Assembly (NCBI GenBank): GCA_036229005.1
Contig: JAZAMN010000002.1
Span: 1 to 64,000, forward strand
DNA from: Myxococcota bacterium
Lineage (GTDB): Bacteria > Myxococcota_A > UBA796 > CAJQPC01
Direction: 5' to 3'
Length of the DNA: 64,000 nucleotides
Under the pieces are notes generated by a model. The model was not told where the DNA came from. It did no database searches and worked only from the letters and a program-made list of their open reading frames with translations. The translations under genes were made by a program, and so were the position numbers. Below are positions 1 to 64,000 of the stretch, in pieces. Each line of letters starts with the position of its first letter. The first letter of the stretch is position 1.

Positions 1-3
1 GCC

Positions 4-1268
4 CTTACCAATCCCCACAAACCACTGCAGCCCTCAGCCTGTAGGCCTCACGACGTAGGGAGGCCGCCCCGAAATAGCGTCTCATGGGTGTTGCCAGGAC
101 CTCCCTTGCCAGGCGGGCCAGCGAGAGGACCCGGTGGCGTCGGACGCTGTTTGCCTGGAAGGAGCGCTGGAGCTGCATCCGCTCCGCTTTCAATCCCACC
201 AGCATGAGGACCAGGGCGGCCAGACAATCCAGGAGGAGGAGGTTTGCCAGCCGCAGGATGCCTTCCGAGCGACTGAAGCGCAGACTCCTGCCAAAGCGGG
301 GACTCTTGGTGTCGCGAAAGCTCTCCTCGATCTGCATGCGCAGTCCGTAGAGATTGAGAACCATCTTGGCGGGACAATCCAGCGAAGTCACAAGGACCCA
401 AGCCTGCTTTGCTGCCTTGCGGGCCTTCTTCACTGACGCATCACCATGCCGCTTGCTCTTCTTGCGAGACCGTCTTGGGCGGATCTTCGGTTTGGCTGCC
501 ACGACAACACGAGCACGATGTTGCCGAGCTTTGGTCACTTTGGTGATTCCCAGGTCCCGGTAGACCTCGCCGGCTCCTTCCGCCAACTCTCTGCCCTTGC
601 GCCATCTCCCCGAGACACCAACGTTGGCATACCCAGTGAGCCGGCCGACGTAGTCCAGCCCGAGTCGCTCGCAGGCCCGAAACCAGTCCGTGCGGAAGCC
701 TGCGTCGGTGACGACTACGACCTTTCGACCAGCAAGGAGGGCTCGGAGTCGAATCAGGAAGGCCTCTTCCACCGAAGGCCGGCCATGATCCCGAAGTGCG
801 TGGAGCTCAAACATCAGCGGAAGCGCGCGCCCATCAGCAGGGACCGCTGCGACGAGGGCGTAGTGAGCTTCGCCTACGCGAGTCCAATCCACCAAGACCC
901 GAACCGCCCCCCTGGCCGGGAGAATGGTCTTGGCGATGGCTCCGAAGAACAGGCTGTGATCATCAAACAAACGCTGATTGGAGACCAGTCGATCCGCCCG
1001 CTTGATGGCGTGCTTGGTGGCGCCTCGTCCGCCTCGCCCGATGCCAGTCACGGACAGGCGCGCCCCGGTCACCAGAGATTCCACAGCCCAACAGACCGCC
1101 GAGAAACGGTGCGCATGAACGACCGGCGTCGGAGCCAGCACAGCAGATAGACGGAAAGCAGTCTCGGACATGAGGCCTCTCTTGCGCATGTCGCGCGATG
1201 AGTTGTTTGCAGACAACCCACAGGTCACATGTCCGAGACTTCCTGGCTAGTTTGTGGGGATCACTCGC
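4..1268 (-). mobile_element. IS4-family insertion sequence (IS10-like)
   Basis: Transposase gene bounded by a 12 bp perfect inverted repeat (ATCCCCACAAAC at 11-22, GTTTGTGGGGAT at 1250-1261) resembling IS10 ends. The transposase stop codon lies inside the left end. Exact ends are inferred. Confidence 0.85.
5..1171 (-). CDS. IS4-family DDE transposase
   Basis: Motifs VLVDWT, VVTDAGF and Y-x2-R-x3-E-x2-F-RD-x-K (YGLRMQIEESFRDTKS). Start taken at MSETAF (ATG 1171). Confidence 0.92.
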   Translation of the reverse strand: MSETAFRLSAVLAPTPVVHAHRFSAVCWAVESLVTGARLSVTGIGRGGRGATKHAIKRADRLVSNQRLFDDHSLFFGAIAKTILPARGAVRVLVDWTRVGEAHYALVAAVPADGRALPLMFELHALRDHGRPSVEEAFLIRLRALLAGRKVVVVTDAGFRTDWFRACERLGLDYVGRLTGYANVGVSGRWRKGRELAEGAGEVYRDLGITKVTKARQHRARVVVAAKPKIRPRRSRKKSKRHGDASVKKARKAAKQAWVLVTSLDCPAKMVLNLYGLRMQIEESFRDTKSPRFGRSLRFSRSEGILRLANLLLLDCLAALVLMLVGLKAERMQLQRSFQANSVRRHRVLSLARLAREVLATPMRRYFGAASLRREAYRLRAAVVCGDW

Positions 1269-1276
1269 GGCTTTGC

Positions 1277-1370
1277 CCCCCAGAAGAATCAAGTGACGAC
1301 TGGGGGTGCCAGCCTGCGGCTGGCCTCGGGGGTACCCCCCGAAAGACTGCGTGGGGCCCATGGGCCCCAC
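1277..1370. repeat. Cluster of GC-rich hairpins/palindromes (REP-like)
   Basis: CCCCCAG..CTGGGGG (1277-1306), GCCAGCC-TGC-GGCTGGC (1308-1324), TCGGGGG-TAC-CCCCCGA (1326-1342), and the perfect 20 bp palindrome GTGGGGCCCATGGGCCCCAC (1351-1370). Confidence 0.65.
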
Positions 1371-1379
1371 CCAACGTCG

Positions 1380-2225
1380 TCACTCGCGGTCGTAGGGGTT
1401 GTCCCGGTCGTCACAGAGGTCGCCGTCGATGAAGGCGCCGGAGTTCTCGTAGTACTCGTCGAGCCCGTTCTTCACGCTGGTCTTGTACAGGTCCTCGCCC
1501 ACGCTGGAGGTGATGGACGACCACAGGCTGTAGGAGCGCAGCACGCGGTCGCTCCCCTCCTCGGGGATCCAGACCTGCAGCTCGAAGCGCTGGTCCCAGC
1601 TCGTGTCGTCCGAGTCGATGGCCGGAGCGACCTCGGGCATCCAACCCTTCTGGATGATGGCCTCGCGCCCGTCGCTCAGGGTCACCCAGGCGTACTCCTT
1701 CTGGATGTCCATCCAGGCGTCCCCACCGAAGGTGTCCAGGAACACCTCGTTGTCGCTGGCCACCCGCTCCTGCTCGCGGCTCGCGAAGGCGTCGGCGTCG
1801 CCGCCCGGGAAGGTCTGCGCGTGGTACTTGGTCGTGTCGGACGCGATGCAGACCTGGTTCTCGTCAACAATCAGCGGGATCTGCTGGTCCATCGTGTACT
1901 CGACCACCGCGGAGACCGTCACCGGCCACTGGGCGCTCTCCTCGGCCGTGTCCGGGTGCGTGGCCTTGCCCAGGCGCGCATAGGGCAGGGTCGGCGGGGT
2001 CACCGCGCGGTCGTCCACGTCGGTGTCGGGCTCCATCCCCTGCTCGGCCAGGTAGGCGGCCATCTGGTCCATGCCCGCGATCAGCGCGTCATCGCCGTCC
2101 TCGCCCTCGCCGTCAAAGTTCTCGTACAGGTACAGGGTCAGCTCACCGAACTCGGCGGGGGCTTCGACGGGGGCCTTGCAAGCGAACTGCGTGCCGGCCA
2201 GCAGCAAGGGAAGGGACAGGGTCAT
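1380..2225 (-). CDS. Hypothetical lipoprotein
   Basis: GGAG RBS, hydrophobic leader ending QFAC (lipobox-like), strongly biased codons, acidic mature region. Confidence 0.75.
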   Translation of the reverse strand: MTLSLPLLLAGTQFACKAPVEAPAEFGELTLYLYENFDGEGEDGDDALIAGMDQMAAYLAEQGMEPDTDVDDRAVTPPTLPYARLGKATHPDTAEESAQWPVTVSAVVEYTMDQQIPLIVDENQVCIASDTTKYHAQTFPGGDADAFASREQERVASDNEVFLDTFGGDAWMDIQKEYAWVTLSDGREAIIQKGWMPEVAPAIDSDDTSWDQRFELQVWIPEEGSDRVLRSYSLWSSITSSVGEDLYKTSVKNGLDEYYENSGAFIDGDLCDDRDNPYDRE

Positions 2226-2300
2226 GGGGTCTCCAGCGTGGGATTTCCAGCGAGATACCACGTACAACGCCCCCTTGAGAAGCGCCCCCGGCCAACTCCC

Positions 2301-3014
2301 CTACCCCGGCCGCTTGAAGACCCACAGCGGGCAGCCCGCCATCAGACCGGTGACCTCGTCGATAAGCACCAGCCCCGCGCCGCTCAGGCGCTGCTTGAGG
2401 GCCTCCCGGTCGTGGAGGTGCAGGGTCGCATTGTCCTGCACGTGCGCAACCTCTCCTCCACTCCACGCGACCAGGTAGTGGAAGTCCATCACCGCCCGCT
2501 GCCCTTCGCGCCGGGTCACGACCTGCCGACACACCTTGAGCCGGGGCGTGTCCACCACGACCATGTGCGGCTCGCCAGGCACAAAGTCCCGCGCGGAGAC
2601 CCAGGGCTCGACCAGGACCACGCCGCCGGGCTTGAGGGCCTCGAAAGCACACCGCGCGGCCGCGGACACCCCGTCCAGGTCCAGGTGGCAGAGGGCGCCG
2701 AAGAGGAAGAGCTGAACGTCTGCTGGGGACCGCGTGGCCCAACTCGCCAGATCCGCCCGCCACAGGTCCACCCCGGGCATCCACCCCCGAGCGAGGTCAA
2801 CCATCCGCTGATCCAGATCGAAGCCCGCGACCTGGTAGTGCGCCTGCAGCGGCCGCAGGTAGCTCCCGCTCCCACAGGCCCCCTCGATGAGGCGCCCGCT
2901 GGGGTGGCCGTGCCGGGAGAGCAGCGCGTGGATCCGGTCGGCGTCTCCGGCGTAGTCCTTGTGCTGATGGACCAGCTCGTAGAGCCAGGCGGGGTCGGTG
3001 GGATCCGGCCTCAT
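2301..3014 (-). CDS. Class I SAM-dependent methyltransferase (TylM1/DesVI-like)
   Basis: Motif I LIEGACGSG, GFDLD, LKPGGVVLVEPW, N-terminal KDYAGDAD. Its ATG overlaps the upstream stop (ATGA at 3011-3014). Confidence 0.85.
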   Translation of the reverse strand: MRPDPTDPAWLYELVHQHKDYAGDADRIHALLSRHGHPSGRLIEGACGSGSYLRPLQAHYQVAGFDLDQRMVDLARGWMPGVDLWRADLASWATRSPADVQLFLFGALCHLDLDGVSAAARCAFEALKPGGVVLVEPWVSARDFVPGEPHMVVVDTPRLKVCRQVVTRREGQRAVMDFHYLVAWSGGEVAHVQDNATLHLHDREALKQRLSGAGLVLIDEVTGLMAGCPLWVFKRPG

Positions 3015-3448
3015 GCCAGGCGGATGACGTGATCGAAGGCGATGGTCAGGGTCTCGACCGCGACCTCGGAGCTGCCGGCGTTCATGCCCGGCAGGGACCA
3101 CTTGATGGGCCAGCTCTCCATGAGCACCATCGAGCGCAGGACGCTGTGGTCGCTGCGCAGGAAGTCGATGCGGACCGCGCGGTGGTCGAAGTGGCCGTTC
3201 ACGATGCGCTCCCGCCACTGGTAGAGCTCGTCGATGCCCTCGTAGTAGCGCTCCATCTCCAGGTCGTTCCAGTCCTGGCGGCCCGACATCTTGCGCACGG
3301 CGCGATCGCCGCCGTGCATGAAGGTCACCACCTCCTCTTCGGAGGTCAGCGCGCCGACCTTGTAGAAGGACGCGATGGGCGCGGTGATGCCCTCCACGTG
3401 CACGCGGAAGTGGAAGTTGCCGATGTAGTTGTTGGTCGGGTTTCCCAC
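3011..3448 (-). CDS. Phage tail tube protein (T4 gp19-like / eCIS Afp1-Afp5 family)
   Basis: 145 aa with family pattern NFHFRVHVEG..ASF..V..L, RKMSGR, LEMERY, LYQWR, WPIKWSLPGMNAGSSEVAVETLTIAF. GGAGG RBS 5 nt before GTG 3448. Confidence 0.88.
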   Translation of the reverse strand: MGNPTNNYIGNFHFRVHVEGITAPIASFYKVGALTSEEEVVTFMHGGDRAVRKMSGRQDWNDLEMERYYEGIDELYQWRERIVNGHFDHRAVRIDFLRSDHSVLRSMVLMESWPIKWSLPGMNAGSSEVAVETLTIAFDHVIRLA

Positions 3449-3503
3449 GTCCACCTCCGAGGCCCCCAGGGTACAACGGGGCCCCGCCTCCCGCAGGAGC
3501 CGC

Positions 3504-4169
3504 TCAGCCCTGGGCCAGCACCTTGAGCTGCTCGGGCTCACGCAGAATGATGCCCTCGCGCTGGGTGCAGACCAGCCCCTGCTCCTGCCAGCGGGTCATC
3601 AGGCGGATCACGGTCTCGGAGCGGCACCAGGCCATCTCGGAGAGCTCCACTCGGGTCAGGCGCAGGGGGATGAACACGCCGCGGGCGTCGGGGAGGCCGA
3701 TGCTGTTGCCGATGGTCAGGAGGCGGGTGGCCAGGCGCTGCTCGACCGAGAGGGTCGCGAGATCCTCCAGGTCCTTGGCGAAGGTCTGGTTCCGGCGCAC
3801 CTGTGTGCCCAGCAGCAGGTCCATCACCCGGGGCTGCTTGGAGGCGAGCTCGCGCATGCGGGCGCCGTCGACGAACACGCCACGGATGGAGGACAGGGCC
3901 ATGGCGGAGGCGCCGCGGCGGGCGCCCTTGCTGGCCCCCTCGATGCCGATCAGCTCGCCGCGGTGGGCGAGGTCCAGGGTGACGCGGCGCTCACCGTGCT
4001 GCCGGAAGAGCTTCACGCTACCGGAGCCGAGCAGGAAGACACCGTCGGCCAGCTCGCCTTCGGTCCACAGGAGCTGCTTGCGCTTGAAGCGAACCGGGAC
4101 CCCGAAGCCCTGGATGCGCTGGAGGGCCTCGTCGCTGGAGCTCGGGGAGGTGAAGGGGTTCAAGGTCAT
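3504..4169 (-). CDS. Crp/Fnr family transcriptional regulator
   Basis: cNMP-binding-like domain (GSVKL, GELIG) and HTH region EQRLA..LL, LTRVELSEMAWCRSETVIRLMTRWQEQGLV. Confidence 0.92.
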   Translation of the reverse strand: MTLNPFTSPSSSDEALQRIQGFGVPVRFKRKQLLWTEGELADGVFLLGSGSVKLFRQHGERRVTLDLAHRGELIGIEGASKGARRGASAMALSSIRGVFVDGARMRELASKQPRVMDLLLGTQVRRNQTFAKDLEDLATLSVEQRLATRLLTIGNSIGLPDARGVFIPLRLTRVELSEMAWCRSETVIRLMTRWQEQGLVCTQREGIILREPEQLKVLAQG

Positions 4170-4190
4170 GGCAATCTCCACAGGTGGACG

Positions 4191-4820
4191 TCAAGGGATG
4201 GAAAGGGGCGCGGAGGCGAGCTCCGGGGCGCGCATGGCCAGGCCGCCGAGGCCAAGCAGCAGCACCCCTGCAGCGACCGCGAGGCGGGCCTTTGGGAACT
4301 TCTGGAGCAGCAGCCGCAGGCTGCCGGCGGCCACGGCGAGCATCGGGACGGTCCCGGCGCCGAAGGCGAGCATCGAGATGGCGCCGCCCGCGGGCGAGCC
4401 AGCGGTCACGGCCATGGACAGGGCGGCGTAGACCAGCCCGCAGGGCAGCAGCCCCGTGACCATGCCGAAGGCGAAGCGGCCGCCCAGGCCCTGCCGGCGG
4501 GCCCAGAAGGCACCCCAGCGGGCAACGAAGGGCAGCTTGGGGCCCAGGGCGGGGACCAGATCCGCCAGCCGGGCCGCGAACCAGATCAGCAGAACCGCCG
4601 CGAGGGCGTGCCCCAACCAGGGCCAGGGCAACGCCCAGCCCACGGAGCCGGCGAGGGCCCCCAAGGTGGCGTAGGTGCTGAGCCGACCCAGGTGCCAGGC
4701 GAGCTGCCGGGCGCCGCCGCCGCTGGACGCAGCGAAGCCACCACACATGCCGACGCAGTGCGGTGAGCCGGCCAGCCCGGCGAGGGCCGAAGCCCCCAGG
4801 ATGGGGATCAGGCCCTCCAC
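4191..4820 (-). CDS. DsbD_2/TauE-SafE-like membrane protein associated with cbb3 oxidase clusters
   Basis: SPHCVGMCGG, HLGRLSTY, GLLPCGLVY, MLAFGAGT motifs and multiple TM segments. Confidence 0.85.
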   Translation of the reverse strand: MEGLIPILGASALAGLAGSPHCVGMCGGFAASSGGGARQLAWHLGRLSTYATLGALAGSVGWALPWPWLGHALAAVLLIWFAARLADLVPALGPKLPFVARWGAFWARRQGLGGRFAFGMVTGLLPCGLVYAALSMAVTAGSPAGGAISMLAFGAGTVPMLAVAAGSLRLLLQKFPKARLAVAAGVLLLGLGGLAMRAPELASAPLSIP

Positions 4821-5062
4821 CGCTCGAACTCCAGCGCAAGCAGTCGAGGCGGTCTGTCGGAGTGGAGGACCTCCACCTCGACCTCGGGGAGGCCGACTGT
4901 CTCCAGCCGGGAGCTCAGCGCCTTGGCGACCAATGAGGTGTCCGCGCCCTGAGGCACCGACACCGTGATGGCCGCGAGCCGGCCGGTGCGTTGCCGGGCC
5001 AGAGCCCAGGCCCGGCCAACGACGTCATCCACCATGCTCTCGAGTTCAAAGGACACGGACAC
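4808..5062 (-). CDS. Small hypothetical protein (84 aa)
   Basis: AAGGAG RBS before GTG, overlaps the next gene's start. Only a faint resemblance to HypA. Confidence 0.55.
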   Translation of the reverse strand: MSVSFELESMVDDVVGRAWALARQRTGRLAAITVSVPQGADTSLVAKALSSRLETVGLPEVEVEVLHSDRPPRLLALEFERWRA

Positions 5063-5112
5063 TCCTTCGGGTTCTCCACCAGCAAGGTCCGTGCCAGCCT
5101 GTCCTCGCCGAC

Positions 5113-5126
5113 ATGACGCAGGTCAG
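5113..5126. promoter_or_regulatory. Putative Crp/Fnr-type binding site
   Basis: aTGAC-GCAG-GTCAg palindrome with FNR-box spacing (consensus TTGAT-N4-ATCAA), between a Crp/Fnr-containing gene run and ccoN. Confidence 0.5.
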
Positions 5127-5176
5127 TGCCTGGGGTCGGGCCAGAAGGCACAAGGGCGGTGTGCCAAATCCCCCAT

Positions 5177-5191
5177 GCGACACATCGTCGC
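5177..5191. promoter_or_regulatory. Candidate enhancer (bEBP upstream activating sequence)
   Basis: Perfect inverted repeat GCGAC-N5-GTCGC about 60 bp upstream of the sigma-54 -24 element. Confidence 0.35.
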
Positions 5192-5247
5192 TCCCCCTAC
5201 CCGCTCAGAGAGCCCCGCTCGCTGGGTCAATCCGCCCCCGGACTGAG

Positions 5248-5264
5248 CTGGCACGGAACTTGCT
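5248..5264 (+). promoter_or_regulatory. Sigma-54 (RpoN) -24/-12 promoter of the cco operon
   Basis: CTGGCACGGAACTTGCT matches TGGCAC-N5-TTGCW exactly, 23 nt before the ccoN start. Confidence 0.85.
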
Positions 5265-5287
5265 CAAGCGGGGTTCGGAGGTAGCCC

Positions 5288-6733
5288 GTGTCACCTGAGA
5301 CTCCACAAACCAACTACGACGACGCAATCACCAAGAAGTTCGTGATCGCAGCCGTGGTCTGGGGTGCGGTCGGAATGCTTGTGGGCGTGTTGATCGCCCT
5401 GCAGCTGGCCTGGTGGCCAGCCAACGCAAACCTGCCCTTCCTGACCTTCGGTCGCCTGCGTCCCCTTCACACCAACGCAGTCATCTTTGCCTTCACCGGC
5501 AACTTCATCTTCGCCGCGATGTACTACAGCATGCAGCGCCTCTTGAAGACGCGCATGTTCAACGATGTCCTATCCCGCATCCACTTCTGGGGTTGGCAGG
5601 CCATCATCGTCGCGGCGGCCCTCACTCTGCCCGCAGGCCTGACCCAGGCCAAGGAGTACGCGGAGCTGATCTGGCCCATCGACCTCGCCATCGCGGTCGT
5701 CTGGGTGGTCATGGCCGTGAACTTCTTCGGGACCGTGGCCATCCGCAAGGTCAAGCACCTGTACGTGGCCATCTGGTTCTACATGTCGATGGTCATCACC
5801 ATCGCGGTGCTGCACATCTTCAACAACCTGGCAGTGCCCGCGACGCTCACCCGCTCCTACCCCGTGTACTCCGGCATCACCGATGCCCTGGTGCAGTGGT
5901 GGTACGGCCACAACGCGGTGGGCTTCCTGCTGACCACGCCCATCCTGGGCATCATGTACTACTTCGTGCCCAAGACCTCCGGTCGGCCGGTGTACAGCTA
6001 CCGGCTGTCCATCATCCACTTCTGGGGTCTGGTGTTCCTGTACATCTGGGCCGGCCCCCACCACCTGCTCTACTCCAGCCTCCCCGACTGGGCGCAGACC
6101 GCGGGCATGGTGTTCTCCCTGATGCTCCTGGCTCCCTCCTGGGGTGGCATGCTCAACGGCCTGCTGACCCTGCGCGGCGCCTGGGACAAGCTGCGGACGG
6201 ACCCCCTGCTCAAGTTCTGGGTCGTGGCCATCACCTTCTACGGTATGTCCACCTTCGAGGGCCCCATGATGAGCATCCGTGCCGTCAACGCCCTGTCCCA
6301 CTACACGGACTGGACCATCGGCCACGTGCACTCCGGTGCCCTGGGCTGGGTCGGTATGGCTGCGTTCGCCAGCTTCTACTACATGGTCCCCAAGCTCTGG
6401 GGGACCAAGCTCCACTCCGTGAAGCTCGCCACGCTGCACTTCTGGGTCGCCACCATCGGCATCATCCTGTACGTGCTCGCCATGTGGACCGCTGGCATCA
6501 CCCAGGGAATGATGTGGCGCCAGATCTCGCCGGAAGACGGCTCGCTGGTCCACCCGAACTTCCTGGACACGGTCCTGCAGTTGATGCCCCTGTACTGGAT
6601 TCGCCTGGTGGGCGGTCTGATGTACCTCAGCGGCGTCTTCATCATGGCCTTCAACCTGTGGAAGACCGCAAGCGGTGCCCCTGCTGAGCAGGACGCGTCC
6701 GCCGCTGTCTCCGACCCCACCCCCGCCAAGTAA
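5288..6733 (+). CDS. ccoN: cbb3-type cytochrome c oxidase subunit I
   Basis: GRLRPLHTNAVIFAF, QWWYGHNAVGF, WAGPHHL, WTIGHVHSGALGW. GGAGG RBS. Confidence 0.98.
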   Translation: MSPETPQTNYDDAITKKFVIAAVVWGAVGMLVGVLIALQLAWWPANANLPFLTFGRLRPLHTNAVIFAFTGNFIFAAMYYSMQRLLKTRMFNDVLSRIHFWGWQAIIVAAALTLPAGLTQAKEYAELIWPIDLAIAVVWVVMAVNFFGTVAIRKVKHLYVAIWFYMSMVITIAVLHIFNNLAVPATLTRSYPVYSGITDALVQWWYGHNAVGFLLTTPILGIMYYFVPKTSGRPVYSYRLSIIHFWGLVFLYIWAGPHHLLYSSLPDWAQTAGMVFSLMLLAPSWGGMLNGLLTLRGAWDKLRTDPLLKFWVVAITFYGMSTFEGPMMSIRAVNALSHYTDWTIGHVHSGALGWVGMAAFASFYYMVPKLWGTKLHSVKLATLHFWVATIGIILYVLAMWTAGITQGMMWRQISPEDGSLVHPNFLDTVLQLMPLYWIRLVGGLMYLSGVFIMAFNLWKTASGAPAEQDASAAVSDPTPAK

Positions 6734-6744
6734 GGAGGCCCCAA

Positions 6745-7482
6745 ATGGCAGACAGCTTCCACAGGCGTGTCCTCGAGTCCAACGGCGCCCGCCTGGCCGT
6801 CCTCACCACGGTGATGATCTCCATCGGCGCCCTGGTCGAGATCGTCCCCATGTACTCCGAGGCCCTCGGTCCGGAGCCCCTGGAGGGCGTCGAGCCCCTC
6901 ACCCCCCTGGAGCTCGCCGGTCGGGACATCTACATCCGGGAGGGCTGCTACAACTGCCACTCCCAGATGGTCCGTCCCTTCCGCGACGAGACCCTGCGCT
7001 ACGGTCCCTGGACCCGCGCTGGTGAGCTGGTCTACGAGCGCCCCTTCCAGATGGGCTCCCGCCGCATCGGCCCCGACCTCCAGCGGGTCGGCGGCAAGTG
7101 GGGCGACGACTGGCACTACAACCACATGAAGAACCCGCGCGACACCAGCCCGGGGTCCATCATGCCCAACTACCCCTGGCTCTTTGACCGCAAGGTGGAC
7201 ACGGAGGACGTTCAGGCCTCCCTCACCGCGCTGCAGAAGCTCGGGACCCCCTACTCCGACGAGGACATCGCCAACGCTGGCCAGTCCATGCAGGAGCAGG
7301 GTCAGGGCCACGTGGACTTCCTGGCCGGCAAGGGCATCACCGCCGAGCCTGACGACGAGATCATCGCCATGATCGCCTACCTCCAGCACCTGGGTGTGGA
7401 CGGTCGGGCCGCGATCGAGAAGCAGGCGGCTGCCGCGAGCGACGAGAGCCCCGAGCGCTCGCTGGCCGCGGCGGAGGAGTAG
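6745..7482 (+). CDS. ccoO: cbb3-type cytochrome c oxidase subunit II
   Basis: GRDIYIREGCYNCHSQMVRP, GSRRIGPDL, SIMPNYPWL. Confidence 0.97.
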   Translation: MADSFHRRVLESNGARLAVLTTVMISIGALVEIVPMYSEALGPEPLEGVEPLTPLELAGRDIYIREGCYNCHSQMVRPFRDETLRYGPWTRAGELVYERPFQMGSRRIGPDLQRVGGKWGDDWHYNHMKNPRDTSPGSIMPNYPWLFDRKVDTEDVQASLTALQKLGTPYSDEDIANAGQSMQEQGQGHVDFLAGKGITAEPDDEIIAMIAYLQHLGVDGRAAIEKQAAAASDESPERSLAAAEE

Positions 7483-7485
7483 GCC

Positions 7486-7665
7486 ATGCGACTGAACTTC
7501 GCCTCCTACCTGGCAAGCGTGCCCGAGGCCTGGATCATGGGCTTCACCACGATCTTCTTCCTCGCGGTCTTTGTCACCTGGACCCTCTGGGCCTGGTGGC
7601 CGGCCAACAAGGAGCGGCTGGATGAGGCCGCTCACCTCCCCTTCGAAGATGGAGACCTGTCATGA
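7486..7665 (+). CDS. ccoQ: cbb3-type cytochrome c oxidase subunit CcoQ (59 aa, not in ORF track)
   Basis: Hand translation gives MRLNFASYLASVPEAWIMGFTTIFFLAVFVTWTLWAWWPANKERLDEAAHLPFEDGDLS: one TM plus the EAAxLPF tail, lying between ccoO and ccoP with an ATGA overlap. Confidence 0.88.
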   Translation: MRLNFASYLASVPEAWIMGFTTIFFLAVFVTWTLWAWWPANKERLDEAAHLPFEDGDLS

Positions 7666-8156
7666 GCAACGAGCAGGACCAGATCCTCGGCCATGGCGAG
7701 GAGTGTGATGGGATCGAGGAGTACGACAACGACCTCCCCGGTTGGTGGGTCGGACTCTTCATCGTCTCCATCATCTTCGCCATCGGCTACACCGCGAACT
7801 ACCACTTCATCTCGCAGACCTCCCAGACGGCCCAGTACCAGGCCCAGATGGATGAGGCTGCGGCCCTGTGGCCCGCTCCGGAGGGGCCCATCGCGGTCAC
7901 CGACGAGATGGTCGCAGAGGGCAAGGAGATCTACATGACCAACTGCATTGGTTGTCACGGTCCCGAGCTCAAGGGTGGCATCGGTCCCGACCTGACCGAC
8001 GCCGAGTGGATCCACGGTGGAAGCCTGGCCGAGATCGAGCACACCGTCACCGAGGGTGTGCCTGAGAAGGGCATGGTCGCCTGGGGCTCCATCCTGGGCC
8101 CCGTGAAGATCCAGAAGGTCACGGCCTTCGTGCACTCCTCGGGCGGTGGGCAGTAG
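7662..8156 (+). CDS. ccoP: cbb3-type cytochrome c oxidase subunit III (monoheme)
   Basis: DGIEEYDNDLPGWW N-terminus, single CIGCH, GPDLTDAEWIHGG, GMVAW. Confidence 0.93.
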   Translation: MSNEQDQILGHGEECDGIEEYDNDLPGWWVGLFIVSIIFAIGYTANYHFISQTSQTAQYQAQMDEAAALWPAPEGPIAVTDEMVAEGKEIYMTNCIGCHGPELKGGIGPDLTDAEWIHGGSLAEIEHTVTEGVPEKGMVAWGSILGPVKIQKVTAFVHSSGGGQ

Positions 8157-8157
8157 C

Positions 8158-8337
8158 ATGTCTGCCCCCTCCCCCAGCCAGGACAAGCCCCTCACGCCCA
8201 ACGGAAAGCGTTGGGTGGCCGGGATTGTCCTGGGCCTGATGCTCGTCGTGGGTGTGAACCTCTACATGATGAAGGTGGCCATGGACAGCCACCCTGATCT
8301 CGTCGAGTCCTACGAGAACGAGGAGAACCGGAAGTGA
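8158..8337 (+). CDS. Short FixH/CcoH-like membrane peptide
   Basis: W..GIV....LVVGVN..M...A....PDLV..Y resembles the FixH N-terminus. Lies between ccoP and ccoI and overlaps the ccoI start. Confidence 0.65.
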   Translation: MSAPSPSQDKPLTPNGKRWVAGIVLGLMLVVGVNLYMMKVAMDSHPDLVESYENEENRK

Positions 8338-10610
8338 GCGAAGAGGGCCCCATCTCCCAGCAGGCGCACTGTGCCCACTGTGGACTCCCCGTCGAAGGGA
8401 GCCCGGATGAGGTCCTCTTCTGCTGCTCCGGGTGCGAGCTGGCCGCCTCCATCGTGGAGGAGGCCGGCTTGCAGCGTTGGTACCAGGAGCGCGAGAGCGA
8501 AGCCCCCCGTCCCGACACCCGCCCCCTCCCTGCCCTGTCCACCGAGATCGGTGCCGACGGGACCGCCGCTCTGGACTTCCGCGTCCAGGGCCTGCGCTGC
8601 AGCTCCTGCGTCTGGCTCGTCGAGCGGGTGCTGGAGGGCTCCGAAGGCGTCGAGCACGCCCGCGTCTCCTACTCCACAGGGCGCGCCGAGCTCCGCTTCG
8701 ACCCCGAGAAGACTTCCCTGGACACCCTGCTGACCCGCGTCCAGCAGCTCGGCTACCAGCCCGCTGCCCTGGCCGCCGCGCCCCCCAAGGATGAGGGGCT
8801 GCTGATCCGCCTGGGTGTGTCCGCCTTCCTGGCCGCGAACATCATGCTGATGGCGGCCTCCCTCTACCTGGGCTGGCTGTCCGAGATCGAAGACAGCGTC
8901 GCCACCCTCTTCCGCTGGACCTCCCTGGTCCTGAGCGCCCCCATCGCGATGTGGGCCGCCGAGCCCTTCCACAAGGGCGCCTGGCGCGCCGCCCGCGAAG
9001 GCCACCTGCACATGGACCTGCCCATCTCGCTGGCGGTCAACGTGCTCTTCGGCCACGCCCTCTGGGCCACCGTCCAGGGCCAGGAGGGCTACCTGGACAG
9101 CCTGGCGATGCTCGTCACCCTGCTGCTCGCCGGCCGGGTGCTGGACCAGCGGGGGCGTCGCGCTGCCCAGGAGGCCGCCTCTGCGCTGGCTGCCACGGCC
9201 CCGTCGAGGGCCCGGATCCTGGTGGACGGACAGCCCGTCACCACCCCCTCCGATCAGCTCCAGCCGGGCATGACGCTGCTCCTGTCCACCGGCGAGGAAC
9301 TGGCGGCCGACTGCGTGGTCCTGGACGGGAGCGGCATGGTCCGCACCGCCCAGCTCACCGGCGAGTCCGAGCCCGTCCCCACCGGCCCCGGCGAGCTCCT
9401 GCTGGCCGGCTCCACCCTGGTCCAGGGCAACCTGGAGCTGCGCATCGAGCAGGCCGGCGACCAGACCCTGCTGGCCCGCATGGCCGAGGGCCTGCTGGAG
9501 GCCAACGACCGCCCCCAGGCGCCCGACATCCTGGACCGCATCGCCCCCTGGTTCACCGGCGCCACCCTCAGCGTGGCCGCCCTCTCCGCAATCGGCTGGT
9601 ACCTGGTCGGCGGCGAGATCATGCCCCCGGTCATCGCCGTGCTGGTGGTCGCCTGCCCCTGCGCGCTGTCCCTGGCCCGCCCCCTCTCCGCCGCGGTGGG
9701 ACTGGGCGCGGCAGCGGACCGGGGTTTCCTCGCTCGCAGCGGGGATGCCCTGCTGGGGCTGGAGCAGGTGGATGTCGTGGTGATGGACAAGACCGGCACG
9801 CTCACCCACGGCCTCCCCTCCGTGACGGAAGCCGACGACAAGACCCTGCGGCTGGCGGCCGGCGTGGAGCGCGGCTCCATCCACCCCATCGCCCGCGCAA
9901 TCGTGCAGGAGTGCAGCGCCCGGAGCATCCCCATCCCCCTGGGCACCGACCTGCAGGAGCTCCCCGGCCAGGGGATGCTGGGACGGGTGGACGGGGTGCA
10001 GATCCTGGTCCAGGCCGCCGGCCCCGGCAAGGTCATGGTCATCGCTGATGGCGCTCTCGTCGGGGAGATCGCCCTCCGGGACAGCCTGCGGGAGGACGCC
10101 ACCGAGACCCTCGCCGCCATCCAGGCCACCGGCCGGCGCGTCGAGATGCTCACCGGTGACCACGCCGACGTCGCCGCCCGCATCGCCGAGCAGGCCGGCA
10201 TCGACGTGGTCCACGCCAAGGCCACGCCCGAGTCCAAGGCCGCCTACATCGCCGAGCTCCAGGAGCAGGGGCATTGCGTGCTCTTCATTGGCGATGGCAT
10301 CAACGACGGCCCGGCCCTGGCCCGCGCGGACGTCGCGGTCGCCATGTCCACCGGCGCAGGCTCCAGCGTGCTGGTCTCCGACGCCGTGGTCGCCTGGCCC
10401 TCCCTCAAGCCCCTGCTGGCCGGGTTCAGAGCCTCCAAGGCCGCCCACAAGGCCACCCGCAGCAACCTCATCCGCTCCGGCACCTACAATGTCCTCGCTG
10501 TGGCAGCCGCTGCTCTGGGGTTCGTGAACCCCCTGGTCGCAGCGGTGCTCATGCCCCTGTCCAGCGGCATGGTCCTGCTCGGAGCCCTCAGCATCCGGAG
10601 GAAGCTATGA
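8334..10610 (+). CDS. ccoI: Copper-translocating P1B-type ATPase (CcoI/FixI)
   Basis: CAHCG..FCCSGC, HMA CSSC, LTGES, ACPCAL, DKTGTLT, HP, GDGIND, YN and MPLSS motifs. Confidence 0.95.
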   Translation: MSEEGPISQQAHCAHCGLPVEGSPDEVLFCCSGCELAASIVEEAGLQRWYQERESEAPRPDTRPLPALSTEIGADGTAALDFRVQGLRCSSCVWLVERVLEGSEGVEHARVSYSTGRAELRFDPEKTSLDTLLTRVQQLGYQPAALAAAPPKDEGLLIRLGVSAFLAANIMLMAASLYLGWLSEIEDSVATLFRWTSLVLSAPIAMWAAEPFHKGAWRAAREGHLHMDLPISLAVNVLFGHALWATVQGQEGYLDSLAMLVTLLLAGRVLDQRGRRAAQEAASALAATAPSRARILVDGQPVTTPSDQLQPGMTLLLSTGEELAADCVVLDGSGMVRTAQLTGESEPVPTGPGELLLAGSTLVQGNLELRIEQAGDQTLLARMAEGLLEANDRPQAPDILDRIAPWFTGATLSVAALSAIGWYLVGGEIMPPVIAVLVVACPCALSLARPLSAAVGLGAAADRGFLARSGDALLGLEQVDVVVMDKTGTLTHGLPSVTEADDKTLRLAAGVERGSIHPIARAIVQECSARSIPIPLGTDLQELPGQGMLGRVDGVQILVQAAGPGKVMVIADGALVGEIALRDSLREDATETLAAIQATGRRVEMLTGDHADVAARIAEQAGIDVVHAKATPESKAAYIAELQEQGHCVLFIGDGINDGPALARADVAVAMSTGAGSSVLVSDAVVAWPSLKPLLAGFRASKAAHKATRSNLIRSGTYNVLAVAAAALGFVNPLVAAVLMPLSSGMVLLGALSIRRKL

Positions 10611-10741
10611 ACATCCTCATCCTGCTCGTCCCCGTCGCCCTGCTCCTGGGTGGTACCTTCGCCGTCCTGTTTGTGGTGTCCGCCCAGAGAGGTCAGTTCG
10701 ATGACCTGGACGACGCCCCCGAGCGCATGCTCCGCGACTGA
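10607..10741 (+). CDS. ccoS: cbb3 oxidase assembly protein CcoS
   Basis: MNILILLVPVALLLG...GQFDDLDDAPERMLRD, with an ATGA overlap with the ccoI stop. Confidence 0.93.
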   Translation: MNILILLVPVALLLGGTFAVLFVVSAQRGQFDDLDDAPERMLRD

Positions 10742-10768
10742 ATCCCCTGCCCCCCGGGTCCCCTGCAC

Positions 10769-12127
<1,359 letters not shown>

Positions 12128-12137
12128 CAGCCCCCTG

Positions 12138-13610
12138 CTAGGGCGCCGCCCGCATCGTGATCTTGAAGCAGGCGCCGTCGGGGCAGCTCTCCAGCTCCAG
12201 GGTGCCGCCCATGGCCTCGATGTACTTGCGGCTGATGGCCAGCCCCAGCCCCGTGCCCCGGGTCTTGGTGGTCACGAAGGGCTCGAACAGGGTGCTCAGC
12301 ACCTCGGGGTCCACGCCGGGCCCATCGTCCCGGACCCGCACCACAGGGCCCGGACCGACGATCAGCCAGACCCTGCCCTCGCCGGCGACCGCGTCTCTTG
12401 CGTTCTGGAGCAGGTTCACCAGGACCTGGGTGGTGTACTGCGGATCCGCGAACACCCGGGTCCCCTGCCCCCCCTCCTGCTCAAGCTCCGCGTCCACGCC
12501 GGACTGGGTGATGCCCTCCTTCACCAGCTCGCAGAGGTCCACCGCCTCGGTCTTGACCTGCGCGGGGCGGGCGTATCCCAAGAGGTCGCTGACCAAGCGG
12601 TCCAAGCGGAAGACCTGCTCCCCCACCTTCTCCAGCACCTTGCGCCGGCGGTCGTCTTGGGCCAGGGACCCGCCGATGACCTGAAGGGTGGCCGAGATGG
12701 CGGCCAGGGGGTTCCGGATCTCGTGGGCGATGTTGGCGGCCAGGGTGCCGATCCGCGCGAGGCCCTCGGCGTGCTGGGCCCGGACCTCGGCCTGGACGAC
12801 GTCGGTGAGCTCCTCCAGGTGGATGAGCATGTGGGCCAGCTCGTGCTGCAGCGGCACCAGGGTGATGCGGAAGTGGCGCTCGTGGCCCTCGTGCAGGAGC
12901 AGCGTGCGCGGCATGGTGACGACCCGCCCGGTCATGGAGGCCCGAGCGAGCGCGGCGTCCAGATCGGCGGCCTCCCAGAGCGCGGGCGGCAGAAAGGACT
13001 CGACGGACGCTCCGACCTTGGCCTGGGGGTTGAGCAGGCGCGTTCCGGGCGCGGTCGCGGAGTTCACCCGGCCCTTCTCGTCCAGGACGAGCACAGTGAC
13101 GGGCATGTTGCGGATGATGAGGTCCTGCAGGGTGCGCAGCTCCTCCCACTCGTGCTCGGCGTGGTAGGTCGAGGTCATCGCGGCCAGATCCAGGTCCCCG
13201 ACCTTTGAGAGGCTGCGGCAGACCTCCCGAGCCTCCGCCGGCTCCAGCGCGTCAAAGACGATGTCGACCATCCCTTCCCTGACCTGGTTCATGGCCGTGA
13301 ACATGTAGCGCTCGGGCAGACCGACGCGGACATGCACCTTCCCGATGCGCTGGCGGCGCTCGAAGTAGGCCTCGTCCCAGGGGCCGTTGAGCAGCTCCTG
13401 CATCCAGACCTTGAGGGTCTCCTTGAGGCGGTTGACCTGGGCCAGGTCCTGGAAGACGCTGCGGGCGTCCTCATGTCCAAGGATCACCTGGTAGAACTGG
13501 TCGACCAGCGCCTGCTTGTGGGGCTCGACCAGGGGCCAGGCCCGGCGCAGGTTGGCCTCGTCCTGGGGGCTCCACCCCACGTAGCGCAGCATGTCTTGCC
13601 AATGGCTCAT
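12138..13610 (-). CDS. Globin-coupled (protoglobin) sensor histidine kinase with PAS-like domain
   Basis: N-terminus YVGW..D..L, FY, WMQELLNGPWDEAYFERRQRIGKVHVRVGLP (sensor globin); H-box AHEIRNPL; N-box NLLQNA; G boxes DDGPG, PFVTTK, GTGLGL. GGAG RBS before ATG 13610. Confidence 0.93.
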   Translation of the reverse strand: MSHWQDMLRYVGWSPQDEANLRRAWPLVEPHKQALVDQFYQVILGHEDARSVFQDLAQVNRLKETLKVWMQELLNGPWDEAYFERRQRIGKVHVRVGLPERYMFTAMNQVREGMVDIVFDALEPAEAREVCRSLSKVGDLDLAAMTSTYHAEHEWEELRTLQDLIIRNMPVTVLVLDEKGRVNSATAPGTRLLNPQAKVGASVESFLPPALWEAADLDAALARASMTGRVVTMPRTLLLHEGHERHFRITLVPLQHELAHMLIHLEELTDVVQAEVRAQHAEGLARIGTLAANIAHEIRNPLAAISATLQVIGGSLAQDDRRRKVLEKVGEQVFRLDRLVSDLLGYARPAQVKTEAVDLCELVKEGITQSGVDAELEQEGGQGTRVFADPQYTTQVLVNLLQNARDAVAGEGRVWLIVGPGPVVRVRDDGPGVDPEVLSTLFEPFVTTKTRGTGLGLAISRKYIEAMGGTLELESCPDGACFKITMRAAP

Positions 13611-13643
13611 GGCTTCTCCTAGCCAAGAGAATAGGGGAAGTCC

Positions 13644-16394
13644 ATGCTTGCCCTGATGCTCCCTGCCGCCTTCGCGCAGGCCCTGCCGACCCCCGAGGTC
13701 GCCGCCGACTGGTCCCGCGTCGACACCGCCCACTACAACCTCTACTACCCCCAGGAGGCCGAGGCGTGGGCGCTCATGTCCGCGGCGCACCTGGAGTCGA
13801 TCCGCGCGGCGGTGCAGGCCGAGGTCGGGGCGCCGATGCCCGAGCAGGCGATCGATGTGCTGGTGCAGGACCCCTTCTCGCGGCCCAACGGCTTCGCGAT
13901 CCCGCTGCAGTACGGCGCGCGCATGGGCATCTTCGCCAGCCCCCCCGGCGCCGACTCGGTGCTGGGCAACTACCGGAGCTGGCACGAGCTGCTGCTGGTC
14001 CACGAAGACACCCACCTGGTGCACCTGCTCACGCCCTCGCGCAACCCGCTGGTCGCCTCGCTCCAGTCCACCGTGCTCCCCATGGGTCCGGTGGCCCTCA
14101 AGTCCCCGCGGTGGGTCAGCGAGGGCTACGCGACCGTGGTCGAGGGCCGCCTGACGGGCTCCGGACGCCCCCACTCGGACGGGCGGGCCACCCTGCTGCG
14201 CTCGCTGGCCGCGACGGGCACCATGCCCACCTACGACGAGCTGGACGGCGCCGACCGCTTCATGGGCGGCTCCATGGCCTATCTGGTGGGCTCCGCGTAC
14301 CTGGAGTGGCTGGAGGCCGGGAGCCACCCGGGGGCTCTGCAGGAGCTTTGGCGCGCGATGTCCGCCAAGGAGCTGCGCGGCTTCGACGACGCCTTCATCG
14401 CCGTGTTCGGGGACGACCCGCGGGCCATGTACCAGCGCTACGTGGCCGAGCTCGCCGCCGACGCCCTGGCGGTCGAAGACCTGCGCCCTCCCCAGGACAC
14501 CCTCTGGCAGGCCACCACTGGCTATACCGGCGCGCCCCAGGTCTCCCCCGACGGCAGCATGGTCGCGTTCGTGCGCGATGACGACCAGCTCGTCTCCACC
14601 CTGGTCGTGCTGAGCACCGACGACAACGCCGAGGCCATCGCCGCCTGGGAAGCCAACGTGGACGCCGCCCTGGAGGAGGACCCGCTGGACGTGCGCCCGC
14701 TGCTGGAGGCCCCCCTCCCCCGCGAGCCTCTGCACGAGCGCAAGCACTGGGGTGTGTCCGCCGAGGAGCCCGCCTGGTTGCCCGACGGAAGCGGCCTGGT
14801 GTTCGCCTCCTGGCAGGTCGACCACGACGGCCGTATGCGCCCCGATCTGTATAGCTGGACCCTGGAGGGGCAGGAGCAGCGCATCACCCACGGGGAGTCT
14901 CTGCGCGCCCCCGACGTGCACCCCTCCGGCCAGTGGATCGTCGCGGTGCAGGAGCGCTGGGCCATCAGCCGCCTGGTGTGGGTCGAGCGGGCCACCGGCG
15001 CCGTCACCGCCCTCTATGAGGGGGAGCAGCTCGAGGTCGTGGACAGCCCGCGGGTTTCACCCGACGGACTTCACGTGGCCTTCCTACGCCACCGGGGCAC
15101 CTGGGAGCTCGTCATCCTCGACCTCCGGGACGCAAGCGAGGTCACCGTGGCGCTGCCCGAGGGCGCCCAGATCGCGGCCCCCGAGTGGGCCGACAACGAC
15201 TCCGTGGTCGCCAGCGTGGGCCTGGAGGGCTTCGTGGAGGCCTGGGACCTGCCGGTGGACGGCAGCCCGGGCCGCCGGCTGACCCAGACCCGGGGCGGCG
15301 CCCTGCACCCCTGCCCCGACGGCCAGGGCGGCCTCTACTTCCTGAGCCTGGGCAGCGAGGGGCTCAGCCTGCACCACAGCCCCGAGGGCATGACCCTGAG
15401 CGTCTGGGGCGAACCCCGCCTGCTGCCGGACCCGCCCCGTGAGAGCTTCGAGGCCCCCCTGGTCCTGCGCATCCCCGAGTCCCCCCAGCCCCAGTTCGCC
15501 GCGCAGGAGGTCAGCCCCCGCGACTACGGCCTGGGCCCCCACAGCGTGCGCCCTCTGGTGGGTGCCAGCGTGCACCGGGGCGGCGGCTTCTACGAGCTGG
15601 GCCTGCGCGCCGGCGACCCCGCCGGACGCAGCACCGTGCACGCCCTGGCTGGCTTCCAGGAGGTGCGCGGCGCCTCCGGTGCCTGGACCGTGCGGATGCT
15701 GCCGGTGGATCTGGGCCTGTGGGCCTGGACCCTGCCCGGCAGCAGCGGCGCGGCCCTGGTCGCGCAGGACAGCCTGCCTTGGGCCCACGGCATCGCGGAG
15801 GGCGGCGCCTCCCTGCGCGCAGACACCGCCGGGAGCGCTGCGGCCGCCTGGGGCAGCGTCGCGCACACCCACTGGTTCGGCGTGGGCTGGGTCAGCGGGA
15901 GCCTGGACGCCCGGGGACAGCTCGCCAAGGGTGGGAGCACGGGCCTGGCCACGGCGCACCTCGCTGGCGGACTGGGGCTCCTGGGCCTGCGGGTGGGGGC
16001 TGGTAGCGCGAGAGGTGAGGACCTGATGCTGGGCGGCCTGGACTCCTCCCTCTACGCCCCTGGCTGGGACACGACCCGGATCTACGACCCCAGCTTCCTG
16101 AGCGGGAGCTACCAGGCCTCCCGCAGCGATCACTGGGAGGCGGCGGTCGGCATCCCCGGCGGCCTGTGGCTGGAGACCCGCTGGCGCACCCTGGACGACG
16201 CCGAGCGCGTGGGCACGGTGGGCCTGCGCACCGACATCACCACGCCCCGGCAGCCCTTCATGCGCAGCTCCCAGGCCGACATCCAGGCGGGCGTGAGCTG
16301 CATCCTGGACCCCATCGGCGATCCCGTGGGGACCCAGGCGTTCACCGACCGGGACAGCTACCAGCTCTGGCTGGGCCTGCGCTGGACGCCCTGA
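13644..16394 (+). CDS. Exported protein with HExxH peptidase-MA-like domain, TolB/PD40 beta-propeller and putative C-terminal beta-barrel
   Basis: Signal peptide; HEDTH...WVSEGYA; repeated SPDG / PAWLPDG / HPSG blades; alternating beta-strands ending YQLWLGLRW. Confidence 0.75.
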   Translation: MLALMLPAAFAQALPTPEVAADWSRVDTAHYNLYYPQEAEAWALMSAAHLESIRAAVQAEVGAPMPEQAIDVLVQDPFSRPNGFAIPLQYGARMGIFASPPGADSVLGNYRSWHELLLVHEDTHLVHLLTPSRNPLVASLQSTVLPMGPVALKSPRWVSEGYATVVEGRLTGSGRPHSDGRATLLRSLAATGTMPTYDELDGADRFMGGSMAYLVGSAYLEWLEAGSHPGALQELWRAMSAKELRGFDDAFIAVFGDDPRAMYQRYVAELAADALAVEDLRPPQDTLWQATTGYTGAPQVSPDGSMVAFVRDDDQLVSTLVVLSTDDNAEAIAAWEANVDAALEEDPLDVRPLLEAPLPREPLHERKHWGVSAEEPAWLPDGSGLVFASWQVDHDGRMRPDLYSWTLEGQEQRITHGESLRAPDVHPSGQWIVAVQERWAISRLVWVERATGAVTALYEGEQLEVVDSPRVSPDGLHVAFLRHRGTWELVILDLRDASEVTVALPEGAQIAAPEWADNDSVVASVGLEGFVEAWDLPVDGSPGRRLTQTRGGALHPCPDGQGGLYFLSLGSEGLSLHHSPEGMTLSVWGEPRLLPDPPRESFEAPLVLRIPESPQPQFAAQEVSPRDYGLGPHSVRPLVGASVHRGGGFYELGLRAGDPAGRSTVHALAGFQEVRGASGAWTVRMLPVDLGLWAWTLPGSSGAALVAQDSLPWAHGIAEGGASLRADTAGSAAAAWGSVAHTHWFGVGWVSGSLDARGQLAKGGSTGLATAHLAGGLGLLGLRVGAGSARGEDLMLGGLDSSLYAPGWDTTRIYDPSFLSGSYQASRSDHWEAAVGIPGGLWLETRWRTLDDAERVGTVGLRTDITTPRQPFMRSSQADIQAGVSCILDPIGDPVGTQAFTDRDSYQLWLGLRWTP

Positions 16395-16461
16395 GGCCCG
16401 CCAGCGCGCAAGACCCCCGGGTCCACATCCCATGCAGGGCCCAACCCCATCTGGAGACCCC

Positions 16462-16920
16462 ATGCTGACCGAAGGCACCCCCGCCCCCGACTTCACCGCA
16501 CCCACCGACACCGGCGAGGTCACCCTCTCTGCGCTGCGCGGCCAGAAGGTGGTCCTGTACTTCTACCCGCGGGACAGCACGCCGGGCTGCACGACCGAGG
16601 CCTGTGACTTCCGGGATCTGAAGGCCGAGTTCGAGGCCGCCGGCGCGGTGATCCTGGGCGTGTCCAGCGACTCCGTGAAGAAGCACCAGAACTTCGTCGC
16701 CAAGAAGGAGCTGAACTTCCCGCTCATCGCGGACACCGAGAAGGAGGTCCACGAGGCCTACGGCACCTGGGTCGAGAAGAAGAACTACGGCAAGGTCTAC
16801 ATGGGCACCCAGCGCAGCACCTTTCTGATCGACGAGCAGGGGGTCATCCAGAAGGTGTGGCCCAAGGTGCGCGTGAAGGGCCACGTGGACCAGGTGCTGG
16901 AGGCGGTGAAGGGGCTCTGA
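16462..16920 (+). CDS. bcp: Peroxiredoxin Bcp (thioredoxin-dependent thiol peroxidase)
   Basis: APDF, VVLYFYPRDSTPGCTTEACDF, RSTFLID. Confidence 0.96.
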   Translation: MLTEGTPAPDFTAPTDTGEVTLSALRGQKVVLYFYPRDSTPGCTTEACDFRDLKAEFEAAGAVILGVSSDSVKKHQNFVAKKELNFPLIADTEKEVHEAYGTWVEKKNYGKVYMGTQRSTFLIDEQGVIQKVWPKVRVKGHVDQVLEAVKGL

Positions 16921-16938
16921 CCCCCCGCGGCTGGGAGA

Positions 16939-16990
16939 AGCCGCACCTCGCTGATGCACAGAAGCCCACCCCAGTGATGGGGCGGGCCTC
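16939..16990. repeat. Copy 1 of ~50 bp direct repeat, including a terminator-like hairpin for the minus strand
   Basis: AGCCGCACCTCGCTGA..CACAGAAG-CCCACCCCA-N4-TGGGGCGGGC, matching 19845-19900. Confidence 0.7.
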
Positions 16991-17039
16991 GCTTCAGATG
17001 GTGCCCCAGAGGTCCGTGGGGGCGCGGTCCACTCCTCCC

Positions 17040-19739
<2,700 letters not shown>

Positions 19740-19844
19740 GCTGGGGTCTCCATCAGATGGGAGCCCAAGCTAGCCCTGCCCCGAAACACCGCTGGCCCGC
19801 CTCGGTGTCAGCCCCGGAGCGCGATGCACACAGCCCGAGCGCTC

Positions 19845-19900
19845 AGCCGCACCTCGCTGACACAGAAGAGCCCACCGCCAATCTCTGGGGTGGGCTCTCT
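19845..19900. terminator. Intrinsic terminator-like hairpin; copy 2 of the ~50 bp repeat
   Basis: Stem AGAGCCCACC (19867-19876) / GGTGGGCTCT (19889-19898) just downstream of the 11-gene minus-strand operon. Confidence 0.7.
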
Positions 19901-19922
19901 TTGGGGAGGTGAGGTCGGGATC

Positions 19923-20987
19923 TCAGTACTGCCCAGTCACGTCCTCAACATGCAACCTGCGCCAGTCGCTCCCCTTGTTGGGCAACCCGGTGTAGGCGAG
20001 GAGCGTCCGACCGCCGGACTGGACCAGCGAGGGCTCTCCGACCGCGACGTGGCTGGTCGAGATGCTGACGGTCTTGGAGCCGTCGATGCGGGTCATGTAG
20101 ATGGCGGAGCTCTTGTCGGGCTCGGAGCTGCCGTAGGCCACCCACTGCTTGTCCGGGGACAGGGCGGGGTTGGAGCGCGCGGGCAGGCGCACATCGCGGG
20201 CGATGACCTTGCGGCCGCTGCCGTCGGCCACGGCGATGTCCCAGTGGCCCTCGCCGCGCTCGCTGGTGAAGTAGACGACCTGCTCGCCGGCCCACACGGG
20301 GCGAGTCTGGTCGCCGTTGCCGCCGGCCAGGGGCTTGAGCTTGGTGCCGCCCTCCCAGGTGAACAGGTCCTCGGTCCCGTTGTTCTTGCGGGAGAAGGCC
20401 AGCTTGGTCGCGTCGTCGTTCCAGGCGGGGTTGTGCTCAGCGAAGTTGCTGGTGAACACGTTGACCATGTCCGAGCTGGCGAGCTCCCAGACGAACACGT
20501 CGCCGTTGCCGGCGGAGTCGGTCACGAACGCGAAGCGCTCGCCGTTGCTGGACATGGCCGGCGCGGCGAGGTTGCCGGAGACCTGCGTGCTGGTGATCAG
20601 CTCGTTGGGGGCGCCAGCGCCGGGGGTCGCGTAGTAGAGCCGCATGGTCCCGCCGGGGCTGGAGCCCTCGAAGATGACCATCAGGTTGGGCTTGGTGGCC
20701 CAGGTGGGGCTGGCGGCCAGGTAGCCGCCGCCGCCGCCGAAGCTGGAGCTGGCGCCGGGAATGCGCAGGGCCTGGGGGCTGCCCGCAGCGGTGCCCTTCA
20801 TCTCGGTGATGAAGAGCTCGACGCTGTTGGACATGTTGTTGACCTCGTAGGCCAGCCAGCTCCCGTCCGGAGCCCACACGGGGTTCTGGACGTGTCCGGT
20901 GTCGGGGCTGGTGACCTCAGCGGCGCCAGCGACGCCGGCGGCCAATCCGGCGACCAGGAGTCCGGCGGCAAGGATGCGGGGCTTCAT
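19923..20987 (-). CDS. TolB-like (PD40) beta-propeller periplasmic protein
   Basis: Signal peptide; blades NPVWAPDG, SPTWA, APAMSSNG, NPAWNDD, RPVWAG, NPALSPDK. Confidence 0.85.
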   Translation of the reverse strand: MKPRILAAGLLVAGLAAGVAGAAEVTSPDTGHVQNPVWAPDGSWLAYEVNNMSNSVELFITEMKGTAAGSPQALRIPGASSSFGGGGGYLAASPTWATKPNLMVIFEGSSPGGTMRLYYATPGAGAPNELITSTQVSGNLAAPAMSSNGERFAFVTDSAGNGDVFVWELASSDMVNVFTSNFAEHNPAWNDDATKLAFSRKNNGTEDLFTWEGGTKLKPLAGGNGDQTRPVWAGEQVVYFTSERGEGHWDIAVADGSGRKVIARDVRLPARSNPALSPDKQWVAYGSSEPDKSSAIYMTRIDGSKTVSISTSHVAVGEPSLVQSGGRTLLAYTGLPNKGSDWRRLHVEDVTGQY

Positions 20988-20990
20988 TCA

Positions 20991-22241
20991 TCAGCTCCTG
21001 GAAGAGGCGGGGCCGACCGTGAAGGCGAGCTGGCCCCAGGGGTAGGATCGGGAAGGGTCGAAGAGGACGCCGCCAGTGAGTCCCAGGCCGGCCTGTAGGC
21101 CCTCGCCGATGTCGAAGAGTGCGTAGCCGACGCCGGCCTGCACGCCCGAGGTGGTGAGGGAGGTGGTCCAGGGGAAGTACTCGCGGTGCTCCTCCTCCAC
21201 CCCAGAAACCCAGGCGCAGCTCGAATCATCCACGCCGTAGGGACACTGGCTGTTGATCTGATCCACGTCGACCACGCCCGAGGCGTTCGCGACGCCGAAG
21301 GCCAGCACACCGCCGGCGTGGACCCAGATGTCGCCGAAGCGCGCGGAGGGCCCGACCATGCCGTAGCCGAGGTGCATGCTGTCGGCCTGGTTGGGCACGC
21401 CGACCAGGTCCTCGCGGTCGCTGGGAGAGTAGAGGTTGTGGTAGCCGACCTGGGCGATCACGCCGAAGCCGCGCTTGAGGCCCAGCTCCACGCCGACCCC
21501 CAGCCGAGCGCCGCCGCCCGAGAAGCTGGGGGGACCGACCAGCCCGTCGTCCTTGGGGGCGCCACCGACGGTGTAGGCCGCGCCCACGTCCAGTCGGGGG
21601 CCGACGTAGGCCAGCGCGGAGCCGCCGCTGTCGCCGCCACCGGGGGAGAGCTTGACCTGCATGTGCTCGCCGTCGCCGGGCTCGACGGTGAACTGCTGGG
21701 TCACGCCGCCGGCCTCCAGAGTGTAGGCCCCGGCGGGCAGAAGGCCCTTGAAGCTGCGGGACTGCTCGAGCTGCTTCTGGGCGAACTCGATGGCCAGGCG
21801 CTGGTCCGGCACAAAGGGCATCGCCTTGGGGGTCAGGGTGGCGACGGACTCCTTGTCCAGCGAGCGCAGGTTCACGGGGCCGTAGCTGGCGTCGATGGCG
21901 GCCAGCCAGGAGGTGGCCTCGTCCCGCGGGTCCTGCGCGATGGCGCCCTCCAGGCGGAAGCGCGTGGCGGCCATGCGCCCCAGGTTCTGCGCGGCCTGCG
22001 CGCCCAGGAACCACTCCTCGTAGGTGATGACCTCGCCCTTCTTCTCGAGCTCGAGCATCTCCTCGAAGCGGTCGTTCACGCCCTGCCAGGCGCCGCGGGC
22101 GGCCAGGCGGGTCATCTCCTCGGAGAGGCGGCGGTGCTCGGCCCGCTCGACGTCACCGGCCTGGGCGACCTGGGGAGCCACGAGGCTCCCGCCCAGCCCA
22201 AAGGTCAGGGCCGCCAGGATGCTGAGCTTGTTGGCGTTCAT
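20991..22241 (-). CDS. Exported hypothetical protein (helical N-terminus, PEGA-like middle, putative beta-barrel C-terminus)
   Basis: Signal peptide ending AQA; YGPVNL...LPAGAYTL (PEGA-like); alternating strands ending WGQLAFTVG. Start MNANK inferred. Confidence 0.7.
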   Translation of the reverse strand: MNANKLSILAALTFGLGGSLVAPQVAQAGDVERAEHRRLSEEMTRLAARGAWQGVNDRFEEMLELEKKGEVITYEEWFLGAQAAQNLGRMAATRFRLEGAIAQDPRDEATSWLAAIDASYGPVNLRSLDKESVATLTPKAMPFVPDQRLAIEFAQKQLEQSRSFKGLLPAGAYTLEAGGVTQQFTVEPGDGEHMQVKLSPGGGDSGGSALAYVGPRLDVGAAYTVGGAPKDDGLVGPPSFSGGGARLGVGVELGLKRGFGVIAQVGYHNLYSPSDREDLVGVPNQADSMHLGYGMVGPSARFGDIWVHAGGVLAFGVANASGVVDVDQINSQCPYGVDDSSCAWVSGVEEEHREYFPWTTSLTTSGVQAGVGYALFDIGEGLQAGLGLTGGVLFDPSRSYPWGQLAFTVGPASSRS

Positions 22242-22249
22242 GGGGTTCC

Positions 22250-23026
22250 TCATGCCGCGTTCCAGGGATCGAAGAGCTGACGCGCGTAGGGGTGGGTGGG
22301 GGTGTCCTGGGGCAGGTTGAGCTCCTCGACGACCCGCCCCTCCAGCATCACCAGGGCCCGATTGGCCCAGCGCCTTGCGGCCGCGAGATCGTGGGTCACA
22401 AGGATACACGCAGCGGTCTCTGGCAGGTTGCCGATCAGGTCCTGGAGCACCGATTCGCGCCGATCCGGCTCCAGGCCCGAGGTCGGCTCGTCCGCGACCA
22501 CCAGCCGGGGGGTCAGCGCCAGCACCCGGGCAAGCGTCACCCGCCGCTGCTCGCCGCCAGACATCTCCCGCGGCAAGGCCCCCAGGCGCTCCCCCAGCCC
22601 CAAGCGGTGCAGCATCGCAGTGGCCTGCTCGGTCGCCGCCCCTCGCTCCAGCCCCTTGAGCACTCGGAGGGTCTCCACCACGTGCTCCAGGGCGGTCTGC
22701 TGGGGGTCCAGCGCGGCCATGGGGTCCTGCGGCACGTACTGGAAGCGCACCCGGTGCGGGAAGCGCTCGCGCTCGCTCATCTGCGACCAGGGCAGCTTGT
22801 CGAGGAGGATCTGCCCGCTGCTGACGGTCTCCAGGCCCAACACCATGCGCGAGACGGTGGTCTTCCCCGAGCCGGACTGGCCGACCAAGGCGAGGACCTC
22901 GCCGGCGCGGATCTGCGTGTTGAAGTCGATCACCGCGTCCACCTGGGAGGTGGGCGACCAGGGCCAGGGCCCCGGGATCTGGAAGGTCTTGTTCAGACCC
23001 TGGATGTCGACGACGACCTCGCTCAC
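22250..23026 (-). CDS. Peptide/nickel ABC transporter ATP-binding protein (OppF/DppF-like)
   Basis: GQSGSGKT, QDP, MSGGEQRR, VADEPTSGL, VTHDL, HPY. Confidence 0.92.
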   Translation of the reverse strand: MSEVVVDIQGLNKTFQIPGPWPWSPTSQVDAVIDFNTQIRAGEVLALVGQSGSGKTTVSRMVLGLETVSSGQILLDKLPWSQMSERERFPHRVRFQYVPQDPMAALDPQQTALEHVVETLRVLKGLERGAATEQATAMLHRLGLGERLGALPREMSGGEQRRVTLARVLALTPRLVVADEPTSGLEPDRRESVLQDLIGNLPETAACILVTHDLAAARRWANRALVMLEGRVVEELNLPQDTPTHPYARQLFDPWNAA

Positions 23027-23742
23027 GTGCCCCTCCCCGGCAGGTGGACCACGCGGTCGGCGACCCGGTCCACGGTGTCCTGGTGGTGGGAGATCAGCAG
23101 CATGCCGCAGCCCTTGTCCCGGGCCACGTCGATCATCAGCTCGATGATCTGCCGCGTGAGCACGGGGTCCAGGCCGGTCTCGGGCTCATCGGCGATCAGG
23201 ACCTGGGGCAGCGGTGCGACGGCGATGGCCAGGGCGGCCCGCTGGTTCATTCCGCCGGAGAGCTCGGAGGGCAGGGAGCCGGCGGCCTGGGCGGGAAGCC
23301 CCACGTCGTCCAGGATCTCGCGGATGGCCTTGCCCATGTCCGCGGGCTTCTCCTTGCGGCGGAGCACGGCGAGCTCGAGCTGACGCCCCACGGTGCGCCC
23401 GGGGTTGAGCGCGGAGGACGCCGCCTGGGGCGAGTAGGTCACGTAGGCCCCCCGGAGAGGAGCGGTCTGTCGGAGCAGCTTGCGCTGGGCCCTCACCCCT
23501 CGGACACCCTGGTACCAGTCCTTCTCGGAGTGGGCTGGGTAGACGAGGGAACCCTTCTGCAGACCAGGGTCCACATCGAGCACCCCCATGCAGGCCCGGG
23601 CGCTGAGGCTCTTGCCGCTGCCTGAAGGGCCCATCACGGCGGTGATCTCGCCGGCGAACACGTCGATGCTGACGCCCTCGACCAGGGTGCGCTGGGGGGT
23701 GCGGATGCAGAGATCCCGCAGCTTGAGCAGGTGCTTGCTCAT
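23023..23742 (-). CDS. Peptide/nickel ABC transporter ATP-binding protein (OppD/DppD-like)
   Basis: GPSGSGKS, SALNP, ELSGGMNQR, IADEPETGLD. Confidence 0.92.
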   Translation of the reverse strand: MSKHLLKLRDLCIRTPQRTLVEGVSIDVFAGEITAVMGPSGSGKSLSARACMGVLDVDPGLQKGSLVYPAHSEKDWYQGVRGVRAQRKLLRQTAPLRGAYVTYSPQAASSALNPGRTVGRQLELAVLRRKEKPADMGKAIREILDDVGLPAQAAGSLPSELSGGMNQRAALAIAVAPLPQVLIADEPETGLDPVLTRQIIELMIDVARDKGCGMLLISHHQDTVDRVADRVVHLPGRGT

Positions 23743-24557
23743 CGGGCCCTCGCTGCGCGGTTGACGAGCACGCCCATGACCGCGACCACCCCGACCAGCC
23801 CCAGGCCCAGCACGAGGGCGTGGCCGCTGGGGACCTCGAGGAAGTAGCCGTACCCCATGTAGAGCAGGTCGGCCCAGGAGCGCGTGGAGTCGCCGTGGGT
23901 GAAGCTGGGCTCGGAGTCCTGGACGGCCAGGTAGGACAGGCCCAGCTCCAGGAACACCACCTGCACCAGGGTGTCGACGCCCTGGCGGACGACGACGGGG
24001 CGCAGGTTCAGTCCCACGATGTGGAAGAGGTAGATGCGGAAGGCCGAGAAGCCGTGGGCGCGCAGGGCCTCGACGAAGCGGGCGCCGCCCAGGCGGCCAG
24101 CGACCGCGGCGGCCTCGTCCATGGCGCCGGGCGCAGAGAGCAGGGCCCAGGTCAACGCGATGGGCAGCAGCGAGCGCGACTCCTTGGGGAGCAGCAGCGC
24201 CACGACCAGCACCACCACCATGCGGGGCAGCGCACCGACCAGCTCGCCGAAGGCCTGGACGGCGGCCTCCAGGCGGGGCATCTCCAGGCAGGCGAGCACG
24301 CCGCCCAGCACCCCGAAGAAGGCCACGACCAGCCCGGCGACCAGGCTGGGGCCCGCGACGACCGCCGCCCCCTGCATGGCGTAGCGAGACAGCGGATAGC
24401 CGGCGCGGTCGGTGCCGAAGAGGGACCCCGGGCTGCCGAAGCCCAGCCAGGCGTCCAGCGACTCGCCGTCCGCCAGGTGCTCGGGGGCGAACAGCCCCGG
24501 GACGAAGAGCAGCGCGAAGCAGAGCAGCGCCGCGATGGCCAGCAGCTTGCGCTTCAT
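23739..24557 (-). CDS. ABC transporter permease (OppC/DppC-like)
   Basis: LFGTDRAG, EAA loop FVEALRAHG, ELGLSYL. Confidence 0.88.
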   Translation of the reverse strand: MKRKLLAIAALLCFALLFVPGLFAPEHLADGESLDAWLGFGSPGSLFGTDRAGYPLSRYAMQGAAVVAGPSLVAGLVVAFFGVLGGVLACLEMPRLEAAVQAFGELVGALPRMVVVLVVALLLPKESRSLLPIALTWALLSAPGAMDEAAAVAGRLGGARFVEALRAHGFSAFRIYLFHIVGLNLRPVVVRQGVDTLVQVVFLELGLSYLAVQDSEPSFTHGDSTRSWADLLYMGYGYFLEVPSGHALVLGLGLVGVVAVMGVLVNRAARAR

Positions 24558-25474
24558 GCGGCCACCTGGGGGCTGCGCCGGACGTGCAGGGCCACGCCGA
24601 TCTCGATGAGGGCCTGGAGCAGCAGCATGCCGGCCGACAGCAGCGCGAAGCCGAAGGCCGCGGCCAGCACGACCGCGAAGTCCTGGGACAGGGTGCCCTG
24701 CCAGATCAGATCGCCCATGCCGTCGATCCTGACGATGACCTCGACGATGACCGAGCCGCTCAACAGAGCCAGCAGGCGGGCACGCATCTGCCCGGCCAGG
24801 GCGGGCAGGATGTTGGGGAGGGCGTTGGAGAGCTCCCCCTCCCCCCTCAGAATCGCCATCTGCACGTAGCGCTGGGTGCGCTCGGACTCGGTGATGCCGC
24901 GCACGCCAATGACCGCGCCCGAGAGCGCCGCGTCCGCGAGCCCCAGGACCAGGGCGCCCAGCAGCAGCTTCACGCGCATGGCCTCGGGGTCATAGGCCAT
25001 CGCGCCGTACTCCAGGGTGACCCAGGCGGCGGCCAGCAGCGCGAGCACGACCGCAGGCACCAGGCCCACCGCGCTCAGCGCGTTGTCCACCCACTTGGGG
25101 ATGGCGCGGGTCGCGGCCCCGACGGCACCGAGCAGCAGCGGAATGAAGGCCAGGCCCACCAGCGCAGCGGTCCGGGGGACGGACTCCCAGAGCAGGTCCG
25201 CCACCGGGAAGCCCGTCTGCATGCGCCAGGAGTTGCCGAAGTCGCCCTGCAGGGCGCCGGCCAGCCAGTGCTTGTAGAAGGCCCAGGCGCCCTGATCCAG
25301 GTGCCAGGCGCGGGCCAGCTCCTCGGTGCCGCCGCAGATCTCGGGCGGACACACGATGGACGCTGGGTCCCCCGGGAGGGCCCAGATGAACGCGGTGATC
25401 ACGGCCGGCACCGCCAGAGGCAGCAGCAGGGCCGAGATCAACCGGATCAGGGGACGGATCCACCAGCGCTTCAT
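24554..25474 (-). CDS. ABC transporter permease (OppB/DppB-like)
   Basis: LPGDPA, GDFGNS, YVQMAILRG, SGSVIVE..GMG..QD. Start uncertain (25474 or 25507). Confidence 0.88.
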   Translation of the reverse strand: MKRWWIRPLIRLISALLLPLAVPAVITAFIWALPGDPASIVCPPEICGGTEELARAWHLDQGAWAFYKHWLAGALQGDFGNSWRMQTGFPVADLLWESVPRTAALVGLAFIPLLLGAVGAATRAIPKWVDNALSAVGLVPAVVLALLAAAWVTLEYGAMAYDPEAMRVKLLLGALVLGLADAALSGAVIGVRGITESERTQRYVQMAILRGEGELSNALPNILPALAGQMRARLLALLSGSVIVEVIVRIDGMGDLIWQGTLSQDFAVVLAAAFGFALLSAGMLLLQALIEIGVALHVRRSPQVAA

Positions 25475-25525
25475 CAGCTTCCTGTGGGACGTGGGGGGCT
25501 CGGGCAAGCTCCCCTGCCCTTGGCA

Positions 25526-27097
25526 TCAGCCGCCGTACTTCCAGCTGTCGAAGGCGGTCCAGTAGTAGTAGGGCGAGATGGTGTTGGAGCGCACCTCGGT
25601 CCGCCAGGCGCTCTTGGTGTCGAGCTTCCACAGGAAGAGGTAGGGCAGCTCGTCGTTCAGCTTCTCGTGCAGCTTGTGGTACGCGTCGCGGGCCTGCGTC
25701 TGGGTCTTGGCGGCGTCGTACTGCGCCAGCAGCGCGTCCACCTGGGCGTTGGAGAAGCCGAAGATGTTGAAGGCGCCGCGGCCATCCTTGCGGGTGTGGA
25801 AGAGCGGGTTGACGTCCTCGACCAGGCCGAAGGACCACTTGCCGACGATCAGGTCGTAGTCGGTGGCCTTGCCGGTGAGCACCTCCCGGTTCCAGTCGTC
25901 CGTGGTGATCTTGAACTCCTGGCGGTCAAAGCCGGCCTCACCGAGCTGGTTGCCCACCTGGGAGAGCAGGTCCGGCGCCTCGTTGTCCAGGGGGGCCTTG
26001 ATGCCGATGCGCAGGGAGATGGGCTGGCCGTTGTAGTGCCAGCGGCCGCCCTGCTGGTCCAGGCCCGCGGACATGAGCAGCGCGGTGGCCTTGTCCAGGT
26101 CGGAGGTGGGCTGCACCTCGACGCTGCGGTTGTAGTAGGGGCTGGTCTGGACGAAGGGCCCGGAGATGAACTCGCAGGGGCTGTTGCGCTCGTCCGGGCC
26201 GACGCCGATGGACTTCTCCCGCAGCTCGTTGCGGTCCAGCACCAGGTTCAGGGCCTGCCGGACGCGCTTGTCCTTGAGGTAGGGCTTGTCCTGGTTCACC
26301 GCGACGAACCACCAGCTCCGCAGGTCGTAGCCCTTGAGGGTGAGCTCATCCGAGGCCGACACGTCCGCGCGGTAGTTCGGCGGGACGGCGACGATGCCCT
26401 GCACGCCGTTGGACACCAGGGTGCGGACCTGGACCAGGGGGTCGTTGCCCTCCTGCAGGGTCATCCCGTCGATCCGGGCGTCGTGGTGGCCGTTCTTGAC
26501 CTTCTCGAAGGTCACGCCGCGGCGGCCCTTGGAGCCCTTGAGGGGGCCGGTGCCGGTGGGCTGCTGCGCGAAGGGGTTGTCCGGCGTGATGGCCGTTCCC
26601 TGGAACACGTGCTGAGGCAGCACCGCGAAGCCCAGGCGCATCTGCGGGTTGTGGAAGATCCGCGTGAACTGGACCTTGGCCTCGCTCTTGGAGACGACCT
26701 CGCAGCCCGCGAAGATGGCCCGCTGCTTCTCGGCGATGGGGCTCGGGGTCCCCGGGTCCAGCATCACGTTGATCGTGAAGCAGACATCGTCCGCGGTCAT
26801 GCTGGAGCCGTCATGCCACTTCACGCTCTTGTTGAGCTTGAGGGTCACGGCCTTGCCGCCGTCGGCCAGCTCGTAGCTGTCCACGATGCGGGAGGTCAGC
26901 TCATTGGTGACCGGATCGTGGAAGTAGAGCCGGTCGAACACCAGCTCGTGGACCCGGTTGTCGACCATGGACTGCGCGAACAGCGGGTTCATGGTGGACG
27001 GCAGGGACTCTTCGTAGAAGGTCACCGAAGCGCCGGTGGACAGGGCCAGTGCGGCCAGTCCAACGGTCATGCCAAGGAGTCTGCGGCGATCGCTCAT
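25526..27097 (-). CDS. ABC transporter substrate-binding protein, family 5
   Basis: VKWHDG..TADDV.FT, PTGTGP, DKRVRQAL, FSNAQVDALL, ELPYLFL. Confidence 0.93.
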   Translation of the reverse strand: MSDRRRLLGMTVGLAALALSTGASVTFYEESLPSTMNPLFAQSMVDNRVHELVFDRLYFHDPVTNELTSRIVDSYELADGGKAVTLKLNKSVKWHDGSSMTADDVCFTINVMLDPGTPSPIAEKQRAIFAGCEVVSKSEAKVQFTRIFHNPQMRLGFAVLPQHVFQGTAITPDNPFAQQPTGTGPLKGSKGRRGVTFEKVKNGHHDARIDGMTLQEGNDPLVQVRTLVSNGVQGIVAVPPNYRADVSASDELTLKGYDLRSWWFVAVNQDKPYLKDKRVRQALNLVLDRNELREKSIGVGPDERNSPCEFISGPFVQTSPYYNRSVEVQPTSDLDKATALLMSAGLDQQGGRWHYNGQPISLRIGIKAPLDNEAPDLLSQVGNQLGEAGFDRQEFKITTDDWNREVLTGKATDYDLIVGKWSFGLVEDVNPLFHTRKDGRGAFNIFGFSNAQVDALLAQYDAAKTQTQARDAYHKLHEKLNDELPYLFLWKLDTKSAWRTEVRSNTISPYYYWTAFDSWKYGG

Positions 27098-27111
27098 CGA
27101 GATGTCTCCGA

Positions 27112-28455
27112 TCAGTGCATGGGCAGCGCGGGGCCGGCGTCACGGCTCACGCGCAGGTGCAGGGCGTCCAGGCTCACGCGTACCGAGTCCATGCCCGGGA
27201 CCACGTGGGTCTGCTGGTGAAGCAACTCCTGGGCCCGCACCGCATTCCGCGTGCTGGCGTCCCAGGAGGCCTGGTAGAGAAGGTGGGTGGGGTCCTGGGC
27301 CGCGTCCACGCTGCGGTCCAGCGCGTTGATGCGGAGCAGGGCGGCCGTGCGCTCATCCCCAGCGGCCAGTGCAGCCCGAGCGCCCCCCCAGAGCACGGCG
27401 GCCTGGGCGATGCGGGCGTAGCTGCGGTGGTCCACGGACTCGGCGCCGGCGGCAGCGGCCATTGCGGCCAGCAGGGGGTCATCCGCCACGGCGGCGGCGT
27501 CCACCACACACTGCGGGTCCACCGCCTTGTCCTGGATGCAGGGCCCGAGGAGGAAGGCAACCAGGCTGTCCGAGGCATGTCGGTCCACCGCTCCCAGATC
27601 CCCGGCAGCCAGCTCACTGGCCAGAGCCAGGTCCCCCGGCGAGGTCCACGAGGACAGGAACAGCACCTCGAGCGGCAGCTCCGCCGGGATGTCCGTGCCG
27701 AACTCACCGAGCTTGGACTCGATGGGCAGGCGCCAAGGAGCGAGCAGCGCGTCGGCGATGGCCTGCCCCTGGGGGTCGGCAGCTACAGCCGCCTGGGCGT
27801 GCCATTGCGCGAGCTGCAGGGTCGCGGTGGGGTCCGCCAGGTCCATCTGGGCGTCACCCACGGCCTCCTTCACGGAGTAGACCGCCGCGGACGGGTAGTC
27901 CGCGACGCTGCCGCTCTGGACCTCGGGCAGGGGGTAGATGGCGGGCCCGGGGGAGGACCACTTGCTGGCCACGCTGCCCAGCTCCCCACCGACCTGGGTG
28001 GAGAAGTCGCCGGACACCCCGCGGAGCTCACTGGCCACCGCGAGGACAACGAGGCTCTCTGCCGGGTCGGACTCCCGACGCTGCTCGGCGGAGAAGGTCT
28101 GCTCGATGCTCTGCGCCTGCAGCATGGCCGCCTGGCGGTAGACCGCGGCGGACTCCGCGTGCAGGCGGGCCAGCAGCGGCCCCTGGGCCTTGGGGATGGC
28201 CTCGGCGTAGTCGCGGTTGTAGACCTGCTGCCAGGGCCCCTGCCCCATCAGCTCGTCCTGTACGCCGGGCTTGGCGACCTGCACCATCCAGGTCCCCTGG
28301 ATCAGCTCCGCGGGGATCTCGACGGCGGCCTGGGTCGGCGCCTGCGCAGGCTCAACCTGCCCATTGTCCGGCTCGCCGCTGCACGCGACCGCCAGCCCAG
28401 AGGCCAGCAGCGCGGCAGCCAGCCGGCCGCTCTGCAAGGTGCGGTGCATGCTCAT
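27112..28455 (-). CDS. Hypothetical helical lipoprotein
   Basis: Leader ending LAVAC; ATGA overlap with the upstream stop; Ala-rich helical body. Confidence 0.72.
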   Translation of the reverse strand: MSMHRTLQSGRLAAALLASGLAVACSGEPDNGQVEPAQAPTQAAVEIPAELIQGTWMVQVAKPGVQDELMGQGPWQQVYNRDYAEAIPKAQGPLLARLHAESAAVYRQAAMLQAQSIEQTFSAEQRRESDPAESLVVLAVASELRGVSGDFSTQVGGELGSVASKWSSPGPAIYPLPEVQSGSVADYPSAAVYSVKEAVGDAQMDLADPTATLQLAQWHAQAAVAADPQGQAIADALLAPWRLPIESKLGEFGTDIPAELPLEVLFLSSWTSPGDLALASELAAGDLGAVDRHASDSLVAFLLGPCIQDKAVDPQCVVDAAAVADDPLLAAMAAAAGAESVDHRSYARIAQAAVLWGGARAALAAGDERTAALLRINALDRSVDAAQDPTHLLYQASWDASTRNAVRAQELLHQQTHVVPGMDSVRVSLDALHLRVSRDAGPALPMH

Positions 28456-29873
28456 TCCTTGCAGAACTTCTTGCTGCCCGCGGCGGACACGCACAGGGCC
28501 ATGGGCTTCTGCACGTCCTGACCGCTGACCCGGGCGTAGTCCAGCCACTCGCGGGAGTAGTCCTTGGCCATGCCGCGGTACTTCTCCTCCTTGGCGGCCC
28601 ACTCATCGCGGTCCGCGCCGGCGTCCACCAGGTTCTCGTTGGCGTCCTCCCACAGCTTCATCGCGGCCTCGGCCTTGAGCTGGTAGAGCGCGTAGACGCG
28701 GGTCTTGTAGGTGGTGCCGGACCACTGGCTCTTGTTCTCGAGCGCGTAGTCGGACCACTTGATGACGCCCCAGGCGCGCCCGACGCCGCCGCGGGACAGG
28801 TGCTGGGCGTACTTGAAGCACAGGTTGGGATCGGAGCGGTCGAACTGCTCCAGGTGGCGGCGCGCCAGCTTCTCCCACTCCTTGCGGTTGCCGGAGGCCT
28901 CCGCGTTGATCAGCAGCACGCGGCTGATCTTGTCCTTCTGGGTGATGGTGGACGCGGAGGAGATGCGCCCCTCCAGGCACACCTTCTGGCTCTCGGAGAG
29001 CTTGCCCATCAGCGCGGCGGGCTCCAGCGCGACGAGGTCATCGCAGCCAGCCGGCTGCGCGGGGCGCCGCTCCGGGGTGCTCATCTCGGCGACCGTGGGC
29101 TCCTCGACCGGGTCCGGCTCGCTGGTGCGCGCGGTCTCGGTGGTGTCGGGGGCCGGGTCCTTGACCGTGGTGGGCTCCTCGGTGCCGCGGCGGGTGCTCC
29201 CGGTCCCGACCGTGGCGGTGGGCTCGGGGTCCGGCTCCACAAAGGTGGAGGTCGTCGGGGTGGGCTCCGGGTCACCTCGTCGGGAGCTGCCGGTGCCTAC
29301 GGTGGTCGTGGGCTCCGGATCCGGGTCGGTGTAGGTCGGCGTGGGGTCGGGATCCGCACCTCGCCGGTCCCCCGTCCCCACGGTGGTGGTGGGCTCCGGG
29401 TCAGGGTCGCCTCGGCGACCGGAGCTGCCGATGGGCTCGTCGATCGGGTCGGGATCCGCGACGGGCTCCGGGTCGTTGTCGACCACCGCGGGTGCGGAGC
29501 CGGTGTCCTGGGTGGCCGCAGGCGGGTCCTGGGGCTCCCGGACGGGGGGCTCGGGGGCGGCTGCGACGGCGGGGAGCTCGCCCGTGTACTGGGACAGCGG
29601 GGTGAAGGGCGAGAAGCCCGGGCCGGCCTCCAGGTCGAACCAGCCGACGCGCAGGTCCGCGGGCATGGGGCGGCCAGCGCTGTCGGTCACGGGCTGCTTG
29701 GAGAGCTCGCTGCCATCCACGAGGCAGCCGGCCCAGCCGTCCGCGCAGGGGGTGGGTCGGTCCGCGCCGATCAGGCCGTCCAGCGCGGAGCCGGAGGCGG
29801 CCCAGGCCAGTCCGGTGATCCCCAGACCAGCCAACAGCAGAGAGGCCCCGGTGAGTGCGGTGCGTGCGTTCAT
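28452..29873 (-). CDS. Exported Pro/Thr-rich repeat protein with Cys-containing helical C-terminal domain
   Basis: Signal peptide, small Cys-pair N-domain, long PT/DPEP linker, ~190 aa globular C-terminus with biased codons. Confidence 0.8.
   Translation of the reverse strand: MNARTALTGASLLLAGLGITGLAWAASGSALDGLIGADRPTPCADGWAGCLVDGSELSKQPVTDSAGRPMPADLRVGWFDLEAGPGFSPFTPLSQYTGELPAVAAAPEPPVREPQDPPAATQDTGSAPAVVDNDPEPVADPDPIDEPIGSSGRRGDPDPEPTTTVGTGDRRGADPDPTPTYTDPDPEPTTTVGTGSSRRGDPEPTPTTSTFVEPDPEPTATVGTGSTRRGTEEPTTVKDPAPDTTETARTSEPDPVEEPTVAEMSTPERRPAQPAGCDDLVALEPAALMGKLSESQKVCLEGRISSASTITQKDKISRVLLINAEASGNRKEWEKLARRHLEQFDRSDPNLCFKYAQHLSRGGVGRAWGVIKWSDYALENKSQWSGTTYKTRVYALYQLKAEAAMKLWEDANENLVDAGADRDEWAAKEEKYRGMAKDYSREWLDYARVSGQDVQKPMALCVSAAGSKKFCKE
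29160..29460 (-). repeat. Intragenic imperfect tandem repeats (PDPEPT.TVGTG..RRG, about 3-4 copies)
   Basis: DPDPEPTTTVGTGDRRG / DPDPEPTTTVGTGSSRRG / EPDPEPTATVGTGSTRRG. Boundaries approximate. Confidence 0.8.
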
Positions 29874-29882
29874 TGGGGGCTC

Positions 29883-30335
29883 CTAGTTGGCCGGGCCAGC
29901 GCCGCCTTCGTCCCGGGGGACGTCGCGGCCAAAGGACATCATGGGCTCGTCGATCTCGCCGGAGTCGTACTCCAGCTCGTTGAGGGTGACCTTGATGTCG
30001 TTCCCTCGGCGCTCGACCTGGTAGCTGACCACGGTGGTCTCGTAGCCAGGCGCGCTGACCTCGAAGACCAGGATCTCACCGACCACGAAGTAGAGCGGGC
30101 TGCCGTCGGGCAGGTAGAGGACCTCGTCCTCCCAGGTGCCGTCCACGGAGTTGACGCGGTGGCGGTCGGCCTCATCGGGGTGACGGATGACCGCGGTGGA
30201 GACGGGCTGCCCCTGGGGGTCGATGACCTGCACACGCACGCGCTTGCCCTCGCCTGACTTGGAGCCGGCCATGGCCGGGGCGGCGAAGAAGAGGAAGAGG
30301 CTGCTGAGGAGGATGTAGAAGCGGCGCATGCTCAC
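29883..30335 (-). CDS. Exported protein, carboxypeptidase-regulatory/prealbumin-like fold
   Basis: Signal peptide; VQVIDPQGQPVSTAVI, VSAPGYE, IKVTL pattern. Confidence 0.75.
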   Translation of the reverse strand: MSMRRFYILLSSLFLFFAAPAMAGSKSGEGKRVRVQVIDPQGQPVSTAVIRHPDEADRHRVNSVDGTWEDEVLYLPDGSPLYFVVGEILVFEVSAPGYETTVVSYQVERRGNDIKVTLNELEYDSGEIDEPMMSFGRDVPRDEGGAGPAN

Positions 30336-31363
30336 CTCGCGGACAGGAAGTCGCCGAGCAGCCCACCGGGGGACAGGCGCTGTGCGGCGCTGCTGTCACC
30401 AGCCTGGAGGGCGGCCATTGCGGCGGGTGCGTTGGGGGTCTCGCCCAGGATCTCGACGGCCACCTGGCTGTCTTCGATCAGCATCGCGGCGGTCGCCCGG
30501 GCGTGCAGGAGGCCATCGGCGGGAGCCAGGCCATCCAGCTCCTCGAAGCCGGCGCGGCAGGCCGCGTACTCGTCCTCGGCGCCGGCGGCACAGTCGATGA
30601 TTGCGCGGGTCGCGCGCACCCGCCAGGCCTGACCGGGGGGCGGGAAGCTGACGGCCTCCAGCAGGTTGGAGGCCACCTGGACCTCGCCCTCGGAGGCGGC
30701 GCGGCCGGCCCAGAGCAGCAGCTCGGAGGCCTTGCGGTCGTCCTCGCCCTCGGGCATGGACATCACGACGTCCTCGACGCTCTTGACCGCGACGCCGCGG
30801 GCCCCGATCGCCCACAGGGCGTAGTTCTCGGCGAGGCCCTGCATGGAGGGGTCGTCGTGCTCCAGGAGCTCCAGGTAGGCGCTGGCCGTCTGCCCCACGC
30901 CGCCAGGGGCGGAGCTCGCGGACTGCAGCAGGGGGATGGCCTCGTCGGGCTCGGCGTCGGCCAGGTGCACCTCGGCGGCGAACACACTGCCCGCGGCGGT
31001 GCCGGAGCCCTTGGCGAGCTCCTTGGCCGTCTCGCCGTCCCCCTGAGCCATCGCGACCAGGGCGCGGCGGAGCTGAAGCTCACCGGCGCGCTCGGGGGCC
31101 AGAGCCTCGGCAGCGCTCAACAGGCTGTCGGCGCTGGCGTAGTCGCCCTCGAGCATCGCGGCGTAGGCAGCGCCCACGGCGGCGTCGACGTTCTCGGGGT
31201 TCTCGGCCAGAGCGGTCTGGTAGGCGCTGAGGCCGCCGGACAGATCTCCGCTCTGGAGCATCTGATCGGCGTCGGCCACCGCCTGTGCGCCGCCATCCCC
31301 CAAGAAGCCCTCCAGGACGGAGCATCCGCCCAGGACGGTGAGGGACAAGAGGGTCAGGATCAC
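30332..31363 (-). CDS. TPR-like lipoprotein
   Basis: GGAGG RBS, leader ending LGGC, TPR-like helices (AYQTALAENPENVDA, ALAPE). Confidence 0.78.
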   Translation of the reverse strand: MILTLLSLTVLGGCSVLEGFLGDGGAQAVADADQMLQSGDLSGGLSAYQTALAENPENVDAAVGAAYAAMLEGDYASADSLLSAAEALAPERAGELQLRRALVAMAQGDGETAKELAKGSGTAAGSVFAAEVHLADAEPDEAIPLLQSASSAPGGVGQTASAYLELLEHDDPSMQGLAENYALWAIGARGVAVKSVEDVVMSMPEGEDDRKASELLLWAGRAASEGEVQVASNLLEAVSFPPPGQAWRVRATRAIIDCAAGAEDEYAACRAGFEELDGLAPADGLLHARATAAMLIEDSQVAVEILGETPNAPAAMAALQAGDSSAAQRLSPGGLLGDFLSAR

Positions 31364-31507
31364 GAAACCTCCGAGGTGCTGGGCCTGTGACTCTACCTCA
31401 AACGCGAGGCAGGCATCGCGACAGACCCCTGGCGTCAGCCTTGCGTTCCCTGTTTCGCTGCCCCGATGGCCGCCGGCCCGCACTACACTGCGCGGTGGAG
31501 GCCGCTG

Positions 31508-34234
31508 ATGTCCCTGCTGCTGCTGATCGCCACGAACGCCAACGCCGCGACGCTCAAGGTCGGGGGGTCAGGCGCCTACAGCACCATCCAGTCCGCGGTG
31601 AACGCCGCCAGCTCCGGCGACACCATCCAGATCGCCGCGGGCACCTACAACGAGGACGTCGACACCAAGGGCAAGGACCTCTCGCTCATCGGGGCCGGCT
31701 CCGCCAAGGTCACGATCAACGCCTCGGGCAACGACTCGGCGATCACCGTCGACCAGGGCGAGAGCGTGTACCTGGAGGGCGTGACGCTCACCGGCTCCGA
31801 TCAGGGCGTCAACGTGGTCGCGTCCACCTTCGAGGGCGCCGACATCGAGATCTACGGCATGACCGGCGACTCCGCGGGCGGCGGCTTCCTGATCTCCAAG
31901 GGCGCCGCGGTGGACGTGAGCGACTGCCTGGTGCGGGGCATCTCGGTGGGCAACAGCGCCTACGGCGGCGCCGTGTTCCTCTCCGAGTCCACCGCCAGCT
32001 TCAGCTCCTGCACCTTCAAGAACAACGACAGCTACCAGGGCGGCGGACTCTATGTGACCGCCTCCACCATCGAGCTGACCGACTGCATCATCAAAGGCAA
32101 CAGCTCCACCCTCAAGGGCGGCGGGCTCCAGCTCCGGCAGGGCAGCGACGCCACGCTCCTGCGCACCGAGGTCTCCGCGAACGAGAGCGACGACCAGGGC
32201 GGCGGCGTCAACATCGAGGACAGCGACCTGAGCTGCCAGAACTGCAGCGTGCTGGACAACATCGCCGGCAGCTCCGGCGGCGGCGTCGCGGTGGACGGCG
32301 CGCTCTCCGCGGGCACCACCTTCTCGGGCAAGAACTCGGTGATCAGCGGCAACCAGTCCGTTGGCGCGGGCGGCGGGCTCTACGTCTGGGACGCCAAGCT
32401 GACCCTGAGCGGGGAGCTCTCCGACAACAGCATCAGCGGCGACGGCAAGGGCGCGGGCCTCTACTACGGCAAGGCCAAGCTCACCCTGACGGACCTGGAT
32501 GTGTCGGGGCACAGCGCTGGAGACGGCGGCGCCATCTTCGTGTCCTCCACCGCGACCAAGGTCGTGGCCAGCGGCGGCACCTGGTCCGACAACAGCTCGA
32601 GCTCCGACGGCGGCGCGCTCTACAGCGGGGCCCCCCTGGAGCTGACCGACACCGTCGTCCAGAACAACAGCGCGGTCGGCGCCGGCGGCGGGATCTTCGT
32701 GGACTCCCAGACCACCACCGTGGACGGCGCCACCTTCACCGGCAACAGCGCGACCAAGGATGGCGGCGGGCTCAAGGTCTACAAGGCCGAGGCCACCGTC
32801 AAGACCAGCAGCTTCCTGGGCAACACCGCCCCCATCGGCGCCGGCTACTACCACCACGCGGTCAGCGTCGCGAGCTCCAAGGCCACCGTGATCAGCTGCA
32901 CCTTCGACGGCAACAGCGCGTCCACGCGGGGCGGCGGCCTGTCCATCGAGAGCGCCTCCGCCGCCAAGGTCACCCTGAGCACCTTCAAGGGGAACAGCAG
33001 CGACGGCCTCTACATCAGCGGCACCAGCAACCCCGTGCTCCTGGACGACAACTTCAAGAGCAACGTGGGCAGCGGCCTTGTCCTCGACAACACCACGGGG
33101 GGCCGGGGTGAGCGGCTCAAGGCCCAGGGCAACAGCGGTGTGGGCGCGACCCTGGGGAGCACCAAGAACTTCACCCTCTACAACTCCGTGTTCGACGGAA
33201 ACGGCGACACCGGCCTGGAGATCCTGGCCCCCTCCGCCGGCAACAGCATCCAGAACAGCGATCTGGTGGACAACGGCGGACACGGCCTGGAGGTGCTCTC
33301 CGGCAGCGACATCGAGGTCCTCAACTGCATCGCCGCCTACAACGTCGACGACGGCTTCGGCGGATCCAACAACGGCGGCGCGGTGACCTACAGCGACGCC
33401 TACGGGAACGGCGGCAGCAACTTCGCCAGCGTGTTCTCCGGCGGGACGGGGCAGCTCACCAAGGATCCCCAATACACCGGGTTCTCCGACGACGGAAACC
33501 CCAACAACAACATCCTGTTCCTGGGGAGCAGCTCCCCCTGCCGGGACAAGGGCGACCCCAGCATCTCCGACACCGACGGCTCCCGCAGCGACATGGGCGC
33601 GTTCGGCGGCCCGGAGGCCAGCGACAAGGACTCCGACGGCGACGGCTACAAGCCCTCCGACGGCGACTGCGACGAGTCCGACGCCAGCGTCTACCCCGGC
33701 GCGCCCGAGACCTGGTACGACGGCATCGACAGCGACTGCGCAGGCGACGATGACTTCGACCGGGACGGCGACGGCTACCGCCACGAGGACTCCGGCGTGG
33801 CCGCCAGCAAGGTCGACTGCAACGACCGCGACAAGAGCGTGCACCCCGGCGCAGAGGACGTCCCCGGAGACGGCGTGGACAGCGACTGCGATGGCGCCGA
33901 CGGCGAAGACACCGGAGGCCCCGACGACACCGGAGACACCGGGAGCGGCAGCGTCGACGACACCGGCGAGCCCGGCTGGTGGGTAGACGCGGACGGTGAC
34001 GGCTACGCGCCCAGCCAGGGCGACTGCAACGACGCGGAGATCGGGGTCTCCCCCGGCGTGGACGAGGTCTGCGACGACGGCGTGGACAACGACTGCGACG
34101 GCGACATCGACAAGTACGACGCGGCCTGCTTCGGCGACGCGAGCTGCGGTGGCTGCAACGGCGGCGCGGCCGGGGGCGCCATGTGGGTGTTCAGCCTGCT
34201 GCTCCTGGGCATCGGTCGTCGCCGCAGGGACTGA
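31508..34234 (+). CDS. Surface protein: right-handed beta-helix repeats, MopE-type Cys/Asp repeats, MYXO-CTERM-like sorting signal
   Basis: YSTIQSAV..GDTI..GTY; many N.A..GGG(L/I) repeats; DGSRSDMGAFGG; DxDGDG..DC..PGA.E..DG.D.DC repeats; C-terminal CGGC, TM and RRRRD. Confidence 0.88.
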   Translation: MSLLLLIATNANAATLKVGGSGAYSTIQSAVNAASSGDTIQIAAGTYNEDVDTKGKDLSLIGAGSAKVTINASGNDSAITVDQGESVYLEGVTLTGSDQGVNVVASTFEGADIEIYGMTGDSAGGGFLISKGAAVDVSDCLVRGISVGNSAYGGAVFLSESTASFSSCTFKNNDSYQGGGLYVTASTIELTDCIIKGNSSTLKGGGLQLRQGSDATLLRTEVSANESDDQGGGVNIEDSDLSCQNCSVLDNIAGSSGGGVAVDGALSAGTTFSGKNSVISGNQSVGAGGGLYVWDAKLTLSGELSDNSISGDGKGAGLYYGKAKLTLTDLDVSGHSAGDGGAIFVSSTATKVVASGGTWSDNSSSSDGGALYSGAPLELTDTVVQNNSAVGAGGGIFVDSQTTTVDGATFTGNSATKDGGGLKVYKAEATVKTSSFLGNTAPIGAGYYHHAVSVASSKATVISCTFDGNSASTRGGGLSIESASAAKVTLSTFKGNSSDGLYISGTSNPVLLDDNFKSNVGSGLVLDNTTGGRGERLKAQGNSGVGATLGSTKNFTLYNSVFDGNGDTGLEILAPSAGNSIQNSDLVDNGGHGLEVLSGSDIEVLNCIAAYNVDDGFGGSNNGGAVTYSDAYGNGGSNFASVFSGGTGQLTKDPQYTGFSDDGNPNNNILFLGSSSPCRDKGDPSISDTDGSRSDMGAFGGPEASDKDSDGDGYKPSDGDCDESDASVYPGAPETWYDGIDSDCAGDDDFDRDGDGYRHEDSGVAASKVDCNDRDKSVHPGAEDVPGDGVDSDCDGADGEDTGGPDDTGDTGSGSVDDTGEPGWWVDADGDGYAPSQGDCNDAEIGVSPGVDEVCDDGVDNDCDGDIDKYDAACFGDASCGGCNGGAAGGAMWVFSLLLLGIGRRRRD
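33623..34130 (+). repeat. Three MopE-type (putative metal-binding) repeats
   Basis: DSDGDGY..DCDESDASVYPGAPE..DGIDSDC; DRDGDGY..DCNDRDKSVHPGAED..DGVDSDCDG; DADGDGY..DCNDAEIGVSPGVDEVCDDGVDNDCDG. Confidence 0.85.
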
Positions 34235-34239
34235 CTCCC

Positions 34240-35829
34240 CTACTCCACCGCCTCCAGCGCGGCCCGGATGCTCTTCTCGCCCACATAGGGCGTCGCGGCC
34301 AGCTCCTGGACCGTGCCAAAGGGCCGCTTCTCCAGCAGCACGTTGACCCCGCGGGAGTAGATCCCCGCCGCCCGCAGCTCCTGCTCGGTGGCCCCGTTGA
34401 CCCACACCAGCAGCGCCTGCGCCTGCCCCGAACTCATGGCCACGCCGTCCACGAACATCAGCGTGTCCTCGGCTGCGGGCTCGGGCTCTGGGGAGTGTGT
34501 GGGGGTCGGGTTCTGAGGAGGTGGGGGCGGGGTGGTGGTCACGCTGCCAGTCCTCACCTCCTCTGCCTCTGCTGGCGCCCGCACCACCTCTACAACCCCG
34601 GCATCCACGAGGACAGGCTGAGGCGGACCCGGCTCCTCCAGCTCAGGCTCCTCCAGCTCTGGGGGCTCCGGCTCCGGATCTGGCTGCTGCGCTGGCTCGG
34701 GCACCGGCGGCACCGAGTCCTGGGGCGCGGGGACGGACGGCTCGGGGAGCACCTCGACCACGGCGGGGGTCTCTGGGATGGGCTCCGGGCGGAGCAAGCG
34801 CCACCCGGCCTGGCCCAAGATCAGCAGGCCCCCCAGACCCGCCACCACCAGCAGCAGGCCGCTCACGCCCTTGTTGGGACGGGCAGGCGGCCCAGGCGCG
34901 GCGGGGATCTGATCGGGGGGATGCGCTGGCGTGCGCTGGGGGCTGACGGAGACCACCCAGGCCTCCAGGACCTCGGCCAGCTCCTGGGCGGTCTCGAAGC
35001 GCTGCTCGGGCTCCTTGGCCAGGCAGCGGCGTACGATGTCCTCCAGCTCCGGGGCCACCCGCACCTTTGGGGCGCGCTCGATCATCCGGGGCACAGGCTC
35101 GCGCAGGTGCTTGATGGCGATCGCCATGGGGTTGTCGGCGGTGAAGGGGAGCTGCCCGCAGAGCATCCGGTAGAGCACCACCCCCAGGCTGTAGATGTCC
35201 GCGCGGTGGTCCAGGTCCTCCAGGCCCTTGGCCTGCTCGGGCGCGATGTAGTGCGGTGTGCCCAGGAAGCTGCCCACGCCTGAGATGCTGGACTGCGTGC
35301 CCTCCTTGACCAGCCCGAAGTCCAGGAGGCGGGCGCGCTCGATGCCCTCGTCGTCGGCGACCAGGAAGATGTTCCCGGGCTTCACGTCCCGGTGGACCAG
35401 GCCCCGCACGTGCGCGTGGTGGAGTCCTCGGGCGATCTCCGCGGCGATCCGGGCGGCCGTCACGGGCTCGATGGGGGCGGTGCGGAGCATCCGGCGCAGG
35501 CTGCGTCCCCGAAGCAGCTCCATGACCAGGAAGCAGTCCCCGTCTTCGGTGCGGCCAAAGTCGTGGACCGTCACCACGGCCGGGTGGCTCAGGCGGCCGG
35601 CGAGCGCGGCCTCCCGCAGGAAGCGCTGCTCGAACTCCAGGCGCAGGTCCTCGTCCAGGTCCGGGCGCACCAGCTTGAGCGCGACCTGACGCTCCAGGGG
35701 GTGCTGGATCGCCCGGTACACGCGGGAGGTGCCGCCCTGGCCGAGCTGCGAGAGGACCTCATAGCGGCCCAGGAGCACCCGCCCGATGGTGGGATCCCGC
35801 GTCGGTCGCGTTGGTGGAGAGGAAGCCAC
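34240..35829 (-). CDS. Membrane Ser/Thr protein kinase with C-terminal HhH (ComEA-like) domain
   Basis: LGQGG, VALK, HRDVKPGN, DFGL, GTPHYIAPE, DIYSLG; one TM; Pro/Glu linker; terminal VNGATEQEL..RPFGTVQEL..PYVGEK. Confidence 0.93.
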   Translation of the reverse strand: MASSPPTRPTRDPTIGRVLLGRYEVLSQLGQGGTSRVYRAIQHPLERQVALKLVRPDLDEDLRLEFEQRFLREAALAGRLSHPAVVTVHDFGRTEDGDCFLVMELLRGRSLRRMLRTAPIEPVTAARIAAEIARGLHHAHVRGLVHRDVKPGNIFLVADDEGIERARLLDFGLVKEGTQSSISGVGSFLGTPHYIAPEQAKGLEDLDHRADIYSLGVVLYRMLCGQLPFTADNPMAIAIKHLREPVPRMIERAPKVRVAPELEDIVRRCLAKEPEQRFETAQELAEVLEAWVVSVSPQRTPAHPPDQIPAAPGPPARPNKGVSGLLLVVAGLGGLLILGQAGWRLLRPEPIPETPAVVEVLPEPSVPAPQDSVPPVPEPAQQPDPEPEPPELEEPELEEPGPPQPVLVDAGVVEVVRAPAEAEEVRTGSVTTTPPPPPQNPTPTHSPEPEPAAEDTLMFVDGVAMSSGQAQALLVWVNGATEQELRAAGIYSRGVNVLLEKRPFGTVQELAATPYVGEKSIRAALEAVE

Positions 35830-35883
35830 GAAGGGACATTAGCCCTGGGTGCCCCACCCCGCCCAAGGCAAGTCCGTGAACCC

Positions 35884-36447
35884 CTACTGCTCGGGGAGCA
35901 GGGCCATGCCCAGAGCGCGCATGAGCTGATCCTCCTCGGCGTCGGCCTGGGCCTTGAAGTCCACCTGCACGTAGTCGCGGTCGTCCAGGTTCTGGCCGCT
36001 GCCCTCCTGGATCCCCAGCGCGGCGAGGGCGTCGCGGAAGGCGGGGTCGTCCGGGTAGCAGTGGATCATGCCGAGCTCATCCAGCACGAGCTGCTCGCGC
36101 ATGCGGCCGCGCACCCAGAGTTGGTGGCGGGCGTCGGCGTAGATCAGGGTGCGGTTGGCCGAGAGCACCGCGCCGACCAGGTCGACGGGCTTCTCCATGG
36201 CCAGGAAGCGCTTGGGGGCCGGGTGCTGCTTGCCGGCGCGGCGGTCCACCATCTGGACGTAGAGCACGCCCACGGGGCCGTCCATGGCGCGCAGCAGGGC
36301 CTGGTGGGTGGCCTCCAGGCGCTCGGGGGGCACCGACACGGAGATCCGGGTCTGGCCGACGTCGTTGAGATCCGCGCGGAAGAAGGTCTCGGGCACGAAG
36401 CCGTCGGGGCTGCCGTCCTGGGTGACGGAGCGGGCCTTGGGGGTCAC
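35884..36447 (-). CDS. Hypothetical protein
   Basis: GTG start overlaps the upstream stop (GTGA); globular-looking 187 aa. Confidence 0.7.
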   Translation of the reverse strand: MTPKARSVTQDGSPDGFVPETFFRADLNDVGQTRISVSVPPERLEATHQALLRAMDGPVGVLYVQMVDRRAGKQHPAPKRFLAMEKPVDLVGAVLSANRTLIYADARHQLWVRGRMREQLVLDELGMIHCYPDDPAFRDALAALGIQEGSGQNLDDRDYVQVDFKAQADAEEDQLMRALGMALLPEQ

Positions 36448-37004
36448 TTGCTCTCCGGGAGCTGGGTGAGGGCCCAGCGGGCGTGGGCGCGCCAGGCGGG
36501 GTTTGCTGCGGGGTTGCCCTCGACCAGGGTGTAGGCCTGCCGGGCGGTGGCCCACATGGGGGCCTGGATCTCCGCGATGTGCGCACGGTGCGCCTTGGGC
36601 TGCGCTCCGACCGGCGGCGGGACCTGATCCAGCACCCCGGCCGCCAGTCGGTTGGCGTCGGCCGCCCGGATCCGGCACAGCGGCTCCAGGCTCTGGTCTG
36701 TGGCGCACTCCTTGAGGGTGATCGCGATGGTGTCCGCGGTCTTGAGGGCGCGCTGCGCGTACTCCAGCCGGGCGTCGTAGCTGGGGTTGTCGGAGGGCGT
36801 CAGGGCCTGCCCCTCCAGGCTGGCCAGGAGCTGTTCGGCCTGGATCAGCGCGTGGTGTGCGGGGCTGCTGGGCGCGTCGAAGGGGTGGCCGGCGCCCAGG
36901 GGCAGCGGCCGCAGATCGGGCGAGGCGTCCTCTCGCTCGACGACGGACCACCCCTCGGTGGGAGAGGCCTGGGTCAGCAAGAGGGGGAGCAGGAGCCAGT
37001 TCAT
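36444..37004 (-). CDS. Exported hypothetical protein
   Basis: Short signal-like leader MNWLLLPLLLTQA; helical body with a Cys pair. Confidence 0.65.
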   Translation of the reverse strand: MNWLLLPLLLTQASPTEGWSVVEREDASPDLRPLPLGAGHPFDAPSSPAHHALIQAEQLLASLEGQALTPSDNPSYDARLEYAQRALKTADTIAITLKECATDQSLEPLCRIRAADANRLAAGVLDQVPPPVGAQPKAHRAHIAEIQAPMWATARQAYTLVEGNPAANPAWRAHARWALTQLPESK

Positions 37005-37013
37005 CGCCCCCTG

Positions 37014-39236
37014 CTAACCGGCGCTGGCGCCCTCAGCCGCCAGGGCGATGCCCACGGCCTCCAGGAGCTGGACCGGCGCGAAGGGCTTGGAGAGGAAGTG
37101 TGTGCCCGCCTGCAGGACCCCGTGGTGCACCACCGTGTTCTCCGTGTACCCCGAGACGTAGAGCGCCTTGAGGGGATGCCCCTCCGCCGCGAGGGCGTCG
37201 ATCATGTCCTTCCCGCTCATCTGCGGCATCACCACGTCGGTGAGCACCAGGTCCACGGGCACGCCCGAGCGCACGATGGCCAGGGCCTCCAGCGGGCCGT
37301 TCGCCGCGATGGGTCGGTAGCCTCCCCGCCCCAGGACCTCCACCACCAGGCGCCGCAGGCCCGGGTCATCCTCGACCACCAGCACGCGCTCTCCGGCTGA
37401 TGGGCGCGGCTGCACAGGCTCCGCCTCGATGGCGTCCGCGGCTCCCTCTGTGTGCACCGGCAGGTAGATCTTGAAGGAGCTGCCGCGGCCTGGCTCGCTG
37501 TAGACCCAGATGTGCCCGCCGCTCTGCCGCACGATGCCGAACACCGTCGCCAGCCCCAGGCCGGTCCCCCGCCCCACCGCCTTGGTGGTGAAGAAGGGCT
37601 CGAAGATGTGCCGCTGGGTCTCCGCGTCCATGCCCACCCCGTTGTCCGAGACCGTGAGCAGCAGGTAGGGCCCCGGCACCACCTCGCTGTGGGTGCGCGC
37701 GTATTCCTCGTCCAGGACCACCCGCTGGGTCTCCAGAACGACCACGCCGCCGTCAGGCATCGCGTCCCTGGCGTTGATCAGCAAGTTGAGCACCACCTGC
37801 TCCAGGCGCCCCGGGTCCACGCGGGTCAGCGCCCCCAGCTCGCCCAGCTCCACGCGCAGGTCCACGTCGGCGCCCAGCAGCCGGCTGGCGATCCGCTCCA
37901 GCTTGCTGACGCTCTCGTTCAGGTCCAGGGGGCGTGGCCGCAGCACCTGCCGCCGGGAGAAGGCCAGCAGCTCCGAGGTCAGCCGCCCCGCGCTCTCAGC
38001 CGCCCGGTGGATGTCCTCCAGGTACTCGTCGGCTGTGGGCGCGTCCGGTCCGTCCTCGCGCAGCAGGTACAGGGAGCTCTGGATCACCGACAGCAGGTTG
38101 TTGAAGTCGTGCGCCACCCCGCCGGCCAGGCGACCGACCGCCTCCAGCTTCTGGGAGTGCAGGAGCTGCGCCTCCAGCTCCAGCTTCTCGCTGAGATCCC
38201 GCGCCTGCACCGAGATGAAGCTCTCCAGCCAGGGCAGATCCGCCGGGTGTAGCTGCAGGACCACCGAACAGGGGATCACGCCCTCCGGGCCCCGAAGGTC
38301 CAGATCGCCCTCCCAGACGCCGCTCTCCTCCAGCCCCGGCAGCAGCGCCTGCACGAGCTGCTCGATGCCTGAGCTGGGCAGCAGATCACAGATCCGCAGC
38401 GCATCCACCGACTGCCCCGGGGCCAGCCCCAGGCTCTTGCGCCCCGAGGCGTTCGCGTAGAGCAGCGTCCCATCCCGCCGCGCCAGCGCGACCACGTCCG
38501 GAGAGGACTCCAAGGCCGCCGAGAGGCGCCGCTGCCGATTCTGGACCAGCACCTCGTCCGTCACGTCCTTGGTCGAGCCCACCGTGCGCAGGACCCGGCG
38601 CTCCCCATCTTCGCCCTCGCCAAAGTAGGACCAGCCCACGCTGTGCACCCAGCGCATCTGGCCGTCCGGCCCCCAGGACCGGTTGGTGTGGTCAAAGCGC
38701 CCGTTCCCCGTCGGCGAGTGCGCAGCAGCCACCGCAGCCACGAAGCTCTCCCGGTCCGCCTCCACCACGCAGGCCGTGAAGTCCGGCACCTGCAGGTCCA
38801 CCTTGTCGCCCAGGCCAAAGTGCTCCCGCGTCGCCTCGGAGGCGTAGACCTGGTCGCTCACGTGGTCATGCTCGTAGATCCCGATCTCCCGCCCCTCCAC
38901 CGCCTGCTCCAGGCGCCGGAGCTGGATGGCGTCCGAGGCCGCCGGGCTCACCCCCACCGAGATCAGCGCTCGCCCCTCCAAGCCATCCGGGAAGGAGGCC
39001 CAGAAGCTGGCCCGGAAGGTGGAGTTCCGGCACAGCAGAGCCAGCTCTCCACCCTGCTCCGGCAGGTCCTCGACCCACCCGCTCAGCTCCCTGCGTTCAG
39101 CGGGGGTCAGCAGCCGAGAGAGGTGGGGACCGAGGAGGGACTGGGCCGCTTCATTCATCCACCCCACACCCTCTGGCCCCCAGACCAGGTGTGCCAAGGG
39201 GTGACTGCGCAGCAAAGCGAGGACATCAGTGCTCAT
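37014..39236 (-). CDS. PAS-domain hybrid sensor histidine kinase/response regulator
   Basis: PAS/PAC motifs, [43 protein letters not shown]-terminal REC (LTDVVMP, KPF). Confidence 0.95.
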
Positions 39237-39312
39237 ACGGGAAAGACCCTACACCAACCTCAAGGGCCCGGAGACCTTGACGCGGTCGGTGCCACAGGAA
39301 AGAAAGAGGCCC

Positions 39313-40374
39313 ATGTGGTCCACCTCCTACAGCGTGGGCGCGGTCACCGTGTCCCCCAACATTGTCCTGGCCCCCATGGAGGGGGTCACCGACCTCACCT
39401 TCCGGCGCCTGGTGCGGCAGATCGGCGGCGTCGGCCTGACCTGCACCGAGTTCGTCCCTGGGGCAGGGCTCCAGCGCGGCGACGACCGCGTGCGCAAGAT
39501 GGTCGAGTTCGACGCCGACGAGCGCCCCATCTCCATCCAGCTCTACGGCAAAGACCCCGCGCAGATGGCCGAGGGCGCCAAGGTGGTCCAGGACCTGGGC
39601 GCCGACATCTGCGACATCAACATGGGCTGCCCCTCCAAGAAGGTCTGCCAGAACTCCGGCGGCAGCGCCCTGATGCGCGAGCCCGAGCTGGTGCGGCAGA
39701 TCGTCCGGGCCGTCGTGGGCGCCGTGGACATCCCCGTCACCGTCAAGATGCGCTCCGGCTTCGACCACGCGCAGCGCAACGCCCCTGAGATCGGCTGGAT
39801 CGCGCAGGAGGAGGGCGCCCAGGCCGTCGCCATCCACTGGCGCACCCGCGCCGACCGCTACTCCGGCGAGCGCGCCATCGACAAGATCGCCGAGACCAAG
39901 GCCCGCCTCTCCATCCCCGTGCTGGCCAACGGCGACATCGTGGACATCGCCTCCGCCCAGGCCATGTTCCAGGACACCGGCTGCGACGGCATCCTCATCG
40001 GCCGCGGAGCCATCCGGAACCCTTGGCTGCCCCTGCAGATCGCCCAGTGGCAGGCCGGCCAGCCCCCAATCGTCGTGGATGCCAGCGAGCGCGAGCGCGT
40101 GATGCTCGGCTACTTCGACGCCATCACCGAGGCCTTCGGGGGCAGCGAGAAGGGTGCGCTGGGGCGCTTCAAGATGCTCGCCAACCAGTACTGCCGCGGG
40201 CTCCCCGGGGGGCGGGAGTTCAAGAAGTTCGTGCTGCACAGCATGGATGGGCCCACCGCCCGGGCTCAGGTCCACCGCTACTTCGATCTGCTGCGCCGGC
40301 ACGAGTCCGGCGAGGACGGGGTGTTCGCGGACTACAAGGCCCCCAAGTGGGAGCGCAAGAAGAAGGCCGGGTAA
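39313..40374 (+). CDS. dusB: tRNA-dihydrouridine synthase (DusB-like)
   Basis: LAPMEGVTD, DINMGCP.KKV..GGSALM, PVTVKMR, ANGDI, IGRGAIRNPW. Confidence 0.92.
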   Translation: MWSTSYSVGAVTVSPNIVLAPMEGVTDLTFRRLVRQIGGVGLTCTEFVPGAGLQRGDDRVRKMVEFDADERPISIQLYGKDPAQMAEGAKVVQDLGADICDINMGCPSKKVCQNSGGSALMREPELVRQIVRAVVGAVDIPVTVKMRSGFDHAQRNAPEIGWIAQEEGAQAVAIHWRTRADRYSGERAIDKIAETKARLSIPVLANGDIVDIASAQAMFQDTGCDGILIGRGAIRNPWLPLQIAQWQAGQPPIVVDASERERVMLGYFDAITEAFGGSEKGALGRFKMLANQYCRGLPGGREFKKFVLHSMDGPTARAQVHRYFDLLRRHESGEDGVFADYKAPKWERKKKAG

Positions 40375-40420
40375 GGCTTTCAGCCGCCGCGCGGGCCAGG
40401 TGCCCCCCTATACTCCGCCC

Positions 40421-41857
40421 ATGATCCTGCTCACCCTGACCTGGCTTGCCTGCTCCCCCTCCCCCTCGGACACCCAGGCGGCCGACACCGCCCCGGAGAC
40501 CGACGCGGACACGGACGCCGACTCCGACAGCGACACCGACTCCGACGCGGACAGCGACCCCGTCACCTCCTGGGACCCCGCGGACTTCAGCACCGTCTGG
40601 ACCGTCGGTCCCGAGCACACCTACGCCGAGCTGGACGAGGTCCCCTGGGAGGCACTCACCGCTGACACCCTGGTCCAGATCCACTGGCGCGAGGCCCCCT
40701 ACCTGGGCAAGTTCGTGGTCACCGCCGCCGGCAGCCCCGACGCGCCCATCGTCATCACCGGCGTCCCCCAGGACGGCCAGCTCCCCGTCATCAGCGGGCA
40801 GGACGCCGTCACCCGCCAGGCCCTGGACTACTGGAACGAGGGCCGCTCGGTCATCAAGATCGGCGGCGCCTCCACCCCCTCGGGGACCCCCGCCTACGTC
40901 ACCATCGCCCACCTGGACATCCGCAGCGCCCGCCCCGGCTACAGCTTCACTGACGACCGCGGGGAGCGCGCCGAGTACAGCAGCAACGGCGCCAGCGTCC
41001 ACGTCGAGGCAGGCGACCACATCACCGTGCTGGGCTGCACCCTCCACGACTCCGGCAACGGCCTGTTCGTGGGCAACGACGCCAGCGAGGTGCTGGTCTA
41101 CGGCAACCACCTCCACGGCAACGGCATCGAGGGCTCGGTCTACGAGCACAACAGCTACACCGAGGCCCTGGGCATCACCTTCGAGGCCAACCACTACGAG
41201 CCCCTGCGCGCCGAGTGTCTCGGCAACAACCTCAAGGACCGCTCCGCCGGGACGGTCATCCGCTACAACCACATCGTGGGCGGCAACCGCGCCCTGGATC
41301 TGGTGGAGAGCGACCGCGATCTGCTCACCGAGGACCCCCGCTACCACGAGACCTTCGTCTACGGGAACGTGTTCATCGAGCTCGACGACGGCGGCAACAG
41401 CCAGGTCCTGCACTACGGCGGCGACGGCAGCGGCGTGTACCGCGGCGGGACCCTGCACCTCTACAACAACACCATCGTCTCCGAGCGCCCCGGAAACACC
41501 ACCCTGCTGCGCCTGTCCAGCGAGAGCGAGCACGCGGACCTCCGCAACAACGTGGTGGTCGCCCCCAAGCTCGCCATCCTCAACGGCAGCGGCTCCGCGG
41601 AGCTCCAGGACAACTGGCTCAGCGAGGGCTGGAGCGACGCCTTCTCCGGCGACGGCACGGTGCAGGACAGCGGCAACCTGAGCGGCACGGATCCGGCGCT
41701 CGACGCCGACTACCGCCCCAGCGCGGGGAGCCCTCTCTTGGGAGGAGCCGGATCCCCCCACCCGGACACCTCGGCCCACCCCGTCGACCGCGAGTACAGC
41801 GACCAGTCCACGACGCCCCGTCCCACCAGCGAGGACATCGGGGCCTTCGAAGGCTGA
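40421..41857 (+). CDS. Lipoprotein with parallel beta-helix (pectin-lyase-like) domain
   Basis: Leader ending WLAC, DSD repeat (40502-40558), HNSYTE, NLKDRSAG, beta-helix periodicity, terminal DIGAFE. Confidence 0.82.
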   Translation: MILLTLTWLACSPSPSDTQAADTAPETDADTDADSDSDTDSDADSDPVTSWDPADFSTVWTVGPEHTYAELDEVPWEALTADTLVQIHWREAPYLGKFVVTAAGSPDAPIVITGVPQDGQLPVISGQDAVTRQALDYWNEGRSVIKIGGASTPSGTPAYVTIAHLDIRSARPGYSFTDDRGERAEYSSNGASVHVEAGDHITVLGCTLHDSGNGLFVGNDASEVLVYGNHLHGNGIEGSVYEHNSYTEALGITFEANHYEPLRAECLGNNLKDRSAGTVIRYNHIVGGNRALDLVESDRDLLTEDPRYHETFVYGNVFIELDDGGNSQVLHYGGDGSGVYRGGTLHLYNNTIVSERPGNTTLLRLSSESEHADLRNNVVVAPKLAILNGSGSAELQDNWLSEGWSDAFSGDGTVQDSGNLSGTDPALDADYRPSAGSPLLGGAGSPHPDTSAHPVDREYSDQSTTPRPTSEDIGAFEG

Positions 41858-41868
41858 GCCCCCCCGGC

Positions 41869-43161
41869 TCAGTCCCGCTTGAGCAGGCCCTTCACCTTCG
41901 CGCTCACCCGCCAGGTGGGGCTGCCGTGGATCCGGGCGAGCTCCGAGCGCAGTCGGTTCACCTCGCTGGCGAGCTGGGTGTTGGGGTCGGTGAAGGCCGG
42001 GGTGCGCGTCGGTGAGGACACCCAGTCCGCGACGGCCCCCAGAGCCTCTTCTCCCCGATAGCGGCGGTGCAGGAAGGCCTGGGCGCGGCGGATGCGCTCG
42101 GGGTCGATGCCCTGGCGGGTCAGGCGCTGCAAGAGCTCGGCGATGGCGCCGGGGCTGCCCATCTCCAGCGGGTACAGGTGGCCCATGGCGGCCAGCTCCT
42201 GGGCGAGTTCGGTGCGCACGCTGCTGGCGATCGCCAGGCCCTGGTGGGTGGCAAAGAGCAGGCGGGTGCGGCTGCCCAAGAGGGGCTCGACGCCGGGGCG
42301 GTCCAGGCTGAGCAGCAGGTGGCAGCCCTGGACCACGGCGGGCAGCGCGGCGTTGGGGACCCAGCCATGGAACACAAAGCGGTGGGGGTGCGGGCCCGAC
42401 ATCGCGCCCTGGTGGAAGTCGGCGAACGCGCCCTCATGGTGTCCGACGACCCCGCCGCCGGTGACGTGGACCTCCAGCCCCGGGAGGCTGTCCATGGCCT
42501 GATGCAGGCCCTCCAGCAGGGTGGGCGCGTCCAGCCAGGTGTTGAAGCCGCCCGCCAGCAGCACGCGCAGGGGCTCTCCGGGCTCCAGGCCGCGGGGCTC
42601 GGCCCCTGGGAGCATGCCGAAGTCGTGGGCGACCGGCGCCAGGTGGGCCCAGGGGTAGGCCGCGGGCATCGTGGGCAGGCGCCCCATGTACCCGAGCTGC
42701 CCCAGGATCGCGGCGACCTGGGCCTTGGAGACACCCAGGAAGGCATCGCCGCGGGCCAGCACGGGCCACCACAGCGCCTGGGTCTCCAGGGTCGCCCTCC
42801 CCCCAAGCTCCGGATTCAAGCTGTCTTTTACCTGCGCCTCCGCGAAGGGGTCACCGGGCACGTCCACGAGCAGGGGCAGCGCCTCTCCTGCGCACACCGT
42901 CGCCACGGCAGCCGGCCAGTACGGCCCCGCCGAGACCACGCAGTCCGGGGACACTTCGCCTGTCCTCGCCTGGGCCAGGGGTTCCCAGTCGCTGTGGGGA
43001 TCCAGCAGGCCAGGCGTTGAGCCCACCAGCAGCGTGTCCACCGCATGCCCCCTCCCCTCCAGCACCCGCCGGATGCCGTCCACCCGGAGCTGGGGGAAGC
43101 CGGTCTGCGGCGTATCGGCGGCAGGGAGTGGCCCCTGACCGACCAGCAGGACGCGCGCCAC
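41869..43161 (-). CDS. Glycosyltransferase (GT-B, family 4-like)
   Basis: VLLAGGFNTWLD, FVFHGWVP, GSRTRLL; abuts wzt; C-terminal coiled coil plus GSPTWR. Confidence 0.75.
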   Translation of the reverse strand: MARVLLVGQGPLPAADTPQTGFPQLRVDGIRRVLEGRGHAVDTLLVGSTPGLLDPHSDWEPLAQARTGEVSPDCVVSAGPYWPAAVATVCAGEALPLLVDVPGDPFAEAQVKDSLNPELGGRATLETQALWWPVLARGDAFLGVSKAQVAAILGQLGYMGRLPTMPAAYPWAHLAPVAHDFGMLPGAEPRGLEPGEPLRVLLAGGFNTWLDAPTLLEGLHQAMDSLPGLEVHVTGGGVVGHHEGAFADFHQGAMSGPHPHRFVFHGWVPNAALPAVVQGCHLLLSLDRPGVEPLLGSRTRLLFATHQGLAIASSVRTELAQELAAMGHLYPLEMGSPGAIAELLQRLTRQGIDPERIRRAQAFLHRRYRGEEALGAVADWVSSPTRTPAFTDPNTQLASEVNRLRSELARIHGSPTWRVSAKVKGLLKRD

Positions 43162-44670
43162 TCAGCCCTCCTGCACGTCGGCGGCCGGGCCCTCGGCGTG
43201 GGTGATCAGGCCCCAGGAGTGCGGGATCTGCACCATGCCGTGATCTTCGACCTGCTGGGCGACCTCGAACTCGTAGAGCTGGTTGTGCCAGACGTGCGGC
43301 TTGAGGTGCCCCTTGTCGAAGATCGCGACGCTCACCCGGTAGCGCCCGGCCAGCAGCGGCAGCTCCGGGTAGTGCAGGAAGAAGGTGTAGATGCCCTCGT
43401 AGGTCCCATCCAGCACCTGGTCGAAGCGCGTGTTCGGCCCGTAGACGTAGACCCCGTCGTTGCGGTGGATGGCCACGCCCAGGATGGGCCGCTCGATGGG
43501 CTCGGTGGTCTGGAAGGTCACCGCGACGGCCAGGGGCTCTCCGCTGCGGAAGCGCTCCCGCACGTGGCCCTTGGCGTCCAGGATGCGCACCTGGAGGATG
43601 CGGGCCTCGCCGCTGCCGATCAGCACCGCCCGCTCGCCGTCGTAGTTCTCGTAGGGGGCCGTCTGCAGTGGCTGCGCCCAGCGCTGGGCCGCGTCGGGGA
43701 GCGCGCAGGCCTCCACCAGGGCCTTCCTCAGCCGCGGATCCGGGTCGTGGGCTGTGTAGCGCACCACACCCTGGCCCCCACCGCCCGGCATCGACACCGC
43801 GCTCCCCTGCTCTGCACTCCCCCCCATCGGCGAGGTCACCCTCTCGCCGACCTCCTCGTCCTGGCTGGCCGCAGGCTCGGGATCGGGGACGGCCACCGGG
43901 CGGGGTCGGCGCTGCATACCCACCAGCTCGCGGTCGACGTCCATGTACTGCTCGATCACCTCGCGGGCGGGGCCCAGGGCGCGCACCTCGCCGGAGTCCA
44001 GCCAGAGCACCGTGTCGCAGAGGGAGCGGATGGCGTGCAGGTCGTGGCTGACGAGCACGATGGTGCGGCCCTCGTGGACAAAGTCCTGGATCTTCCGCAC
44101 GCACTTGCGCTGGAAGTACTGGTCTCCGACCGCAAGCACCTCGTCCACCAGGAAGACCTCGGAGTCCATGTGCGCCGCGATCGCGAACCCCAGGCGCAAG
44201 GACATCCCGGAAGAGTAGGTTCGCACCGGGTAGTCGATGAACTCGCCCAGCTCCGCGAAGGCCACGATGTCGGCCAACCGCGCCTCGATCTGATCCCGGG
44301 ACATGCCCAGGAGCTGGCAGTTCAGGAAGACGTTCTCCCGCCCGGTGAAGTTCTGGTGGAAGCCCAGCCCCAGGTCCAGCAGCGTGGAGATGGGGGCGTT
44401 GACCTGCAGGCGACCCCGGGTGGGCTCGGAGATGCCCGCGATCAGCTTGAGCAGGGTGGACTTGCCGGCGCCGTTGGAGCCGATGACCCCGAAGCTCTGC
44501 CCCCGGGGGACGGAGAAGCTGACGTCCCGCAGGGCCCAGTGCTCCTGGTGGTGTCGCCGCCGCCCCAGGAACTCCGAGAGGCGGCTGCGGTCGTTCAGGT
44601 AGATGTCGAAGCGCTTTCCGACGCCGTGGGCCTCGATGACCGGGCGGGGGGTCGCGTCTGGCTGGGTCAT
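43162..44670 (-). CDS. wzt: Polysaccharide ABC exporter ATP-binding protein with Wzt C-terminal domain
   Basis: WALRDVSF, GSNGAGKSTLLK, TGRENV, YSSGM, DEVLAVGD.YFQ.KC, VSHD; C-terminal GSGEARI..LLAGRY. Confidence 0.93.
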   Translation of the reverse strand: MTQPDATPRPVIEAHGVGKRFDIYLNDRSRLSEFLGRRRHHQEHWALRDVSFSVPRGQSFGVIGSNGAGKSTLLKLIAGISEPTRGRLQVNAPISTLLDLGLGFHQNFTGRENVFLNCQLLGMSRDQIEARLADIVAFAELGEFIDYPVRTYSSGMSLRLGFAIAAHMDSEVFLVDEVLAVGDQYFQRKCVRKIQDFVHEGRTIVLVSHDLHAIRSLCDTVLWLDSGEVRALGPAREVIEQYMDVDRELVGMQRRPRPVAVPDPEPAASQDEEVGERVTSPMGGSAEQGSAVSMPGGGGQGVVRYTAHDPDPRLRKALVEACALPDAAQRWAQPLQTAPYENYDGERAVLIGSGEARILQVRILDAKGHVRERFRSGEPLAVAVTFQTTEPIERPILGVAIHRNDGVYVYGPNTRFDQVLDGTYEGIYTFFLHYPELPLLAGRYRVSVAIFDKGHLKPHVWHNQLYEFEVAQQVEDHGMVQIPHSWGLITHAEGPAADVQEG

Positions 44671-44727
44671 GGGGGCCTCGCCCCGCACTCTATCGCGGTA
44701 CACTGAATGCCTGGAAGGCGACACACC

Positions 44728-45300
44728 ATGTGGCTGATGCTCCTGGCCTGCTCCTCGCGCGACAAGGTCCCCATCTTCACGGAGGGGGGCTGTGATGGCT
44801 GCGCGGCGAGCCGCTACACGACGGTCGAGTCCGTGATCGACGGCGACACCGTGCAGTTCTCCGGCGACGAGGAGACCACCCGCCTGCTCGGCGTCGACAC
44901 CCCCGAGGTGTACACCGACGGCGCCCCCGCCGACTGCTACGGCCTGGACGCCAGCGATTTCACCAAGCGCCGCCTCCCCGCCGGGCTGGTCGTCGAGCTG
45001 CAGTACGACGTGGACACCACCGACGTGGTGGGCCGGAACCTGGCCTACGTGGTCTATTGGCCCGACATGGAGGACGAGGACCTGGACGACATCGAGGACA
45101 TGGACGCCGGAGAGCTGGAGGACGCCTTCGGCGACCCGGTGATGCTCAACATCGAGCTGCTGGAGCGCGGCTACGCGCGCATCCCCGACGACGACGACTA
45201 CATCAGCGGGCTGCGCTACGAAGAGAGCCTGCGAGCCGCGGAGCAGCGCGCCATCGAGAGCGGCGCCGGCCTCTGGGGCGAATGCGAGGAGCAAGGATGA
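44728..45300 (+). CDS. Thermonuclease (SNase-like) lipoprotein
   Basis: Leader LLAC; VIDGDT, RLLGVDTPE, D..GR.LAYV, LN.ELL..GYA, GLWG.C. Confidence 0.9.
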   Translation: MWLMLLACSSRDKVPIFTEGGCDGCAASRYTTVESVIDGDTVQFSGDEETTRLLGVDTPEVYTDGAPADCYGLDASDFTKRRLPAGLVVELQYDVDTTDVVGRNLAYVVYWPDMEDEDLDDIEDMDAGELEDAFGDPVMLNIELLERGYARIPDDDDYISGLRYEESLRAAEQRAIESGAGLWGECEEQG

Positions 45301-46355
45301 AGAGACCGAGCGAGCCGGGCACCCCCGGCCTCCTGAGCGCCCTGGAGGCGGTCTCCGCCTGGCGTGAGGCCCAGGAGGAGGAAGCCGCCACCCAACTCGC
45401 CGAGGTCGACGCCGAGGAGGCGCGCCTGCGCGAGGCCATCGCCGAGCTCCAGAGCCAGATCGCCGGCCTCGAGCCCCTGCGCGAGAACGTCCGCAAGCGC
45501 AGCGCGAACCTGGACCTCAAGGAGCTCCACCGCTCCCACCAGGCCCTGCTGGACAGCATGACCGCCGACCGGGACCTGCTCGCGGACCGCAGCGCGCGCC
45601 TGCAGGAGAGCACCCAGGCCGACCGGGAGCGCGCCAAGGCGATGCTGAGCGACGCCGAGCTGGCCGAGGTGGTCAAGGAGTACGAGGGCTTCGCCGAGGT
45701 CCAGAAGGGCCTGGCCGCCCTACCCCCCAGCTACCGCAAGGCGATCGAGGACCACCACAACGCGGTCAAGCGCCGCCTGCAGCCCATCCTGGAGCTGCTG
45801 GATGGGAGCGCGCGCCCCCTGGATGAGCGGACGGAGGCGATCTCCCTGGTGGCTTCGGTGGATCCCGTAGAGGGACCTCCCCAGGCCCTGGCGCTCGTGC
45901 TCCCCGTCGACGCGGAGCTCTACTACGAGTGGTCGGCGGAGTCCGACGATCTCTGCGCCCACCTGGCCTACCGGGTGGTGGCGGCCGTCAACTCCCTGGC
46001 CGCCCGCATCGGCGCGCCCGACGCCCCCATCGCCTTCACGAGCCTCAACGGCCTGCTGACCATCCAGCTCTGGCTGGGGGACCACGACATCCAGGCCGAC
46101 CTGCGCGAGGTCGCCACGGGCGTGCTCGACGTGACCAGCGGCGCCCCGGAGCTGGAGGCCGCCAAGCTGGAGGTCTACGCCCTCTGGCTCCCCCCCGAGG
46201 TGCTCTCGCCGCCCGAAGCCGAGGACACCGACCTGGAGCAGGAGCTGTCTCTGGGTGTGGAGAGCGCCCTGCCCGAAGACAGCGTGGACGAGGTCCTGCT
46301 CTCGGACGACCGCGTCCCCGGCGATGACGACCCCGTTCCCGGCGCGGAGGACTGA
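45297..46355 (+). CDS. Hypothetical coiled-coil protein with acidic tail
   Basis: ATGA overlap with the nuclease stop; heptad-like N-terminal half; alpha/beta C-terminal half. Confidence 0.78.
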   Translation: MKRPSEPGTPGLLSALEAVSAWREAQEEEAATQLAEVDAEEARLREAIAELQSQIAGLEPLRENVRKRSANLDLKELHRSHQALLDSMTADRDLLADRSARLQESTQADRERAKAMLSDAELAEVVKEYEGFAEVQKGLAALPPSYRKAIEDHHNAVKRRLQPILELLDGSARPLDERTEAISLVASVDPVEGPPQALALVLPVDAELYYEWSAESDDLCAHLAYRVVAAVNSLAARIGAPDAPIAFTSLNGLLTIQLWLGDHDIQADLREVATGVLDVTSGAPELEAAKLEVYALWLPPEVLSPPEAEDTDLEQELSLGVESALPEDSVDEVLLSDDRVPGDDDPVPGAED

Positions 46356-46852
46356 TGAGCACCCTGGACAACCTCACCCGCCTGTCCCTCGCGGAGACCG
46401 CGACCCAGCTCGCGCTCCACCCCTTCGATCTTGTGCGCGCGCTGGTGCACCTGAACGCCCTGCCCGATGACCTCCGCTTCGACCGCGATGCCGTCGACGG
46501 CCTGCGCCAGCGGATCGGCCTGCAGACCTGGTTCCCCGAGGGCCGTCAGAGCCCGGCGACCCCCAAGGGCCTGCTCCAGGATCTGTCCCACCAGCTCGTC
46601 ACGCGGGGCGTCGTCGGCGAAACCGGGACCCGCCTGGACAACCTCAGCCGCGGCCTGGACGAGGCCGAGAAGGAGCAGGCCATGGCGCTCGTTCGCGGCC
46701 TGCACGCCGCGGGGGTTGTGCAGACCTGGACCGAGCCCAGCGGCCTGATGATCTCCGTGGTCGAAGGCAAGGAATATGTCGTCGCCGACCTGGCCGAGGG
46801 CGGCGATGCGCCCGACGGGGTGTTGGAGAGCCTCTCGCCGGTGCTAGACTGA
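46355..46852 (+). CDS. Hypothetical protein (possible HTH plus winged helix)
   Basis: TGATG coupling to the upstream gene; LSLAETATQLALHP..LRFDRDAV pattern. Confidence 0.72.
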   Translation: MSTLDNLTRLSLAETATQLALHPFDLVRALVHLNALPDDLRFDRDAVDGLRQRIGLQTWFPEGRQSPATPKGLLQDLSHQLVTRGVVGETGTRLDNLSRGLDEAEKEQAMALVRGLHAAGVVQTWTEPSGLMISVVEGKEYVVADLAEGGDAPDGVLESLSPVLD

Positions 46853-46858
46853 CCGCAG

Positions 46859-48562
46859 ATGGCGGAAGACAAGAACAAGATCAAGCGCTCCTCCGGCGGC
46901 GGGCTCTTCTCCGGCCCCGCCGACCCCTTCGGCGCTGGGCTGGGGCGGGGCAAGCGCCCGGGTCGCCCCAAGAAGGCGTCCAAGCCGCCCAGCCGCACCT
47001 CGTCGATGCCACCTGCTGCAAAGAAGGCCGAGCCCCCCAAGCCGGCCCCGGCGGTGGATCCAGTCGTGGAGTCCGCTCCACAAGCCCCCTCGGTCCCCGA
47101 GCCTGAGCAGGCCACCGCCCCCGCGCCCCCCAAGCCGACCGCCCCGCGCCCCGGCGGCATCCCCCTGGGTGGACAGAGCGCGCCCGCAAAGCCTGAGCTC
47201 TCTCAGCTCCCCGCCAGCATGCGCCTGCGCATCGCCAAGGCCGAGCACGAGAAGGAGATGGTGCGCCGCACGCAGGAGCAGGAGCCCAAGCCGGCGGTGG
47301 AGCTCGCGCCCGCGGACACGGATGAGACGCCGCTGCCCTCTGACGGGAGGCGGATCACGCTCCCGCCCGTCTCCGAGCGGGGGGCTGCACCCTCTGGAGA
47401 CACTGGGCAGAGCGAGAGCTTCGATCTCCTGGGTGACGACGAGGACTTCGGTGCGCCGGGTGGCTTGATGGACCTGGTCCAGGACGAGCCCTCCGAGCAC
47501 ATGGCCCCCGAAGAGCCGGAGTTCCCGGAGTCTCCGGGCCGCGTGGTCGCCTCCCTGGAGATCCACGACGCGCTGCGCGCCCACTCCCACTCCGACCGCT
47601 CCAGCCTGGAGGAGGTCGACGCGAGCGCCTGGGCCGACCCCCAGACGGACCACGACGCGCTGTTCGACATCAGCGCCCGCGCCCGCAACGAAGAGGACGT
47701 GCTGGACCCGCCCTCGGACGTGATGACCGACCTGGGCGACCTGCCTCGCGGCGGCCCCGTGGTGGTGCGCAAGGGCAAGGGCGCCGACTTCAAGCGGGTC
47801 TCTCCCCGCCCCATGGTCGAAGACTCGGGGGTCTGGAAGCCGGAGCCGATCACGCCCGCGGCCCCGGAGCCCTCAAGCCCCAGGCAGAGCGCAGCGTGGT
47901 GGGAGAAGAAGGAGCCTGCCGCCCCCGCCAGCGAGCCCCTGAGCCAGCGCATCGCCCCTCTGCCCGAGCCCGCTCCGGCCGCGCCCAAGCGCCCCGCGCC
48001 CCCCAGCTTTGTGGGCAAGACCCGCCAGGAGCGGGAGGCCACCCAGCGCCGCAAGGTCGCCATGTTCGGCGGCATCGGCGCCCTGCTCGTGCTCGCCCTG
48101 GTCGGCGTGATCGTGTGGATGAGCCAGACCCCCGGCTCCGAGACCCCGGTCCACACCCCGGCCAAGGTCGCCCCCAGCGCCGGCGACCTGCCGCCCCCCA
48201 CGACGGCGCCCTTGAGCACCACGCCGCCGCCCATCGAGCCGCTGCCCGACCCCATCCCCGAGCCGGACCCGCTCCCCGAGGCCCTGCCGGAGCCTCCCCT
48301 GCCCGAGCCCGTGGAGCCCACCCAGCCCGTGGTCGAGCAGCCCAGCCTGAACGCCGCCGAGCCCGGCTTCCTGAACATCCGGGCCGAGCCGCGCGCGGTG
48401 ATCTTCCTGGGCCGCAAGAACCTTGGGGAGACCCCCATCGAGCGCCTGGAGCTCGAGCCGGGCAGTTACACCCTCAAGGCGGTGGCTCCGGGCAAGCGCG
48501 CCAAGACCCGGACCGTCCGGGTGGACTCCGGGCGCGCCCAGCAGATCGTCTTCCGCTGGTAG
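46859..48562 (+). CDS. Pro-rich single-TM protein with C-terminal PEGA domain
   Basis: Long disordered region, TM (GGIGALLVLALVGVIVW), terminal GFLNIRAEP.A.I..LGETP...LEPGSYTL. Confidence 0.82.
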   Translation: MAEDKNKIKRSSGGGLFSGPADPFGAGLGRGKRPGRPKKASKPPSRTSSMPPAAKKAEPPKPAPAVDPVVESAPQAPSVPEPEQATAPAPPKPTAPRPGGIPLGGQSAPAKPELSQLPASMRLRIAKAEHEKEMVRRTQEQEPKPAVELAPADTDETPLPSDGRRITLPPVSERGAAPSGDTGQSESFDLLGDDEDFGAPGGLMDLVQDEPSEHMAPEEPEFPESPGRVVASLEIHDALRAHSHSDRSSLEEVDASAWADPQTDHDALFDISARARNEEDVLDPPSDVMTDLGDLPRGGPVVVRKGKGADFKRVSPRPMVEDSGVWKPEPITPAAPEPSSPRQSAAWWEKKEPAAPASEPLSQRIAPLPEPAPAAPKRPAPPSFVGKTRQEREATQRRKVAMFGGIGALLVLALVGVIVWMSQTPGSETPVHTPAKVAPSAGDLPPPTTAPLSTTPPPIEPLPDPIPEPDPLPEALPEPPLPEPVEPTQPVVEQPSLNAAEPGFLNIRAEPRAVIFLGRKNLGETPIERLELEPGSYTLKAVAPGKRAKTRTVRVDSGRAQQIVFRW

Positions 48563-48578
48563 CCCGGCCGCTCCCCGC

Positions 48579-49235
48579 TCAGCCGCGGCTGCCGAAGATG
48601 GCGCTGCCCACCCGCACGTAGGTCGCGCCGTGGGCGATGGCCTCGCGGTAGTCGGCGCTCATGCCCATGGAGAGCTCGGTCAACGGGAGCCCCTGGGCCC
48701 TTCCCGCGGCGGCCAGCTCAGCGAGCTGCTGGAACCACTGGCCCTGCCCCGGAGGCGGGATGCACATCAGCCCGCGCAGCTCGACGCCGGGCAGCTCCAT
48801 GAGCTGGGTGCACAGCGCCAGCGCCTCGGAGGCGGGGACGCCAGACTTGGACTGCTCGTCGCCCAGGTTCACGGAGACCAGGATGGGCTGCCGGCCCGAG
48901 GCCCGCTTGGAGATCTCCTGGCCCAGGCGCAGCGAGTCCACCGCGTGGATCAGCGCGGCCTTGTTGACCACGTACTTGACCTTGTTCCGCTGCAGGCCGC
49001 CGATGAAGTGCCACTCCACCGGCTCCCCCGCCATCTGCTCGGCCTTGTCGCGCAGCTCCTGGGCGTAGTTCTCGCCCAGCTCCCGCTGCCCGGCGGCCAG
49101 GGCCTCCCGCAGGTCCGACACGGGCTTGGTCTTGCTCACGGCGATCAGCCGCACGCTCTCCGGGTCCCGCCCGGCGGCCAGGGCGGCCTCCCGGATCTGC
49201 TGCTTCACCTGCGCCAGGTTCTCGGCGATGCTCAC
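48579..49235 (-). CDS. yggS: PLP homeostasis protein YggS
   Basis: LIAVSKTKP, GENYAQE, WHFIGGLQRNK, LSMGMSAD, VRVGSAIFG. Confidence 0.97.
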   Translation of the reverse strand: MSIAENLAQVKQQIREAALAAGRDPESVRLIAVSKTKPVSDLREALAAGQRELGENYAQELRDKAEQMAGEPVEWHFIGGLQRNKVKYVVNKAALIHAVDSLRLGQEISKRASGRQPILVSVNLGDEQSKSGVPASEALALCTQLMELPGVELRGLMCIPPPGQGQWFQQLAELAAAGRAQGLPLTELSMGMSADYREAIAHGATYVRVGSAIFGSRG

Positions 49236-49801
49236 TTGGAAAGCTCCGGGGAGAAAGGGGCTGGGGCCCCCAGAGACGCCAGGTCGCTCAACACCTCCGC
49301 CAGCGGGAGGCCGACCACGTTGGAATAGCTGCCCTCGATCGAGGACACCAGGAAGCCGCCGATGCCCTGGATCCCGTAGGCGCCGGCCTTGTCCATGGGC
49401 TCACCGGTGGCCACGTAGCCGCGCACCTCCTGCTCGGTCAGAGAGCGGAAGCGCACGCGCGTGGTGGTGACCCGGAGCCGCTGCTGATCCCCCCACCGCA
49501 CGCAGCTCCCGGTGCTGACCTGGTGGACCCCGCCGGAGAGCCCCAGCAGGATCTGGACGGCGTCCTCGACGCCCTCGGGCTTGTGGAAGATGGCGCCGTC
49601 GCGGTGGACCACAGTGTCTGCAGCGACCACCAGGCCGTCCGCGGTGAGCGCCTTCTCGTGGGCCATGCGCTCGGCGTAGGCCAGCGGGTCCTCGCCGGCA
49701 CGCGGGGTCTCGTCGATGTCGGCCGGCAGGATGCGCAGGCGGTATCCCAACTGCTCCAGGAGCAGACGGCGGCGGGGGCTGCCGGATGCGAGGGTCAACA
49801 T
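49232..49801 (-). CDS. maf: Maf family nucleoside triphosphate pyrophosphatase
   Basis: LASGSPRR, ADTVV, KP, DKAGAYGIQG, NVVGLP. Confidence 0.96.
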   Translation of the reverse strand: MLTLASGSPRRRLLLEQLGYRLRILPADIDETPRAGEDPLAYAERMAHEKALTADGLVVAADTVVHRDGAIFHKPEGVEDAVQILLGLSGGVHQVSTGSCVRWGDQQRLRVTTTRVRFRSLTEQEVRGYVATGEPMDKAGAYGIQGIGGFLVSSIEGSYSNVVGLPLAEVLSDLASLGAPAPFSPELSK

Positions 49802-50277
49802 CACCGCTCCTTCCTCCGCTGCTCCCGGACCTTCAGGCGGTGGTCCCGCCGGGCCTGGGCCTCCTGCGCGCGGCGCTCCCACTGGGGGTCCCCGCTGGTC
49901 TCCAGGGTGGGCACGCGGTTGGGGTGGCCCTCGGCGTCCAGGCTCACGAAGGTCAGGTACGCGCTGCAGCAGTGCTGACGGCGGCCGGTGATCGGGTGCT
50001 CGGCCTCGATGCGCACGCCGACCTCCATCGACGAGCCCCAGGCGCGGTTGACCATGGAGTTCAGCTCCAGGACCATGCCCTGCTTGACCGGCTTGAGGAA
50101 GTGCAGCTCGTCGATGGACACGGTCACGACGCCGCTGCGGGCGAAGCGCTGGGCCGAGATGGCCGCGCAGATGTCGGCCCAGGCGGCGATCTGTCCGCCG
50201 AACACGGTCCCGTGGTTGTTGGTGAACTGCGGCAGCACCATCTGGGTCATGGTGGTGGTGGTCTCTTCGGGCGTCAC
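49801..50277 (-). CDS. Acyl-CoA thioesterase (hotdog fold, YciA-like)
   Basis: VLPQFTNNHGTVFGG, VTVSIDELHFLKPV, SMEVGV, AYLTFV. Confidence 0.93.
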   Translation of the reverse strand: MTPEETTTTMTQMVLPQFTNNHGTVFGGQIAAWADICAAISAQRFARSGVVTVSIDELHFLKPVKQGMVLELNSMVNRAWGSSMEVGVRIEAEHPITGRRQHCCSAYLTFVSLDAEGHPNRVPTLETSGDPQWERRAQEAQARRDHRLKVREQRRKER

Positions 50278-50849
50278 GGCGCCTCCAGCAGGCTCTCGGC
50301 CCAGAAGCCCTCGGGGAGCTCCCGGATGATGGGGATCGCGTTGGGGACCTGGACGTCTCGGATTGCATCGGGGGCCAGGCCATCGGTGCGGCGCAGGATC
50401 ACCCGGATCACGCCGCCATGGGCGACCACGAGCACATCTCCGGAGCCAGCCTCCAGCCCGGCCAGCGTGGGGATCACCCGACGATCCAGGTCGGCGTAGC
50501 TCTCCCCGCCGGGGGCCTTGCCCTCCCAGGTCCGCATGGCGTCGAACGCTCCCGAGGCCCGCAGCGGCGCCTTGAGATGCCGCGCCCACTCGCCCATGCT
50601 GCGCTCTCCCAGCTCCCGGTGGATCCGGGGGGTCAAGGGGCGGGGGCCTACAGCGATACGGGCCGTCTCCACCGCCCGGCTCAGATCCGAGCAGAGCACC
50701 GCAGCGATCTGGGCCCCAGCGAGGTCACGCGCAGCCTGTCGGGCCTGGTCCCGCCCCCGCTCGGTGAGGGGGGTGTCGACCTGGCCCGACAGCCAGCCTT
50801 CGGCGTTGGCCACGGACTCGCCGTGGCGCAGGAAGATCCAGCGGCGCAT
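50274..50849 (-). CDS. Histidine phosphatase family protein
   Basis: RHGES, D.PLT..G, SDLSRA.ETA, GGES, VAHGG. Confidence 0.94.
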   Translation of the reverse strand: MRRWIFLRHGESVANAEGWLSGQVDTPLTERGRDQARQAARDLAGAQIAAVLCSDLSRAVETARIAVGPRPLTPRIHRELGERSMGEWARHLKAPLRASGAFDAMRTWEGKAPGGESYADLDRRVIPTLAGLEAGSGDVLVVAHGGVIRVILRRTDGLAPDAIRDVQVPNAIPIIRELPEGFWAESLLEAP

Positions 50850-50850
50850 C

Positions 50851-53800
50851 TCAGTCCTGGAGCAGCGCGCGCACCCGCTCTTCCGCGACCATGAAGGCGG
50901 CCACGTTGTTCGCGCGCGCGAGCACCGCGTCCGTCCCGGCCCGCAGGCGCTTGAGGTCGCCCCAGACCAGGCGGTGGCTGAGGCGCTCGACGTTCAGGCG
51001 CAGGTCGCCGGTCAGGGGGGTCTTGGAGATGACCTCGCGCAGCAGCAGCAGGTAGCGGTTGCGGACCATGCCCATGGCCACGTTGTCCCACTTGTTGCTG
51101 GCGATGTAGTCCTCGACCTTGGTGACGCCCCCGAGCAGCCCGGAGGCTTCTCCGATGGCCAGGAAGCGCACCATGGCGTCCCGGTCGGAGTCGCCGTTGT
51201 TGGCCTGCAGCCGGGCGATCTCGTAGGCGAAGGTGATGTTGTCCATCGCCACCACCCGCTCCGCGACGTTGAGCGGCAACCCCTTGTCCACGAAGCTCTG
51301 GACGACCTGGGGATCGTAGGTGCTCAGGCTGCGGGCGTGTCGGCCCACGCGGCTGAGCAGCGACTGCGCCTTCTCGAGCTGCTCCAGGGTGGGGATGCTC
51401 TCGCCGGGGCTCATCCAGGTCGCGCAGAGGCGCGCGATGGAGCGGGTGACCCGGGCCCAGGCGTCGTAGCGGGTCTGCAGCGGCGCGCCGGTCTTGTTGA
51501 TGGCGCTGCGCAGGGTGTTGATGCGGAAGGCCTTGGCCGCCCGGAGGAAGCCGCCCATGATCTCGCCGGGGTGGCGGGGGGCCAGATCCAGCATCATCGG
51601 GAAGAAGGTGGCCCCCATGTCCGCGACCGTCTCGGTCAGGGACACGGTCATGCCGATCTCCTTGGCCAGCATGTGGCCCTCGACGCGCTCGGGCCAGGTC
51701 AGCCGCACCTTCTTGGGGAAGTAGCCCAGGAGGCGCTGATCAAAATCGGGGATCCAGGCGGGCTCCGCGTCGTGCAGCGCGCGGTAGACATGCATCTTGA
51801 CGTGACTGGAGAGCACCGCCAGCTCTGGGCGGCTCAGGCCGGCGCCCGCCTCCCGGCGGCGGAAGAGCGCGTCGCTGCCCGGCAGGGTGAGGGCCGAGCG
51901 GCTGGGGCTGCCCTGCTCCTGGATCCAGGAGATGGTGCGGCCGAAGCTGAAGGGGTCATCGATGGAGCGGATGCGGTCGATCGAGAGCTGGCGGGCGTGG
52001 GCGTCGTTGTTCGCGAGCACCGAGCGGGTGACGGATCGGGTGAGCTCCGCGATCAGCTCGTTGCGCTGCTCGACGTTGACCACCTGATCCCGGACCAGGC
52101 CGCCCAGGAGGATCTTGAGGTTGACCTCGTGGTCGGACATGTCGACGCCGCCGGAGTTGTCGACAAAGTCGGTGTTCAGGCGGCCGCCGTTGAGGCCGTA
52201 CTGAACGCGCGCCGCCGCCGTGAACGAGAGGTTCGCGCCCTCGCCCACGGCCCGGGCCCGGATCTCGTCCGCGTTGATGCGCAGGCGGTCGTTGGGCGGG
52301 TCATCGGCGTGCTCGTGGGTCTCCCAGCCGGCCTTGAAGTAGGTTCCGATGCCGCCGCACCACAGCAGGTCCACCTCCATGCGGAGGATCAGGCGGATGA
52401 CCGCCTCGGGCGGCAGCTCATCCTTGAGGGTGCCCAGCATGGCCTTGGCCTGGGGGCTCAGGCGGATGCTCTTGGCCTTGCGGTCGAACACGCCGCCGCC
52501 CTCGGAGATCTTGCTGGTGTCGTAGCCATCCCAGCCGCGCACCGCGCGGAACAGGCGCTTGCGCTCCTTGTAGGAGCTCTCCGCGTCGGGCTCGGGGTCC
52601 AGGAAGATGTGCAGGTGGTTGAACGCCGCCCGCAGCTTCATGGTCGGGTACTCGATCACACCGTTGCCGAACACATCGCCGCCGGTGTCCCCCACGCCGA
52701 TGGCGGTGAAGGTGTCGGTGCTGGGGTCCAGGCCCATCTCCAGGAAGTGGCGGTTCACGCACTCCCAGGCGCCGCGGGCCGTGATGCCCACCTTCTTGTG
52801 GTCGTAGCCGTGGCTACCGCCCGACGCGAAGGCGTCCCCCAGCCAGAAGTCGTACTCGTCGACCGCGACCTGGTTGGCGGTGTCGGAGAGGTGCGCGGTG
52901 CCCTTGTCCGCCGCGACCACCAGGTAGGGATCCCGGCCCCCATCGTGCATCACCACCTGCGGCGGGTTGATGACCTCGCTCCCCCGATAGTTGTCGGTGA
53001 CGTCGAGCAGGCCCCGGATGAACCAGCGGTAGAGCTCATCGGCCTTGCGGCGCCGCTCAGCCCGGTCATTGATGGTCTTGCGGATGCGGAAACCACCCTT
53101 GGCGCCCTCGGGCACGATGACCACGTTCTTGACCATCTGGGTGGTGACCAGGCCCATGATCTCCACGCGGTAGTCCACGCGGTCGGACCAGCGCAGGCCA
53201 CCGCGAGCGACCGGGCCGCCGCGGAAGTGCAGGCCCTCCATCTCGGGGTGGTGCACGTAGATCTCGTACATCAGCCGGGGCTCAGGGACGAGCCCCTCGA
53301 GCTGGGCGTGCTCGATCTTGTAGGAGATGTACCAGGCCTTGCGGTCGCTGCGGAAGAAGTTGGTGCGCACCGTCCCCTGCATCAGCCGGAACAGAGAGCG
53401 CAGGGCGTAGTCCTCGTCGCCGTCGAACACGCGGCGGAGCCCGTCCTGGACCGCGTCGGCGGCCTTGGCCATCTTGCCCTTCCGGGCGCTCTCGCTGATC
53501 TCCGGGTCGAAGCGGGCGTGGAAGTACCCGACCAGGCGGCCCAGCATCTTGGGGTGCGCCAGCAGGATGCCCCCCAGGCGCTCGCTGCTCAGGCGCAGGC
53601 CGAGCTGGTTGAGGTGGCCGTGGTAGGCGCGCACCAGGTCGACATCCTTCCAGGACAGCCCCGAACGCAGGACCAGCCCGTTGAGGCGGTCATCGGGGCA
53701 CTGCTTGGTGAACACCGCCTCAAGAGCCTCGACCAACAGCTCCCCGCGGGCCAGCAGCTCCTCGGGCTCCATCCCGAAGGCGCCGTGCAGACGGAAGGTA

Positions 53801-55539
53801 TCCATCTCCCGGGCCGGGCAGTTCTCGGGGGTCACCTTGTCGGCGAACTGGTCGATGACGACGAGCCCGAAGTTGTCCAGCACCGGCAGGGCGTCGGACA
53901 GGATGATCGAGCCCACCTGATACAGCCGCAGATACATGTCCCCGCGGTACTGGAACACCGTCGCCGTGACGGGACGCACGCCGGCCTCCAGCTTCTCCAG
54001 GTGCAGGATGTCGCGGCGGGCGCGCTTGGGCGTGGCCCAGGACTGGTAGTCCGGCTCGAAGGCGTCGGAGTACTTGGCGAACAGCCGCTCGGTGGTCTCC
54101 TCGTCGTAGTCCTCGGACAGCACGTCGTAGAGGCGGTTGTCCCAGGGGGTGGCCAGCTCCACCAGGCGGTCGTGTAGCGCCTCGGCCTGCTCATCCTCCA
54201 GGCGCCGCGCGCCGGTCAGGTAGTAGTGGACCAGGACGGTCTGGTAGCGGCCGACCAGCACGCCGTGGTCGGAGTAGGTCGCGCCGGTGGACTCGTGCAG
54301 CACGTTCTCCATGCGCACGCGGGTCTCCTCGGCGTACTGGGCCCGGGGCATCGCGACGAGCACGAAGGTGATGCCGGACTTCTGCACCAGGAACACCTGG
54401 ACCTGCTGCCCGGCCTCCGCGTCCAGGACGCGGTCCACCATCCCCGTGATCTCCTCGATCGTGGCGGTGAACAGGTACTCCGTGGGGAGGCTGTCGAACA
54501 CGTTGGCCACGCCCTTGTAGCGCCAGCTCCCGGGCCGCGCGGTCTCCAGGGACAGGACCTGGGCCAGGATGCGGCGCAGGATGGGCACGCTGCGGGAGGG
54601 CTGGGTCACAGCGCGGAAGGTGAACATGCCGCGCATCACGAGCACGTGCTGGGGCTCACCCGCCTCGTCCGGCACCAACACCCGGATCTCGTCCACCCGG
54701 CCGGCGCGGTGCACCGGCGACTCCCGATGGCCCTTGACGACCTGAACCGGGGTCTCATCGAACTCGGCATCGTCCAGGCCGGGCGCGGCGATGTGCTCCC
54801 AGTGGGCGGAGACACACTCGGCCTCGAAGCCCAGGCGGCGGCCGGTGCCGTCAGCCAGCCCCATGAACACGAAGTTGTCGGCGAGCAGCCAGCGCAGGAA
54901 CTCGGAGGCCTCGCGGAAGTGGCCTTTCCCTTCGGTGTCGCGCGCGTCCAGGCGGGCGTAGAGGCTGGCCACCCGATCCACGGCGGCGGTCATCTCAGCA
55001 AAGTCCCGCACCATGGAGCGCGCCAGGCGCAGGTTGCCCTTGAGCGTGGTGTCCAGGTGATCCAGCTCCGCCGAAGGCACGCCGCTGATCTCGAACTCGG
55101 TCACCGACTCCAGCTCGTCCTCGTTGTCGCCCAGGCGCAGCATGCGGCCGCTCTCGTCGCGCCCCACCGGCATCACGGCGTTGAACCCAGACTCGTGCTG
55201 GGCCCCGACCTGCTCCAGCAGCAGGCGGATGGTGTCGACGATGAAGGGCTGATCCAACATCGAGGTGCGCAGCACCGCCGGCCCGTGCTCGCTGCGGACC
55301 AGCTCCGTCTCGATCTCGTCCTCCTTCCGGACCAGCGCCACCTTGAACGCTGACAGCAGCGCCTGGGGAACCTGCTTTGCGCCATAGCGGGCGATGTAGG
55401 GCTCGCGGAGCTGCGTGGCGACGGTGCGGGCGAACTCCCGGAACAGGCCCTGCTCGTCTTCGGGGAGAGAGGCCAGCGCCTCCTTGGCGTGGGCCATCAC
55501 CTTTCGGGCGCGGTTTGCGGACTTGCTCTGACGGTTCAT
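50851..55539 (-). CDS. gdhB: Large NAD-specific glutamate dehydrogenase
   Basis: DQPFIVD, RTNFF, ARGGLRWSDR, VKN.VIVP.GAKGGF, DPYLVVAADKGTA, DAFASGGS.GYDHK, GEGANL, DNSGGVD.SDHEVNLKI; about 1560 aa. Confidence 0.95.
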   Translation of the reverse strand: MNRQSKSANRARKVMAHAKEALASLPEDEQGLFREFARTVATQLREPYIARYGAKQVPQALLSAFKVALVRKEDEIETELVRSEHGPAVLRTSMLDQPFIVDTIRLLLEQVGAQHESGFNAVMPVGRDESGRMLRLGDNEDELESVTEFEISGVPSAELDHLDTTLKGNLRLARSMVRDFAEMTAAVDRVASLYARLDARDTEGKGHFREASEFLRWLLADNFVFMGLADGTGRRLGFEAECVSAHWEHIAAPGLDDAEFDETPVQVVKGHRESPVHRAGRVDEIRVLVPDEAGEPQHVLVMRGMFTFRAVTQPSRSVPILRRILAQVLSLETARPGSWRYKGVANVFDSLPTEYLFTATIEEITGMVDRVLDAEAGQQVQVFLVQKSGITFVLVAMPRAQYAEETRVRMENVLHESTGATYSDHGVLVGRYQTVLVHYYLTGARRLEDEQAEALHDRLVELATPWDNRLYDVLSEDYDEETTERLFAKYSDAFEPDYQSWATPKRARRDILHLEKLEAGVRPVTATVFQYRGDMYLRLYQVGSIILSDALPVLDNFGLVVIDQFADKVTPENCPAREMDTFRLHGAFGMEPEELLARGELLVEALEAVFTKQCPDDRLNGLVLRSGLSWKDVDLVRAYHGHLNQLGLRLSSERLGGILLAHPKMLGRLVGYFHARFDPEISESARKGKMAKAADAVQDGLRRVFDGDEDYALRSLFRLMQGTVRTNFFRSDRKAWYISYKIEHAQLEGLVPEPRLMYEIYVHHPEMEGLHFRGGPVARGGLRWSDRVDYRVEIMGLVTTQMVKNVVIVPEGAKGGFRIRKTINDRAERRRKADELYRWFIRGLLDVTDNYRGSEVINPPQVVMHDGGRDPYLVVAADKGTAHLSDTANQVAVDEYDFWLGDAFASGGSHGYDHKKVGITARGAWECVNRHFLEMGLDPSTDTFTAIGVGDTGGDVFGNGVIEYPTMKLRAAFNHLHIFLDPEPDAESSYKERKRLFRAVRGWDGYDTSKISEGGGVFDRKAKSIRLSPQAKAMLGTLKDELPPEAVIRLILRMEVDLLWCGGIGTYFKAGWETHEHADDPPNDRLRINADEIRARAVGEGANLSFTAAARVQYGLNGGRLNTDFVDNSGGVDMSDHEVNLKILLGGLVRDQVVNVEQRNELIAELTRSVTRSVLANNDAHARQLSIDRIRSIDDPFSFGRTISWIQEQGSPSRSALTLPGSDALFRRREAGAGLSRPELAVLSSHVKMHVYRALHDAEPAWIPDFDQRLLGYFPKKVRLTWPERVEGHMLAKEIGMTVSLTETVADMGATFFPMMLDLAPRHPGEIMGGFLRAAKAFRINTLRSAINKTGAPLQTRYDAWARVTRSIARLCATWMSPGESIPTLEQLEKAQSLLSRVGRHARSLSTYDPQVVQSFVDKGLPLNVAERVVAMDNITFAYEIARLQANNGDSDRDAMVRFLAIGEASGLLGGVTKVEDYIASNKWDNVAMGMVRNRYLLLLREVISKTPLTGDLRLNVERLSHRLVWGDLKRLRAGTDAVLARANNVAAFMVAEERVRALLQD

Positions 55540-55614
55540 TGCTTCACCTGGGGCAGGTTCTTTCAAGGTGCCCAAGACCCTAACGCAGGTTCAGAATCCG
55601 TCCTCCCGGAGCTG

Positions 55615-56556
55615 TCAGGGTTCGGCCACATCCACCGCCGACGAGGGGTAGAGCGCCCACGCGTCCCCCTCTCGAAACTCGACCACACCGAGCTTCCCGC
55701 CGTAGTGTGAAGAGATCCCCAGGTCGATTCCCAGCAGCGCGCCGCCGCAGCGCTCCGCCACCTGTCCGGTTCGCTGGGTGGTGTGACCGACCACCATCCG
55801 CCGCGCCCCCAGGGTCCCCAGCGCCTGCTGCAGCTCCAGGCAGGCCCGCTCGCTGCCGCTGACGTAGTCCCGGTACCAGATCGGCGAGTCCGTCCCGAGC
55901 TGACTGGGCGGCAGCCGCCCCTGCACCACCCCCGCCGCGAGCGCGTTCATGCTCTCTACCCCCAGCTTGGCGAACCCCGGCGTGATCCCCCCGTGCACGA
56001 ACACCGTGTCTCCCACCTGCGCGACCATCGGGCGCTCCCGCAGCCACGCCCCCAGCGTCCCCTGCGCCGAGAAGGCCTGCTGCCGCGCCTCAACGCTCCC
56101 GAAGTCGGCCACGTCGCCCTCACTCACGTAGCGCCAGTCGCCCGTCAGGTTCATCACCTCGTGGTTGCCCAGCAGCACGATGACCTCGCCCCCAGCGGCC
56201 GCCGCCTCCCCCTGCAGGCGCATCAGCAGCTCCAGCACCTCCTTGGAGTCCGGGCCCCGATCCGTCTGATCCCCCGTCTGCACCAGCACGGCCTCACCGC
56301 CCACCCAGTGGCCCTCCGCGTCGCTCAATCCCGCGAGCTGCAGCACCGCCAGGGTCTGAGGCAGATCTGCGTGCAGATCCCCGATCGCCACAACCCTCTG
56401 GGGCCAGGGGTCCCAAGACACCTCTGCAGCTCCCGGTGTCGGCGAGGTCACCTCGGCGCGGACCGCTTCGACAGCGGCCGCCGAGGGCGCCGCGGGCTGA
56501 GGCTGGGAGGGGGTGGTGCGCGTGCAGGCGAGGGCCAACCACAGGGCGGCGGACAT
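55615..56556 (-). CDS. Metallophosphoesterase (Shewanella-like PPP phosphatase), lipoprotein
   Basis: Leader LALAC; GDLHAD, GDQTDRG, GNHE, HGG, VVGHT, IDLG. Confidence 0.9.
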   Translation of the reverse strand: MSAALWLALACTRTTPSQPQPAAPSAAAVEAVRAEVTSPTPGAAEVSWDPWPQRVVAIGDLHADLPQTLAVLQLAGLSDAEGHWVGGEAVLVQTGDQTDRGPDSKEVLELLMRLQGEAAAAGGEVIVLLGNHEVMNLTGDWRYVSEGDVADFGSVEARQQAFSAQGTLGAWLRERPMVAQVGDTVFVHGGITPGFAKLGVESMNALAAGVVQGRLPPSQLGTDSPIWYRDYVSGSERACLELQQALGTLGARRMVVGHTTQRTGQVAERCGGALLGIDLGISSHYGGKLGVVEFREGDAWALYPSSAVDVAEP

Positions 56557-56624
56557 GGGTGCTCCGGGCAGAGGGCTCTGGGAGGGGCTACGCTGATTGC
56601 AGCACATCCGTGCGGAGGAGGACC

Positions 56625-57938
56625 ATGGACAGCGAGGATCCCAAGCTGCTGCCCGCCCTGGAGCGACTGGCAGAGCTGGCCCAGCAGAAGGGCGCGAGCG
56701 ACGTGGAGCTTCTGGACCTGCGCTGGCAGGCCAGCAGCGTCGAGGTGCGGGACGGCCGCGCCGGCCCCACACAGCACACCCGGGGCACCATCCTCCGGGG
56801 CCGCGTCTACGCCGGCGAGGGCCAGGTCGCTGGCTTCGCCACCAAGGATCCGGCCCGCGCCACCGAGGCGCTCTCCGACGCGCTCCTGCGCGCCCGCAGC
56901 ATGGCCCCTGCCCCCGCGGCCGCTCCCGCCGAGCGCTTCCCCATCAGCGAGCGCGGCCAGGGCTTGGACGACCGTCGCTACGGCCAGATCTCCGATCGCG
57001 AGCGCGCCGAGGTCGCCCTGGAGAACTTCTCCGGCTGCGACCTCAAGGGCGTCCACTGCCTGGGCGCTGACTACAACGACAACCGCAACCTGCGGGCCTT
57101 CTTCTCCACCCGGGGCATCGCGACCACCAACAGCGACACCCGCTACGACGTGCGCGTGCGCGCGAGCCTGGCGGACGGCAGCCACGAGACCTCCTTCCAG
57201 GCGGCCGGACGCGCCTTCGCGTCCATCGGCGTCCTCCCCTACGGGCGCGATCTCGCCGAGCGCCTCAAGGAGCTCGCCGCCACCCCGGTCCCCTTCCCCG
57301 GCGGAGACCCCGCCATCGTGCTGGAGCCCGAGGTCCTCTCCACCCTCGTGCACCAGCTCGGCCCCGCGTTCTGCGCCGACCGGGTGCAGGCCGGCGCCTC
57401 CTTCCTCTCCGGCCACGACGGCCCCCTGGGCAGCGACCGCGTCAGCCTGATCGACGACGGCAGCCTGCACGGCGCGCTGCTCGCCCGGGCCTTCGACGAT
57501 CGCGGCGTGCCCCCCATGCCCGTGCCCCTGATCCGGGACGGCGCGCTCGGGGGCCTCCTTCACAGCCCTGAGACCGCCCGCGAGGGCCAGGCCCGCCCCA
57601 CCGGGCACGTCCTGGACGGCAACCTCTCCCCCAGCAACCTGCTGCTGCGCCCCGGGCGCCGCAGCCGCACCCAGATGCTCGGCGAGGTCCCGCTGGCCCT
57701 GCAGTTCGACCGCCTGGACGGCGAGCTGGATCTGCGCACCGGGCGCTTCGAGTACCGCGGCCCCGCCTGGATCCTCGAGGCCGGCAAGCGCCGCGGACGA
57801 GTCGCTCAGGCCGTGCTCCGAGGCCACATCACCGAGCTCTTGGCCGGCGTGAAGGAGCTGGCCAACAACCAGCGCCGCACCCTGGACGTGGACTGCGCCA
57901 CCGCCGTGATCACCGACTTCCCGGTGAGCGCCGAGTAG
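56625..57938 (+). CDS. TldD/PmbA family protein (PmbA/TldE-like)
   Basis: GGAGGA RBS; FDDRGVP..LIRDG, PTGH, PSNLLL.PG; no HExxGH motif. Confidence 0.85.
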   Translation: MDSEDPKLLPALERLAELAQQKGASDVELLDLRWQASSVEVRDGRAGPTQHTRGTILRGRVYAGEGQVAGFATKDPARATEALSDALLRARSMAPAPAAAPAERFPISERGQGLDDRRYGQISDRERAEVALENFSGCDLKGVHCLGADYNDNRNLRAFFSTRGIATTNSDTRYDVRVRASLADGSHETSFQAAGRAFASIGVLPYGRDLAERLKELAATPVPFPGGDPAIVLEPEVLSTLVHQLGPAFCADRVQAGASFLSGHDGPLGSDRVSLIDDGSLHGALLARAFDDRGVPPMPVPLIRDGALGGLLHSPETAREGQARPTGHVLDGNLSPSNLLLRPGRRSRTQMLGEVPLALQFDRLDGELDLRTGRFEYRGPAWILEAGKRRGRVAQAVLRGHITELLAGVKELANNQRRTLDVDCATAVITDFPVSAE

Positions 57939-57980
57939 CCCCCGAAGCCGAGCCTCCCAAGCGGGGCTCCATCTGGGCCG

Positions 57981-58982
57981 TCAGCGCAGGATCTGGTGCA
58001 TCGCCCCGAGCTGGCTGTGCACCGACCGCGCGAGCGCGAGCTGCCCCTGACCCCGGAGCAGGTTGTGCGCGCCGCGGGTCGGCGCGACCTTGGGATTCCA
58101 CCCAAAGTAGCGCTCCTCCAATGCGTCACACAGAAAGCGCGCGGACAGCTCCAGGCAGATGCGCTCCACGCCAAAGGGCAGCAGCACGCGCTGCCAGGAC
58201 TCCAGCGGCCGCTCCGCCAGGTAGCCCCGGGCGCTGGCCTCGAAGAGCTCCAGATCAAAGCGCGTCTCCGCGGCGTCTTCGGCCGCCGGGTTGCACCAGC
58301 TCCGCCAGGCATCGCCCAGCTCTACGCTCAGGGGCAGCCGCCCCATCGTGTCCAGGTCCAGCAGACAGATCCCCTGCCCGGCCTCGTCAAAGCGCAGGTT
58401 GGAGATCTTGAGGTCGCCGTGGGCGACCGCCGTCGGCTCGTCCAGCTCCCCCTGCCAGCGCTCCCAGAGCCCCAGCACCTCCTGCGCCAGCGGGGCGACC
58501 TGGTCGTGGAGCCGGTGATCCTTGTGGGCGTCCAGCGCCTGCTGCAGCAGCTCCATGTGGTGCGGCGTGTGGTGGGCCAGCGGGCGGGAGAACACGAACT
58601 CGTGCTCCAGGTCGCTCACAGCGTGGTGCCATCGGGCCACCAGCGCGCCAGCCGCCGCCGCGAGCGCCGGGTCGGACACCTTGTGCACGCTGCGCCCGGG
58701 GACCCAGGTCAGCGCCCGCCAGGGCCCCTGCTCGGTCTCCACCCACAGCCTGCCGTCGGCTGCGGGAATCACCCGGGGCGTGCACATGCCCTTGGCGGCC
58801 AGGTGCGCCGTCACCGCCGCGATGTCCTCGTTGACGCGCCCCGGGAACACCGGGTGCAGCTTCTGGACGACCGCAACAGGCGGTGTGCCCACCGCGTACG
58901 TCTCGTTGATCAGCCCGCCATCCAGGGGCTGATGTGGCAGTGAGCACAGCTCACTCCACGCTTGCAGGGGAGGTCTGGACAT
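57981..58982 (-). CDS. Aminoglycoside-phosphotransferase-like kinase
   Basis: GGLINETY, HGDLKISN, LDLDT, ELGDAWRS. Confidence 0.88.
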   Translation of the reverse strand: MSRPPLQAWSELCSLPHQPLDGGLINETYAVGTPPVAVVQKLHPVFPGRVNEDIAAVTAHLAAKGMCTPRVIPAADGRLWVETEQGPWRALTWVPGRSVHKVSDPALAAAAGALVARWHHAVSDLEHEFVFSRPLAHHTPHHMELLQQALDAHKDHRLHDQVAPLAQEVLGLWERWQGELDEPTAVAHGDLKISNLRFDEAGQGICLLDLDTMGRLPLSVELGDAWRSWCNPAAEDAAETRFDLELFEASARGYLAERPLESWQRVLLPFGVERICLELSARFLCDALEERYFGWNPKVAPTRGAHNLLRGQGQLALARSVHSQLGAMHQILR

Positions 58983-59043
58983 GACAAGAGTTGTATCACC
59001 TTCCCCTGCCCCCGCCTCCCCCGCGATTCCTCCCGGAGCCCCC

Positions 59044-59613
59044 ATGTCCCGCCTGCTGACCCTGGCCCTGTTCTCCATCATGCTCGGCGCCACCTGCCGC
59101 AAGAACAACACCGACGTCACCGTCGACCCCACCGGTGGCGTTGGCCAGACCGACGGCAGCGAGGGCGCGGACGGCAGCAACGGGAGCGGCGGAATGGACG
59201 CCACCCCCGACCGCGACACCCCCGAGCACGTCGCCACCATCGTGGCCAACTTCTCGCGCGTCTACTTCGACTTCGACAGCTCCGAGCTGGCCCCCGAGGC
59301 CAAGGCCGCCCTGGACGCCAACGTCGCCCTCCTGCAGAAGTACCCCGACATCAAGGTGCAGATCCAGGGCCACGCCGACGAGCGCGGCACCACCGAGTAC
59401 AACATGGCCCTGGGCGACCGCCGCGCCAACGAGGTCAAGACCTACCTGGCCAACCAGGGCGTCGCCCCCAGCCGCCTGACCCTCATCTCCTACGGCGAGG
59501 AGATGCCCCTGGACGCCAGCGGCGGCGAGCGCGCCTGGTCCGTCAACCGCCGCGCCGAGTTCATCGTCACCTGGGGTGGCGACGGCCAGATCGGCTCCAG
59601 CACCGGCGAGTAG
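59044..59613 (+). CDS. pal: Peptidoglycan-associated lipoprotein (OmpA family)
   Basis: Lipobox GATC; VYFDFDSSEL, GHADERGTTEYNMALGDRRA, SYGEE, NRRAEF. Confidence 0.9.
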   Translation: MSRLLTLALFSIMLGATCRKNNTDVTVDPTGGVGQTDGSEGADGSNGSGGMDATPDRDTPEHVATIVANFSRVYFDFDSSELAPEAKAALDANVALLQKYPDIKVQIQGHADERGTTEYNMALGDRRANEVKTYLANQGVAPSRLTLISYGEEMPLDASGGERAWSVNRRAEFIVTWGGDGQIGSSTGE

Positions 59614-59631
59614 TCCTGCCCGGGAGTCCCG

Positions 59632-60375
59632 ATGCCCGGCCTGCTCGACAGCCACTGCCACCTGGACTTCCCGGCCTACGACGGCCAGCGAGACGCCCTG
59701 CTCACCCGCGCCCGAGAGGCCGGGGTGCAGGGCGTCGTCGTTCCAGCGACCCACCCCGACACCTGGGCGCGCACCTGCAGCATGGCCGCCCTGCCCGGCG
59801 TCCGGGTCGCCCTGGGCCTGCACCCCGTGTTCATCCCCAGAGGCGGATTGGAACCGGGTGACCTCGCTGGCGCCCTGCAGTCTCAGCTCGTGGAGAGCGG
59901 GGCGGTGGCTGTAGGTGAATGCGGGCTGCACAAGGGCCCCATCCCCTTCTCCCTCCAAGAGCAGCTCCTGCGCGTCCAGCTCCAGGTGGCCCGCGCCCTC
60001 GACCTCCCCGTCATCCTGCACTGCGTCGGCGCCCACGGACGCCTGCTGGCTCTGCTACAGGACTTCGGCCCCCTACGCGGCGTGCTGCACAGCTACTCCG
60101 GCTCGGCGGAGATGGTGCCCGCCTATGCGGCGCTCGGGCTTCACTTCTCCTTTGGCTGGCCCGTGACCTGGGAGGAAGCGCGACGGGTGCGCTCGGCGCT
60201 CTCGGCCACACCGCCTGGCCGCTTGATGGTCGAGTCCGACGGCCCAGATCTCCCCCATCGACGAGGTCACCCGTCCGCAGACCCACCCCAGCCCGCGGAC
60301 GTCGCGGCGATCGCTGCGCACATGGCCGCCCTGGGCCACACGCCAGGCTGGGGGCCCTTCACCCCCTGGGACTGA
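59632..60375 (+). CDS. tatD: TatD family hydrolase
   Basis: DSHCHLD, GLHP, VGECGL, PVILH, GVLHSYSGS, VESDGP. Confidence 0.92.
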   Translation: MPGLLDSHCHLDFPAYDGQRDALLTRAREAGVQGVVVPATHPDTWARTCSMAALPGVRVALGLHPVFIPRGGLEPGDLAGALQSQLVESGAVAVGECGLHKGPIPFSLQEQLLRVQLQVARALDLPVILHCVGAHGRLLALLQDFGPLRGVLHSYSGSAEMVPAYAALGLHFSFGWPVTWEEARRVRSALSATPPGRLMVESDGPDLPHRRGHPSADPPQPADVAAIAAHMAALGHTPGWGPFTPWD

Positions 60376-60382
60376 GCGCCCC

Positions 60383-61189
60383 CTACTCGGCCTCCAGCAG
60401 CCACTCCAGCACCGCGGTGGAGAAGCGCGGTCCGTTCAGCCAAGGCGAGTGGCCGCTGTCCTCCAGCGTCCAGAGCTCCACGCGGTGGCTGCAGCCGGTG
60501 TGGCGCTCCACCGCCGTCTCGTCCTGGTTCGTGCGGGTCAGGTCCAGGCGCGCGCCGGCCTCGCTCCCGGTGCACCCCGCGCGCTCGGACCAGCGCGCCA
60601 CCGAGGCCTGGGCCCCGGGGTACTCGCCCTCGCTCCCCTCGTAGAGGATGGTGGCGTCGTCCTGACCGTGCAGGTGGAGCACATCCACCGGCTCGCCCAC
60701 CGCGCAGTCCGCCTCGTCCCAGGACACCGCCCCCGCCAACCCACCGATCGCGTGGATGCGGTCAGGGGCCTCGCAGGCCATCCGATAGCTCATGAAGTGG
60801 CCGTTGCTGTGGCCAAAGAAGCGCGCGCCCTCTTGGGCCCCCAGCTCCTGCTCCAGCTCGTCCTGAAGCCCGAGCAGAAAGCCCACGTCGTCGACCTCTG
60901 CCTCGGTGTTGCAGCAGAACTCCGTGGCGTCCCAGCTCTGGCGGCCGTCCTGGGGGCGCTCCAGGCCCTCGGGGAGCACCAGGTGAAAGCGCAGCGCGTC
61001 CACCTGCTCGGAGAAGCCCATGTACCAGTCCTGCCGCTCCGCGTGTGCGCCCAGGCCGTGCAGCAGGAACACCGTGGGGAGCGCCTGCCGGCCGTCCCAG
61101 TCGCTGGGGCTGATCACCTGGGTGGGGCGCTCGGCCGGCCCGATCAGGACCGGCTCAGGAGCGCAGGCGCTGAGCACAAAAATCAGCAA
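60383..61189 (-). CDS. PHB-depolymerase/LpqC-like esterase, lipoprotein
   Basis: LSAC leader; LHG, DDVGFL, GHSNG, HGQDD, GHSP. Confidence 0.85.
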   Translation of the reverse strand: MLIFVLSACAPEPVLIGPAERPTQVISPSDWDGRQALPTVFLLHGLGAHAERQDWYMGFSEQVDALRFHLVLPEGLERPQDGRQSWDATEFCCNTEAEVDDVGFLLGLQDELEQELGAQEGARFFGHSNGHFMSYRMACEAPDRIHAIGGLAGAVSWDEADCAVGEPVDVLHLHGQDDATILYEGSEGEYPGAQASVARWSERAGCTGSEAGARLDLTRTNQDETAVERHTGCSHRVELWTLEDSGHSPWLNGPRFSTAVLEWLLEAE

Positions 61190-61204
61190 AACCCAGCTTC
61201 AACC

Positions 61205-62458
61205 TCAATAACTGATCATCGAGAAGAAATAACACATCTCCTCATCCGTGCGCTCGCCGTAGCCGGTGGTGACGGGCTCGTCGTAGGGCAGGTCGGGGTT
61301 CGAGGTGCTGTTGTTCCAGGTGCAGGAGTACTCGAGGGTGTCGCCCTTGGCCAGCACCGGCAGCTCGCCCTCGAACTGGTAGGTCAGCTGGTTGTCGAAG
61401 TCGTAGTCGCCCTGCACCAGGCAGGTGGTGCTGCCATCGGCGTGGGTGATGCTGGCGCTGTAGGCCTTCCCGAGCACGTGCATGTGGGGGAAGATGTTGT
61501 GGATCTTGACGTCGATCGGGTAGGTGTTCTCGAAGTCGCCGCTGTCGGTGTAGGCGTCGTCCCCGGCGGGGATCTCGAAGCGGCTGAGCCCCAGGGGGAC
61601 CAGCAGGACCTGGGTCTCGACCTCGTCCTTGGGCATGGTGCGCAGCTCGTAGCCGCTGCGGTCGTCCTCCCAGGTGGCCTGGGACTGGAAGTAGTGCATC
61701 TGCAGCACGACCACGTCGTCCTTGTCGAGCTTGAGGGCGTTGCCCTCGCCCAGCTCCAGGGGCAGCATCCCGGGGGCCCAAGCACCCAGCATCCCCTCGC
61801 CCGCGCCGGACATGTCGATGCAGTCAAAGCCCTGGGGGTCCCACTGGGACTCGCTGATGTCGCCGCGGTCTGTGGTGAAGGCGACCACGTGGTGCACCAG
61901 GGCTGCGTTGTCCACCGCCGGGGCCAGGGCGTTGATGTACACGTCCTCATCCAGCTCCGGGTCGAGGACAAAGCAGCGGTACTCGTTGCCGGGGTTGGCC
62001 TCGTCCGAGAAGCTGGGCGTGTAGGCCTCGGTCATCAGCAGGGAGATGTCGGCGTCGTCCAGGGTCTCCTTGATGGGCTCCACCCCGGGGTCGTCGGCGA
62101 CATCCCCGAGCTCCTTGCCCTGGTCGATCCAGGCCTGGAGCACGGCCAGCTCGCCGGCGCTCATGTTCATGTGCTCGGAGCCGCTGTAGTCGTGGCACTC
62201 GGGGTCGCTGGTCGCGGGGGGCATGGCGCCGACCTCGACCTGATTCAGCATGACCTCAGCGAAGCTCACCACCGTGTCCGGGTCGGTGAAGTCCCCGATG
62301 CCCAGACCGCCCTCGTAGTGGCAGCGCGTGCAGTGGACATCCAGCAGAGGCTTGACGTCCTTGTAGTAGGTCGTGTCCGCGTTCCCGCCGGACGTGTCTC
62401 CGCTGTCGTCCCCACGGACGTTGGTGTCACAAGCCAAAGCAGCGAGCAGAACAATCAC
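61205..62458 (-). CDS. Copper type II ascorbate-dependent monooxygenase-like lipoprotein with N-terminal CxxCH
   Basis: LALAC-type leader; CTRCH..MPP; YRCF, VHHVV, WAPG, QMHY, PHMH, EMC. Confidence 0.87.
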   Translation of the reverse strand: MIVLLAALACDTNVRGDDSGDTSGGNADTTYYKDVKPLLDVHCTRCHYEGGLGIGDFTDPDTVVSFAEVMLNQVEVGAMPPATSDPECHDYSGSEHMNMSAGELAVLQAWIDQGKELGDVADDPGVEPIKETLDDADISLLMTEAYTPSFSDEANPGNEYRCFVLDPELDEDVYINALAPAVDNAALVHHVVAFTTDRGDISESQWDPQGFDCIDMSGAGEGMLGAWAPGMLPLELGEGNALKLDKDDVVVLQMHYFQSQATWEDDRSGYELRTMPKDEVETQVLLVPLGLSRFEIPAGDDAYTDSGDFENTYPIDVKIHNIFPHMHVLGKAYSASITHADGSTTCLVQGDYDFDNQLTYQFEGELPVLAKGDTLEYSCTWNNSTSNPDLPYDEPVTTGYGERTDEEMCYFFSMISY

Positions 62459-62493
62459 GAGCACCTCCGAAGGCCGCACTGTATAGGTGACTC

Positions 62494-62994
62494 ATGGTCA
62501 CTGGCAATCCCATCACGCTCCTGATCCTGGGCTGTCACCCAACTGAGCCTGTGGACAGCGTCCCCCAGCCCCTGGTCGAGCTGAGCGCGTGGGAGATCCT
62601 GGGGGACGACCAGGACCCCATCGGTCCGGCCCCCAGCCCCTGCGCTCCGACCGCGGTCCACGAAGAGACCGGCTTCCTGGAGATCGAGACCGACGACTGC
62701 CCCTGGGTGACCGTGGGTCAGCTCAGCGGGGCGCGGGTGGGACCGGAGCACGAGCTGGCCATCCTGGCCTGGCACAGCTCCCTTGCTGCCGCCGAGCCCG
62801 CCACCGGACACATGAGCCTGTGGATCGGCGACGAGGAGATCTGGCGCATCGAGCCCGCCATCCCAGGCGACCCGGAGATCCACGAGGCCAGCGTCCAGGT
62901 CACCCAGGAGCACGCCGCCGGGAGCTGGGTGCGCCTGCACGTCCACAACCACGGCGCGAACGCCTGGCGCTTGGGCCGCCTGGAGCGTCGCTGA
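62494..62994 (+). CDS. Hypothetical lipoprotein
   Basis: Leader ILGC; beta-rich; WH and HVHNHG.N.W motifs. Confidence 0.7.
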   Translation: MVTGNPITLLILGCHPTEPVDSVPQPLVELSAWEILGDDQDPIGPAPSPCAPTAVHEETGFLEIETDDCPWVTVGQLSGARVGPEHELAILAWHSSLAAAEPATGHMSLWIGDEEIWRIEPAIPGDPEIHEASVQVTQEHAAGSWVRLHVHNHGANAWRLGRLERR

Positions 62995-62998
62995 CTGC

Positions 62999-64000
62999 TC
63001 AGCCCAGGCCCAGCAGGCGCCCACCCTGGTAGACCACGAAGCTGGCGACCCAGGCCAAGCCCGTCATGTAGACCACCATGAAGATGGGCCACTTCCAGCC
63101 GCGCGTCTCGCGCTTGACCACCGCCAGCGTGCTCATGCACTGGGCGGAGAGGGCAAAGAAGACCAGCAGGCTCAGGCCAGCCAGCGGCGTGTAGACCGGG
63201 CTGCCGTCGGGGTGGGTCTCGGCGTGCATCCGAGCGCGCAGGCCCTCGTCCTGCTCGTCGATGTCCTCGCCCACGCTGTAGACCACGCCCATGGTGCTGA
63301 CGAACACCTCGCGGGCGGCGAAGGCGCCGATGAGGCCGACGCCGATCTTCCAGTCAAAGCCCAGCGGCTCGATGACGGGCTCGATGAAGCGCCCGACCTG
63401 CCCCGCGTAGCTCCCGGCGAGCTGCTCACCCTCACGCTGCTGCTCCAGCGCCTCGACCTGCTCGGGCGAAGAGGCGGCCGCGATGGCCGCGTCGTAGTCC
63501 TGGGACATCGGCACGTTCTGCGGGAAGGACAGCAGGCCCCAGACCACCACCGTACACACCAGGATGACCGTGCCAGCATCCTTGAGGAACTCGCGGGCCC
63601 GGCGCCACATCATCAGCGCCACGTCCTGCAGCTTGGGCCAGCGGTAGGTGGGCAGCTCCAGCACCAGCGGCACCGGCTCGGCCCGCAGCACGGTCTTGGA
63701 CATCAGCCAGGCCGCGGCCAGCGCGGTCACCACCGAGAACACGTACATGCCCAGCAGCAGCCCGGACTGCACCCAGGCCTCCCCGGCGAACAGGGTGCCG
63801 ATGATCAGCGTGTAGACGGGCAGCCGCGCCGAGCAGGTCATCAGCGGCACGACCATCATGGTCAGCAGCCGGTCCCGCTCGCGGGGCATGCTGCGGGTCG
63901 CCATGATCGCCGGGACCGCGCACGCAAAGCCCGAGAGCATGGGCACAAAGGCCCGCCCGTTGAGGCCCATCAGGCGCATCACCCGGTCCATCAGATAGGC
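62999..64000 (-). CDS. feoB: Ferrous iron transporter B (3' part; runs off the window)
   Basis: MDRVM..GLNGRAFVP..GFAC.VPAIMATR, MTCSARLPVY, ELPTY, PLGFDW, AAREVFVST, QCMST. Confidence 0.96.
   Translation of the reverse strand, partial: AYLMDRVMRLMGLNGRAFVPMLSGFACAVPAIMATRSMPRERDRLLTMMVVPLMTCSARLPVYTLIIGTLFAGEAWVQSGLLLGMYVFSVVTALAAAWLMSKTVLRAEPVPLVLELPTYRWPKLQDVALMMWRRAREFLKDAGTVILVCTVVVWGLLSFPQNVPMSQDYDAAIAAASSPEQVEALEQQREGEQLAGSYAGQVGRFIEPVIEPLGFDWKIGVGLIGAFAAREVFVSTMGVVYSVGEDIDEQDEGLRARMHAETHPDGSPVYTPLAGLSLLVFFALSAQCMSTLAVVKRETRGWKWPIFMVVYMTGLAWVASFVVYQGGRLLGLG

Follow-up and report, generated by a model that had tools for sequence, protein, structure and literature searches.

Released eCIS particles are assembled from tube and sheath in a ratio of about 1:1, and therefore co-transcription of their genes is the expected state. 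The question raised by the locus described here is what an inner-tube gene does when it stands away from any sheath gene. The gene lies in the window, i.e. the whole 64,000-nucleotide stretch that was analysed, which opens contig C2 in a Myxococcota genome of 6.4 Mb (74 contigs, 94% complete).

The detached tube gene

The CIS inner-tube gene occupies positions 3011..3448 on the minus strand and encodes a protein of 145 aa; the start codon is GTG, preceded at a distance of 5 nt by a GGAGG ribosome-binding site (3454..3458, minus strand). The protein matches PF06841 with 81.4 bits (cut-off 28.2, E 7e-23) over positions 2-132 of the 134 in the profile, and this is the sole family matched at E up to 0.01. 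The score for TIGR02241 is a near miss of the curated cut-off (60.6 vs 62.4 bits), and those for NCBIfam CIS1_fam (29.5 vs 220 bits) and CIS5_fam (41.4 vs 260 bits) lie below theirs. A preliminary description of this DNA had proposed an intact tube ORF with the above ribosome-binding site and host-like codon use, all of which was confirmed (codon use is host-average, GC3 0.97); of the two profiles that it had named for recognition of the protein, PF06841 was matched and TIGR02241 was not. On a score of ribosomal-protein-like codon bias, which is confounded by foreign codon use, the gene falls at the 26th percentile, while the main tubes encoded on contigs C24 and C50 of the same genome are at the 99th and 95th. 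No hydrophobic segment is present in the protein.

The AlphaFold model, obtained with a 20-row alignment (pLDDT 78.6), has strands at 36-43 and 52-60 and a helix at 74-83, corresponding to a tube fold with the long stacking beta-hairpin. The top Foldseek matches of the model are eCIS tubes (E 1e-10 to 9e-7, TM 0.66-0.77), 7aeb_Y being among the best (E 9.9e-11, TM 0.77); Hcp structures rank far below. The protein would assemble into stacked hexameric rings. Family, length and predicted fold are those of the solved Afp1/Pvc1/Cis1 tubes (AlgoCIS 7adz_1a and 7aeb_Y, Anabaena 7b5h, PVC 6j0b, Streptomyces 9gts), although identity to them is only 19-24%; differently from these, the gene is found away from any sheath gene and is a second copy that exists beside an intact cluster copy.

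Relationship to the injection systems of the same genome

Searching the window by tblastn with the genome's own injection-system proteins returns the tube gene only, in agreement with the earlier claim that no other injection gene occurs in the 64 kb. The gene is an orphan only locally, since the cognate machines are encoded elsewhere in the genome: five PF06841 and three sheath matches are found, within two full clusters located on C24 and C50. The C50 cluster comprises a sheath, two tubes, CIS_tube, gp25 and gp5-OB, identified by Pfam, with hub and baseplate proteins identified by similarity; the C24 cluster contains Pvc16, two sheaths, two tubes, GPD, gp25, J and AAA genes, and a gp5-OB gene was not recognised within it. 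A gp19 gene that appears orphan need not be domesticated, and the whole genome is to be checked first. The whole-genome search for sheath and baseplate loci that had been suggested for this DNA thus succeeded, and the designation as an orphan holds for the window and fails for the genome. A further pattern search of genome contigs for related loci gave 50 pattern matches, none of which was confirmed.

At the 3' ends of both clusters (C50 1149-8979 and C24 119010-119921) there are predicted membrane proteins belonging to no Pfam family, which are candidates for a membrane anchor. On C2 itself, 8 kb past the window end, a detached spike cassette (72385-75390) carries a gene resembling PAAR, which with 24.6 bits does not reach the PF05488 cut-off of 27, together with another methyltransferase, unrelated to the first, and two gp5-OB genes; its order is the same in G001 and G015 and partly so in G003, and it probably supplies the C24 cluster.

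The detached tube is 50% identical to the C50 main tube (C50:18084-18518) and 34% to the C24 main tube. The C50 and detached tubes are equal in length, 145 aa, with no indel, they have the same charge (20 D+E, 15 K+R), and the long beta-hairpin (36-60) is retained. Among 41 columns conserved in 38 in-cluster tubes, 32 are kept and 9 are lost, to be read against a range of 26-41 for the in-cluster tubes themselves and 34 for detached tubes that are sole copies. In the tree, a long stem (0.71-0.78 changes per site) underlies the orphan tubes of the four species of the genus, and their sister group varies because of which long rows are included: with the long-branch rows the genus orphan joins a cluster-edge copy from G034 and the orphan of G051 (97/87), and without the three long rows it groups with the C50 tube of its own genus as sister (SH-aLRT 89). 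A clade of the orphan and the genus C50 tube is not rejected by the AU test (p 0.378). Duplication in the ancestor of the genus would be the simplest account of the detached copy, although it is not proven.

Conservation and selection in the genus

An orthologue of the detached tube is present in all three congeners, with 71-74% identity, and no match at E 1e-30 was found in the 18 other genomes of the family. In the four species of the genus the frame is open, the genes for tube, methyltransferase and lipoprotein follow one another in identical order, and the tube-methyltransferase junction measures at most 5 nt; a C50-type sheath is present in all four carriers. The dN/dS values of the detached tube (NG86, with dS compressed by the high GC3) are 0.09-0.14 among the congeners and 0.24-0.32 in comparisons with this genome, and those of the cluster tube 0.03-0.12; dN of the former is about three times that of the latter (0.211 vs 0.073). 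The terminal branch of this genome's copy is long (0.33-0.35 vs 0.02-0.10) and its dN/dS is the highest; the neighbouring genes are also more diverged in this genome, at 52-64% identity compared with 71-74% for the tube. Judged from these substitution patterns, the detached tube is under purifying selection in the whole genus and is no relic. The preliminary description would have regarded the gene as a relic if its adjacency to the methyltransferase gene were unique to this genome and the tube under relaxed selection; the adjacency is shared by the genus, and the dN/dS range is 0.09-0.32.

Exit of the main tube from the operon in the order

A census was made of 154 genomes of the order, which are kin and in many cases fragmented; the C24-type and C50-type systems were labelled type A and type B for this analysis. 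The type A main sheath is found in 132/154 genomes and the type A main tube in 128/154. Tube and sheath are adjacent in 75 genomes, by a hand count of listed coordinates, and the other 57 type A genomes, all inspected, comprise 52 with a tube-less operon, four with a contig edge and one split after the sheath. In the 52 tube-less operons the next cluster gene follows 64-257 bp after the sheath; in the genome under study the distance from the sheath to the next type A gene is 602 bp, with the tube between them. Therefore 52 of the 127 resolvable type A genomes, distributed over five of seven families, have no main tube in the operon, a count to be read with the kinship of the 52 genomes in mind, as family f7 may represent one event. 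A type A tube with 75-88% identity occurs elsewhere in 43/52, and no match was obtained with the query used in the remaining 9/52. When 22 of these detached type A loci were sampled, 21 had no other injection gene in the stretch inspected, and by eye the sites fall into about ten different neighbourhoods. In G067, assembled in two contigs, the type A tube is present as two tandem copies on the contig other than that of the operon. Examples of the tube-less operons are loci L177-L216 and L237-L250, and tandem or multiple detached tube copies occur in G067, G123, G024 and G112.

Type B sheaths are present in 40/154 genomes. In G040 (99% complete) and G063, belonging to one genus, the type B sheath abuts the next gene, at 185 and 184 bp respectively; this is a conserved 116-aa gene with no Pfam family, and two and three near-identical tube copies (144-148/148 residues) are located on other contigs. 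Further stand-alone type B tubes are found in G029 and G051; those of G047 and G151 lie near contig ends and were not counted as such. A different arrangement is shown by nine type B clusters (L125, L137-L140, L142, L146, L149 and L067), in which a tandem of two distinct main-tube paralogues separates the sheath from the gene that follows. Finally, in G151 a 601-aa ORF (L073:2415-4220) combines an N-terminal tube domain with a long C-terminal extension, with no recognised injection genes nearby.

A literature search outside subscription journals returned no description of a main tube gene that alone leaves its operon, and nothing on detached tube genes is contained in the parts covered of PMC10553843 and PMC10598620. 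The nearest case is that of split eCIS loci, reported in two blocks in 13 genomes, including the Amoebophilus T6SS-iv (Chen et al. 2019, PMC6899500, parts covered): there too one machine is encoded at separate places, with afp1/5 at a distance from afp11, whereas here a single main-tube gene leaves an otherwise contiguous operon, or duplicates away from it, to about ten sites in one order. In type VI secretion, orphan hcp islands are common, and according to the portion covered of PMC13098142 such hcp/vgrG/PAAR islands place tube and spike genes off the core and are thought to serve a distant machine; differently from these, the detached tube is gp19-type rather than Hcp-type and no effector-immunity pair was recognised next to it. 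In the PLTS/eCIS of uncultured marine Myxococcota, gp19 is described as "often linked" to a sheath gene, and the parts covered of that report (PMC11937823) hold no description of detached tube genes. The single gene in the window is in itself a modest finding; the main result is that tube and sheath have become uncoupled repeatedly within the order, which points to selection for a tube supply uncoupled from the sheath supply.

A probable tube subunit acting in trans

Where the only main tube is detached from an otherwise intact operon, the tube would have to act in trans if the machine is built; this makes the trans role the default reading for the gene in the window too. Accordingly worded for this genome, the detached gene would be a diverged duplicate of the C50 main tube, whose product joins the C50 machine in trans as an accessory subunit, an explanation that we consider reasonably probable. 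Its rings would stack with those of the C50 tube inside the C50 sheath, or replace them, and the separate locus would allow the amount and the type of tube to be controlled independently of the sheath and baseplate genes, which are present in one copy. That both copies are kept and one has diverged suggests a second tube type, mixed with the first or replacing it. On the other side, the sole-copy detached tubes of other genomes stay near the cluster type, which counts against a trans role for the diverged copy; in addition, the long stem and the threefold dN beside an intact cluster tube also fit a changed job, and the nine lost family-conserved columns and the ordinary codon bias weigh on the same side. 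The proposal, already advanced from the window, that the tube subunit serves an eCIS whose genes lie elsewhere is strengthened by the C50 paralogue and by the detached tubes that are sole copies in many relatives. The detached copy would offer a natural diverged tube for the study of mixed tubes and cargo choice.

A bolder view, which appears rather unlikely as it stands, is that the injection systems of the order are cell-anchored and reloadable, not particles released for a single shot, with the tube spent at each firing and the sheath reused, as in type VI secretion. Spent tubes would then explain the duplication of tube genes, their release from the operon and their very high expression, and the detached gene would encode an exchangeable second needle with a separate range of cargo. 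This agrees with the 52 tube-less operons, the tandem and dispersed tube copies beside single-copy main sheaths, the predicted membrane proteins encoded at the 3' end of each cluster and the AAA ATPase gene beside C24, as well as with the report, in the parts covered of PMC11937823, that gp19 was the most highly expressed gene of two Myxococcota MAGs. Taken together, the order-wide pattern and the gp19 transcripts would be in keeping with a need for more tube than sheath. The exit of the tube offers a way to ask from genomes whether the machines of these likely predators are released or reloaded.

The low-oxygen block and the possibility of domestication

The accessory-subunit reading has to be weighed against domestication, in which the tube took up, after duplication, a role outside the machine, as a free polymer or as a HilE-like binder of a regulator, e.g. 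the Crp/Fnr protein encoded next to it. The gene for this protein (3504..4169, minus strand; PF00027 and PF13545) is the last of a low-oxygen block and is separated from the tube gene by 55 bp, as previously noted; it is the upstream neighbour of the tube in three of the four species. The block (4191-13592) includes cbb3 oxidase genes, a P-type ATPase-like gene, a sigma-54 activator and a protoglobin-PAS kinase. Two perfect sigma-54 boxes are present, one at 5082..5096 on the minus strand, facing orf84-DsbD2-Crp-tube, and a second at 5249-5263 on the plus strand, facing ccoN (consensus TGGCAC-N5-TTGC); both also occur in G001, and the genome contains 37 perfect boxes in 6.4 Mb. With its divergent sigma-54 boxes the block resembles the NmpRSTU regulon of Myxococcus xanthus as described in the parts covered of PMC11841059, and inspection of the divergent promoter by eye did not reveal the exact NmpR site given there (GCGCA-N5-TGCGC).

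The suggestion that the tube could be oxygen-regulated is not borne out by conservation. The block is absent as a whole from G003 (95% complete), where neither this Crp (at E 1e-25) nor ccoN finds a match; its cassette is intact, and its tube gene abuts a homologue of a gene from the far side of the block; the cassette is therefore independent of the Crp/cbb3 block. Of the synteny formerly proposed, the pairing of tube and methyltransferase stands in the whole genus and its extension to Crp/Fnr does so in three species only. The oxygen link of the tube gene is weak, and the block is a positional neighbour. In this genome read-through from the block into the tube gene would be possible, because no terminator-like site lies between them; the one such site found is inside the methyltransferase gene and is at chance level, and a sigma-70 promoter scan gave no promoter-like sites. 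TAnnnT-like hexamers were noticed, by eye only, before the tube and lipoprotein genes of the congeners. Three metatranscriptome contig sets were matched only by chance pieces of 18-36 bases and are uninformative on expression.

Domestication would account for the rapid change along the stem and the purifying selection that came after it, and a precedent exists in HilE of Salmonella, an Hcp homologue turned regulator, which likewise has a tube fold, is encoded outside its machine and is close to regulation (PMC10696396, parts covered). However, HilE is monomeric and its assembly loop is shortened, whereas the detached tube keeps the full loop, with no deletion or gap compared with the in-cluster tubes; moreover, G003 retains the tube without this Crp and every carrier has a C50-type sheath. 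Domestication is thus improbable, and the reading as a domesticated polymer, formerly offered as one of two alternatives, is not needed to explain the detached tube.

The methyltransferase and lipoprotein genes

The gene downstream of the tube, at 2301..3014 on the minus strand, encodes a class I SAM methyltransferase of TylM1/DesVI type with 237 aa (PF13649; TylM1 E 2.7e-23). It overlaps the tube gene through an ATGA at 3011-3014 and is followed by the lipoprotein gene, an arrangement that agrees with the first reading of the sequence, and it is probably co-transcribed with the tube. The similarity to TylM1 extends over residues 9-217, so that both the SAM motif and the C-terminal beta domain fall within the match. 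The enzyme matches the N,N-dimethyltransferases TylM1/DesVI (3pfg, 3bxo) in sequence; unlike the case of these enzymes, no nucleotide-sugar pathway genes were recognised among its neighbours.

A doubtful alternative to the accessory-subunit reading is that tube and methyltransferase form one module, in which the enzyme is a cargo of this tube variant or methylates a machine part or a small-molecule payload. The tight junction in all four species speaks for it, as does a second association: homologues occur in 37/154 genomes of the order, and in five genomes of family f6 a TylM1-like homologue is placed just 5' of the type B sheath. An unrelated methyltransferase is also found between PAAR and gp5 in this genome, G001 and G015, and beside gp5 in G003, and a C50-type sheath is present in 18/37 genomes with a homologue vs 22/117 of the others. 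Against it, a single CIS-linked clade uniting the f6 enzymes with those of the genus is rejected in a tree of 26 homologues (AU p 0.0175); counted by genus the co-occurrence becomes 12/21 vs 14/47 (p 0.057), confounded by kinship and genome size; no injection gene was found near any of the 17 other homologue loci checked; and the TylM1 alignment begins at residue 9, which leaves no leader for loading. Given the missing N-terminal leader and the homologues, which mostly lie away from injection genes, the idea of a cargo module receives little support. The methyltransferase is most likely a passenger, although a link to the injection machine is possible. In the f6 loci (L069, L070, L072, L122 and L123) the methyltransferase occupies the position that gp5-OB has in other type B clusters.

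The last gene of the cassette (1380..2225, minus strand) codes for a lipoprotein-like protein of 281 aa from a Myxococcota family, with no Pfam match and a predicted START/polyketide-cyclase-like fold (ESM Atlas, TM 0.51-0.56 to START/cyclase clusters); its Atlas clusters also point to Myxococcota as the taxon. Family members are present in 42/154 genomes of the order, and at the 16 loci checked outside the genus none has the tube or methyltransferase beside it; the gene is probably a bystander and a positional neighbour. Neither the methyltransferase nor the START-like lipoprotein, as neighbours of the tube, matches a toxin family.

The left flank

The contig starts with an IS4-family transposase gene (5..1189, minus strand; NF033591 233.5 bits, cut-off 152), and the first 141 bases of this end also begin contigs C70 and C67. 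The genes of C70, a two-component locus, follow the lipoprotein in all three congeners, so that in this genome the IS separates the cassette from that locus; therefore no cluster is hidden to the left of the IS, and the possibility, once considered, that the tube gene is the edge of an eCIS cluster is removed. That the gene is a decaying leftover of a duplication or of an IS-broken cluster is highly improbable and already largely refuted: the adjoining IS and the long, high-dN/dS terminal branch of this genome favour it, but the frame is open in all four species with dN/dS well below 1, the neighbouring genes have diverged more than the tube, and the flank of the IS is the two-component locus. 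Between the IS and the lipoprotein gene lies a sequence of about 110 bases (window 1268-1378), found twice near the start of C70 with 94% identity, which may be a repeated extragenic element into which the IS is targeted.
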